From positions 96,001 to 160,000 of IMG/VR virus record IMGVR_UViG_3300021958_000023: DNA of 64,000 nt; one strand, written 5' to 3'. The number at the start of each line of letters is the position of its first letter. Position 1 is the first letter of the stretch. The DNA is from a virus (taxonomy: Duplodnaviria > Caudoviricetes). The notes beneath the pieces were generated by a model. It was not told the DNA's origin, ran no database searches, and saw only the letters and a program-made list of their open reading frames with translations. Shown piece by piece: positions 1 to 64,000 of the stretch. Both the position numbers and the translations under genes were made by a program.

Positions 1-1
1 T

Positions 2-250
2 AAAAGAACTACTACAATTAACGCAGTTTGGTATCCAAAAATACCTGATCCTACAGGAACTCTAGCTATTAGAGAAGGAGAAGCTGTAGACGAAATACAA
101 GTAAAAGAAGGCTTTATTTATTTTTTTCCTTACTGGCTCGATCATAAACCTATGCCTCAAAAAAATTCTGATGATTGGAGAGTTAGTATTAATTTAGAAT
201 TATTAACAGTAACTAGGCCTTTATACCCACCAACACAAACTTTATGGTAA
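2..250 (+). CDS. 2OG-Fe(II) oxygenase family protein, C-terminal fragment (5' end outside window)
   Basis: Not in ORF track. Frame 2 is open from the window edge: KRTTTINAVWYPKIP...GFIYFFPYWLDHKPMPQKNSDDWRVSINLE...TLW*. FP-x-WL-x-H...R-x-S-I-N is the distal His/RxS motif of 2OG oxygenases. Confidence 0.7.
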   Translation, partial: KRTTTINAVWYPKIPDPTGTLAIREGEAVDEIQVKEGFIYFFPYWLDHKPMPQKNSDDWRVSINLELLTVTRPLYPPTQTLW

Positions 251-254
251 AACT

Positions 255-2084
255 ATGTCAATCATTTTAAAAGAACTGAATTTCTCTAATATGTTTAGTT
301 ATGGAGAAAATAATAAAATTACTTTTAATAATAATAGAATTACTCAATTAACTGCTCCTAATGGTAGTGGAAAATCTAGTATTGCTCTTATATTACAAGA
401 AGTCTTATTCAATAAAAACATAAAAGGAATTAAAAAAGGAGATATTCTTAACAGATATTCAAAAGTTAAGAATTGGGATGCTAATCTAACTTTTACAGCA
501 AACGAAAAAGACTATCAAGTTGAAGTGAAAAGAACAGGAGCAGCAACAAAAGTAAAATTTTTAGCAGGTAATGAAGACTTAACCGAACATAAAGTGTTAG
601 ACACTTATAAAAAAATACAAGAAGTAGTAGGGTTAGATTTTGAAGTTTTTTCTCAACTAACCTATCAGTCTTCTACAGACTTGTTAGAGTTTTTAAAAGC
701 AACAGACACTAATCGTAAAAAGTTTCTAATTAATCTTTTTAACTTAGAAAAATATATTGCAATTGGAGAAGCAATTAAAGTAAAACTCAATGCGTCAGAC
801 AGAGAGCAACTTAAGCTAGAAGGAGAGCTAAAAGGCATTGATGAGTTTATTAGTACAGCTCATATTGATGAAGAAAAAGAACTAATTGACATTCCTTCTA
901 TAGATGATAATCTAAGAAATAAAGTAGCAAGACTAGAAAATGATCTTGCTGATTACAATGACCTTTGTAAAAAAATAGATAGAAATAATCTTTTAATAGA
1001 AGAAAGAGAGTCTTTAGTATTCAATGTATCTTTAAAAGAGCCAGACTATAGAGAATACGAACAAACGCAATCCGAAATTACAAAAGTTCAGAGTAATATT
1101 CAAAGTATCGACTCTGATATTAAAAAAGCAAATGCTTCATTATCAGATTTAGACACAGCAGACACGTGTTACGCGTGTGGTCAACCTCTTGATAACTCTC
1201 ATGCTGTTCAAATGAAAGAAAGACTTTCGTCTGATATAAATGATTTTACACAATATAGAAACGTAGATCGAGAAAAATTATCTGAGTTAAAAATTCGTAA
1301 AAATGAGATTCAATCAGAAATTGATGCGTTTTTAATTAATCAAAAAGCGAGTGAGAGATTCGAAAATCTTTCTCAGATAATCGATTTTTCTTTACAAACT
1401 AATTATCCAGACTATTCTGAGATTAAAGAAAGTTTAACTAATACTCAAACAGAATTAAAAAAACAAGAAAAAAATTATCAAGATGCTGTAGATCACAATG
1501 AGCAAGTGAAGATCTTTAATACAAAAATAGAAGCTCTCAGAGAGCAAAAAAGACAATTTTTAAATAGACGAAAGCTCCTGAACGATGATATAATTTCTTT
1601 ACAATTAAAAAATAAACACTTAAACATTCTCAAAAAAGCTTTCAGCACTACAGGCATTGTTGCTTTTAAGTTAGAGAATTTAACAAAAGAATTAGAAGAA
1701 CAAATTAATTTATATTTGGCTGAGTTATCTGATGGACAATTTCAAGTTGTTTTTAGATTAACAGGTGAAAAGCTAAATATTATCGTAGTGAACAATGGAG
1801 TAGACACACCTATAGAAACCGTTTCAAGCGGTGAATTTAGTAGAATCCAAACATCAATACTTTTAGCCATTAGAAAGGTTATGTCCAAAATTGGAGGTAA
1901 TCATATAAATCTTTTATTTCTTGATGAGATAACTGGAGTGCTTGATGAAGAAGGAAAAGAGAAACTAATAGAAGTGTTACAAGAAGAATATGGGTTAAAT
2001 GTATTTCTAATATCCCATGATTTTACACATCCATTAATAGATAAAATACAAATTAAAAAAGAAAACAATATAAGCAGTATTTAG
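255..2084 (+). CDS. SbcC/Rad50-like recombination exonuclease ATPase subunit (T5 D13 / T4 gp46-like)
   Basis: Walker A APNGSGKS, coiled coil with CYAC zinc hook, signature VSSGE, Walker B LFLDE, ISH motif. Confidence 0.92.
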   Translation: MSIILKELNFSNMFSYGENNKITFNNNRITQLTAPNGSGKSSIALILQEVLFNKNIKGIKKGDILNRYSKVKNWDANLTFTANEKDYQVEVKRTGAATKVKFLAGNEDLTEHKVLDTYKKIQEVVGLDFEVFSQLTYQSSTDLLEFLKATDTNRKKFLINLFNLEKYIAIGEAIKVKLNASDREQLKLEGELKGIDEFISTAHIDEEKELIDIPSIDDNLRNKVARLENDLADYNDLCKKIDRNNLLIEERESLVFNVSLKEPDYREYEQTQSEITKVQSNIQSIDSDIKKANASLSDLDTADTCYACGQPLDNSHAVQMKERLSSDINDFTQYRNVDREKLSELKIRKNEIQSEIDAFLINQKASERFENLSQIIDFSLQTNYPDYSEIKESLTNTQTELKKQEKNYQDAVDHNEQVKIFNTKIEALREQKRQFLNRRKLLNDDIISLQLKNKHLNILKKAFSTTGIVAFKLENLTKELEEQINLYLAELSDGQFQVVFRLTGEKLNIIVVNNGVDTPIETVSSGEFSRIQTSILLAIRKVMSKIGGNHINLLFLDEITGVLDEEGKEKLIEVLQEEYGLNVFLISHDFTHPLIDKIQIKKENNISSI

Positions 2085-2094
2085 AGGATTTGAA

Positions 2095-4386
2095 ATGACT
2101 ATTAACGTAACTAAAAGAGACGGAACTACTGAACCTTTAGACATTGAAAAACTACATAAAGTAGTATTCTTTGCTTGTGAGGATATTGCAGGAGTATCTG
2201 CTAGCGAAGTTGAGATGCATAGTCAGTTACAATTCTATGATGGGATAAAATCTTCTGACATACAAGAAACACTTATTAAAAGTGCTGCTGATTTGATTTC
2301 TGAAGAGACGCCTAACTATCAACACGTTGCTGGTAGACTTATTACTTATCATTTAAGAAAAATGGTTTATAATCAGTATGAACCTTGGGATCTTACTGAT
2401 CTAGTAGAAAAAAATATTGAAAGAGGTTTTTATGATTCAAACATTGTAGAAAGTTATTCTAAAAAAGAATTTGAATTATTAAATAAATATATTAAACATA
2501 AAAGAGATGAAATATTAACCTATGCTGCAATGGAGCAGTTTAGAGGAAAGTATCTAGTTCAAAATAGAGTTACAGGAGAGATTTATGAAACTCCTCAAAT
2601 GGCTTATATGTTAATTGCTATGACACTATTTATGGATTATCCAAAAGATACTAGAATTAAATGGGTGAAAGATTATTATGATGCAATATCTACCTTTGAT
2701 ATTAGTCTTCCTACTCCTGTTATGGCAGGTGTACGAACTCCACAACGACAATTTTCTTCCTGTGTCCTTATTGAGACAGATGATTCGTTGGACTCTATTA
2801 ATGCTACTACTAGCTCTATTGTTAAATATGTCAGTCAAAAAGCTGGCATCGGCATCGGAGCAGGAAGCATTCGAGCACTTGGAAGTCCAATTAGAAGCGG
2901 AGACGCTTACCATACAGGAGTTGTTCCATTTTATAAAATGTTTCAAGCAGCAACTAGATCCTGCTCTCAAGGAGGAGTGCGAAACGGAGCAGCTACCTTA
3001 TACTATCCCATTTGGCACTTGGAAGTTGAAGACTTGTTAGTATTAAAAAATAATAAAGGTACTGAAGACAATAGGGTACGTCATATGGATTATGGAGTAC
3101 AGTTTAATAAACTTATGTACGAAAGATTGCTAGAAGGGGGTGATATCACACTATTCTCTCCATCTGACGTCCCACACCTTTATAATTCTTTTTTTAATGA
3201 TCAAGAACTATTTAAAATTGTATATGAAAAGGCAGAAAAAAATCCTGCAATTAGAAAGAAAACAATTAAGGCAATTGATCTATTTTCTTCTTTTATTGAA
3301 GAAAGGAAAAACACAGGTCGCATTTATCTTATGAATGTTGATCATGCTAATACTCATTCTTCTTTTGATGAAAAAACTGCCCCTGTACATCAGTCTAATC
3401 TTTGTTGTGAGATTGATTTACCCACAAAACCATTAAATGATTTTAATGATGAAGAAGGTGAGATTGCATTATGTACTCTTAGTGCGATTAACTGGGGTAA
3501 TATTAAAAAACCCGAAGACTTTGAAAAACCTTGTGAATTAGCAGTTCGTGGATTAGATGCGTTGCTTGATTATCAAAACTACCCAGTAAAGGCGGCATAT
3601 AATTCAACCATGAAACGCAGGCCTTTAGGTATTGGCATTATCAATTTAGCGTATTGGTTAGCTAAAAATAACACTACTTATCAAAATCCAGATCTTGAAT
3701 TAGTTGATGAATATGCCGAAGCATGGAGTTATTATCTAATTAGAGCCTCTCATAAACTAGCACAAGAAAAAGAACCTTGTACAGCGTTTAGAGAAACAAA
3801 ATATTCAGAAGGTATTTTACCTATAGATACTAGAAAAAGAGAAGTTGATGAATTAGTAGAGCATAAAGAAAGATTTAATTGGGAAATACTAAGAATGCAA
3901 CTAAGAAATGATGGTATTCGTAATTCAACATTAATGGCACTCATGCCAGCTGAAACATCTGCTCAAATTTCTAATGCTACTAACGGTATTGAACCACCTC
4001 GTTCTTTTGTATCAGTAAAACAATCAAAAGACGGAGTGTTAAAACAAGTAGTTCCAGGTATTCATAAACTCAAAAAGAAATATGATTTACTATGGGATCA
4101 AAAATCTCCAGAAGGATACCTTAAAATATGTGCTATCTTACAAAAATATATTGATCAAGGTATTTCAGTAAATACCTCATATAACCCACAACATTTTGAA
4201 GATGAAAAAATTCCAATGAGTGTTATGTTACAGCATTTGTTAATGTTTTATAAGTATGGAGGAAAACAGCTATACTATTTCAATACCTTTGATGGACAAG
4301 GAGAAATAGATATCAATAAACTAAATGAAGAACTTCCTCTTGAAGATTTAGATGATGAAGCAGCTTGTGAAAGTTGTGTAATTTAG
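2095..4386 (+). CDS. nrdA: Ribonucleoside-diphosphate reductase class Ia, alpha subunit
   Basis: N-terminal ATP cone (VTKRDG), PTPVMAG, FSSCVL, SNLCCEI active site, C-terminal CESC pair; E. coli NrdA-like throughout. Confidence 0.97.
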   Translation: MTINVTKRDGTTEPLDIEKLHKVVFFACEDIAGVSASEVEMHSQLQFYDGIKSSDIQETLIKSAADLISEETPNYQHVAGRLITYHLRKMVYNQYEPWDLTDLVEKNIERGFYDSNIVESYSKKEFELLNKYIKHKRDEILTYAAMEQFRGKYLVQNRVTGEIYETPQMAYMLIAMTLFMDYPKDTRIKWVKDYYDAISTFDISLPTPVMAGVRTPQRQFSSCVLIETDDSLDSINATTSSIVKYVSQKAGIGIGAGSIRALGSPIRSGDAYHTGVVPFYKMFQAATRSCSQGGVRNGAATLYYPIWHLEVEDLLVLKNNKGTEDNRVRHMDYGVQFNKLMYERLLEGGDITLFSPSDVPHLYNSFFNDQELFKIVYEKAEKNPAIRKKTIKAIDLFSSFIEERKNTGRIYLMNVDHANTHSSFDEKTAPVHQSNLCCEIDLPTKPLNDFNDEEGEIALCTLSAINWGNIKKPEDFEKPCELAVRGLDALLDYQNYPVKAAYNSTMKRRPLGIGIINLAYWLAKNNTTYQNPDLELVDEYAEAWSYYLIRASHKLAQEKEPCTAFRETKYSEGILPIDTRKREVDELVEHKERFNWEILRMQLRNDGIRNSTLMALMPAETSAQISNATNGIEPPRSFVSVKQSKDGVLKQVVPGIHKLKKKYDLLWDQKSPEGYLKICAILQKYIDQGISVNTSYNPQHFEDEKIPMSVMLQHLLMFYKYGGKQLYYFNTFDGQGEIDINKLNEELPLEDLDDEAACESCVI

Positions 4387-4394
4387 GAGATATT

Positions 4395-4799
4395 ATGAAA
4401 AAATTACTTATGGTAGGGTTATTAATATCATCTCCTGCATTAGCAGAAGATGCTGTTATTAATGACCATTATAAAACAATTATAGAACAAAAACCTTATA
4501 CTGTTGAAATATGCAAAGATGTAGTAGTATCAGGAGATAAAACTAAAGATACCCTAATGGGTGCAATTATTGGCGGAGCAATTGGTAATAACGTTACTAA
4601 AAATGTAGACAATGGCGGAGCTGTTGGTGCATTGCTTGGTGGTATTATTGCTAATCAAAATAGCGATGCAAAAGACAGTATTCAAAAACAATGTCAATTA
4701 GAAACTAGATACCAAGAAGAAACTAAAGAAGTATATAGTCACAGCACTGTTACTTTTTGGTCAAATGGAAAAAAATATAACTTAAGATTTAATAGGTAA
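4395..4799 (+). CDS. Exported glycine-zipper 2TM domain protein
   Basis: AGGAG RBS before ATG 4395; signal peptide MKKLLMVGLLISSPALA; GAIIGGAIG...GAVGALLGG glycine zipper flanked by two Cys. Confidence 0.75.
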   Translation: MKKLLMVGLLISSPALAEDAVINDHYKTIIEQKPYTVEICKDVVVSGDKTKDTLMGAIIGGAIGNNVTKNVDNGGAVGALLGGIIANQNSDAKDSIQKQCQLETRYQEETKEVYSHSTVTFWSNGKKYNLRFNR

Positions 4800-4803
4800 G
4801 AGG

Positions 4804-5982
4804 ATGTCAGTTTTAAACACAAAGAAAAATGATCACACAAAAGCACAAATGTTTTTTGATGAAGAAGAACTAGGTATGCAAAGATATGATACTCTCAAGT
4901 ATCGCGCATTTGATAAACTAACCGATAAACAGCTTGGTTTTTTCTGGAGACCAGAAGAAGTAGATATATTACGTGATGCGGCAGATTTTAAAAATCTATC
5001 AGAACACGAACAGCATATTTTTACAGCTAATCTAAAAAGACAAATTGTTTTAGACTCTGTACAAGGTAGATCTCCTAATCTTGCGTTTCTTCCTGTAGTT
5101 ACAATACCAGAATTAGAAACTTGGATTGAAACCTGGTCTTTTTCAGAAACTATACATAGCCGTTCTTATACACATATTATTCGTAATGTATATCCAAACC
5201 CATCAAAAGTGTTTGATGAACTGATGGATATTCAAGAAATAGTAGACTGTGCTTCTTCAATTTCAAAACACTATGATGATTTGCTTGAGATGACACAGTG
5301 GTACAAAATACTAGGAACAGGAGTACATAAAGTACAAACTCTTGGAAAGACTAACTATGTTGATGGTAAACCGATCTCTGTAGAGTCAAAATATACAGTA
5401 AAAGATATTAGTTTAAAAGAATTAAAAAGAAAATTATATTTATGTATGGCTAGTGTAAATATTCTTGAAGGTGTTCGTTTTTACGTTTCATTCGCGTGTT
5501 CTTGGGCATTTGCAGAACTAAAAAAGATGGAAGGCAATGCTAAAATTATTAAACTGATTGCCCGTGATGAAAATGTACATCTTGGTTCGACTCAACAAAT
5601 TCTTAAGCTGTTGCCACAAGATGATCCAGATTTTGCTAAAATTGCAAAAGAGTGTGAAGAAGAAATTGTGCAAATGTTTGTAGAAGCTATTGAACAAGAA
5701 AAAGAATGGGCAGATTATCTATTTAAAGACGGCTCTATGATCGGTCTTAATGCCCAACTGCTTAAAGACTATATTGAATGGATCGGTAATAAACGTATGA
5801 TAGCGATCGGATTAACTTCTCCTTACAATGTTCCAAGAGCAAATCCTCTACCGTGGACACAAAAATGGATTTCAGGAGCAGAAGTACAGGTAGCACCACA
5901 GGAAACTGAAATCTCTAGTTATGTTATCGGCGGCACTAAACAAGATATTAATCAAAACACTTTTAAAGGATTTTCACTATGA
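4804..5982 (+). CDS. nrdB: Ribonucleoside-diphosphate reductase class Ia, beta subunit
   Basis: FFWRPEEVD, LDSVQGR, ETIHSRSYTH (radical Tyr), EGVRFYVSFAC, RDENVH, APQETEISSY. Confidence 0.97.
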   Translation: MSVLNTKKNDHTKAQMFFDEEELGMQRYDTLKYRAFDKLTDKQLGFFWRPEEVDILRDAADFKNLSEHEQHIFTANLKRQIVLDSVQGRSPNLAFLPVVTIPELETWIETWSFSETIHSRSYTHIIRNVYPNPSKVFDELMDIQEIVDCASSISKHYDDLLEMTQWYKILGTGVHKVQTLGKTNYVDGKPISVESKYTVKDISLKELKRKLYLCMASVNILEGVRFYVSFACSWAFAELKKMEGNAKIIKLIARDENVHLGSTQQILKLLPQDDPDFAKIAKECEEEIVQMFVEAIEQEKEWADYLFKDGSMIGLNAQLLKDYIEWIGNKRMIAIGLTSPYNVPRANPLPWTQKWISGAEVQVAPQETEISSYVIGGTKQDINQNTFKGFSL

Positions 5983-6203
5983 AAGCTATAATTTATTCAA
6001 CACCTGTATGTGGATATTGTCAGATGGCAAAAACACTTATGCAAAAACATAATATTGAATATGAAGAATTTACAGTTGGAAAAGATATTACTAAAGAAGA
6101 GCTAGTAGAAAAGCTTGGGAAGGAAATAAGATCAGTCCCTCAGATTTTAGTTGACAATAATTATGTAGGAGGTTATACTGAATTATCAAAACTATTGGGG
6201 TAA
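5979..6203 (+). CDS. Glutaredoxin
   Basis: CGYC active site, SVPQI, YVGGY; overlaps the nrdB stop. Confidence 0.92.
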   Translation: MKAIIYSTPVCGYCQMAKTLMQKHNIEYEEFTVGKDITKEELVEKLGKEIRSVPQILVDNNYVGGYTELSKLLG

Positions 6204-6209
6204 TTTAGT

Positions 6210-6656
6210 ATGGCAAGTAAAAGTAAAATAAAGGGTGGAGCGTATGAATCAAAAATACGAGACATCTTAACAAAAGAACTTAAAATAGAATTTAAACGTA
6301 TGCCACTCAGTGGGTCAATCGAGTATCTAAAGGGAGACCTTTGGACACCTTTTGATACTGCTGCGTGGCCTTACTGTATAGAGTGTAAACACTATGCAGA
6401 AGTAAATTGGAATAATCTTTTAACAGCTAAATCAACTGAGATATATCAATTTTGGAAACAGACTGTTAGAGAAGCAGAGGTGATGAAAAAGAAACCTCTA
6501 CTAATCTATCGTTGGAATCGCTCTAAAGATTTTATTTGTTGGGATGATGATTTAGAAATAGATCACTATGTTTATGTTAATGCTTTTGAACATAAGTTTA
6601 AGATGGGACTACTTTCTGATTGGTTAGATCAGTACAAAAAGTTAAATAAGATTTGA
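6210..6656 (+). CDS. Holliday junction resolvase-like PD-(D/E)XK nuclease (T5 D14-like)
   Basis: SKIKGGAYE...PLSG...KGDL...IECKHY motif set; position between D13-like and D15-like genes as in T5. Confidence 0.8.
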   Translation: MASKSKIKGGAYESKIRDILTKELKIEFKRMPLSGSIEYLKGDLWTPFDTAAWPYCIECKHYAEVNWNNLLTAKSTEIYQFWKQTVREAEVMKKKPLLIYRWNRSKDFICWDDDLEIDHYVYVNAFEHKFKMGLLSDWLDQYKKLNKI

Positions 6657-6681
6657 CCAGTGCCTATCTTTGTGCTATTAT
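6653..6681 (+). promoter_or_regulatory. Sigma70-type promoter upstream of flap endonuclease
   Basis: TTGACC-N17-TATTAT with extended -10 TG. Confidence 0.6.
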
Positions 6682-6710
6682 TACTTATAACATAAAGATG
6701 GAGAGTTCAC

Positions 6711-7565
6711 ATGAACGATGTAAAAGGTTGGAATGATCTTGCAGAGATGCAGGAAGATTATAGTAATGGAAATAATTTACTATTAGTAGACGGTAACAAT
6801 CTAGCTTATCGCTGGATTCAAAGACGTAATTATGATAGTTTTAGTGATGACTATATCAAAACTATTGAAAGTTTAGGTAAAAGCTATTCAGCTGGTCGTA
6901 TTATTGTATGTTTTGATTTTGGAAAAAGCTACTTTCGCTCAGATATGAGTGATGAGTATAAATCAACACGTAAAAAACCAAAAGAACCAGAAGAAATCGC
7001 AAAGTATCAGGCATTCTTTGATTGCTTAAATATGACATATGAAAATTTGCCTTTTGATAAGATGAAATATAGAGGTATTGAGGCTGACGACCTTATTACA
7101 TATTTTGTTGAGAGTTGTAAACAAGACTATGATCACACTTGGATTATCTCATCAGATAGAGATTTGTATCAACTATTAGATAGCAATGTTTCCATCTTTA
7201 ATATGTTTTCTCGCAAAGAGATTGATCTAGACTACTTAGATGAAACTTTTGATATTAGTCCAGAACTATATCTATTTTCTCGATATATCGAGGGTGATAA
7301 ATCTGACGCCATTTTTGGAGTAGAAGGAATTGGTCCAAAGCGCGCTCAAGCTCTTGCAAAAGAATATGAAACACTAGATAATCTTATTGCTGCGCTACCT
7401 CTAAAAGGTCGTTCTAAATATATTCATAATCTAAACGATAGTGAAGAACTCTTAAAAAAGAATGAACGTATGATTAATCTAAAACGGTATAACAAAGATG
7501 CTGTTCTTGCAGGAAAAGACGGCGAAGAAGTATGGAAGGAACTACAAAACCATGTCAACAGTTGA
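6711..7565 (+). CDS. Flap endonuclease / 5'-3' exonuclease (T5 D15-like)
   Basis: LLVDGNNLAYR, EADD, SSDRDLYQL, GDKSD...GVEGIGPKRA helix-hairpin-helix. Confidence 0.93.
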   Translation: MNDVKGWNDLAEMQEDYSNGNNLLLVDGNNLAYRWIQRRNYDSFSDDYIKTIESLGKSYSAGRIIVCFDFGKSYFRSDMSDEYKSTRKKPKEPEEIAKYQAFFDCLNMTYENLPFDKMKYRGIEADDLITYFVESCKQDYDHTWIISSDRDLYQLLDSNVSIFNMFSRKEIDLDYLDETFDISPELYLFSRYIEGDKSDAIFGVEGIGPKRAQALAKEYETLDNLIAALPLKGRSKYIHNLNDSEELLKKNERMINLKRYNKDAVLAGKDGEEVWKELQNHVNS

Positions 7566-8091
7566 TATTAAAATCGAAACCACTGAACTAGCAGAGTTCT
7601 TAATCGACAGCCCGACTCACCCTAATATTAAAGAGTGGAAACTGTTTCAAAACTATCCACATGATGCGGGATTTGATCTTCGTGCCTGTATTAAAGACGG
7701 ATTATCTCTTAGACCAGGAGGATATCATTTATTCGGTACAGGAATGAAAGTAAAGCTTCCTATTGGATGGGAACTTCAAGTTCGTCCTCGTAGCGGTCTT
7801 GCACTAAAACACGGAATTACAGTATTAAACACGCCAGGAACTGTTGACTACTCTTATCGAAGTGAAATCGGTGTTATTTTGTATAATGCAGGCAAAGAAG
7901 CATTTAATATTTTTCCAGGCGACAGAATCGCACAAGCTTGCATTCGTGCTGTTCCAGAAGTTAAAATTGAGTATGGAAAAATTGAAGAAACAATTGAATC
8001 TGAAATGAAAGAAACAGGAACTGATCTTAAATCCGAAATGGCTGCAAAACTAGCACAAAAACGAGGAGGATTTGGATCCTCTGGAGTTTAA
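7552..8091 (+). CDS. dut: Trimeric dUTPase
   Basis: DAGFDL, RPRSGLA, GTVDYSYRSEI, GDRIAQ, RGGFGSSG; likely start at ATG 7552 after AAGGA. Confidence 0.93.
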   Translation: MSTVDIKIETTELAEFLIDSPTHPNIKEWKLFQNYPHDAGFDLRACIKDGLSLRPGGYHLFGTGMKVKLPIGWELQVRPRSGLALKHGITVLNTPGTVDYSYRSEIGVILYNAGKEAFNIFPGDRIAQACIRAVPEVKIEYGKIEETIESEMKETGTDLKSEMAAKLAQKRGGFGSSGV

Positions 8092-8119
8092 AAAAAAGAG
8101 GGCTAAGCCCTCTTTTTTT
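8091..8119. terminator. Bidirectional intrinsic terminator between convergent early/middle and late units
   Basis: Perfect inverted repeat AAAAAAAGAGGGC-TAA-GCCCTCTTTTTTT with the stop codons of both convergent genes at its edges. Confidence 0.9.
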
Positions 8120-9137
8120 ATACTTGAGTTCCGCCTACTCCACTTTCATGAATGTTAGCAACATCTCCAACTAAAGCGGAGTTAGTATCTGAAGAAAATG
8201 GAAATTTTTCAATCTCTGTACTATATGATGGAGTCTGTCCTGAAGAAACATAACCAAATGTAGTAGAAGAATGTCCTGCATGACCAAACCTTGTGCCTAC
8301 TAAACTGCCTACAGTAGCAGCATTAGTGTCAGAAGCAAAAGGGAATTTATCAATTCTATTTGTTGGCGAACTACCTCCTGCTGTATATCCGTGTGTGTCA
8401 GAAGACTGTCCTGTCATATTATATCGTGCAGCTGTTAAATTTCCAACAGATGTAGCGTTTCCATCAGAAGCAAATGAGTATTTTTGAATATATAAAGACG
8501 GTGAAGGAAATCCTCCAGAAGAGTATCCATGTGTAGAAGAATTTTGACCTGCTGCAATTCTCACCGAATTTACTAAACTTGCTATATTAGTAGCGGGAGA
8601 GTTAGCACTAAAGGGAAATTTATCAATAACTGTTGTGCCTGTTGGAGAATCAGGAGTACCAGTATTTCCCCCGGTATTATAACCGTTTGACTCAGAAGAA
8701 GACCCTGCTCCGCCTCTTCTTACAGTGGATAAATCTCCAACATCTGTTGAATTAGTATCAGAAGAAAAAGGAAAATTGTCGATTATATTATAATATGTTG
8801 CTCCTTCAGAACCTCCTGAAGTATATCCATGTGTAGAAGAAGACTGTCCAGTAACAAAAATTCTCTGCACTGATAAGTTTCCAACAAGTGAACCATCAGT
8901 ATCAGATGTAAAAGGAAATTTATCAGTGGTTAAGTCGCCTGATGAGTAACCAGCTACACTTCCTTGATAGTGAGGTGGCGGTGGCGGAGGATGATAAGCA
9001 CTAGGCCACCCTGTTACAAACCCGATAGTTGTATTACTAACAGAAGAACTAACATTAGCAGTACCAAATACAACATTTGATCCTGCGGTAACATTTTCTA
9101 CTTTCAAAGATCTAAAGTTAAATTTACGTAGTGTCAT
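8118..9137 (-). CDS. Kelch-like beta-propeller repeat protein, putative virion adhesin
   Basis: About six repeats of GYxxGG...I(D/E)KFPFSSDTN(S/A)TxVGxL; poly-Pro linker HPPPPPPH. Confidence 0.65.
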   Translation of the reverse strand: MTLRKFNFRSLKVENVTAGSNVVFGTANVSSSVSNTTIGFVTGWPSAYHPPPPPPHYQGSVAGYSSGDLTTDKFPFTSDTDGSLVGNLSVQRIFVTGQSSSTHGYTSGGSEGATYYNIIDNFPFSSDTNSTDVGDLSTVRRGGAGSSSESNGYNTGGNTGTPDSPTGTTVIDKFPFSANSPATNIASLVNSVRIAAGQNSSTHGYSSGGFPSPSLYIQKYSFASDGNATSVGNLTAARYNMTGQSSDTHGYTAGGSSPTNRIDKFPFASDTNAATVGSLVGTRFGHAGHSSTTFGYVSSGQTPSYSTEIEKFPFSSDTNSALVGDVANIHESGVGGTQV

Positions 9138-17566: not shown

Positions 17567-17739
17567 TTCTTTTTCTTTTTAGCTAAAATTGCTTTCTGTA
17601 GTGCAGGAGGTAGTTTCTTCTGTGCCGCAGACAAACCTCCACCGTTTACTTTTTTCTTAGCATCAGCTTTTTTAGAACTGTTTTTAGCCATAAAAGCTGG
17701 TTTACCATTCTTCATCGGCATTTTTTTATGTTTAGCCAT
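17563..17739 (-). CDS. Small Lys-rich protein (58 aa)
   Basis: GGAGG RBS before ATG 17739: MAKHKKMPMKNGKPAF...LPPALQKAILAKKKKK; the upstream extension in the ORF track is probably untranslated leader. Confidence 0.65.
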   Translation of the reverse strand: MAKHKKMPMKNGKPAFMAKNSSKKADAKKKVNGGGLSAAQKKLPPALQKAILAKKKKK

Positions 17740-17757
17740 AATAACCTCCAAAATTAA

Positions 17758-17851
17758 GTCACAAGTGTGACGGTAATAAAATAGCGGAGACTCCGTCTCC
17801 GCGTTGTGCCACTCCGTGGCAGGTAGTTGCAACATAGCGGAAAGCCATGTT
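17758..17851 (-). other. GC-rich multi-hairpin element (structured leader, sRNA or DNA hairpins)
   Basis: Stems AACATGGC-TTTCC-GCTATGTT, TGCCAC-GGA-GTGGCA, GCGGAGAC-GGA-GTCTCCGC (+T-rich tail) and GTCAC-ACTT-GTGAC in an otherwise AT-rich intergenic region. Confidence 0.6.
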
Positions 17852-17912
17852 CATTCTATGTTCAATTAAGTAAAAATGATATTTTATATTGATTGCATCT
17901 AAGTTCAAACTA

Positions 17913-17941
17913 ATAGTAACACAAATTTCGATAGTTGACAA
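17913..17941 (-). promoter_or_regulatory. Sigma70-type promoter
   Basis: TTGTCA-N17-TACTAT with extended -10 TG. Confidence 0.6.
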
Positions 17942-17952
17942 ACAGAAAAATT

Positions 17953-18153
17953 TTATTTTTTACGCTTTCGCTTACTCTTTCCGGCTGCTGATAAGGCAAT
18001 CGCAATCGCCTGCTTTTGGCGAGCCTTTTTGTACGTTGTGCCTGATTTGGCAGCCATAGTGCGAATTGCTTTGTCACGACTTTTGGATGGTTTTTTGCGC
18101 ATCAACTCTTTAATATTTTTACCTAAAGCGTTCTTACCTGTTTGTAGGGGCAT
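17953..18153 (-). CDS. Small basic protein (KQAIAIALS motif)
   Basis: MPLQTGKNALGKNIKEL...QKQAIAIALSAAGKSKRKRKK; exact start uncertain (18153 or 18159). Confidence 0.6.
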   Translation of the reverse strand: MPLQTGKNALGKNIKELMRKKPSKSRDKAIRTMAAKSGTTYKKARQKQAIAIALSAAGKSKRKRKK

Positions 18154-18475
18154 CTTCATCAAGCTCCACAACTAGTTCAATTAGATCTTCTTCACTCATC
18201 TCTTTTGACAAGTCATCATCACTAATAGTTAGGGTAAAAGGCTCACCATCCTCTTCTTCTTCTGATGTTTCGACTTCAATGTCGTCAGAATAGAGTAGAT
18301 AGTCTCTTGCTGAGTTTAAGTAGGCGCTACACACAGCAAGCTTGTTTGTCCACCAGGTTGGTAGTTCAGCTTCTGCGTCTTGTGGTAGCGCTTTTAAAAT
18401 GTCTTGAGCATCTTCGCAGATAGCTTGAACCATTCTACGAGACGATGCTACATCTGTGTGTCCATCTTTTTTCAT
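18134..18475 (-). CDS. Hypothetical protein with acidic tail
   Basis: GHTDVAS...LPTWWTNKLA motif; GAGG RBS. Confidence 0.6.
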   Translation of the reverse strand: MKKDGHTDVASSRRMVQAICEDAQDILKALPQDAEAELPTWWTNKLAVCSAYLNSARDYLLYSDDIEVETSEEEEDGEPFTLTISDDDLSKEMSEEDLIELVVELDEDAPTNR

Positions 18476-18666
18476 TTTTTCCTCTTAAATCCAATTGGTT
18501 TAGAATACTTTACTGACCATCCTTTGTCTCGTGCGCGAGAGATAAATGACTCTAGTTGTGCCTCAGTCAAGACGCCAGAAACGGCTCTGCGTCTTGTCTT
18601 TTCATCTCGTGCAATTCGAGGAGATGGCGGTCTTGTAAAAGTGAATTTTCCTTTTTTCTTTTTCAT
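18472..18666 (-). CDS. Small basic protein, probably leaderless
   Basis: ATG 5 nt after TATAAT; K/R-rich. Confidence 0.6.
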   Translation of the reverse strand: MKKKKGKFTFTRPPSPRIARDEKTRRRAVSGVLTEAQLESFISRARDKGWSVKYSKPIGFKRKK

Positions 18667-18671
18667 AGTTT

Positions 18672-18700
18672 ATTATATGATTCTATAGAGCGTTTTGCAA
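18672..18700 (-). promoter_or_regulatory. Sigma70-type promoter
   Basis: TTGCAA-N17-TATAAT. Confidence 0.7.
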
Positions 18701-18709
18701 ATGTAATTT

Positions 18710-20008
18710 TTAAACTTTTAGCACACACTCAACTAGCTTTTCTCCTTCTATAGAGTTAGATTCTAATGCAATTCCTACAAGAGATCCTGATCCGCTTGCT
18801 TTTCCAACTCCAGTATATGTAGTGTAAATTTTATCTCCCTTTTTTACTTCGCCTACTACACGAATCGGTAGACGACCTTTTAAGCCGAGATATTGACCTT
18901 CTGAATCAGAGTTCATCTTAAATGCTGGATACTCTGATACAACACCGATAGGAACTCCTGTTTCAGTACAAGCCTCTGTCTCAAAGAGTGAGAGCGTAGA
19001 TACCATCATAATAGTTCCAACTGGATACTCTTCATCTGTGGAGTATTTTTCTGCCAAGTCAGCATATTTTGCAGTGGTAGCTGTACCAAAAAACTCACCA
19101 CTCGCATACATATTTCTAAACTGACTACCAGAGGCTCCGACATCAATTGTTGCTGTAGTTGGTAGTAGGTTAACAGCAAAGTCAACAGAGTTTGTATCAA
19201 TGCTCATGCGTTTTGTACCGCCAGCAGTAAATCCAATATCGTCTGATCCTTCACGGAATATGCCTGTATTAGTATCTGACTCAAAAGTAATTGATGGATC
19301 AGCAGCAGTTCCGTTAGCAAACTGAACACCGTCTAGTTGTAAAAATCCATCAGTCGCATTTAAAGCAATGTGCGCTGATGAAGAACCAATTAACACCGCA
19401 TTAGAAAAGTAACCGTCACGATAACGATATGACCAGTCTCCTAAATCAACAGTATTATCTGTAATTGGTTCTACTTTTGCATCTAGATATAAATGATGTG
19501 GTTTAACAGATCCAGGATATGGAATACCAACATCAATAAAACCTGTTGAAGCTGAACCGTTTGAGGTTTTTAAGTATAAACGGTTATTAGCCGCTGCACC
19601 TAAACCAGATTCTGATACACGTCTGATAGAAGCCTGTGTTGTATCACTTGAGTTTACTACAGCTACTAATTCTCCTAGTTCATAATTGCGCTGATCTGCG
19701 CCTCCTAGTGTATCCACAAAGCTTAGTGCAATTCCATAACGACTGAAGTTGTTACCAGGCCAATTAGACCCTGTAGGAGGTTTTGCATTAGCTACATCTT
19801 TGATAAATAGCCTACCGCCTTTAGAAGATCTCCAAAAAACTCCATTAGGAACAGTTCCAACTGTGCCTTCATCATTAAAATCTGCGCCTAGCGGTTGCTC
19901 TTCGCCATAGAAGTTTCTACTGATTGCTCTTAAACTAGTATTAAAGTCATTTCTTGACAGAGCAACAGTTCTAGCAAAAGCAGGCAATAAAAACTGTTCG
20001 TTTGACAT
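18710..20008 (-). CDS. Tail fibre/spike with C-terminal intramolecular-chaperone (autoproteolytic) domain
   Basis: GTAADPSITFESDTNTGIFR fibre motif; AKYADLAEKY...YPVGT...GVVS..PAFKMN...LKGRLPIRVVG..KKGD...VGIALE C-terminal domain; follows the tail-tip genes. Confidence 0.65.
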   Translation of the reverse strand: MSNEQFLLPAFARTVALSRNDFNTSLRAISRNFYGEEQPLGADFNDEGTVGTVPNGVFWRSSKGGRLFIKDVANAKPPTGSNWPGNNFSRYGIALSFVDTLGGADQRNYELGELVAVVNSSDTTQASIRRVSESGLGAAANNRLYLKTSNGSASTGFIDVGIPYPGSVKPHHLYLDAKVEPITDNTVDLGDWSYRYRDGYFSNAVLIGSSSAHIALNATDGFLQLDGVQFANGTAADPSITFESDTNTGIFREGSDDIGFTAGGTKRMSIDTNSVDFAVNLLPTTATIDVGASGSQFRNMYASGEFFGTATTAKYADLAEKYSTDEEYPVGTIMMVSTLSLFETEACTETGVPIGVVSEYPAFKMNSDSEGQYLGLKGRLPIRVVGEVKKGDKIYTTYTGVGKASGSGSLVGIALESNSIEGEKLVECVLKV

Positions 20009-20019
20009 TTGTTTTCTCC

Positions 20020-23000
20020 TTAAATTCCTCTAGCTTCAAACTGTATAGACTCGCCTGTGACAACAGTACCAGTGTTATCATAGATACTAACAGTACAGCT
20101 AGTTGTTGTAATACTTCTCATAATAATTGTATAAGATCCAGCAGCAGCATTGATTACTTGTCCGTTTACAAAAGGAATATCAACAAAGTCTGCACTGCTA
20201 TAATCAATTGTTTGGTTTTCACTTCCAACAGAAACATTTCTAATGAATACTTTATCTTTTAAATCAACAGAGTATCTTAAAGTGTTAAGGTTAAAACTTG
20301 CTTTTGCAGGATTACTATTTTCAACCTTATACCTAATTTGGAAATATCTAAACTCTTTATCAAAACCAGCTACACTAATATAACCATCTCTTGTAGCAGT
20401 ATTTGTACTAAAAGTAGTAATTTGTGTGTTACTGTTAGCATAAAAAGGATTTGCGGCAGAGTATCGAATTTGTACATTCTGGTTTACAATACTAGGATCA
20501 ACTCCTGCAAAAGTTGATACTAAGTCGTCAGTAAACTGATTTAAGTTTACAATTTCATAAGAAACTCCGTTTGTTACTGTGTGGACATTTAGTAAAGCAT
20601 TAGTAACAGAGTAATCAGCTCCACTATCTGTAGCCAGTTTACCAGCAGAGTCTTTAATTGGATTACCGTTTGCATAGTAGGCTTGACCTAGTGCAATAGC
20701 ATTAGCATTAACTACTCCCGCAATTAATGCAAAAGAATTAGCATTTGACGTATCATCTGCAAACTGTCCAGGATTCCATACAGCGTATACCTTACCGGTA
20801 AATTGTGCAGCAGTAATCTCAGTAGTTAAGTCAATAGGTAGTCCTCCATCTGCTGAAGTTATAGTTTCATTGATTATGTTATCATAAATAACTGAACTTT
20901 CTCCAGAAGATAATATTCCGTGAGGTGCTTCTAACTGAAAATATTTTCCAACTCCATTAGCAGTTGGTTGTCCAATTGTTCCTGAAACATTTCTATCAAC
21001 TAAAATGTTTCCAACATTTGAAGGTTCTGTAGAACTAGTTAAAATTACTTCTTTTTGTGAGTTCCAAGTATCTGTCCCGAACGGTTCTCCACTCACCTCT
21101 AAAATTACCTTGCCTTTAATTAAGCTACCTACATCTCTAACTTGAGTAACATATACTGCATTAGCACTAGCTTGTAGATCGGTTAAGTCAGCTACACTAG
21201 ACCAACCACTAGCAAAACCATTAGCATTATCTACCGCAGTTGAAGTGTAATTAATAGATAACCCACCTGTTGCACTATTTTGGCTTGGATAGTTTCCATG
21301 TAAAGCTTCCTCTGCTTCGTTATCATTAGTAATCGACTGCCCTCTGAAATCTAATGTGAATGATAAATCAGGGTTATCTTCATTATAGGCTTTAAATGTA
21401 TGTAAATCTGCTGGACGAGATGGTTGATATACAGTTCCAACTACAGGACTTCTATTTCCACTAGTATCAACTGCTTGAACCATAAAAGTAGATTCGACAA
21501 ATGAAGGTATAGGGATAGAAACAGAGCTAGCTGGAGCCGCAGCAACAGCTATTAAACTAGCTGCTCCAAACTTTTGTAACAGAGTTTCTTCATCGCTCAC
21601 ATCTACTCTTTCAGAAATTCGTCTTATCTCAAGTTTTTCTAAATCTAGATCTCGTAAACTGCCTGATTCATCTCTTTCTAGTTGCCATGCAAAAATAAGG
21701 TTATCTAATAATTGTCCTACCTGAAATTGTTTTGGTGCTAAAGGCGGAGTTCTTTTACCTTGAAGTGAGACAGTTTTTTCAACAGAAACACCTTTTATTT
21801 CTCCGTTTAGTGGAGTAACTCTTACTAGTATTCTATTAGGATTATTTCTTGGTCCTCTATCTAAATTGTTAATAGTAAAACTAATCTTTTCACTACCAGT
21901 TTCTAAAGAAGAAGATTGATTTGGTACTTTTACAACATTAAAGTTAGTTAAATTAGTAATAACATTCTTATCATCAGCAGCAGTAGTTCTTGTTGATCCT
22001 TGTAGTTTATATGCAATTTCATAATCTGTTACATCTCTAGACTCAATTTTATCGAACTTGACTGTTACTCTAAGAGAGACCCCTCTAATAGCGTCAATAA
22101 ATAAGCTTTCTTGCACTTCTAAATTTTGTACTTTAGGAATAGGAATATTTCTGATAAACGCTGCTTGAGTATTAAAAGGACTTCTGCGCTTTGCAGAATT
22201 GACATTTCTTGCTCTAAGTAAAGTTAGTCCGATAGGAACATCTCTGATTACTTTTTCACCTTGGTTACCAAAGAATATATCTTCAAAAGCAGCAGTCGAA
22301 CTTAAACTATATAGTCCTGTATTAGCTAGATTAAATTTTCCAGGATAAGTAGTAGTGTTATAACCAAAGCTTAGAGAACCTTTTGTGCCTGTAGTAGTTG
22401 TTACGTTAGACACTGTTCCAATTGGATCTTCTGCAATATTAGTTGCTGTAAAACCTGTTAAATTGGCTCTAGGAGATTCAGAGAGGCGAACTTTATAAAC
22501 AGTATTAGCAGTTAGTGCAACATTGTAATCTACATCTGCGGGATCGTAACTAACATTAGCTATTGAGTATATATTGCCACTCAGAATAGAGATATTATCA
22601 CCTGCTTCAATTAATGGTTGTCCATAATACTCTACCTCTGTTCTAATTTTATTAGCAGATGTAGTAGCTCCTGTAATCTTAAAACTATTTAAATCAACAG
22701 TCACATAGTTTGTATTATCAGCATAGTTAAAAGTAGTGTCTAATATCCCGTCTACATATACTTTAATAAAGCTGGCATCTTTAGGAACTACTCCTAGTGG
22801 TTGATTAAAAGATGCTGAAGAAATACCAGTAACAGTATTTTCTTTAATAATTTTTCTTTTTGTTCCTGAAATGTAAACAGAGTTATTCGCTACAAGATTC
22901 TTTTCTACTAATTGATTAATAGTTACATAAAACGGAGGAGTAGGTAGCTTATCAAATAAAACATCACTACCTGATCTAGAATTTACTACTTCAATATAGT

Positions 23001-23373
23001 TTGAAACAGTATTATAGGCAGATATTTGGTTAGAGTATTGAGTAACTCTAGGTCTAAATGCACTAAAGTTTTCTACGAAAGCATCAGGTGTTTTTTCGTT
23101 AATTGGAAATGCTACATAATCATGTCCTTTAATTCTGTTTGGAAATAGACTAACGTCATTTACTTCTAATATGTGTTTATGAAAATTCTCATCAAAACAA
23201 TTATCAAGCGCGTTGACTGAGAATCTAATATTATTTCCTATTGTAGTAACTGAATCACAAAGTAGCTTAACTTCTCCAATAGTGGTTGTAAAACCATTTT
23301 TACCGAAAAGTACAGCAGTTTCTCCATTTGTAAATGGCTGAACATTAGCTACGTTAAAATTTAAAACTGCCAT
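20020..23373 (-). CDS. Tail tip/central fibre protein with FnIII-like domains (T5 pb4 / lambda J C-terminal part-like)
   Basis: FnIII-like segments (VTDYEIAYK, FAWQ...LEIR, FMVQAVDTSGNRS), FRYFQIRY, C-terminal FEARGI lectin-like end. Confidence 0.6.
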   Translation of the reverse strand: MAVLNFNVANVQPFTNGETAVLFGKNGFTTTIGEVKLLCDSVTTIGNNIRFSVNALDNCFDENFHKHILEVNDVSLFPNRIKGHDYVAFPINEKTPDAFVENFSAFRPRVTQYSNQISAYNTVSNYIEVVNSRSGSDVLFDKLPTPPFYVTINQLVEKNLVANNSVYISGTKRKIIKENTVTGISSASFNQPLGVVPKDASFIKVYVDGILDTTFNYADNTNYVTVDLNSFKITGATTSANKIRTEVEYYGQPLIEAGDNISILSGNIYSIANVSYDPADVDYNVALTANTVYKVRLSESPRANLTGFTATNIAEDPIGTVSNVTTTTGTKGSLSFGYNTTTYPGKFNLANTGLYSLSSTAAFEDIFFGNQGEKVIRDVPIGLTLLRARNVNSAKRRSPFNTQAAFIRNIPIPKVQNLEVQESLFIDAIRGVSLRVTVKFDKIESRDVTDYEIAYKLQGSTRTTAADDKNVITNLTNFNVVKVPNQSSSLETGSEKISFTINNLDRGPRNNPNRILVRVTPLNGEIKGVSVEKTVSLQGKRTPPLAPKQFQVGQLLDNLIFAWQLERDESGSLRDLDLEKLEIRRISERVDVSDEETLLQKFGAASLIAVAAAPASSVSIPIPSFVESTFMVQAVDTSGNRSPVVGTVYQPSRPADLHTFKAYNEDNPDLSFTLDFRGQSITNDNEAEEALHGNYPSQNSATGGLSINYTSTAVDNANGFASGWSSVADLTDLQASANAVYVTQVRDVGSLIKGKVILEVSGEPFGTDTWNSQKEVILTSSTEPSNVGNILVDRNVSGTIGQPTANGVGKYFQLEAPHGILSSGESSVIYDNIINETITSADGGLPIDLTTEITAAQFTGKVYAVWNPGQFADDTSNANSFALIAGVVNANAIALGQAYYANGNPIKDSAGKLATDSGADYSVTNALLNVHTVTNGVSYEIVNLNQFTDDLVSTFAGVDPSIVNQNVQIRYSAANPFYANSNTQITTFSTNTATRDGYISVAGFDKEFRYFQIRYKVENSNPAKASFNLNTLRYSVDLKDKVFIRNVSVGSENQTIDYSSADFVDIPFVNGQVINAAAGSYTIIMRSITTTSCTVSIYDNTGTVVTGESIQFEARGI

Positions 23374-25925
23374 TAAGTTAAGCCCTCTATTTCAGAAAAT
23401 CCATCTGGTCTAGCTATTTGATATTCTGTAGCTACATGAATTGGATAATCGGTTAAGTTAGTAGCGTCTGACACTAATAAATCATATCTTACAGTGCCAT
23501 CTTCATTTTTTCTCACAACTAACTCTGTATTTAAATTTGGTGCTACAGGAGGTTTAAGAGGACTAAATGTAGGCTTATACTGTACAGGAAGATAGGCTAT
23601 TTCCGTTTCAGAATCCGTATATACATTTGATATATATTCCATCGCACTGATTTTAATTACTTCTTCGCCATCTCTTTTAATTTCAGTAATCTTAAATAAT
23701 TTATCTGAAGTATTAGAGTAGAAATCAGAAGGATTAGTCTCTCCTAGTGTCCAAACATCTCCTTTTACAGGAGCAGTATTAGCATCAAAACCAGAAAAAG
23801 ATTGAAACGTTTTAGTAGATAAATCAAACTTACTAGTTGCTACAAAATCTATAAAGTCTAATCCAGAACTTACATTTTGATTTGCTACTTCAGTTGTTTG
23901 ATAATTTTGACCGTTTGCATAAGTTCCTTTATGTATATTTTTAACATAAGTAGTTGTACCAGATTGAAAGTTTGTATTAGATAAGATATATAAATCAGTA
24001 CGATCCGAGTTTTGTTTTGTAATTCTAAGTGCCAAAGGCAGTGTATTAGCTGTAATAGTGTTATTTGTAATAGCAGGGCTTGAAAAGTGTTCAATATATA
24101 CATTTGATGTTGATAATGAAGTATTAGCTCTTACCTTACCACCATAACCCCAAGAAGTTCCTGTTTGTTTTTGTTGAACAGCAATAATATCTCCTGGAAT
24201 TAAATCTATAGCAGAAATATCTGTACCAAAAGTAATATTTCTTCTTAAATACTTATTAGATGCTAGTAAGTATTGTGCAAAACGAATAGCTTGACTTCTG
24301 CGAGTAACTCCAAACAAATCTACAGAAGAAACATTTTCAATCATATTTCTTTCACGAAGAGCTTTATCATCATCAATTCTCATTGTTTCTCTATTATAAT
24401 GATTATTAGGCTCTATAAAGGTTACATCAACTCCTGTTATTTGTGCAGATTCGCTTGTGCCGCTAATAGTAAATGACTCTTTTAGAATATTAGCCTCATT
24501 AAATATCATTGAAGGTACTTCATTAGGCATATCAATATTCATAGATAAACCATTTGGAGTATATATTAAAATGGCTCTCATTGTTGCACAAACTTGTTCT
24601 AATATATCAAAAGCTTTTCCACTATTAGAAATAATAGCATCTAAAATAAATCTTCTTTCTTTTACATCAGTTCCTACAGGCAGTCCTTCTAGTGTTTGTC
24701 TTGGGCTAGCATAGTAGGTTCTTGGTTTATATCTATAGCTGCCATCTGCTTTACCAGTAACTCCAACAAATTTTCCTGTTATAGGATCACAAGCGTCACA
24801 GTATTGTGCTACTTCGTAAAATTTATACTTATCTATGTTTTCTTCATTAATACCTAATCCATAAGTATCATTAGTTAATAAATCATAGATAATCCAAACA
24901 GGATTCTGTGTCCATGAGTATCTAAAAGTACCGTCCCATACTCCTCTGTATATTGTAGGTTGGGAATATTTTACTGTACTATCTGTACTAGTTTGTCTAT
25001 AACCTGTTATCCCATAACTATATTGCCCTGAAGCAGGAGTTTCAATCTCTCTCCAATCGATTTCTCCATTTTGTAAAATAGGTTGATCATAGTTTGAAGG
25101 AACCTTAACCAACAACCCCTTAACTATAGAAGTAAAACGAGGCACCGCTCCTTGATATTCATTATGGGCTGCAAGTGAATATCCGATTACAGCTGTTCTT
25201 GGATAGGCTACAGGATCGTGATCAATCTCTAACCAAGCTACAGCTGAAATACCGTCTACTATACGAGAGCTTTCACTATCATTGCTGGTTTTTTCAATAG
25301 TAAACTTATACCCTCCAGTATCATAGTTTTGAATCGTAACTTCTACATCAAACTTATATGGAGTGTTTGTTTTTCCTCTAATAGTTCTATCTACTGGATC
25401 CGCCGCAAGAGTTACTCCATCGCTTTTAAATACTGTTATACGAATACTAACAGAATGATTTTTAACATTACCTTTTTCATCCATATTAGATAAAGCATTT
25501 AATACAAATTTAAAACGAAGTGAATCCCATGCAAAAGCTGAAGTTTCTTGTAATTCTACTTTAGTTGCAGGCACTCCATCAAGATTACCTTTTTTTAATA
25601 ATACAGCAGAGGCAAAGTTCTGTGGTTGAGTAGTTTCTTCTCCAAATAGTGGAATTGCTGTTTGATTTACAGTACCTACACGAGAATCTGTGACAAAATC
25701 CTCTGTTTTCTGATTACCTGAATCAAAATCAATGAAGGCATCAACTACTGATTCGTTTATTTCAATATCAAAAATACTGTTAGGGTTAATTCTATATATA
25801 GGCCCTTCACTTAATCCTGCTGTCATAAGCATGATATCTTGAGAGAATAGATTATTATCTACCTCAGTGGCTCCGCCTCCACCACCCTTTCCTCCTTTAT
25901 AACCGCTTACTTCATAAATCTTCAT
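23373..25925 (-). CDS. Tail tip attachment/hub protein (lambda J N-terminal part-like)
   Basis: KGGKGGGG start, LSEGPI, YPRTA, VKVPSNYD, WDGTF..SWTQNPVWIIYDLLTN..YGLG, AQYCD, GVTRRSQAIR, PGDII. Confidence 0.85.
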   Translation of the reverse strand: MKIYEVSGYKGGKGGGGGATEVDNNLFSQDIMLMTAGLSEGPIYRINPNSIFDIEINESVVDAFIDFDSGNQKTEDFVTDSRVGTVNQTAIPLFGEETTQPQNFASAVLLKKGNLDGVPATKVELQETSAFAWDSLRFKFVLNALSNMDEKGNVKNHSVSIRITVFKSDGVTLAADPVDRTIRGKTNTPYKFDVEVTIQNYDTGGYKFTIEKTSNDSESSRIVDGISAVAWLEIDHDPVAYPRTAVIGYSLAAHNEYQGAVPRFTSIVKGLLVKVPSNYDQPILQNGEIDWREIETPASGQYSYGITGYRQTSTDSTVKYSQPTIYRGVWDGTFRYSWTQNPVWIIYDLLTNDTYGLGINEENIDKYKFYEVAQYCDACDPITGKFVGVTGKADGSYRYKPRTYYASPRQTLEGLPVGTDVKERRFILDAIISNSGKAFDILEQVCATMRAILIYTPNGLSMNIDMPNEVPSMIFNEANILKESFTISGTSESAQITGVDVTFIEPNNHYNRETMRIDDDKALRERNMIENVSSVDLFGVTRRSQAIRFAQYLLASNKYLRRNITFGTDISAIDLIPGDIIAVQQKQTGTSWGYGGKVRANTSLSTSNVYIEHFSSPAITNNTITANTLPLALRITKQNSDRTDLYILSNTNFQSGTTTYVKNIHKGTYANGQNYQTTEVANQNVSSGLDFIDFVATSKFDLSTKTFQSFSGFDANTAPVKGDVWTLGETNPSDFYSNTSDKLFKITEIKRDGEEVIKISAMEYISNVYTDSETEIAYLPVQYKPTFSPLKPPVAPNLNTELVVRKNEDGTVRYDLLVSDATNLTDYPIHVATEYQIARPDGFSEIEGLT

Positions 25926-26602
25926 AGCACCTTACCTTCAAATAGTTCTTTTAATATATCTGCTGAAGATTTATCAGGAGACTTTTCAAGTGTTCTAATT
26001 TCTCCACTTAAAAATTGACCTGCTACTCTGTGTCTGCCATAAACTAATGGAATAGTAGTACCAGAGGCAGTGGTGTGTTGTAAAGATCCAAATTGATCAT
26101 TTTCTCTTACAGGGCCATCAGGAGTATTGTCTGGTTTAGGTGGTTTCATAATTTCAGCAACTACTGCTCCAATTAACATACTAACACCTGCTCCAAATAC
26201 CATACCACCTACTGTTGTAGCACCTACTGCCATTTCTAATAATGGTGCTGCAAATGCTGGATTCATTATAGCAACTGTAATTAAAGCTATACCAATTAAA
26301 GCGGTAGTTAAGTTTTGATTTTTTGATCCTGCTACAAGAGGAACCAAAAACAATCTATTAGATGAGACTTTCTTTCTAAAGTAATCTAAAGAAGTTAAAA
26401 CTTTTTCAGAAACTAAATCTATTAGACCAAAATTATCAGTATTCTTAGAGTTTTTAATTTGTTTTATTACTTTTCTTAACTTAGGAAAAGATGCTTCAAG
26501 TGCAGAAATAAGTTGAGAATAAGTAACTACATCAAATGTTACTTCTCGCGTATCATTTGTATAAGATAATAAGCTTTTATGAAATGATATAGTTACTTTC
26601 AT
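25922..26602 (-). CDS. Tail assembly protein (lambda I-like)
   Basis: Ubiquitin-like N-terminus ending VPLVAGS, hydrophobic Gly-rich middle, GTTIPLVYGRHRVAG. Confidence 0.8.
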   Translation of the reverse strand: MKVTISFHKSLLSYTNDTREVTFDVVTYSQLISALEASFPKLRKVIKQIKNSKNTDNFGLIDLVSEKVLTSLDYFRKKVSSNRLFLVPLVAGSKNQNLTTALIGIALITVAIMNPAFAAPLLEMAVGATTVGGMVFGAGVSMLIGAVVAEIMKPPKPDNTPDGPVRENDQFGSLQHTTASGTTIPLVYGRHRVAGQFLSGEIRTLEKSPDKSSADILKELFEGKVL

Positions 26603-26964
26603 CTTAACATCTCTTCTTCTAAAGGTTTAAATCTTGTGCTTTGTAGATCTTTATCGAACCAATATAGATATATATCATCTTCCCAACCAACTAAATAGTT
26701 ATACTCCTCATTAGCTATCTTATGTCCGTCTAAAACAGAAGGAGTAGGTTCATCATCTGGATGAGAGTGAAATACCCCCCAACAATCATCTTCGTAACGA
26801 ACTAATGCCATTGGGTCTAAAACAAAACTATTTATAGGATCACGACTCAAGTTCTTACAAGGAATATAGTCAAAGCTCTTTGTTATAATACCACAACACT
26901 CATTTGGATATTCTTTTGCAGCATGTTTTTTAAACTGTTCTTTTAAAAGTTGAAGTTTTTCCAT
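26599..26964 (-). CDS. JAB/MPN metalloprotease (lambda K N-domain-like)
   Basis: YPNECCG...FHSHP...PS..D. Confidence 0.85.
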   Translation of the reverse strand: MEKLQLLKEQFKKHAAKEYPNECCGIITKSFDYIPCKNLSRDPINSFVLDPMALVRYEDDCWGVFHSHPDDEPTPSVLDGHKIANEEYNYLVGWEDDIYLYWFDKDLQSTRFKPLEEEMLR

Positions 26965-27377
26965 CTAAACTTACCTGTCGTATATCTTTGATACCATTTA
27001 CCGTATGGTGCTATCCAAGAATTATGATTAATCATTGTTTGAAGCATCTTGCCGTTACCTATATAAAGCGAACAATGATTTGATATATTTGTACTTCCTA
27101 TACTCATTATTATTATATCAAATGGTTGTAAATTGTCAACCTCAATCATACCATACTTTTCATTTTTAAAAAACTCATCAAAAATATGTTGATGAGTTTT
27201 CTTGTACCAATCTTCGTCTACAATATCACAAAAGTCAGAAGTTTTATAGCCAACATCTTCTCCTGTTTGCTCTTTAATTACGGTAGCACATAAATTACCA
27301 CAATCTATCCCTTTTTCTATACTAGCACCTAAATGTCTATATGGAATATCTAAATATCTTGTAATCCATGTAGGCAT
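26943..27377 (-). CDS. NlpC/P60 domain protein (lambda K C-domain-like)
   Basis: YLDIPY...GIDCGNL...NHCSLYIGNGKMLQ; probable start MPTWIT at 27377. Confidence 0.8.
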   Translation of the reverse strand: MPTWITRYLDIPYRHLGASIEKGIDCGNLCATVIKEQTGEDVGYKTSDFCDIVDEDWYKKTHQHIFDEFFKNEKYGMIEVDNLQPFDIIIMSIGSTNISNHCSLYIGNGKMLQTMINHNSWIAPYGKWYQRYTTGKFRWKNFNF

Positions 27378-27399
27378 TGTTTGTAAAGCATTTTCATAC

Positions 27400-28917
27400 T
27401 TACTTCGGTAATGTTCTCCCTGTTCCAATAAACCCCCCAAAATGTATCTGATTATTTCTTAAACTACAAGCCTCATAGTTTTTAGCGCAAACATCTTCTG
27501 ATTGTTCGCTAGTAGTTGCGTTATTAATAGTAAAAAATCCATTAGCAGTTTTTGTTTTTCCAGTTGGATAACCTGCTATTTGTCCTGTCCCATCGGCAGG
27601 ATACTGACATTCTTCTCCTTTATAGATCCATTGACAAGTATTTTTATAGTATTTTCTTCTTGGTAAAACAAATTTAAAATACTCTAACCAATTAGTTAAA
27701 CTAAAAGATGCAGCTTTTTCATTCAAACCAGTTAATGTTTCTATTTTGAATACGTCTTCTACATATGCTTGACTATCTCTATCTGGATTAACAATATAAA
27801 CTCTATCACCAATAACAGTATCTATTGCATTTTCAAGTTGTAAAAAGTTACCTCTTACTTCTTTAACAATAGAATGTTTTGTAGTACTACCCGCAACTAT
27901 AACATTATCACCTACTCTATAAGGTAAAGAAGAATACATCTCTACTACATTAGCACGTGTTTCTCTTACAGTACTATACTCAGGCCAATAGTCTAAACAA
28001 GAAGCAAAAGTAGTTTTTACCTCAACAACAGCCCCTAATAAGTCTCTAGAGTCTTGCTTTAGTTGTTTCCAAGTTCCTCCAACTGCTTGTGTTTGTCCAT
28101 AAGTAAACGCTGAATTGATAGTACCGCCGTACACTCCATCCACAACAGTTTGATTATAGTCTGTATGAGTTGGAACAGTTCTAGGATCAATATTAGAAAC
28201 TAGTTGTCCATTTACTGTAGCATATACAGAATTACTTGTATTGTTACCAGCAATATAAGGATCTTCTACAATTGATGCTATGAGATTGTCAAAATTTGAA
28301 ATATTTACTGTAGTTTGATTTACCATTCCATCAGAGCCTATTTCTGTACCGCCAAACTCTATTGGATAAACTAAATATTCTTTTCCATCATGAAAAGAAC
28401 GATATTCAATGTCTGATAAGAAATCACCGTTTATAGATGCAAAATGATAAGGAAATCCTACAGGCCAAGCTAATCCTTCTCCGGCATTTGAAGGATTACC
28501 ATATTTATTAGGGGGATAGAATTCTCCAGAATAATAGATAGATATTAGTCTAACTATAGGTGACTGTTCTACAGCATTTTTAAAAGAGGTAAAACCACCA
28601 AGAGTAACATCTGTTATACTTCTAGTAGAGGTTCCGCTTGTTGTACTGTATTTAGTTGGAGTAAAAGTTAAATTACCAAAGTCAAGAGTTGTATTACCTC
28701 CAGTGGTAGATACCGACTGAATACTAACACTTTCTCCTGCTTCAAAAGCATAATAAGAATTAGCTAGTTTTACTTTTACTTGACTATTTGCTCTATCTAC
28801 ATTTACAATACGGGCTTCAGTAGAAGAAGAACTTCCAACTATTACATTATCTTTAAAATAACTGTTTAGATTACCGCCTGATAAAGTTAAGGTGTAATCA
28901 TAAGCACGACTAGACAT
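27400..28917 (-). CDS. Minor tail protein (lambda L-like) with insertions
   Basis: YPIEF, NISNFD, DLLGAVV, LPRR...NTCQWIYKGEECQY...DVCAK...C..R...FGGF Fe-S-type Cys motif. Confidence 0.8.
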   Translation of the reverse strand: MSSRAYDYTLTLSGGNLNSYFKDNVIVGSSSSTEARIVNVDRANSQVKVKLANSYYAFEAGESVSIQSVSTTGGNTTLDFGNLTFTPTKYSTTSGTSTRSITDVTLGGFTSFKNAVEQSPIVRLISIYYSGEFYPPNKYGNPSNAGEGLAWPVGFPYHFASINGDFLSDIEYRSFHDGKEYLVYPIEFGGTEIGSDGMVNQTTVNISNFDNLIASIVEDPYIAGNNTSNSVYATVNGQLVSNIDPRTVPTHTDYNQTVVDGVYGGTINSAFTYGQTQAVGGTWKQLKQDSRDLLGAVVEVKTTFASCLDYWPEYSTVRETRANVVEMYSSLPYRVGDNVIVAGSTTKHSIVKEVRGNFLQLENAIDTVIGDRVYIVNPDRDSQAYVEDVFKIETLTGLNEKAASFSLTNWLEYFKFVLPRRKYYKNTCQWIYKGEECQYPADGTGQIAGYPTGKTKTANGFFTINNATTSEQSEDVCAKNYEACSLRNNQIHFGGFIGTGRTLPK

Positions 28918-29927
28918 TAATCAAATACCTCTACTAAATCAAAACCAACAGAATAAAAATTATCAATAGGATTTGTACCAGCAGAGAGAACTTGTCTAAT
29001 ATCTAAATTGCTATCAAAACGAACTGTAATAGTTCCTGGCTCATTAATATGTGTTAGTTCAAATAAAAATGCTTCAAAACCACCTGATCTAGCACGATAG
29101 AATTCTTCAATAGCGGATTTAACAATTCCTGTGACATTAGTATACTCTATAGAAAACTTTCTCTTTGGTCTTCTACTTATAAGTCTTCTTTTTTCGTATC
29201 CTGCCTGAAATTCAGCTGTTTTATAGTTATATTCTTCTGAGAATTGAATTCCTGAGCGATCAGGTTTTTTATCTGCCATTGAATCTAAACGAGAAATTAC
29301 CTTCTCTTTATTGAAAGTTGTAAGAGACAGAGTATTAACACCGCCGGTAGGATCAGCTGTTGTATTAGATAAAGGAATTGTAGCAGCTGTGTCTGAGCCA
29401 ATATTTATTCCTTGTGATCCTAGTGTTGAGGATGGGTACGTAAATTCTGAAGCATTTTGAGTAACACCGTCTATTGATACAAGAATATCATCTTTTACAT
29501 CTATTTTACTGTTTTCTGGAAGAGCAAAATGAAGTTGATTGCCATCAATTGCAAAACTATTACTAGATACTGTAACATTTGCTCCAGAGTATGTAATAGT
29601 TTTAACATCGGGGAAAGCACGAAGTATCTCAAATGAGGGAGGAATTCTAATAACACGTAATTCTACATTAAGACCTAAACCAGGAGCGTCATCGAATACG
29701 ATTGTATTTTTTAAACTTGTATTTAAAGTATTAGTATTACTTAAAGAGTAAGCACTAGTAGACTGAGGCACACCCTCAACAACAGCAACAACTTCGCCAA
29801 CTTTTTCAGCAGGTTCTGATAAATTAAATGCTGTTTGAGTACTTGTACCTGTATAGTTTATTCTAGATAAAGCAGGGATTAATAGAGGATTAAATGTTGC
29901 ATCGTTTGGATATCTTGCTGTTGCCAT
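28917..29927 (-). CDS. Distal tail protein (lambda M-like C-terminal domain) with two N-terminal beta modules
   Basis: Follows tape measure; F.AGYEKRR...F.ARSGGFEAFLF...VRF...FDLVEVF; N-terminal modules resemble those in the fibre genes. Confidence 0.7.
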   Translation of the reverse strand: MATARYPNDATFNPLLIPALSRINYTGTSTQTAFNLSEPAEKVGEVVAVVEGVPQSTSAYSLSNTNTLNTSLKNTIVFDDAPGLGLNVELRVIRIPPSFEILRAFPDVKTITYSGANVTVSSNSFAIDGNQLHFALPENSKIDVKDDILVSIDGVTQNASEFTYPSSTLGSQGINIGSDTAATIPLSNTTADPTGGVNTLSLTTFNKEKVISRLDSMADKKPDRSGIQFSEEYNYKTAEFQAGYEKRRLISRRPKRKFSIEYTNVTGIVKSAIEEFYRARSGGFEAFLFELTHINEPGTITVRFDSNLDIRQVLSAGTNPIDNFYSVGFDLVEVFD

Positions 29928-32900
29928 TATCTACCTCTCATCGCTTTTCTTACTTTACCGTTGTTTTCAATATCTTTTACTACAAGATCAATAATAAGTT
30001 GTCCCATATCATTTCTGACTGTTGAAGATTCAACCTGTTGTGCAGTGCCATTATTTTGTACATTGACTGTAACTGGAGGAGTTTGTCCGTTCATTTTACC
30101 TGTTGCATTTAACTGATTAAGGGCAGAACCTCCAATAGCTTTTGCAGCTGGCTTACGAATCACAAACTCGCCTGGTTCTAACAAAGCAGGAACTCTGTCG
30201 CGAAGAGTATTTACAGGTCCTCCTTTTGCAAAACGCATAATACCACCATAAGGATCTACTTTACCACCACCAGCAAAACCAAATGATGCTGCAGCCTTTT
30301 GTGCCATAATACGAATAAACATTTCAAGAAATGCTGCAATAATAGCCTTTTTAAAGTCGCCTGTAGCAGCGAGCACACCTGCAAAAGCAGCAATGGTAGT
30401 GCCTTTTACATTTTCCATAATTCCTGAAACTCCTGAATTAATTTCTGCTCCAATCTCTTTAACACCTCTCTGCCCATCACCAGCAGCACCTGATTGAAGA
30501 GCTTGTGTTTTAGTAGCTGAACCATCTTCTGATTTAGATTTTATCAAAGCTGTAGTAAACTTGTCTTTTGCTTTATCAACATAAGAAATGACTAAATCTT
30601 TGATTGGTTCATTGATTAGATTGTCAATAAAGGCTTGTTGAATATCTAAAAGAAGATTAACAAATAAAGTTTTCACTCCTTCTCTGAATGTTTTTGTGGT
30701 AAGAGTACCTTCATTAATAGCTTTAAAGAAATCATTTACTGAACCAGTTAAAGTACCAGAAATACTAGACTTCAAATCATTAGCAATGTTAGTAATTAAA
30801 TCAAACTCTTCTTTTAACTGACGAACTTTTTCTTCGTGATTTAATAATTCAAGAGCTGCCTCTTTATCAAGGTTCTTGATAATATTATCAAACAGTTGTT
30901 TTTCTATATCTTGTTCAATTGCTATATTAGCTAATTTTTTTACAATAAGATCATTAGCATTTTTAATATCATTTATTGCAGCTTGATTTTTTTCTGATCT
31001 TAGTTGGTTTTGTAAGTCTCTTTCTTTTTCAATTAATGCAGTTACCTCATCATATAAAGATATTTTTTTATTTAACTCATCTCTAGTAATTTCGCTTTGA
31101 GCTTTTGAGTTTTTAACTTGAAGTTTATAAGTATCCATAATACCGTCTTTAGCATCTTTAATATACTCATCTAAACTTTGTCCTCCAATATCAAGACTGA
31201 TTTTACCTATGTCTGGAAGTTCAACTTCTTTTATTATACCGATAGCTTTTAAAAGTCCATTAATTATATCTGACTCAGCTTCAATTAATTTTTTTCTACC
31301 TTCTAAGTAGCTTTTTGCTAATTCTATTTCTCCTTTTAGTAAAGAATAGTTTGCCTCAACTAATTTTAGTTCTGCTAATCTGTTATCTTTATCTGCTTCG
31401 ATTTTAGCAAGGTTGATTTTTTCTTGAGTATTTAATACACTTATTTGCAATTCAAGAGCCCTTCTTTCGTTTGCTCTTTTCTTATCTTCTAGTTCTTGTA
31501 AAGGAAGAATTATTTTATTATATTCAAAATTATTTTCTTTTCTCAATGCTGCAATTTTTTCATCATTAATGTCTTTTTCTGCTTGTAACATTTCCATTCG
31601 ATTACTGAGTTCAACTTTTTTCACATCATACTCAAACTGAGCAATAGCACGTCTTCTTTCAATATCATTAAGATTATTTTGATTTTCTACCTCTAATAGT
31701 TTCATTCTAGCATTAAACTGATTTTGAGAAGTAGAAGTAGCAGCCTTTTCAACTTCTATTCTAGCATTTAAAAGCGCTTTTTGATCATCTAATTCGCTAG
31801 TAATTTGTGTACCCTCTAGCTGTGCTCTTGCTAGCTTACTTTGCAAAGACTCTCTTTCTTGGTCAAGTTGTAGTAAATTTTTATACTGTTCTAACTCTTT
31901 TACTCCTGCTTGATTTCTTGCTTTTTGTAGCTCTAAAGAAATTTTTTCTCTATTAATACGCTGAATTCTTACATCTAATAATTCTTTTTCAAGTTTATTT
32001 TGAGATACAAGCGCATTTACAGCAATTAATTTGTTTTGAAGTTTTAGAGCGTCAATCTGTTGTTTCATCTGTATAGCTCTTTTTTCTTCTATTAGTCTAA
32101 TCTTTTCTAGTTTTGCAGGTAATTGAATAATAATACCTGCTTGAGCTTTAAGGGCTGCAATACCAGCCTGATAAATATTAACTGTATCGCCATTTAAATT
32201 TTTACCTTTTTTCTGTTCATCATTTAAAGTATTAAAAGCATCAATAGTTTGTTGTAAGTACTTAACTCTATTAGCCTGTTGTTCTGCGGCATTTTTAGCT
32301 AGAGAACCGTCTATTCCTAAAACACCTTGAGCAATAGCAGTATCGACTGCTCTAATTTCTTTAGAAAAAGATTCTCTAAATGTTTTTAAGTTTTTTTCCG
32401 CTGCTAATAGTTTCTCAGTTTCTTTACTTTGTGTTTGTATTCTATAAGTTAAAAATAGAATACTTTCTGCTAATGCTTTATTTTGTCCACCAGCAGCTTT
32501 TTGAGCTTCTTCTAATTCTTTTAATATATTTTTATATCCTAAAAGAGTTTTTGCTGATTTCTCAGCAGTAATAGTTCCTGCATTAAAGGCATCATCATAA
32601 GTAGTTTTAAGATTCGCTAGTTTAGCTTCAGAATCGAATACTACTTCACCAAATTCTGTAAATCTAGCTACTCCGTCTTGTCCAACCTGTCCTATTGATT
32701 CACCTAATATTAGAATTTCTCCAGAAGCCTCTCTAGACAATCTACCAGCGTCTTTTATTTTTATAATAGCAGCAGCGAAAGCTTTTTCTGATAACCCAGT
32801 GTTTTCTGCTCCTCTAGATATTTGAAAACTAAATTCTCCTAAACCAGATGATACAATTTTTAGAGCATCTTTTAAAGCATTATAAGCTAGAGTTTGTTTA

Positions 32901-34702
32901 GCTATATCCCCTGTACCAGTATCCATCTCTTCTCTAAGCTGTCTCATGCGACCTGTTAATTCTTTTATTTGTTCATCAACAGGAACAGCTACTGTTTTTA
33001 AAAGCATAGCTTCCCACTCATTCATAATTTCTATATTATCTACAGTAGTAGTTGATACAGATTTTATAGCTGTATTAACTAAGTCAGCATAATCAGCAGC
33101 TTCTTCAAGTCCTGCTAATTCAATCATTGATTGACTTACATCTGTTACAGCTGATACTAACCCTTTAAATCCTTTTTCTATCATTCTTTGTTCTTCACCA
33201 AGTTTAGAAAACCAATTAACTACTGAACCAATGGCATCAATACCAAAAAACTGTAATATAGATTGTATTGTAGTTACTGCAAAAAACAATAGATTTAATT
33301 TAGATAGCGCAAACCCTACTGCAGTACCAAATGCTGTAACAGCTACAGAAGCTACCTTAGTGCTTTTAGCTAAAAATCTGGAAGCTATTCCAGCTTGCTG
33401 TTCTGCCAAGGTTAGTTCTCTAACAGTTTGTGTTAATGCTCGTGTTCTTCCTCTTGATTTTTCTAAGGCTATATTTTTCTGTTCTAAAGTTCTATTACTT
33501 GCTCTAACTGCAACCTGAAAAGCACGTTCTTCAGCTATTTGAGCTTTTAATGCGTCTCTTGCTGCTTTTGCCTCAGCTACTGAACCAATAGAACCACTTA
33601 AAACAGCTTGTTTAGCTTTTGTAGCTTCTCCAGCTATCTCTCTACGACCTGCAAAACCTCCTTGACCAACAAAGCCTCCAGCAGCTTCTGTTGCTTTAGC
33701 AGTTGTAGCTGCAAATTGTTCTGAAGTCCCTCCTAGTTTTCGAGAAAAAGATTCTAAAGTTCCTAGAGCTTTATTAAGACCAACAACAGAAGATTGGGTA
33801 AATTGTGCTACTTGTTGTGCTGCTCCTCTAAATACAAGAGTAAATATACCTCCTAAAACTAAAAGAGTATTACCAAAATCTTTTGACAAAAAAGCCACAA
33901 AAGGTTCTATAAAATTGGCTATAGATATACCAATTTTAGTAGCTAAGTCTAAGAATTTTGCGGAAAGTTGTTCGAGAGATTTTTGCGCACTGCGAGAAGA
34001 TAAGTCGATTTCATTAAATTTTCTCTGACCTTCTTCAGCTACAGCATTAGCAAACGCTTGACGACGTTCAAACTCAGTTAATGATCCTACGCTTCTATTT
34101 AACGATGCTGCATATTTTTCAACAGCTGGCTCAATACGAGTAAAGATACCAATTTCGTCTAATAGTTCAGGTTCTAGTTTAATAGCACCACGAAATACAC
34201 GCTGAATAGACTCAGTTAAATTTCTACCCAAAGCTTTGGATGCTTTAGTAGCTACTTCAGTTAGTTGCTCAATTTGATCTGTATTAAAACCCGCAGATAA
34301 AGCAATGTTAGCATTTTGAGCAGCTTCAGCGGCTGTTAATTGACCTTGTGTTACTTCTTGAAGTTTAGATATAATAGCATCACCACTTAATCCAATTTCA
34401 GCAGCAAGTGTACGAGTACCTCTAATAGTAGTTTCAACTTGAGCAGCGCGAGATAGTGCAGAAAAAGCCTGCTGGACTGCAAAGATATTTGCAGCTGCAC
34501 CAGCATAAGCAGCAACAAAACCGCCTAAGCCAGAGGCTTGAGCGGCAAATTGTCTACCTGAAGCAGCAGAAGCTTTTCCTAAATTTTGAGAGGAACGAGT
34601 AGTACGCTCTTGAGCTTGATTCAGCTTATTGACGTCTTTAGCAGCTTTATCAAAACCTTGTGTGGTAGCTTTGGTACGAATCTCATTTATTCTACTAGCC
34701 AT
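29927..34702 (-). CDS. Tape measure protein (T5 pb2-like)
   Basis: 1591 aa helical; T5-like N-terminus (AYAGAAANIFA...GAIKLEPELLDEIG), hydrophobic segments, C-terminal FAKGG...DRVPALLEPGEFV. Confidence 0.9.
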   Translation of the reverse strand: MASRINEIRTKATTQGFDKAAKDVNKLNQAQERTTRSSQNLGKASAASGRQFAAQASGLGGFVAAYAGAAANIFAVQQAFSALSRAAQVETTIRGTRTLAAEIGLSGDAIISKLQEVTQGQLTAAEAAQNANIALSAGFNTDQIEQLTEVATKASKALGRNLTESIQRVFRGAIKLEPELLDEIGIFTRIEPAVEKYAASLNRSVGSLTEFERRQAFANAVAEEGQRKFNEIDLSSRSAQKSLEQLSAKFLDLATKIGISIANFIEPFVAFLSKDFGNTLLVLGGIFTLVFRGAAQQVAQFTQSSVVGLNKALGTLESFSRKLGGTSEQFAATTAKATEAAGGFVGQGGFAGRREIAGEATKAKQAVLSGSIGSVAEAKAARDALKAQIAEERAFQVAVRASNRTLEQKNIALEKSRGRTRALTQTVRELTLAEQQAGIASRFLAKSTKVASVAVTAFGTAVGFALSKLNLLFFAVTTIQSILQFFGIDAIGSVVNWFSKLGEEQRMIEKGFKGLVSAVTDVSQSMIELAGLEEAADYADLVNTAIKSVSTTTVDNIEIMNEWEAMLLKTVAVPVDEQIKELTGRMRQLREEMDTGTGDIAKQTLAYNALKDALKIVSSGLGEFSFQISRGAENTGLSEKAFAAAIIKIKDAGRLSREASGEILILGESIGQVGQDGVARFTEFGEVVFDSEAKLANLKTTYDDAFNAGTITAEKSAKTLLGYKNILKELEEAQKAAGGQNKALAESILFLTYRIQTQSKETEKLLAAEKNLKTFRESFSKEIRAVDTAIAQGVLGIDGSLAKNAAEQQANRVKYLQQTIDAFNTLNDEQKKGKNLNGDTVNIYQAGIAALKAQAGIIIQLPAKLEKIRLIEEKRAIQMKQQIDALKLQNKLIAVNALVSQNKLEKELLDVRIQRINREKISLELQKARNQAGVKELEQYKNLLQLDQERESLQSKLARAQLEGTQITSELDDQKALLNARIEVEKAATSTSQNQFNARMKLLEVENQNNLNDIERRRAIAQFEYDVKKVELSNRMEMLQAEKDINDEKIAALRKENNFEYNKIILPLQELEDKKRANERRALELQISVLNTQEKINLAKIEADKDNRLAELKLVEANYSLLKGEIELAKSYLEGRKKLIEAESDIINGLLKAIGIIKEVELPDIGKISLDIGGQSLDEYIKDAKDGIMDTYKLQVKNSKAQSEITRDELNKKISLYDEVTALIEKERDLQNQLRSEKNQAAINDIKNANDLIVKKLANIAIEQDIEKQLFDNIIKNLDKEAALELLNHEEKVRQLKEEFDLITNIANDLKSSISGTLTGSVNDFFKAINEGTLTTKTFREGVKTLFVNLLLDIQQAFIDNLINEPIKDLVISYVDKAKDKFTTALIKSKSEDGSATKTQALQSGAAGDGQRGVKEIGAEINSGVSGIMENVKGTTIAAFAGVLAATGDFKKAIIAAFLEMFIRIMAQKAAASFGFAGGGKVDPYGGIMRFAKGGPVNTLRDRVPALLEPGEFVIRKPAAKAIGGSALNQLNATGKMNGQTPPVTVNVQNNGTAQQVESSTVRNDMGQLIIDLVVKDIENNGKVRKAMRGR

Positions 34703-34710
34703 TAATCATC

Positions 34711-35085
34711 CTATCTAAATTTGGAACCAGCTTTTGCTTTTCGTTCTTCTTGTTTACGCTTTTCTTCATAAAATTTGCTATATTCTTGAATACAAATTTG
34801 AAGCATTTCAAAAGTATCTTTCCAGTTTACCATTTGAAATATTGTCATAATATCTGATAAACCCGCATACTCTTTACCTAACCAAACTCCATTCATACCT
34901 TCAACTTTATCAGGTAATACATTCATTAATACTAAAGCTTGTTGAGCCTCTAAAGATAAATCTGAAGTATCAAGAGGTTGGTCATCAAAATCTTGCCAAC
35001 CCATTTGATCTGCCATTAACCAATATTGTTCTTTTGTAATACCTCCACCTACAAAATTAGACTGGAGGTATTTTATTAGTTTTTT
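34711..35085 (-). CDS. Tail assembly chaperone, -1 frameshift extension (gpGT-like C-terminal part)
   Basis: The -1 frame from the slippery site reads KLIKYLQSNFVGGGITKEQYWLMADQMGW..., in frame with ORF 34711-35016. Confidence 0.8.
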   Translation of the reverse strand, partial: KKLIKYLQSNFVGGGITKEQYWLMADQMGWQDFDDQPLDTSDLSLEAQQALVLMNVLPDKVEGMNGVWLGKEYAGLSDIMTIFQMVNWKDTFEMLQICIQEYSKFYEEKRKQEERKAKAGSKFR

Positions 35086-35507
35086 TCCGCTTCAGCTTTT
35101 TTTGTTACTGAAAACTGTTCAAAATCATTCATACAATCAGTAATAAACTGATCAAATACAGAAGAGTTTTTAATTAGTTCAAGAGCTTCTTCTTCTGAAT
35201 AGGCTACGTTTTCTTCTAGATTAACCCCTGTTAAATCAACAGGCAAGAGTTGTGGAAGATTTTTTAATTTTAAACCTTTCCATCCTCTAATTGCTTTTTT
35301 AGTATAAGCTTCTAAAAACTTATCTTGATCAATCTCTTCTTCTCGCTGACGAGTACGTTTATTAAATTTATAAGTTAAACTTTGGTTTCTAATCTTAACT
35401 AGATCTTCTCTGCTAAGATACGCAATTTTTAAAATAAAACCATCAATGTCTGGATATTCTACTTCAGTGATAGTTTCTGTTGCAATTAAATTTGAAATTT
35501 TACTCAT
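35076..35507 (-). CDS. Tail assembly chaperone (gpG-like)
   Basis: Position between tail tube and tape measure; AIRGWKGLK motif; slippery end. Confidence 0.8.
   Translation of the reverse strand: MSKISNLIATETITEVEYPDIDGFILKIAYLSREDLVKIRNQSLTYKFNKRTRQREEEIDQDKFLEAYTKKAIRGWKGLKLKNLPQLLPVDLTGVNLEENVAYSEEEALELIKNSSVFDQFITDCMNDFEQFSVTKKAEAEKN
35079..35085 (-). other. Programmed -1 ribosomal frameshift heptamer A AAA AAC
   Basis: GAA AAA AAC TAA at the end of the chaperone ORF; X XXY YYZ pattern; open -1 frame. Confidence 0.8.
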
Positions 35508-35533
35508 GTTTTCCCCCTACTAGGTGTTAATAT

Positions 35534-35641
35534 AAAAAAAGGGTGTCCATCATTATTAGCTAAAACAGAGCTGAGGGGGAAGCTCGTTGTTGCTCATGAT
35601 GAACACCCACATGAAATTATTTACCCCCTCAAGTAATAATT
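35534..35641 (-). terminator. Long terminator hairpin plus upstream hairpin with complementary loops
   Basis: GGGTGTTCATCAT...GAGC-TTCCCCCTCA-GCTC...ATGATGGACACCC-TTTTTTT; upstream AATTATTAC-TTGAGGGG-GTAAATAATT. Confidence 0.75.
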
Positions 35642-35644
35642 TTA

Positions 35645-36949
35645 TTAGTTATTATCACTTTTTACGAAGAACTCAATCTCGTCTCCAGAACCACGCTGAC
35701 CTTCTTGTGCAAGGAAGTCAACAGACATTCCAAGAACATCATCAATTTGATGAACTGGAAAGTTAAACTGCACTGCTGGCATTGCAATATGGAAATATGG
35801 AGCAGTTCCACCACCAATTTGAATGTTAGCAGAGCTAGTAATTGCGTGAGACACACGAGAGTCATTCACAACTTTGTTCAAGAACTGTGCAGAGTTTGCT
35901 CTTGTGGAGTTTTCTGAAGCAGATCTTAGATATGCAGTAAATGATCCTGTGATTGTTCTAGATCCTGTAAACTGCCCAATTGGAGTGTTCAGAGCAGCTA
36001 GTTCTTCTGGTGTTAGATATGTAACATCGTTAGAGTAGCTAAAGCTTAGACCAGTTACAGGGAATGAGTATACGTTAGCGCCTTCTGCAGCAGATCCTTG
36101 ATGTGAAATCTCAATAGCACTTAGACGGTTTTTAATAAAGTCAACAGTATAAGTTGAACCTTCTACGTTCATTGTTGCATAAGGATGGTGTGAAGCTGCG
36201 GCTGTAGTAGTAATAGATGCATTAGGAGTAATAGTAGAACCATCGTTGTTAACTCCTCCAAATACAGCAATAGCCTTATTTCTTGCATCGCCTGTTAATT
36301 CAACCATTTCTGTACCAAAACCACTCCAAGTAGTAGTTGCAATTCCATCAACAGAAGCATCGATTTCACCACTGTTTACAATCGCTTTCTTAACTTGGTA
36401 TACAAGGTTATCAAGCTTAAAGTACATATGATTTTCTTGAGCAATAGCAAAGTTAGAACGAGTTGAATGTGTGTTTGCTGATGCTGCAGTATTTGCTGAT
36501 TTAATTTTAGCAGAAGAGGTGTTAGTATCATAGAACCACACAGACTGTTCACCACCGTTTGAAGATGCAGGAGCTGTATTACTAATTAATGATTGCCATA
36601 AATACCAATCAGCTACAGGTTTTGAATTTCCTGTTTCTGCTAATCCTGTACCTTGAGAAGGATCATTTACTTCTGCTCCAGTAGGTCTTAAATATGTTTG
36701 AAAATTCCACTCCACAGGATTACGTGCAGTGTTAAATCTTTGTACACTTCTGTCTGGGTCTAATCCACTCTCTAATGAGGTGATATCTTGAACCGCAGAA
36801 TCAGCAGAAAGAGCGTACCCCGCTAAAACCTCAATTCTCCAGGTATTAGCAGGAGTAAGATCAGCAGCTGCTGTTGAAGTCAGCGACAAGTCTTTTATTG
36901 AGTAAAAGACTGTAGTATTTCTTTGTAAGTTTAGCTGAGTACCCGCCAT
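35645..36949 (-). CDS. Major tail tube protein (T5 pb6-like)
   Basis: LQRNTTVFYS, IEVLAGY, RFNTARNPVEWNFQTYLRP, FIKNRLS, YLTPEELA.LN.PIG.FTGSR.ITGS.TAYLR. Confidence 0.85.
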   Translation of the reverse strand: MAGTQLNLQRNTTVFYSIKDLSLTSTAAADLTPANTWRIEVLAGYALSADSAVQDITSLESGLDPDRSVQRFNTARNPVEWNFQTYLRPTGAEVNDPSQGTGLAETGNSKPVADWYLWQSLISNTAPASSNGGEQSVWFYDTNTSSAKIKSANTAASANTHSTRSNFAIAQENHMYFKLDNLVYQVKKAIVNSGEIDASVDGIATTTWSGFGTEMVELTGDARNKAIAVFGGVNNDGSTITPNASITTTAAASHHPYATMNVEGSTYTVDFIKNRLSAIEISHQGSAAEGANVYSFPVTGLSFSYSNDVTYLTPEELAALNTPIGQFTGSRTITGSFTAYLRSASENSTRANSAQFLNKVVNDSRVSHAITSSANIQIGGGTAPYFHIAMPAVQFNFPVHQIDDVLGMSVDFLAQEGQRGSGDEIEFFVKSDNN

Positions 36950-36960
36950 TTTTTAACTCC

Positions 36961-37407
36961 TTAATTATCTAGTTCATACTCAATGATAAGTTCTATCTCA
37001 CCAATTCCGTATGGTTTTACTAATCCCTCATCAGTATCTACACTGTTTATAGTTATATCTCTTATATCATATATACCAGTGTTCATATTATATATTACGT
37101 GTTCTATGTCTTGAATTAAACTATCTAATCCTTTAGATGAATCTTCCTCTGTGACATAAATTCTAAGAGTTAAAGTTATTATACCCGTGGTATTACCTAA
37201 AGTATTGTATACTCTAACCTCTTCTCCGACTTGAAAGTAGATCGAGGGGAAATCGTTTACTTCGTCTAAAAATTTTACTTTTCTAAATACATTACCATAA
37301 ATATTATTTTGGAATGTATAAGATGAGTTTAAAGATGATATTGATTCATTTATCAACTTTAAGTTATTGAGAATATGATTAATAATATTTCTTCTCTGAT
37401 TCGACAT
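36961..37407 (-). CDS. Tail terminator protein (T5 p142-like)
   Basis: FLDEVNDFPSI, TDEGLVKPYGIGE; probable start MSNQRRNII at 37407. Confidence 0.75.
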   Translation of the reverse strand: MSNQRRNIINHILNNLKLINESISSLNSSYTFQNNIYGNVFRKVKFLDEVNDFPSIYFQVGEEVRVYNTLGNTTGIITLTLRIYVTEEDSSKGLDSLIQDIEHVIYNMNTGIYDIRDITINSVDTDEGLVKPYGIGEIELIIEYELDN

Positions 37408-37411
37408 TATA

Positions 37412-37440
37412 AGTATAGCACCTGTAATTGGTTCTGGCAA
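37412..37440 (-). promoter_or_regulatory. Sigma70-type promoter for tail genes
   Basis: TTGCCA-N17-TATACT with extended -10 TG. Confidence 0.65.
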
Positions 37441-37451
37441 ACTAAATTTTT

Positions 37452-38750
37452 TTAAGTCCTAATAATTCTAAACTGTCTGCCGAACAATTCTTGAGCAGTT
37501 TGCCTAATCGTTGGTCTGATTAGTCTTTGTCCGACAGCATAAGGACGGGAATGAAATTTATCAAAATATTGAGATACGGGGGGATCAGCATAATAAGATA
37601 TTAAACTTTTCTTATAATCAACTATAAATTGTAAAGAATTAACAAACTTACCAGTTCTATATTTTAATCCCTCAGTAGGGTTAGGATCACCTATTCTAGG
37701 CATTTTGCCTTCAATTTTGTTTCTCAAAATAGTAGTTAGTTGAATTGAAGAAATAAATCTACCAGTGTCTTTTACTGATTCTCTTCTTTTTACGTTTCCT
37801 CTTTTAATTTTACCTGATACTCTTGGAATACTACCACCAGTAGGAACTCCAAACAATATTTCAAAATCAAGTGATGGAGCGTTTTTAAATGTCTGAGTAG
37901 AAGTTTTTCTTTTACCATCTATTTTTTCTATAACCTTTTGAAACTCTTCTAAACTAGATGCTGTAACAGCTGCTCCTGATTCTGTTAATTGGTTAATTAA
38001 GTTTTTTTCAAAAGTTGAAGATAAGTTATATTGAATATTATTCTTTTTTAATTCAGTAACAAAAGGAGGAGAAGTAAAAGCAGTTTTTGGAAAAAATATA
38101 TTTATTACATTAACAGAAGTGACTTTACCTTTTACAATATTTGCTTTTGAGATAAGCAAGTTTTTAGCCTTGTTATAAAACTGCATATGTAGTTCAGGAT
38201 CATTATCTCTAATTAAGTTAAAGAATCCTGGACCTCCTACTTTAGCTCTGGCTGCTTTTAATACTTCTTCAGGGTTATTTACATCAAAAGATTGTTTTCC
38301 TACTTTACCAAAATCTTTATCTTGTCTTAATAATCCTGTTTGCTCAGCTTCAGTTGCTTGCAATTTAATAGCATCTAAAAGACTATTATTAAAACCAGAA
38401 TATGCTGCCTGTCCGATAGTAGATCCATACTTACTACCTCTTTTTGCTTTTACTTCAGGTTGTAGTATGTCTTGTTCGTCAGTTCCAAGAATTCTAGATA
38501 AAACTCTAGCTATTCTTGGGCTTTCAATTTGTAGATCAGGAACACCGGCTACGTTTTTTGCTGCTTGTTCAGAAACTCTGCCTCCATAATATTTTGCTAG
38601 AGTTCCTTCAATTCTATCGCCCCATAACTTTTCTTGTCTAGCATTTTTAGTACCTGATAGTTGTCCCATAGCTTTAAACAAATTTGTATAATTATTTAAT
38701 AACTCTGGTTCTGTAACTGTAACTTGATAAGCTATAATAGGCTTTGCCAT
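37452..38750 (-). CDS. Tail completion protein (T5 p143-like C-terminus) with extended N-terminus
   Basis: C-terminal LKYRTGKFVNSL...PY...RLIRPTIRQTAQ; syntenic position. Confidence 0.6.
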   Translation of the reverse strand: MAKPIIAYQVTVTEPELLNNYTNLFKAMGQLSGTKNARQEKLWGDRIEGTLAKYYGGRVSEQAAKNVAGVPDLQIESPRIARVLSRILGTDEQDILQPEVKAKRGSKYGSTIGQAAYSGFNNSLLDAIKLQATEAEQTGLLRQDKDFGKVGKQSFDVNNPEEVLKAARAKVGGPGFFNLIRDNDPELHMQFYNKAKNLLISKANIVKGKVTSVNVINIFFPKTAFTSPPFVTELKKNNIQYNLSSTFEKNLINQLTESGAAVTASSLEEFQKVIEKIDGKRKTSTQTFKNAPSLDFEILFGVPTGGSIPRVSGKIKRGNVKRRESVKDTGRFISSIQLTTILRNKIEGKMPRIGDPNPTEGLKYRTGKFVNSLQFIVDYKKSLISYYADPPVSQYFDKFHSRPYAVGQRLIRPTIRQTAQELFGRQFRIIRT

Positions 38751-40078
38751 TACATTACAATCCTGTACATTTCAAGAACTCTACGAATATGAGGAGGGAA
38801 GTTAGCACTTAATGAGTGCTGCTTACCTGATTCTCCACTTAGAGAGAATCCTGCATTTTCCTGAGTTTGTTTATGTAAAATTTTGATATAATCTAAAGTA
38901 GCAACTTTAATATCTCTTGGAATAATAGCATAACCACCATCATAAGTAATCTTAATACCAGATGGATAATCTTTAAACATAATATTAGGAATCACAGAAA
39001 TATCAGGAGTACCTCTAACACCTCCTATATATCTTTTTACACCTCCAGTGCCTCCATCCCAAATATATTGAGGATCAGCACGAGAGTCATCTTTTATAGT
39101 AGAACTGTTATTAGTACCGTCTAAGTGTAGTAAAACTACAGTATTATCATCAGTTGGGTGTTGATAAGTAGGAGGAGTAAAAGTATTAGTATACTTAGCA
39201 TCAATAGTTACTCTAATTTCATCAGCATAGCCTTTGAAATAGTTTTCCTCACCGCTAATATCACGTTTTCCTACAAATAGTGATGTTCCAGAAGAGAATG
39301 AAGGAACAGAGTTAGTTGTAGTCTGTGTGTCTACTAAAGCACCTTCTACAAATAATTTTAAACTATTATCTTCTCTAGTAACCGCATAATGTAAAAACGT
39401 ATTTGCTCTAGAAGGATAATAAGAATTAACATTACCAACACCAGTTGTGTGATAAACATTCATAACCTCAGTGTTTGCACTTCTTGCTGTAAATTTAGCA
39501 CCAAAATATGGATCAAATATTAATTCCATATAATTAGTATTACTAGAGGCTCTACTAATTAAAGTTTTGGTATTATTAAATAGTTCAGATCTAAAAAATC
39601 CTTCGATAGTAAAGTCGTCTGTTTGAAAATCAAACTTTTGATTATTAGAATCAGGATCGTTTACATAAATTGCTCCACTAGTACCATTAAACTGTAAAGA
39701 ACTTTTTCCAAACTTCTTTCTTCTAGTGTTTAGAGACGCCCCAGCAACAGTTGTAACTGTAGAAGAGTCAAAATTATCAGATACAAACGAACCGTCACTA
39801 CTTGGACCAAATAGTGTCATATGATTTTGTCCGTCAAATTCTGTTACTGATTTTACGCTATTGATAGGTAGTCTAGACACAAAAACCTGAGAAACTCCTC
39901 CATCAAAAGTTTCTGTATAAACATTACTTTTTATTTCTCTGCCGATATAACTTTCTACAACAGAACAAGCATAATGAATTAGATTACTTAATCTAGTATC
40001 ATAAGTAGGACTATTAATTTGAAGATACTCTTTTACCTCTCCTAAAGTTACAAAAGGCACAGTTACTGATTGTGTCAT
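38750..40078 (-). CDS. Head completion/head-tail connector protein with inserted LamG (ConA-like) domain
   Basis: FVTLGEVKEYL...VESYIGR N-terminus and ITYDGGY..IP.DIK.A...FPPHIRRVLEMYR C-terminus; KFGKSSLQFNG...DFTIEGFF...FKGYADEIRVT insert. Confidence 0.75.
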   Translation of the reverse strand: MTQSVTVPFVTLGEVKEYLQINSPTYDTRLSNLIHYACSVVESYIGREIKSNVYTETFDGGVSQVFVSRLPINSVKSVTEFDGQNHMTLFGPSSDGSFVSDNFDSSTVTTVAGASLNTRRKKFGKSSLQFNGTSGAIYVNDPDSNNQKFDFQTDDFTIEGFFRSELFNNTKTLISRASSNTNYMELIFDPYFGAKFTARSANTEVMNVYHTTGVGNVNSYYPSRANTFLHYAVTREDNSLKLFVEGALVDTQTTTNSVPSFSSGTSLFVGKRDISGEENYFKGYADEIRVTIDAKYTNTFTPPTYQHPTDDNTVVLLHLDGTNNSSTIKDDSRADPQYIWDGGTGGVKRYIGGVRGTPDISVIPNIMFKDYPSGIKITYDGGYAIIPRDIKVATLDYIKILHKQTQENAGFSLSGESGKQHSLSANFPPHIRRVLEMYRIVM

Positions 40079-40089
40079 AATTATACTCC

Positions 40090-40308
40090 TTAATCATCAA
40101 GAGTAGTAGTTTTTGATGTCTCAGTTACAACTTTTTTAGTAGTTGCGCTTACTGTTCTATTAGTTACAGTAGCAGCGGGCTTTGGAGCTTTGTGTTTTGC
40201 TCTCCACTTAGCTTTCATATCTTCTTTATCAATTCCTGTGTAGGTTAGCATTTGCTCAAGAAATTCTTGATAATCACTAATTGATAATAATCTTTGAATT
40301 GGATCCAT
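40090..40308 (-). CDS. Hypothetical protein
   Basis: GGAGG RBS; lies between capsid and connector genes. Confidence 0.55.
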   Translation of the reverse strand: MDPIQRLLSISDYQEFLEQMLTYTGIDKEDMKAKWRAKHKAPKPAATVTNRTVSATTKKVVTETSKTTTLDD

Positions 40309-40322
40309 TTTTTCCTCCTAGT

Positions 40323-40355
40323 AAAAAGGGGTAGGCGTTGTTTTACACCTACCCC
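40323..40355 (-). terminator. Intrinsic terminator after major capsid gene
   Basis: GGGGTAGGTGT-AAAACA-ACGCCTACCCC-TTTTT. Confidence 0.8.
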
Positions 40356-40396
40356 GTTGTATTAACGCCTAGTTAATGATTTAATAGTCGAAACTA

Positions 40397-41812
40397 TTAG
40401 GAACCAGAACGTACAACCGCTGCATAAGGATACTTAGAAGCATCTAGAGCCGCACTTGAGTTCGTGGTTAGCGCTTTAAAGTCAAAGCGTGTGCTCATGT
40501 ACATCGCAGTGACCTGCTGGCGTGGTTCGTACTCGCTCTCGATTTCCATGCCGCGTCTTTCAGCAATCATGAATCCAGGCTTGTAGACAAGTGCGCCGAT
40601 ATCATAATCAGCACCGCCAACGTTATCTAGGAATTCAGTAATTACAACTGGAATTCCGTAGATGGCGCCAAGTGAACCTGTTAAGTAGGTCGCATTTGGT
40701 CCGAACTTATCAACTGTACGGAAGTCAGACTCAGCTACTAGTGAGTTATAACCTTCAACAGTTGTTAAGTATACTAGCTGATCACCAAGCTGTAGACCGT
40801 ACTTACCAAGTAGGGCACGAGCAGAGGCAATGTTAGCTGGAGAGGCTTTAGTAGAGTTACCACCAGTTTGAACGTTAAGTGCAGAAGCGCCAACAGCGTT
40901 AGCTAGCTCAACAACACCTGTGATAACAGAAGCGAATCCAGCACCACCAGAAATAGCAGCAACAGAGTTAGCTGTAAATCCAGTTAGAGCGCCAGTACCA
41001 CGTAGGATCGACTTATCGATAGAACGTGCTAGACGACGAGTTGCACCAGCGCGGAGGAAGTCGATAACAGGAAGAATTGTATCTTCTTCTTCATCTTTAG
41101 CAATATGAGTTGTAGCCATAAACTTGTGTGGTGTAAACTCAACAGCTTTGATCTGGTTATTACGTCCAGAAGTTGGTACGTTAGTTGTGTCTCCAATACC
41201 AGACGCATATGTACCGTTAGCAAACTGTGCAACGTCGTCAGTGGTATCTTCATCAGCAACTGGTACTCTGAAGGTTTTTGCATCAACAGCAATACGCTCA
41301 AACATTGGAGCAATTACTAACTGCTGCTGCATCTCTTCATAAATATTTGAAGAGAAGTTAGAAAGGAACTGGTCAACAGTTGTGACATCAGCTTTCATAC
41401 GAGCACCAAACTTGGTGTCCATTGGATTAGACTTACCAAGAGCGTGTGCAAGCATAACAGCTTTTGCCTGATCAGCTGAACTCCAACGATCAGAGTTACG
41501 CTGAGACTCCTGCCATACCATCTTGCTGTTCTGAAGAGCAGCAATTTCTTCTCTATATTTTTCCATCTGAGCTTTTAACTCAGCAACAGCTTCGGTCTCA
41601 CGAGGAGTGTAAGCGGTTGAGTGTGTTTCATGCACGATAGTTTGTTTATCTTGTGCATCTGTTTCAGCTAAAATAGCCTGACCAGTTTTTTCGATTAACT
41701 CAGCCACTCTAGGCTCAGAGACTTCTACTGGGGCGGCTTTAGCTTCTGCTTGTTTATTTTCGGTTGCGCCTGTGTCAATAGTTAGCACATCACCTGCAGT
41801 TTGAGTAGCCAT
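40397..41812 (-). CDS. Major capsid protein (T5 pb8-like) from internal in-frame start, 471 aa
   Basis: AAAAGGAG-N9-ATG GCT ACT CAA inside the fusion ORF; coiled-coil delta domain then DEEEDTILP, LARSIDKSILRG, YLTGSLGAIYGIPVV. Confidence 0.7.
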   Translation of the reverse strand: MATQTAGDVLTIDTGATENKQAEAKAAPVEVSEPRVAELIEKTGQAILAETDAQDKQTIVHETHSTAYTPRETEAVAELKAQMEKYREEIAALQNSKMVWQESQRNSDRWSSADQAKAVMLAHALGKSNPMDTKFGARMKADVTTVDQFLSNFSSNIYEEMQQQLVIAPMFERIAVDAKTFRVPVADEDTTDDVAQFANGTYASGIGDTTNVPTSGRNNQIKAVEFTPHKFMATTHIAKDEEEDTILPVIDFLRAGATRRLARSIDKSILRGTGALTGFTANSVAAISGGAGFASVITGVVELANAVGASALNVQTGGNSTKASPANIASARALLGKYGLQLGDQLVYLTTVEGYNSLVAESDFRTVDKFGPNATYLTGSLGAIYGIPVVITEFLDNVGGADYDIGALVYKPGFMIAERRGMEIESEYEPRQQVTAMYMSTRFDFKALTTNSSAALDASKYPYAAVVRSGS

Positions 41813-43135
41813 GTCGTTATTCTCCTTTTCTACGGTATTAATTTCATGCCCATGTAGTTTTAAGGCTAGATCTCTATGATCATTTTCTTTCATTTGAGAA
41901 AGTTCGTTTACCATCACATTTAAGTAATTTGCGAAGACATAATCTGAATCAGACCAATCGTCTCCGTTTGATTTTAGGTTAAGTAGTTTGTTTAGTTTTT
42001 CTTGGAAATCAAAGCTACTTACAACTCTCTCGTCACTTTTCAAGTTAAATAAAGATTGTTCAGTACCTGTATTGGTTTCCATGTAGTGTGTTTTAATTTC
42101 TTGTCTGACTGAATCAGTTAAAGTACTAATAGCTGTATTGACCATATGAATATCGTATTTAGTACCGATATCCCATGAATTCACTACAGCAATATCTTCA
42201 GCCTTAACTGTAACTATATTATCTACTGTTTTTCCATTAACGTCAACTTCTAAAAATTTAAAGTTTGGTGATTCGGCAGTAGCAATTTTAGTAATTTTAA
42301 ATCTTTTTCCTTCGTACTTTACAAAGGTTTCAGTGTCTAAACTAGAAGTCTCAGCAGATAAGAGATTTACGAAAGGAATTGGCGCCATTGGGTCAATCTC
42401 TTCAAAATCTTCTTCCTCTTCTTCGCCCTGTGACATTTCAAGAACAGGTTCTGCAGATTTTTCTTCAGTGACACTTTCTTCAGAAGTTTCTTCAGTTGCT
42501 TTTTCTTCCACTTCAATTGTCTCTGTAATTTCTTCTACAGCCTCAACATCGGTTTCAGAAATGGCTTCATCAGATTTCTCTTCTAAAACGGTATCTTCTG
42601 TTTCCATTTCTTCCTCGCTTTCTTTGAAATTTTTGACGAAGTTATCATATTCATCGTCTGCTTCAAAACTTTTTCTAATGCTGAATAGTGAATTTTGATT
42701 AGCGGGTACACTGACTACACTAATTTCTAATAATTCAACATCGGTAATAGTCATAGAATCTGAGTGAGGGTCATATTTACCATCTTTAACTCTGAATCCT
42801 ACTGAAAAACTCTTTAAAGCTCCATCTTTAATTAAAGTTTGAACTCCATGTAATTTCTCAGCTGCATCACTAACATTACCTTCTACATAGATGCCTTTTT
42901 TATCAACAGTAACTTTTTCTACCTTTCCAATAGGCTGATCATGTTTATGTTGGTATAATAAAACAGGGTTTTTTCTGTAGTTGTCTACTCCTTTAGCCCA
43001 CGCTTGTGCAGTAACAACATCTCCGACCCTGTCTTTATCAGTAGTATTTGCGTATCCAGCAATTTTTAATCCTCTAGAAGTTTTTGTTAACTTCTTGGCT
43101 TCAAAACTACTATTTAAATAAAAAGTTTTTTCCAT
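40397..43135 (-). CDS. HK97-type prohead protease fused in frame to major capsid protein
   Basis: IAGYANT..KDRVGD, NPVLLYQH...PIG, FSVGF, ELLEISVVSVPANQ; acidic linker; HK97-fold capsid C-terminal half. Confidence 0.85.
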   Translation of the reverse strand: MEKTFYLNSSFEAKKLTKTSRGLKIAGYANTTDKDRVGDVVTAQAWAKGVDNYRKNPVLLYQHKHDQPIGKVEKVTVDKKGIYVEGNVSDAAEKLHGVQTLIKDGALKSFSVGFRVKDGKYDPHSDSMTITDVELLEISVVSVPANQNSLFSIRKSFEADDEYDNFVKNFKESEEEMETEDTVLEEKSDEAISETDVEAVEEITETIEVEEKATEETSEESVTEEKSAEPVLEMSQGEEEEEDFEEIDPMAPIPFVNLLSAETSSLDTETFVKYEGKRFKITKIATAESPNFKFLEVDVNGKTVDNIVTVKAEDIAVVNSWDIGTKYDIHMVNTAISTLTDSVRQEIKTHYMETNTGTEQSLFNLKSDERVVSSFDFQEKLNKLLNLKSNGDDWSDSDYVFANYLNVMVNELSQMKENDHRDLALKLHGHEINTVEKENNDMATQTAGDVLTIDTGATENKQAEAKAAPVEVSEPRVAELIEKTGQAILAETDAQDKQTIVHETHSTAYTPRETEAVAELKAQMEKYREEIAALQNSKMVWQESQRNSDRWSSADQAKAVMLAHALGKSNPMDTKFGARMKADVTTVDQFLSNFSSNIYEEMQQQLVIAPMFERIAVDAKTFRVPVADEDTTDDVAQFANGTYASGIGDTTNVPTSGRNNQIKAVEFTPHKFMATTHIAKDEEEDTILPVIDFLRAGATRRLARSIDKSILRGTGALTGFTANSVAAISGGAGFASVITGVVELANAVGASALNVQTGGNSTKASPANIASARALLGKYGLQLGDQLVYLTTVEGYNSLVAESDFRTVDKFGPNATYLTGSLGAIYGIPVVITEFLDNVGGADYDIGALVYKPGFMIAERRGMEIESEYEPRQQVTAMYMSTRFDFKALTTNSSAALDASKYPYAAVVRSGS

Positions 43136-43146
43136 TTTCTTTTCCT

Positions 43147-44394
43147 TTATTCGTTAGCGCTAGAATCTAATGATTCAGGCCTACCTCCTAAAGAAGGGTC
43201 AACAGCGCTTCCAGTTATATTTTGAGGAATTCTTATTGAATCGTTTTCCTCGCCATCTAATCTCTCTAATCCTAAACCAGATCTTGCTTCATTTACTGTT
43301 ATAATACCAGTGTTAACAAGGGTTGAATAGTATACGGCTTGTGTCTTATTATCAGGTTGTAGCGCAGAAATAGCTGTTTTATCAGGCCTAATAACTACTC
43401 CACCATTAAAATAGTGGGAAAAAGCACTACAAAATAATGATAAAAGCGGTAATACTGTGTGATTATAAAATAACATTTCGTTTGCTGCAATATTAGCATT
43501 GTTACCGCTTTTTAGGAGAACATAAGGTACTCCTAAAGATTTTGCTATGTCTTGCTGAATTCTTTCGATAGAGTTTTCAAAATCTAATTCAGTAAAACTA
43601 ATATTAGAAAACTTGTCTATTTTTAACCCGCCATCTAAAATTGCAGGACTTCTAGCTCCTTTAAATAAGGAAGAGTAGTTACTTCTCCAAGCTTCTAATA
43701 ATCTTTCTTTTACTTTTGGACTTAAAACATTGTCTGTTTGAAGAACAAGTCCTGGAACCGCGTTATTCTTAAAAAAGACTCTTTGAAACTCTGTCATTTG
43801 ATAGTATAATTCAAATAATCTTTCTAAGTTTCTTAATTTACTGGTTCCTCTAAAGATACTTTCCTCATTGTCTGATTTAATATGAATAACTTCATCAGGA
43901 GTAAAAGTAATTCTTTCTGCTTTTGATGTTTGTCTTGAAAATCCAAAATAATCTGTATTAGTATTGTGAATTAAGTAATTGTAGTGACTAACAAAAGTTT
44001 TTGAATCAGCAACAACTTCAACATCGTTTGCAGGTAGTAAATATAATCCACCGTTCTCTTTATCATAGTAGAAAAATGCATTACCGTCAAGATAAAAATC
44101 TAAAAATGCCCTTCTGAATAAACGAGCTCTATCCTCAAAGGGATTAGGCTTAGCATTCATTATTTTGTGAATTTTTTTAGCTGCACCGCCGTCTACTATT
44201 AAAGGCACGCTTGTAGCCGCGTTTATTATGACTTCAATAGATCTATTAACAATCTCTATCTGTCTATAGGCTGATTCAAAATCAACTATTGACTCTGGTA
44301 AATTGTAAGGATCTCTTGAAGCAATAAACGGTTGAGCAGGGTTAAGCTTTTCTCTTGTAGTAAGCCTGTCAGCAAGCCAATCTCTAATTCCCAT
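43147..44394 (-). CDS. Portal protein (HK97 family, T5 pb7-like)
   Basis: EKLNPAQ, KPNPF, DGNAF, FFKNNAVPG, IAKSLGVP, GIITVNEAR, IPQNITGSA. Confidence 0.9.
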   Translation of the reverse strand: MGIRDWLADRLTTREKLNPAQPFIASRDPYNLPESIVDFESAYRQIEIVNRSIEVIINAATSVPLIVDGGAAKKIHKIMNAKPNPFEDRARLFRRAFLDFYLDGNAFFYYDKENGGLYLLPANDVEVVADSKTFVSHYNYLIHNTNTDYFGFSRQTSKAERITFTPDEVIHIKSDNEESIFRGTSKLRNLERLFELYYQMTEFQRVFFKNNAVPGLVLQTDNVLSPKVKERLLEAWRSNYSSLFKGARSPAILDGGLKIDKFSNISFTELDFENSIERIQQDIAKSLGVPYVLLKSGNNANIAANEMLFYNHTVLPLLSLFCSAFSHYFNGGVVIRPDKTAISALQPDNKTQAVYYSTLVNTGIITVNEARSGLGLERLDGEENDSIRIPQNITGSAVDPSLGGRPESLDSSANE

Positions 44395-44758
44395 TATGTT
44401 TCTCTTTTTGTATATTTATCCAGTTAATAATTTTCTTATCAAAAGAAATAGGATAAACTTGTCCATATAAATTATGTAAAAGACTGTGGTGAAAATTACA
44501 TAAAGTGTATAAATTAGTATTATTTAAGTACTCTTTATAATCTTCTTTAAATTTTATTCTTATACTCTTAATGTACTCTACATCATCTATTCTGTCAATT
44601 TTATTTTCTTTACACCAGTGATGAAAGAGCTCAGAAATAGAATATATGTGATGTAATTCTAGTTTCTCTTTTGATCCACATATATAACAAGACTCATCAT
44701 ATTTATATTCTTTTTTGATATAATCTCGTATATATTTTATAGGGATTCTTTTAAGCAT
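44384..44758 (-). CDS. HNH endonuclease (T5-like nicking/packaging-associated)
   Basis: CYICGS...LELHH...TLCNFHHSLLH; between terminase and portal. Confidence 0.8.
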   Translation of the reverse strand: MLKRIPIKYIRDYIKKEYKYDESCYICGSKEKLELHHIYSISELFHHWCKENKIDRIDDVEYIKSIRIKFKEDYKEYLNNTNLYTLCNFHHSLLHNLYGQVYPISFDKKIINWINIQKEKHNGN

Positions 44759-46019
44759 ATATACTAACTTGTCCTCTCATATTAGAATATATTGCATATC
44801 TTATAGCATCACAACAATGAGAAGTCCAGTCGTGTAAAGGTTTTTGTTTTTCCGTTCTCTCATTCCATCTATAAGCAGCCATTGAATCAAAACTATGTCT
44901 AGCATTATCAATATCAAAAGTTAACTTATCATTATCAACTAAGTTTTGAACGGATAATATACCGTCATTTACACTTTTTTGAGCATTCTCACAATAAATA
45001 TCATAGTCATATGCTAAATCAGCTTTAGTTTGTTGTGCTGCAGAATCAATATAAATTGTATCAATATCCCATTTATCTGCAATTTCTTTTATGTGTTCTG
45101 CGTGTACTGAAGTAGTTCCTTCTTTTGCTACATATTCATCTACAACAAAGTATTCATCATCTTTATTTTTAGCTAATACAACAAAAGCTGTTTCGTCTCT
45201 ATAACCAATATCAAGACCTGCTATAAACTCATATCTATAATCACCCGGATTTATTTCTTCAATCTGTCTTAAATGCTTATTTTCGTCAATATTATAAATT
45301 TTACCTTCTAGAGTTACCCAATCACATTCATACTCTTGACCAAATAAGTTTCGGCTCATACTTTTACGAGCTTCTTCGATATCTTTTTGATTTAGTAAAG
45401 GGTTTGATTTCCAAGTAAATCTAGCACTTCCCCACTCTTCAAATTCTGGATCTTGCCCTCTTATATAGTACTCATATAAATAATTACCTTTTCCTCGTGG
45501 TGTTGATATCCACAAACAACGAGAATCAGGAAAGGTAGATAGCGCAGGTCTTAAATCTCTAGTAAAATACTCATCATTAGGAATAATTGCCGCTTCGTCG
45601 ACTATTAACAAATTAGCCGCTCTACCAATTAAGCTATCTCTATTATTAGCAGATAGAAGTCTAAAAGTACTTCCATTAATTAATCTAATGACTTTATCTT
45701 TTTGATTAAATCTGTCAGTTTCTAATGCTAAATCTCTAATTATTTGAGTAGTATAATCCCAAATAATTGAAGACAAAGAAAAGTTCGGTGCAACAACCAT
45801 TACCTGTGTTCCAGGTTCTAAAAGCTTAGCAAAGGCTAAAATGGCAGCGGCATAGGATTTTCCTGTACGACGTGCTGATATATGTACCCAAAATCGGTTA
45901 TTCTCTAAACCTTCAACCATTCCCCACTGGCTTTCATTCAGCTTTAAATCAAGCTGGTTTACCATAGGGATTCTATGTAGAAGTTTTTCTAAATTGATTT
46001 TAAAAAATTTATCACTCAT
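44751..46019 (-). CDS. Terminase large subunit
   Basis: ARRTGKS Walker A, IVDEAA Walker B, ISTPRG, GLDIGYRD, HCCDAIRY. Confidence 0.93.
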   Translation of the reverse strand: MSDKFFKINLEKLLHRIPMVNQLDLKLNESQWGMVEGLENNRFWVHISARRTGKSYAAAILAFAKLLEPGTQVMVVAPNFSLSSIIWDYTTQIIRDLALETDRFNQKDKVIRLINGSTFRLLSANNRDSLIGRAANLLIVDEAAIIPNDEYFTRDLRPALSTFPDSRCLWISTPRGKGNYLYEYYIRGQDPEFEEWGSARFTWKSNPLLNQKDIEEARKSMSRNLFGQEYECDWVTLEGKIYNIDENKHLRQIEEINPGDYRYEFIAGLDIGYRDETAFVVLAKNKDDEYFVVDEYVAKEGTTSVHAEHIKEIADKWDIDTIYIDSAAQQTKADLAYDYDIYCENAQKSVNDGILSVQNLVDNDKLTFDIDNARHSFDSMAAYRWNERTEKQKPLHDWTSHCCDAIRYAIYSNMRGQVSIYA

Positions 46020-46318
46020 TATCTATACATATTTAAAATAGTATAAATAAATCCAGCAAGACCTCCGATAAACATGCCGATAAAGATTAAAGTTTTTAAA
46101 CTAGTTTTACCTTGAGTAGCTAATACTTTTAAATCTTGTACTTCTTCAAAAGTATACTGAATTTGCTCTTGAAGTCTTTCAAAATTTTCCATGATTTTAT
46201 CATATCTTTCAGCACAAATTGCTTCATGCTTGGACAGTTCGAGTTTTGTATTTTGGCTACGTTCGTGCAATGTCTCTACATCGTTTTGAAGCTGATCTAA
46301 TTCTCTTTGTGTATCCAT
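46019..46318 (-). CDS. Coiled-coil protein with C-terminal TM helix
   Basis: LSKHEAICAERY motif; LIFIGMFIGGLAGFIYTIL. Confidence 0.55.
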   Translation of the reverse strand: MDTQRELDQLQNDVETLHERSQNTKLELSKHEAICAERYDKIMENFERLQEQIQYTFEEVQDLKVLATQGKTSLKTLIFIGMFIGGLAGFIYTILNMYR

Positions 46319-46348
46319 AAGAATTCTCCAACCCCCTCGCTAATTTAT

Positions 46349-46678
46349 TTATGACCACTCAGTTGTTTTTGTATCAAACCAATTATTAGCCATTGTTGAA
46401 ACCTCTGCATCTGTCATAACTACAGGATCTGTTTCTGGATCTTCGCTCTCTGTTGAAAAAGGATTAACAGAGTGCATAGTTAATATTCTAGTATTAAAAG
46501 TTTCTTTTGTAAATACTGTTAAAGTACTAGGAATATAATGTTCTGCACTATCACTAATACATCCAACATAGGTATGATTATTTGAGTTATACCAGTAACC
46601 ACCATCATCAATCCAAATTGGGGTTTTTTTATTATTTGAGCGTGCTCTTACTTTGTGAAGTTTATATTCAACTATCAT
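46349..46678 (-). CDS. Hypothetical protein
   Basis: IVEYKLH...TPIWIDDGGYW; packed ORF. Confidence 0.55.
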   Translation of the reverse strand: MIVEYKLHKVRARSNNKKTPIWIDDGGYWYNSNNHTYVGCISDSAEHYIPSTLTVFTKETFNTRILTMHSVNPFSTESEDPETDPVVMTDAEVSTMANNWFDTKTTEWS

Positions 46679-47567
46679 TTGAATTCTCCTCTAAATCGTT
46701 TTTAGGAAGAAACAGAGCATCCTCATCATAGTGATTTCTTAAGCCTTGTAAACTCATCCTTACTTCGTCTACTTTTAACTGATCAAGAAGTTTTTCGCAC
46801 ATTGCATCTAAAAACTCATACATAGGCTTAATTGTATAGTCATCTATTTTTTGTTCATACTCTAAAAAAGCAGCCATATCTAAATGTATTTTTCCAGGAT
46901 TCACTCCTATTTGTTCTAGATACTCTTGCTCTCCTTTTGTAATTCTTCCACTTTGTCTAACATCTCTTAAACACTGAACTAAGCTTCTTTTTAAGTGTGA
47001 TCTTGCTTCTTCTTTTTCAAAGTCTTGTTCAGTATAATCTTTATAATTTTCTTTTAAATCATCGTACAAATTAGATAAAGTTAATACATCTTTCATAGCA
47101 CCTTCAACATATTTCATTCCATTAGCCATGCCGCTTTTTAGTTGAGCAATATCTATCTCTAACAACTGCTTTTTTAAGACATCTTTTTCTTTATCTAGTC
47201 TCTCTTCTTTTTGTTTTAGTTTAATCTCATTCTTTAAATAATTCCATTTTGCTTCTTCTAGTGCTTCTCTTTTTCTAGTCATTTCTGCACTAACTTGTCT
47301 TAAATTTTTCATTGGAGCTGCATAACTTAAGTTAATATGTCTCCAAGTCCATTGTGAATGAGATCTGTTCCAAATTCTTTCAGTCTCTGCAACATTAGCT
47401 ATAGCTATGTCTACTTTTTTTGCATTTTCTGCTAGTGTCAAGTTGCCAAAACTTTTAACATTAGCCATATCACTAGTGTTAAAAACCTCAGAAATAGTAA
47501 CACCTCTAGCTTCTTCAGCTACTTGTACTAAATCTTTATTATCTTTTGTTATTGTAATATCAGCCAT
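46668..47567 (-). CDS. Coiled-coil hypothetical protein
   Basis: NRSHSQW...LRQVSAEMTRKREALEEA...GRITKGEQEYLEQIGVNP. Confidence 0.55.
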   Translation of the reverse strand: MADITITKDNKDLVQVAEEARGVTISEVFNTSDMANVKSFGNLTLAENAKKVDIAIANVAETERIWNRSHSQWTWRHINLSYAAPMKNLRQVSAEMTRKREALEEAKWNYLKNEIKLKQKEERLDKEKDVLKKQLLEIDIAQLKSGMANGMKYVEGAMKDVLTLSNLYDDLKENYKDYTEQDFEKEEARSHLKRSLVQCLRDVRQSGRITKGEQEYLEQIGVNPGKIHLDMAAFLEYEQKIDDYTIKPMYEFLDAMCEKLLDQLKVDEVRMSLQGLRNHYDEDALFLPKNDLEENSNDS

Positions 47568-47579
47568 GTTCCCCTCATT

Positions 47580-48149
47580 CTATGATATATTAAAACTTAT
47601 TGAAATTCTATCTTCTGTATTTTCATTGGGCTCAACATAATGTTCTAACCATGATGGAAATATTATACAAGCTCCTGACTCTGGTGTCAACCCATAATTT
47701 TTAACTCTAATTCTGCTGGTCTCTGACCTACTAGCGGGATTGACTAAAATTAATCTGCCACAATTTTCTGGAACCCTTACATAATATACACCGCTAAGCT
47801 GTCCACTGTGTACATGGTGAGCATTATAGGAGTATTGTGAATTTATATTTAACCACATAGAATCTATATTTAAAGGAGCTTTTGTTCTCTCAGAAAACTC
47901 TTCTGCTATTCCAAAACTAATTTCATCTAACTTATCTATTAAAGGATGCAATAATTCTTTATACTCTTCAAAGATATAATCATGACTTTGCCAGCCTAAA
48001 AAATTAGAACGTTTTTTACCTTTTGAACTATTTTTTAACCAGTAAGCAAACTTAATTAGTTCTGTATTAAAAGATCCATAATTAGGCAGTTTAAACCCCC
48101 AAATCGGTATGGGCATTATGTTTTCTAAAAAATCATTATGGTTTATCAT
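47580..48149 (-). CDS. 2OG-Fe(II) oxygenase (HxH type)
   Basis: SNFLGWQS, WLNIN, HVH..LSGVYYV, FPSWLEHYV.PN...RISISFN. Confidence 0.85.
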   Translation of the reverse strand: MINHNDFLENIMPIPIWGFKLPNYGSFNTELIKFAYWLKNSSKGKKRSNFLGWQSHDYIFEEYKELLHPLIDKLDEISFGIAEEFSERTKAPLNIDSMWLNINSQYSYNAHHVHSGQLSGVYYVRVPENCGRLILVNPASRSETSRIRVKNYGLTPESGACIIFPSWLEHYVEPNENTEDRISISFNIS

Positions 48150-48760
48150 CTAAAATGAGTATATCCTTGAACCCAAATAACTAAAGACCACCTTGTTCCT
48201 CTAGTAACAGGGGTTACTCTATGTCTCATATAACTCGGAAATAAAATAACACTGCCTCTGTCTTTTGGCATAGTCACTGGCTGACCTTCATCAACCTGTA
48301 ATTCTCCTCCTTCATAATCAGAGGGGTCAGAGAGCTGTACTACCATAGAGATTTTTCTTCCATAAGAATTACCTCCTCCTACATCAATATGCCAATCATA
48401 GTGTTGTTTAGTCTCATTACTTGTGTACTCTAGAAGTTGTAACCCATGCATAATACCTGCAATTTCAAAATCAAAATGATGTTGATTAGTTACATCCGCT
48501 ATAAACATCATTTTTTCAAATAGACCATTTGTTTTTTCGTTGATGAAAATATTACGAACATAAACGTCACGAGTTTCTCTTCTAATTTCACCTCCGTTTT
48601 CTCCTACAGAGGCAAATTCTGGATATTCGTTTTTACCATATTCAATAACCCAATCACACTCATCTGGAGTAAAATACATTTCTCTTTTAGAGTGTTCAGC
48701 ATTATGAAACACAAATCCAGGAGTTCTAGGTTTTTGTCTTGGAGCCATAAACTTTGCCAT
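48146..48760 (-). CDS. 2OG-Fe(II) oxygenase (PKHD/prolyl-hydroxylase-like)
   Basis: YDWHID, RKISMVVQLSDP.DYEGGEL, FPSYMRHRVTPVTRGTRWSLVIW. Confidence 0.88.
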   Translation of the reverse strand: MAKFMAPRQKPRTPGFVFHNAEHSKREMYFTPDECDWVIEYGKNEYPEFASVGENGGEIRRETRDVYVRNIFINEKTNGLFEKMMFIADVTNQHHFDFEIAGIMHGLQLLEYTSNETKQHYDWHIDVGGGNSYGRKISMVVQLSDPSDYEGGELQVDEGQPVTMPKDRGSVILFPSYMRHRVTPVTRGTRWSLVIWVQGYTHFR

Positions 48761-49506
48761 TATTCACCTACCTTAAACTCAAATTTTTCTGGAAGAGGCT
48801 TCTTTTCTTGAGTAGTTTCCCAAGGCTTTTTTGATAAGTTATCGTACATACTATGTAGTTCTTGAGACTCTTCCCAAGGTTTTTTTACTATAGTACGATT
48901 ACCAGTTTTTGGAATTCCAAGAGAGGTTCTTCCGTCAAACTTACATTCTTGTGCATACGGACCGTTTGCATCTACATAGTGAAAAAATACTTGAGCTTGC
49001 CAATCGCCTCGATATTCTGGTCTCCAATGAGGCACTTCACAGCCTCTGTATAACATCATCTCTCCAAGACCAATTTCTATTTTTTTGCCGACCTTATCTT
49101 CATCATCTTTGCCTACATAGATAGGCCAAATAGGTTCACCTTCTTTAATACCGATAGTCATTGTACCAGAAATTTCACATGACGGACGATCTTTATGATA
49201 CTCTAAAACTTCTCCATTTTGATAAATACGAGAGTATGTATACGCCGGTATTAATGATACTCCGATTAGATTACTTAAAGGAGCAGCTAGTCTCGCTAAA
49301 AGAGTGTCAAATAATGGATCTCCATAAATAGACCAAGATTTTGGACACTGTTTATCGTCTCCTCCTAAAGATACAGGTGGGACTAAAAGTCCCGCATCTC
49401 TTTTTACAAATAAATAATCAGTCATAAGAGAACACACCTCATGACTGACTACATCATTAAAAAGTATATATTTTTGATTTTTAAATACTTCTGCTATATT
49501 ACTCAT
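48760..49506 (-). CDS. 2OG-Fe(II) oxygenase-like protein
   Basis: PAYTYSRIY..G..L..HKDRPSCEIS, YRGCEVPHWR, QVFFHYVDANG. Confidence 0.78.
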   Translation of the reverse strand: MSNIAEVFKNQKYILFNDVVSHEVCSLMTDYLFVKRDAGLLVPPVSLGGDDKQCPKSWSIYGDPLFDTLLARLAAPLSNLIGVSLIPAYTYSRIYQNGEVLEYHKDRPSCEISGTMTIGIKEGEPIWPIYVGKDDEDKVGKKIEIGLGEMMLYRGCEVPHWRPEYRGDWQAQVFFHYVDANGPYAQECKFDGRTSLGIPKTGNRTIVKKPWEESQELHSMYDNLSKKPWETTQEKKPLPEKFEFKVGE

Positions 49507-49538
49507 TATAATCTCCCCTCAATTTTGGATTATATGTT

Positions 49539-49567
49539 ATTATATATTAAAAATTTTATCTAGTCAA
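49539..49567 (-). promoter_or_regulatory. Sigma70-type promoter for oxygenase/terminase operon
   Basis: TTGACT-N17-TATAAT. Confidence 0.7.
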
Positions 49568-49580
49568 GACTAATCATACT

Positions 49581-50471
49581 TTAACTTACAGATGGTAGAT
49601 GTCGTATCTCTACTTTTGTGTTTGCTACAATAGGAGAGGTATTATTAAGTGTTAAAGTAGTTCCGCTAGTTACATAGTTATTTGCAGGTGTTTGCAATAT
49701 ACCACCAACTGTTACCATGATGGCAGAAGCTGAGGAGGGGGTCTCAGTCATAGTAAAGGTATTAGCTGTTCCATCTGCTGTATAAGAGTCGTTAGTTAAA
49801 TTAGAAGTTGATGTTGATGTTATTAAATACCTTGCTTCAATTTCTGTATTAGCTACAATTGGAGCAGTATTACCGATTGTTAGGGTTGTTGCTGATGTAA
49901 AATAATCATCATTTGGACTTTGTAATAACCCATCAATTGCTACAAACATATTAGTTGCATTAGCTACACTACGAGACATGGTAAAAGTATTAGAACTACC
50001 ATCGGCAGTAAACAGTTGTGACGCAAATTGATATGCTAAAGATACAGAAGTTGCAGAGACTGTAACAATTTGTGAGTTACCACTTGTCGGAGTAGCGTTT
50101 AAACCACCGCTAAAAATCAGAGAAGCTACAGCTGAATTAATTACTCCTGAAGCATTTTCTACTTTTACAGATCCTCCAGCACTGGCAATAGCTGAATTAG
50201 CATAAGAAGCAAACGAGTCTAGATTACCAGAAACATAGTTTACTCCGGTAGTTAAATTAGATTGTACAGTATTTAAATTAGTATCAAGAGCAAACGAAGA
50301 GTTAGCATATGAAGCAAAAGAGTCTAAGTTAGATTGAATTAGTCCAGAATTACCTCCTCCAGACACATACTCAACAGAATCATTTGCACTCACATAAGAC
50401 AACACTGCTCCGTCAAAAGCATTTGCATTAGATAACAGTTTTAAATTAACTCTTTTTAATGATGTTGTCAT
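49581..50471 (-). CDS. Virion fibre-associated protein with two C-terminal beta modules
   Basis: SFASYANS repeats; ADG..NTFTM...V.IDGLLQ.P..DY..S.TTLT...EARY module twice. Confidence 0.6.
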   Translation of the reverse strand: MTTSLKRVNLKLLSNANAFDGAVLSYVSANDSVEYVSGGGNSGLIQSNLDSFASYANSSFALDTNLNTVQSNLTTGVNYVSGNLDSFASYANSAIASAGGSVKVENASGVINSAVASLIFSGGLNATPTSGNSQIVTVSATSVSLAYQFASQLFTADGSSNTFTMSRSVANATNMFVAIDGLLQSPNDDYFTSATTLTIGNTAPIVANTEIEARYLITSTSTSNLTNDSYTADGTANTFTMTETPSSASAIMVTVGGILQTPANNYVTSGTTLTLNNTSPIVANTKVEIRHLPSVS

Positions 50472-50474
50472 TTA

Positions 50475-52010
50475 TTATACCTCAGATAGTAACCAGCCTT
50501 GTGCTGTATTATAATACACTAACATAAAAGCAGCTCTATTTTGATTTACTGTAATATCGTCAGCCTGTCCCATTATATTAGAAGAATTTCTAGCGATAGT
50601 TATATTATTTGTTTCTGATGATCCTGTTGCGTCAATAACTCTTACAGAATTACCCATACTAGGAGAGCTTGGAAGAGTCATTGTGATTGTTTGAGAAGAA
50701 CAATCAACAAAGTATGCTTTACCAGCCGACATTGTAGTATTAGAAGCAGCCTCTACCCAATAATATCCTGCAGAAGGGGATATGATATTAGAAGCATGAA
50801 TATTATTCCAATTGTAAGTCTCCGATCCTAAATCATAAGTAGAACCAAGTGTTGGTAATAGGTTTGCAGTTTTAACAGTTATAGAATGTACATTACTGGT
50901 AAGTATTTGAGAATTAGAAGCATAAGCTTGAATACTCACTACTCCTGTTTCAGAAAGTTGTCTAATATCTACTTCAGTGCCTGTAGGAGGAGCAGAAGCA
51001 AAAGTTAAAGTTGTTGTATTTACAGTATAGTCTGAAACTGGTCTTTGTAATAAACCATCTACAGTAACTAGAATATTATGAGCATTAGAAGCTGTTGAAG
51101 GTAAGGTATAGTTTACAGTTGCTCCATCACCAGTACTAGTTGAAGTAGCTGTTACAGTATTACCCCCTCCAGAGCCTGAAAAAGTAGTATTTGCATAAGT
51201 TGCAAAAGCTGATAAGTTACCTTGAACTAAGTCGGCATCTCCACTACCGCCACCGCCACCGCCAGAAAAAGTAGCATTAGCATAGGTTGCATAAGCATCT
51301 AGATTACCTGCAATTACATTAATGTTTGTGTTTGCACCAGATAATCCAAAAGATACGCCATCTACATTAGCAGATACTGTATTTAAATTGGTATCTGTAG
51401 CAAATGTTGAGTTTGCATAAGATCCTAAAGTATCTACTTCAGTGCCTAAACTAGTAACAGTAGATTCTAGAGTAGATAAATTAGACTGTACAGTATTAAT
51501 ATTTGTATTAGCAGATGTTATAGCGTGTTCTACATTACCAAAACGTTCTGATGTGTTACCTGATGCTATATCAAGAGTTAAAGTATGACTGCTATGAGGA
51601 GAAGTCATATGGAAACCAGAGCCATCTGCTGTTTCAAAAATATGAACGTTACCAAGATGTAGAGATGCACCGCTTAACCATAAATCAGACCAAAGATGAT
51701 CTGGAGAACCTAGAGCATACTCAATGTTACCAGAAGGAACTAGATTAGCATTTACTACAGTAATAGCTGTAGTATTAGAGGTTATTAAAGAGGATAAGTT
51801 AGACTGTACTGTATTTAAATTTGTGTTTGTAGCAAATGTTGAGTTTGAGTAGCTAGCAAACGAGTCTAGATTAGCATTAACTAGATTAGCGTCAGAAGAA
51901 TTAGTTGCTACAAATTCAACAGAGCTATTCGCACTTACATAAGTAAGCACGTCACCTTCTGAAGCACCTATTGTGCTAAGTAAACTTGCATCAATTCTTG
52001 TTATAGACAC
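50475..52010 (-). CDS. Virion fibre protein
   Basis: YANxTF repeats, LGS....W motifs, beta module, C-terminal TLP.SP..G..V..ID...NNITI.RN...GWLL.EV domain. Confidence 0.65.
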   Translation of the reverse strand: MSITRIDASLLSTIGASEGDVLTYVSANSSVEFVATNSSDANLVNANLDSFASYSNSTFATNTNLNTVQSNLSSLITSNTTAITVVNANLVPSGNIEYALGSPDHLWSDLWLSGASLHLGNVHIFETADGSGFHMTSPHSSHTLTLDIASGNTSERFGNVEHAITSANTNINTVQSNLSTLESTVTSLGTEVDTLGSYANSTFATDTNLNTVSANVDGVSFGLSGANTNINVIAGNLDAYATYANATFSGGGGGGSGDADLVQGNLSAFATYANTTFSGSGGGNTVTATSTSTGDGATVNYTLPSTASNAHNILVTVDGLLQRPVSDYTVNTTTLTFASAPPTGTEVDIRQLSETGVVSIQAYASNSQILTSNVHSITVKTANLLPTLGSTYDLGSETYNWNNIHASNIISPSAGYYWVEAASNTTMSAGKAYFVDCSSQTITMTLPSSPSMGNSVRVIDATGSSETNNITIARNSSNIMGQADDITVNQNRAAFMLVYYNTAQGWLLSEV

Positions 52011-52040
52011 TTATTAATTTCTCCTATGCCATTATTTTTT

Positions 52041-52069
52041 ATTATACTGTAATTAATTTTAGTTGGCAA
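52041..52069 (-). promoter_or_regulatory. Sigma70-type promoter
   Basis: TTGCCA-N17-TATAAT. Confidence 0.7.
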
Positions 52070-52094
52070 ATATTATAAATTTAACCCTTAATTA

Positions 52095-52394
52095 TTATCC
52101 AATCCATACTTGTGTTGGAGCACTGCTACTTTCTGATACAGTTACATTTGACCAAGGCTTAGATTGTAATATACTATTTCCTATTATTACATTTGACACT
52201 ACGTTAATAGTATAAGATTCAATATTATAACTTGCCTGAGCAGGAAGAGTAGCAACATTTATACTGAGTCTTGTAAGAGTATTACTATAGTTTATAGTAG
52301 TTGGAATAGATATTGCATTGGCCACAACATTAGTTAATACATTAGCTGTAGCATTAGAGTATGCTAAACGATCTGTAGAAGCATTCCAAGTCAT
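52095..52394 (-). CDS. Small putative virion protein
   Basis: S/T/N/V-rich, within the fibre cluster. Confidence 0.5.
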   Translation of the reverse strand: MTWNASTDRLAYSNATANVLTNVVANAISIPTTINYSNTLTRLSINVATLPAQASYNIESYTINVVSNVIIGNSILQSKPWSNVTVSESSSAPTQVWIG

Positions 52395-52395
52395 A

Positions 52396-53526
52396 CTATT
52401 CTATCCTTACAGCATAAGTTACACAATCTTGTGACTGTTTTATCAGCATATAATTATCTCCATTTTCATCTTGAACTATCTTTCCGTCATTATGTTTTTG
52501 ATTTTGATAAGCAGTAGCTTCCGTGGTATTAATTAATGCACTGTCTGTATAATAGTAGAGACCTTCCATAGTTTGATAAGGAATTCCTCTGAAAGGATTA
52601 AATAGTATAACTGGTGTTAGTGAACCAATCTTATTACCCGAAGAATCTCTTGTAGGTATCATTTGTGTATATGTGTTAACACTATTAAAGTAATGATGAG
52701 GCCCTATTCTCCAAGGAATTATATTACTATTGTTAGAGGGATTTGTCCCATTAACAGTATAATATGTACCTGTACTTTGAAGATAGTAATTATTATATTG
52801 TCTACCTGCGTCTGGAGTTAGATGATATGCTATAAAATCCCAGTGATATGGAGTTGTTCCTGTTCCTACTGCAGATGATGTAGCGCCTGTTGCACTTTTA
52901 TAGAAACCAATAGAGTTAAATTGGTCATTTGCAGCAGCTAAAAAATGATCAGGAGTTCCAGCTAAGTCTGCTACTCCACAAATACGTTCAAATCCAACAC
53001 CTTTTGTATGATTAGACCAAAAAAACACATATTTACTAGTTACAGACACATGCCACCAATCAGCCTCATCTGGTTCACTATTATTAAACCAAGCTCCGTA
53101 ATTAGAACTGCTTGATGTGCTTTTTGTGTAAGTTAGATAATTTTCAGCCATTACTTCTGTGGCGCTATCTGCATCATATAAAGACATAAAAGGAGCCCAG
53201 TTATTATAATTAGTTTGTGTGTTCTTTCTCTTAATATGAAATCGTTTTTTAAACGATCTACCTGTTTTAGGACTATCAGCTTGCCAACTTCCGCCAAAAT
53301 CGTAAGTGCTGGTAGAAGCATAAAAAGCAGTATTAGACCACCCTCCTGCTTCTGTATTAGAAACTACTTCAAGTGCTACTATTTCTCCTTGTCCTGAGCT
53401 TGAGTTTAAAGCAGTCACATTAGCTGTTGCTCCTGCCTCAGCTCTCATTGCCCAATCTACTGCAGTAATAAGCCCTGCTCCTCCATCACAATTACCATTG
53501 TCTTGAACTTTAACTTTTATATACAT
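52396..53526 (-). CDS. Putative virion structural/adhesin protein
   Basis: S/T/N/Y-rich beta protein in the fibre cluster; loosely paralogous to 53528-54589. Confidence 0.5.
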   Translation of the reverse strand: MYIKVKVQDNGNCDGGAGLITAVDWAMRAEAGATANVTALNSSSGQGEIVALEVVSNTEAGGWSNTAFYASTSTYDFGGSWQADSPKTGRSFKKRFHIKRKNTQTNYNNWAPFMSLYDADSATEVMAENYLTYTKSTSSSSNYGAWFNNSEPDEADWWHVSVTSKYVFFWSNHTKGVGFERICGVADLAGTPDHFLAAANDQFNSIGFYKSATGATSSAVGTGTTPYHWDFIAYHLTPDAGRQYNNYYLQSTGTYYTVNGTNPSNNSNIIPWRIGPHHYFNSVNTYTQMIPTRDSSGNKIGSLTPVILFNPFRGIPYQTMEGLYYYTDSALINTTEATAYQNQKHNDGKIVQDENGDNYMLIKQSQDCVTYAVRIE

Positions 53527-53527
53527 A

Positions 53528-54589
53528 TTACGCTCCTGTTGGTATTAAATAGCAAGAATTTTCTGTGGCCTCGCTATTATTATAAGTAGCACCGCCTGTT
53601 TTATGAAACATCCACACAGCATACTCCACACCATTATAATTAATTAAGGTTCCTGGTTGTGCTATATCATCCGTAGTTCTATAAAGATCTTTTAATCTTG
53701 CAAAAAGAGGAAATGAATTTGTAGCGCCTTGATAAGGCATTAACATAACTGGAATTCTTTGATGTGCTTTTCCAGAGGATAAAGGTAATGAAGTAATGTT
53801 GTGTATTGCCCTTGGGTATATTGCTATATAGTTTACTCCATAATGTGTTTGTACTGTGTCGTGATACGTCTGACTAATGCTACTAGCTGATTGAATAGCA
53901 TCTGCAGATGTAAGATATGTTGAGTTACTTACTACAAAGTAACTATCTGTATTAGATTGAGTAGCATTATTAAACTGACCAACATTGACATCGCCCATAA
54001 ATATAGTAGGACAGGTATTAGTGTCAGATGAGTATGCCCAATCATCATAATCAGATTTAGGATAATCAAACATACCCAATGAACAAGCATTTTCTGCACT
54101 ATTGCCATCAATTATTTGAATGAGAAATATTGATTCACTAATCCACATAAAACAAGTTGGAGTTTGGTTATAGTCTACATCCATTGTTTGTGTGGCGGAG
54201 GTGGTAACAGAATAGCCTGATGTCGAATTAGTAGGAACTAGATTAGTACCTCCTGCACTTGCCATTCTTGCTCGCCAATCATAAGTACCTGAAACTGTAT
54301 CATATAGATAAAAAGTTCTATAAGCTGTCATCTCTGAGTGTTTTTTAAGAAACTGTAAAGTATTATCAGAATTGGAGGATGTATTGGTATTTTTGCTCAC
54401 ACTAGAATAATAACCTGTAGGCACTGTTCCTCTAAATACAGAACCATTAACATCTGCATAGGTTGAATTAAAACCAGATGTAGCGGTTATAGTGCCTTCT
54501 AAAATGTCTTTTATATCTTCAAAAAATGCATTGATTGTTGTTGCACTTTTTGATAGTCCTGATTTAAACTGATATTTAATAAATGCCAT
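53528..54589 (-). CDS. Putative virion structural/adhesin protein
   Basis: Composition and position; similar start (FIKY vs YIKV) and similar C-terminal organisation to its neighbour. Confidence 0.5.
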   Translation of the reverse strand: MAFIKYQFKSGLSKSATTINAFFEDIKDILEGTITATSGFNSTYADVNGSVFRGTVPTGYYSSVSKNTNTSSNSDNTLQFLKKHSEMTAYRTFYLYDTVSGTYDWRARMASAGGTNLVPTNSTSGYSVTTSATQTMDVDYNQTPTCFMWISESIFLIQIIDGNSAENACSLGMFDYPKSDYDDWAYSSDTNTCPTIFMGDVNVGQFNNATQSNTDSYFVVSNSTYLTSADAIQSASSISQTYHDTVQTHYGVNYIAIYPRAIHNITSLPLSSGKAHQRIPVMLMPYQGATNSFPLFARLKDLYRTTDDIAQPGTLINYNGVEYAVWMFHKTGGATYNNSEATENSCYLIPTGA

Positions 54590-54590
54590 T

Positions 54591-54872
54591 TTAATCTCCT
54601 AACCCTGCTATGATCCTTGTGGCATCAGCAGGAACTGTAGGAGATTCGTCAGGGCTTGGTGTTATAACAATTAGATAATATTGTTGACCTCTGTCGCCTA
54701 CAGTAGTTTCTAAATTAACAATGCCAACATGGTCTGTAATTGGATTCTCAGCCATATAGTTATGCTTATCATTTCTAGAACCATCAGTTACATGGTAGAT
54801 AAAATACCCTAAGTTTTCATCATATTCTGTAACTGATGAAATAAAATCAATCTCTTCTTGTGTTAATGCCAT
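54591..54872 (-). CDS. Hypothetical acidic protein
   Basis: AGGAG RBS; packed ORF. Confidence 0.5.
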   Translation of the reverse strand: MALTQEEIDFISSVTEYDENLGYFIYHVTDGSRNDKHNYMAENPITDHVGIVNLETTVGDRGQQYYLIVITPSPDESPTVPADATRIIAGLGD

Positions 54873-54886
54873 TTTTCTCTCCTTAA

Positions 54887-56398
54887 TTATTCTGAATATT
54901 TAATAGTAACATTTAAATCTGCTCCAGCAGTAGTACTGCCAATTCCTGTAACGTCAACTGTAAAATAGTCTCCTTCTGAGACTGTAATACTGGTCGCATT
55001 AGAAGCAACACTAGTATTGTCAGAAACTCTGATTATGCTATTTGAAACTCCATTTCTTTTTACATCTACAACTACGTCTGAACCTACAGGAGCTGTTGCA
55101 ACTCGAGCAACTACGTTTGATACTGTAAGATTAAAAGGAGCAAACCACTTAACTGTTCCAGTAGTTATTGCTAGTGTACCAGCTTGTGAAAGTTGAACAG
55201 AAGCGTTTGAACTAGGCGGAATAGCACCGGCTTTTAACCACTGATTTGTTTTCCAAATATACAGACTTTCTGTATCTTGAGCAAAAGCAATATCACCGTC
55301 TGTATTATCTAACTGTGGAAGATAAGACTCTGTAGAATAAATTTCAACTGAAGCAACTAACGACGTTCCATCTGGAGCAACTAAAGTAGCTGTACCTGCT
55401 ACTTCTTTAATCTTATCTTCAAAGCTTGGAGTATTTTCTACATAAGTAGATAGGTCCTGCGCTCCCCATTTACCTGACACAGCATCATAGACTAAACACA
55501 TCTGGCTTGCTAGTTCAGGAAGCGGTCTAATTTCAATTTTTTGTGAATGACGTTCTTGTGAATGTTGACCATAGATTACATAGTTATTTTGCGCATTTAG
55601 TTCTACTTCTAGATCTTGTATTCTTATTGCACCTCTCATAGACCCATGATTACCACACTGGTAGTATAAAGTATCTGGAGCATCAGCTCCTACATTAAAT
55701 ATAACTGTGCCTGATTGTGTTCTTGAATTAGTTACATTAGAAGTAAATTCTCCTACATATTGTCCTGATACAAAGCCTGTTCCGTTATCCTCTGTGATAT
55801 AAAAAGGATGACCAGTAGCATTTACTTTAAATATATACGTACCGCCTCTGTATAAAGGACCTAATGTTTGATTTTCTCCTTGTGCATTTGCAGAAAAACT
55901 GTATGCACCGGCTGCATTATTAGTTACTACATAGGTTATTTCTGGAGCTGTTAAAGTAGGCGGTGTAATGACCGAAGGAACTGTAAAAGCTATTCTTGCA
56001 ACATTTGTTGTATTACCACTGTTTATAGCTGGATTACTAGCCGACGCATAACTGTAAGTTGGCCAACTAACTAAGTTATCATCTCCTGCTCCTTCAATCC
56101 ACTTAAGTTTAAAAGCATGAGTCTGTGTCATCTCGTCGTGAATTTCGTTTGCATAATTATCAATTTGATAGATGCCTTGTTTATAAATAGGAACAGTTGT
56201 AAATACCTCGTTTTGTACAGTTCTTCTTGCAAAAGGTAGTGCAGAACGTTCCCAAGTCCACTTCCATGTTCCATGACCGCCAGCAGTATTTGAGTCTACA
56301 TTTAATACTAGTTGTTCTGGTTCAACACTAGTTGAAAACTGTAAAAAGTCTGGTGAACTTTGAACTCCGTCATAAGCAATTTCATTATATCTTGGCAT
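54887..56398 (-). CDS. Putative virion protein with cupredoxin-like domain
   Basis: LYRGGTYIF...GHPFYI...APDTLYYQCGNHGSMRGAI (His, Cys, His, Met ligand pattern). Confidence 0.6.
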   Translation of the reverse strand: MPRYNEIAYDGVQSSPDFLQFSTSVEPEQLVLNVDSNTAGGHGTWKWTWERSALPFARRTVQNEVFTTVPIYKQGIYQIDNYANEIHDEMTQTHAFKLKWIEGAGDDNLVSWPTYSYASASNPAINSGNTTNVARIAFTVPSVITPPTLTAPEITYVVTNNAAGAYSFSANAQGENQTLGPLYRGGTYIFKVNATGHPFYITEDNGTGFVSGQYVGEFTSNVTNSRTQSGTVIFNVGADAPDTLYYQCGNHGSMRGAIRIQDLEVELNAQNNYVIYGQHSQERHSQKIEIRPLPELASQMCLVYDAVSGKWGAQDLSTYVENTPSFEDKIKEVAGTATLVAPDGTSLVASVEIYSTESYLPQLDNTDGDIAFAQDTESLYIWKTNQWLKAGAIPPSSNASVQLSQAGTLAITTGTVKWFAPFNLTVSNVVARVATAPVGSDVVVDVKRNGVSNSIIRVSDNTSVASNATSITVSEGDYFTVDVTGIGSTTAGADLNVTIKYSE

Positions 56399-56401
56399 CT
56401 T

Positions 56402-64000: not shown

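Follow-up and report, generated by a model that had tools for sequence, protein, structure and literature searches.

Tail assembly in phages calls for over a hundred copies of the tube protein but only a few of the chaperone and tape measure, and to our knowledge the manner in which late operons deliver such ratios is understood in few model phages only. In phage late operons, intrinsic terminators and attenuators are known to separate abundantly expressed structural genes from rarer ones; ribosome-sensitive intercistronic attenuators such as rph-pyrE are also known. In the RNA phages, structure-mediated translational coupling operates between coat and replicase of MS2. Translation of the E. 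coli rpmI-rplT (L35-L20) operon is controlled by a long-range pseudoknot (PMC1888825). A precedent for switch logic is the thiM platform of Shine-Dalgarno (SD), anti-SD and anti-anti-SD segments, in which the anti-SD binds either the SD (off) or the upstream anti-anti-SD (on) (PMC2018614). For the small RNA OxyS, the description contained in PMC11979758 has the terminator loop kissing the translation initiation region of fhlA.

The window analyzed here is a stretch of 64,000 nucleotides from a tailed phage (IMG/VR record IMGVR_UViG_3300021958_000023, positions 96,001 to 160,000), and on its minus strand an RNA element of about 135 bases lies between the tail-tube and tail-chaperone genes. This element has features in common with each of the above systems. 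It resembles thiM in having three mutually exclusive short complementary segments. No aptamer is evident, and the gene context points to no ligand; further differences from thiM are that a terminator-like hairpin bears the anti-SD in its apical loop, that the pairing is a pseudoknot, that the proposed trigger is a ribosome terminating on the upstream gene, and that the anti-SD:SD pairing is without covariation support. In OxyS, as there described, exposed loop nucleotides of a Rho-independent terminator likewise pair with a ribosome-binding region; that RNA acts in trans on another mRNA, whereas the loop, decoy and ribosome-binding site (RBS) of the present element all fall within 130 nt of one mRNA. 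With the phage late-operon terminators and rph-pyrE it shares a hairpin and U-tract 3' of a highly expressed gene, required genes beyond with no room for a new promoter, and an upstream ORF ending near the RNA structure. Unlike those attenuators, its terminator-like hairpin is 68 nt long and branched, a dedicated preceding hairpin pairs with the loop, some lineages do without the U-tract, and the terminator stem starts about 37 nt past the stop codon, out of ribosome reach. As in rpmI-rplT and MS2, the structure of a polycistronic mRNA would govern downstream initiation and upstream translation could remodel that structure. However, rpmI-rplT requires the L20 repressor protein on the pseudoknot while no protein is implicated here, and the masking partner of MS2 is part of the upstream coding sequence while the partners in this element are all intergenic.

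The gene upstream of the element encodes a T5 pb6-like major tail (tube) protein of 434 aa (35645..36949, minus strand; phrog_3575 at 9.5e-45, and PF18906, the T5-type major tail protein). Its UAA stop codon at 35647-35645 is directly 5' of the element, and a second UAA comes next. First on the 3' side is a tail assembly chaperone ORF of 143 aa (35076..35507, minus strand; phrog_313 at 6.8e-12) with its AUG at 35507, and downstream of the chaperone, in a common transcription unit with the element, is the gene for a tape measure protein of 1591 aa (29927..34702, minus strand; phrog_3779 at 6.2e-39). The order of tail tube, tail chaperone and tape measure given in an earlier note on this DNA, made from the letters alone, is confirmed by the phrog and Pfam matches.

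Hairpin 1 (HP1; 35614..35642), as folded by RNAfold, has an AU-rich stem closed at the top by U.G, C-G and U.G pairs. The SD-like G-tract UUGAGGGGG (L1; 35624..35632) occupies the loop of HP1 and the first part of its 3' arm. The earlier note had placed this sequence correctly but had called all of it loop; with HP1 folded alone, the loop is a GAGG tetraloop only, since YU and GG on either side of it are paired. Hairpin 2 (HP2; 35541..35608) is a long, interrupted structure. Its basal stem has 13 bp and is followed by an asymmetric bulge on the 3' side, a mid stem and an internal loop; the apical stem above these bears the C-rich, anti-SD-like apical loop UUCCCCCUCA (L2; 35572..35581). A U7 tract (35534..35540) abuts the 3' side of the stem, followed by the chaperone RBS AGGGGGAA (35511..35518), 8 nt of which are complementary to L2. 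Each feature first described (stop, both hairpins and their loops, U7, RBS and AUG) is present at these minus-strand coordinates, and we verified in the sequence both 8-bp complementarities of the HP2 loop, to the HP1 loop (UGAGGGGG/CCCCCUCA) and to the RBS (UUCCCCCU/AGGGGGAA). An 18-aa uORF across HP2 (35612-35556) was considered as a leader peptide and rejected as a feature of the whole family; its start codon is missing in clades 0, 4 and 6.

The 166-nt region folds at -43.1 kcal/mol (z = -3.05 against shuffles). There are 52 G or C runs of at least 5 in the 173.5-kb genome, and the sole 130-nt window holding three of them is the element. When the runs are scattered at random, a window of this kind arises at some place in the genome with P = 0.034, which makes the clustering by itself only marginally unusual. 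The element is judged real because it is conserved in relatives, and not because of run clustering alone. An Rfam search, suggested earlier and now run with release 15 (cmscan, 35000-36200, both strands, E up to 10), returned noise alone and no family match; the best hit reached 23.7 bits where the gathering threshold is 111, and no hit overlapped the element. Because many of its pairs are G.U, which on the opposite strand become A-C mismatches, the structure is specific to the mRNA strand, and a function of the other strand is unlikely.

Conservation marks the element as a genuine cis RNA. It occurs in 83/83 distinct variants of the junction from 13 clades, with tube protein identity down to 49%, answering the earlier proposal to look for it in related phages. 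(Clades of the intergenic regions were defined by average linkage; single linkage had merged 80/83 into one cluster.) The carriers are a family of uncultured T5-like phages, and the position is always the tube/chaperone junction. A covariance model (CM) scores all 83 variants at 63-134 bits, with one strong match per locus in 83/83 and one in the 173.5-kb genome. No strong second copy was found in that genome or in the 83 loci, the sole additional match being weak (20 bits, E = 0.077) and falling on an element downstream of the capsid gene. A sequence-pattern scan of viral contigs, which is no census of the family, gave 80 listed matches of which 77 are chance; among the matches listed, the CM-positive ones lie solely between tube and chaperone genes. 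At the DNA level the 2.3-kb region has no match among GenBank phages. The cultured T5-like phages Escherichia phage T5_ev212 and Vibrio phage Morian have these genes in the same order, and their tube protein is homologous to that of the window (25-29% identity by tblastn). However, their tube and chaperone genes are separated by 4-14 nt that hold no RNA element, and the RNA is therefore regarded as an innovation of the uncultured clade.

Both hairpins are supported by paired changes. In the alignment of variants the HP2 basal stem is 96.6-98.4% paired, with compensatory changes in 11-12 of 12 pairs; in MAFFT alignment A3, 79.6% of HP1 cells are paired, against about 45% in slid controls, and 8/10 HP1 pairs have changed on both sides. 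The L1 core GAGGGG and the L2 core CCCCUC are each invariant in 83/83 variants, and a contiguous L1:L2 helix of 7-14 bp is available in every one of the 83. The flanks of this helix covary across the 13 clades, with both-side changes at five pairs (counts for pair k7: GC 56, AU 12, GU 11; for pair k8: AU 38, CG 9, UA 7, GC 2). Permutation of own against cross-clade partners gave 20/20000 for helix length (P about 0.001) and 32/20000 for duplex energy, a clade-level result that bears out the loop-loop covariation proposed earlier as a check. Pairs k7-k10, in the HP1 3' arm, covary with both the HP1 5' arm and the L2 flank. Since the same bases pair with both, HP1 and the L1:L2 helix are alternatives.

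The arrangement corresponds to an H-type (A-B-A'-B') pseudoknot in which A:A' is L1:L2 and B:B' is the HP2 basal stem, each of them covarying. A kissing geometry with both stems intact would be compatible with only about 6-7 bp, and the covarying k7-k10 lie inside the HP1 3' arm. The kissing loop of the earlier note is thus retained in part: the HP1 G-tract and the HP2 C-loop do pair, with covarying flanks, but the helix enters the HP1 3' arm. Judged by this covariation, the element appears to be a bistable pseudoknot competing with HP1 rather than a plain loop-loop kiss. The same note had ribosomes terminating on the tube gene disrupt HP1; because the helix extends into the HP1 3' arm, melting HP1 should favor, not abolish, the pairing of G-tract and C-loop. 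Accessibility-corrected energies across the variants are -5 to -17 kcal/mol for L1:L2 against +2 to -14.5 for SD:L2, and L1:L2 becomes more favorable once the first 10 nt past the stop are masked. At equilibrium, with HP1 folding allowed, L1 outcompetes the RBS for L2 in almost all variants.

In the window, HP2 and its tail have the form of an intrinsic terminator, a 13-bp basal stem followed by U7 on the mRNA strand 3' of a gene, and HP2 with its U-tract resembles such a terminator in most variants. The U-tract is strong (5 or more T among the 8 nt that follow the stem) in 61/83 and lost (3 or fewer T of 8) in 11/83, with HP1, HP2, L1 and L2 intact. Given the variants that have lost the U-tract, termination is not the universal function. 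A size of 68 nt and a branched shape are atypical of intrinsic terminators, and HP2 measures 66-75 nt and is branched across the variants, so that the constant U-tract and compact hairpin of a classical terminator were not found. A simple terminator scanner missed HP2 because of its loop limit of 8 nt. U-tract strength does not trade off against RBS complementarity among the variants (Spearman 0.08, P = 0.46). As to geometry, HP1 starts -3 to +8 nt from the stop codon in most variants, so a terminating ribosome would reach it, and the distance from stop to L1 is 10-15 nt in 66/83. In a few clade-2 variants (L093, L144 and L137) HP1 starts 17-19 nt past the stop, out of the range of a terminating ribosome.

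The third partner gave a different result. Of a switch built from SD, anti-SD and anti-anti-SD, the anti-SD:anti-anti-SD pairing is present as L1:L2. The loop-RBS covariation for which a check had also been proposed was absent under the clade-level partner permutation (4878/20000, P=0.24). In 9/13 clades no neighboring gene has an RBS that pairs with L2 as well as the chaperone RBS does, and in 8 clades the L2 pairing of the chaperone RBS is among the best 1% in a pool of 321 RBS regions; of the 213 RBS regions in the window genome it is about the 5th best. Complementarity is modest or weak in clades 2, 4 and 6, and two clades of one variant each, L104 and L038, lack it (about -3 kcal/mol). 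The G-rich RBS could be retained by inheritance rather than by selection. As L1 takes L2 at equilibrium, an RBS-masked state would need to be a kinetic trap.

Going by the conserved pairings and their position, the element probably sets the amounts of chaperone and tape measure relative to tube protein. The reading we favor, which we hold tentatively and at a little under even likelihood, is that of a conserved bistable cis RNA that would scale chaperone and tape-measure expression down relative to tube and tie it to tube translation. HP2 and the U-tract would form a leaky intrinsic terminator in most lineages, and with leaky termination only a fraction of transcripts would carry the chaperone and tape-measure genes. 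L2 would act as an anti-SD that transiently masks the unusually G-rich chaperone RBS, and L1 as an SD mimic, or anti-anti-SD, whose stronger binding of L2 would free the RBS. L1 would be held partly locked by HP1 until a ribosome at the tube stop codon unzips the HP1 5' arm, as would be expected because HP1 starts 0-8 nt past the stop and L1 lies 10-15 nt past it. Released L1 would then capture L2 and so license chaperone translation, the outcome being long-distance translational coupling across a terminator. This ribosome-actuated relay, with HP1 unzipped and the SD mimic stripping the anti-SD terminator loop off an RBS about 110 nt downstream, we consider conceivable and rather doubtful.

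The element could also be a structural 3'-end module and nothing more, HP2 being a terminator or processing barrier and L1:L2 compacting and protecting the abundant tube mRNA at its 3' end. It would then shield against 3'-to-5' exonucleases or RNase E, or tune termination efficiency, and the likeness of the RBS to L1 would be incidental. Such a module would fit the universality of HP1, HP2 and L1:L2 beside a U-tract and an RBS complementarity that are each dispensable in some clades, the standing of L1:L2 as thermodynamic ground state, and the lack of L2:RBS covariation. It leaves unexplained why a 6-nt SD-like/anti-SD-like core is frozen in 83 variants while 11/12 basal-stem pairs have changed, why in 9/13 clades no neighboring RBS complements L2 as well as that of the chaperone, and why HP1 is kept up as a competitor of the pseudoknot helix; we would call this account possible, though not probable. 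Coupling in the opposite direction, as first suggested, appears improbable. Here intact HP1 would present L1, the kiss would hold L2 off the RBS, and ribosomes terminating on tube would disrupt or occlude HP1 and L1 and free L2 to repress, so that heavy tube translation would lower chaperone and tape-measure synthesis. The three-partner complementarity is identical under both directions, and L1, 10-15 nt past the stop, is near enough to the leading edge of the ribosome for steric occlusion to be conceivable. Against this, the k7-k10 covariation puts L1:L2 in the HP1 3' arm so that intact HP1 hinders the pairing, and masking of the first 10 nt past the stop favors L1:L2.

An action in trans or through a protein seems equally improbable. 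The element might be a small RNA derived from the terminated 3' UTR, with a C-rich loop directed at G-rich RBSs elsewhere, and its two hairpins, terminator and U-tail are small-RNA-like; other genes of the genome carry RBSs of UGAGGGG or GGGGG type complementary to L2, and five RBS regions score at least as high as that of the chaperone for L2. Yet the seed would be largely masked in cis by L1, the U-tail is missing in 11 variants and the element is strictly confined to one junction. Alternatively, GAGGGG/CCCCUC might be bound by a protein or nuclease of phage or host, for instance as an RNase III-type processing site. The invariant core suggests a third partner of fixed sequence, and HP2 is similar in size and interrupted shape to the RNase III sites of T7, but there is no candidate protein. 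With respect to a riboswitch-type aptamer core, the only conserved nucleotides seen in junctions or bulges outside L1 and L2 were a GA in the 3' bulge region.

The element is a well-populated, covariation-supported RNA family absent from Rfam, and it unites a terminator-like hairpin, a pseudoknot and SD mimicry exactly at the tube/chaperone junction. If the favored relay is true, it would be a previously undescribed long-distance coupling across an intrinsic terminator that, together with attenuation, fixes the tube : chaperone : tape-measure ratios, a matter of relevance to research on both RNA regulation and phage assembly. It would also be a compact, protein-free means to couple and scale the expression of neighboring genes, and possibly a part for synthetic biology. 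Should the structural reading alone be true, the element would still be a new conserved 3'-end module of a major structural mRNA.

Downstream of the element, a second chaperone frame (34711..35091, minus strand; phrog_3914), open from position 35091 on, overlaps the first chaperone ORF at the latter's end. It is probably entered via a -1 frameshift at A_AAA_AAC (35085-35079), and a hairpin at 35070-35040 lies beside this putative site.

On the - strand of the window, the UAA stop codon of the tail-tube gene (35647-35645) is followed by a hairpin (HP1, 35642-35614) with the top UUGAGGGGG, an interrupted 68 nt hairpin (HP2, 35608-35541) with the apical loop UUCCCCCUCA, a U7 tract (35540-35534), the ribosome-binding site (RBS) AGGGGGAA (35518-35511) and the AUG of the tail-chaperone gene (35507). 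All of the features that the earlier note had claimed 3' of the tube gene are present on this strand and match its description exactly. The flanking genes form a T5-type tail module, comprising tail terminator, major tail protein, two-frame chaperone and tape measure. Folding of the 166 nt region gave z = -3.05 relative to shuffled sequences. Three G5/C5 runs within 130 nt, considered improbable by chance in that note, are indeed found only once in the 173.5 kb IMG/VR virus record from which the window is taken, yet random placement of the 52 G5/C5 runs of the genome gives P = 0.034 for such a cluster anywhere in it, and clustering alone is weak evidence.

The Rfam search called for at the outset matched no family, and the GenBank phages gave no DNA-level match. 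The tube protein shares just 25-29% identity with its counterparts in T5-like phages, and in T5 and one Vibrio T5-like phage the gap from the tube gene to the next gene measures 4-14 nt, with no element within. To judge by these sequences, the element is absent from every Rfam family and cultured phage. Relatives were collected by scanning viral and metagenomic contigs under protein guidance, which yielded 146 loci, 128 of which contain both genes (tube identity 98-49%). With the window added, the 128 loci provide 83 different intergenic sequences, 127-165 nt long. The element proposed from a single sequence is kept in 83/83 of these variants, with the shared layout of stop codon, HP1 with a YUGAGGGG top, HP2 with a CCCCUC(A) apical loop, T-rich tail and RBS. 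A covariance model built from the 83 sequences gave one strong match at each of their loci (63-134 bits) and one in this genome, where no second copy was detected. In an independent sequence-pattern scan, the model-positive loci among the matches listed were located solely between tube and chaperone genes.

Helices were counted on a plain MAFFT alignment, not fitted to structure. The basal stem of HP2 had 96.6% of cells paired and 11 of 12 pairs changed on both sides, and HP1 had 79.6% paired and 8 of 10 pairs so changed; slid controls, to which the count of changed pairs does not apply, were paired in ~45% of cells. Because G.U pairs are frequent, the structure belongs to the mRNA strand. The element is an RNA that is conserved, present in single copy and specific to one strand, and both of its hairpins covary. 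At the top of HP1, weak U.G, C-G and U.G pairs enclose a GAGG tetraloop. The 3' strand of HP2 carries a conserved asymmetric bulge of 4-6 A/U-rich nt (~35553-35560, at the same position in all clades), which separates the basal from the mid stem and follows a conserved RGYWGA-like segment, one A of which is invariant in 83/83 variants. This bulge may be a bend allowing the apical loop to fold back onto HP1.

The G-tract at the HP1 top and the start of the HP1 3' arm (L1, 35624..35632) pair with the C-rich apical loop of HP2 (L2, 35572..35581) through 7-14 contiguous pairs in all 83 variants. The register was anchored on the invariant core, with positions k counted from the base preceding GAGGGG. 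Core positions k1-k6 (GAGGGG:CCCCUC) never change and the flanks vary: k7 is GC in 56 variants, AU in 12 and GU in 11, k8 is AU in 38, CG in 9, UA in 7 and GC in 2, and k9-k10 take several pair types. Examples across clades are GGGGGAAC:GUUCCCCC, GGGGAAA:UUUCCCC, GGGGGUU:AACCCCC and GGGGGCAAA:UUUGCCCCC. When the sequences were grouped into 13 clades and partners were shuffled among clades, own-partner helices proved longer (sum 122.8 vs 109.9; observed value reached in 20/20000 permutations) and also more stable (32/20000). Counts from the MAFFT alignment and a model-based alignment were concordant. Positions k7-k10 covary with the HP1 5' arm as well, and therefore HP1 and L1:L2 share nucleotides and are alternatives. 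Together, L1:L2 and the HP2 basal stem form an A-B-A'-B' pseudoknot, the covarying helix of which competes with HP1. Of the kissing loop first envisaged between the hairpins, the pairing itself is borne out by covariation, but this pseudoknot goes beyond a pure loop-loop kiss, since k7-k10 also pair within HP1. The frozen 6 bp core, set against a basal stem changed at 11/12 pairs, argues for a constraint beyond simple pairing; candidates are the need of the G-tract to pair both with U in HP1 and with C in L2, and a link to Shine-Dalgarno (SD)/anti-SD recognition. An 18-aa uORF (- strand, 35556-35612; AUG 35612-35610, UAA 35558-35556) starts 11 nt past the L1 G-tract and spans the HP2 5' arm and L2. 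It occurs in clades 1, 5 and a few others, and clades 0, 4 and 6, in which the start codon is missing, are without it.

Accessibility-corrected energies of L1:L2 range from -5 to -17 kcal/mol with HP1 free to fold and, more favourably in most variants, from -5 to -19 kcal/mol when masking of the first 10 nt past the stop stands in for a terminating ribosome. The corresponding range for RBS:L2 is +2 to -14.5 kcal/mol, and in almost every variant L1 outcompetes the RBS for L2. The predicted ground state is L1:L2, and therefore any masking of the RBS would be a kinetic state, relieved on HP1 opening. In most variants HP1 starts -3 to +8 nt from the stop; the start of L1 is 10-15 nt past it in 66/83. 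Established toeprint geometry implies that a ribosome on the stop codon would extend over the HP1 5' arm, with L1 at its leading edge; in a few clade-2 variants HP1 is 17-19 nt downstream and out of its reach. In many relatives (L023, L026, L029 and other clade-0 loci; first 11 nt past the tube ORF) the tube gene ends with UAAUUAAUUAA, which places stops in all three frames directly 5' of HP1.

Loop-RBS covariation, a check named in the earlier note, was not found by permuting partners among the 13 clades (-155.9 vs -153.3 kcal/mol; 4878/20000). Two single-variant clades (L104, L038) have practically no L2:RBS complementarity, and in clades 2, 4 and 6 it is modest. The RBS of the chaperone gene is unusual all the same: it ranks ~5th of the 213 RBS regions of this genome in pairing to L2, pairs L2 better than the RBSs of all neighbouring genes in 9/13 clades and, in 8 clades, is among the best 1% when 321 RBS regions of neighbouring genes are pooled. 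SDs of this genome are of the ordinary AGGAG type, with GAGGG 5' of just 11/185 ORFs. The U-tract holds at least 5/8 T in 61/83 variants, and from its sequence termination is likely in most lineages, this one included. Termination is not a universal function, as 11 variants have lost the U-tract (<=3/8 T) and retain all else. U-tract strength showed no trade-off with RBS complementarity (Spearman 0.08, P = 0.46).

We infer that HP2 and the U-tract would attenuate transcription of the downstream chaperone and tape-measure genes, with L2 serving as anti-SD and L1 as anti-anti-SD. HP1 would most plausibly be opened by ribosomes finishing the tube gene, giving positive long-distance coupling. Negative coupling, the direction first proposed, is disfavoured, as intact HP1 hinders L1:L2 pairing instead of presenting L1. 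The other rivals to positive coupling are a 3'-end or stability module of purely structural function and a trans-acting small RNA, protein-binding site or RNase III-type site. Outside the window, the RBS region of an 82-aa ORF, GUAGUAGGGGGAA (G000:C1:61765-61788, - strand), is almost the same as that of the chaperone, and two more genes, with starts near 47567 and 49506, have UGAGGGG-type RBSs; all three are complementary to L2 and, were the 3' UTR to act as a small RNA, would be candidates for targeting in trans. The anti-SD/anti-anti-SD logic of the preferred positive coupling is that of the thiM expression platform (PMC2018614), and the terminator loop would have the role known from OxyS-fhlA (PMC11979758). 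Terminators that attenuate downstream of abundant structural genes are known, as are sequestered SDs with a competing decoy and downstream cistrons governed by pseudoknots; their combination and this RNA family are not known.

A probable -1 frameshift signal of textbook type (35040-35091, - strand) joins the two chaperone ORFs, a layout expected for a G/GT-type tail chaperone. Its slippery heptamer, A_AAA_AAC (35085-35079), is located just 5' of the stop of ORF1, an open second frame runs from 35091, and the hairpin UACCUCCA...UGGAGGUA (35070-35040) begins 8 nt downstream of the heptamer. A layout similar to that of the element is seen 3' of the major capsid gene (40306-40399, - strand), a weak match (20 bits, E = 0.077) to R1, a covariance model built from the element. 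Here the stop codon lies within a UUCG-capped hairpin, and a small hairpin follows whose UAGGCGUU complements the 3' arm of the next, canonical terminator (GGGGUAGGUGU...ACGCCUACCCC-U5), after which comes an AGGAGG RBS. This site may be a classical antiterminator-type switch.
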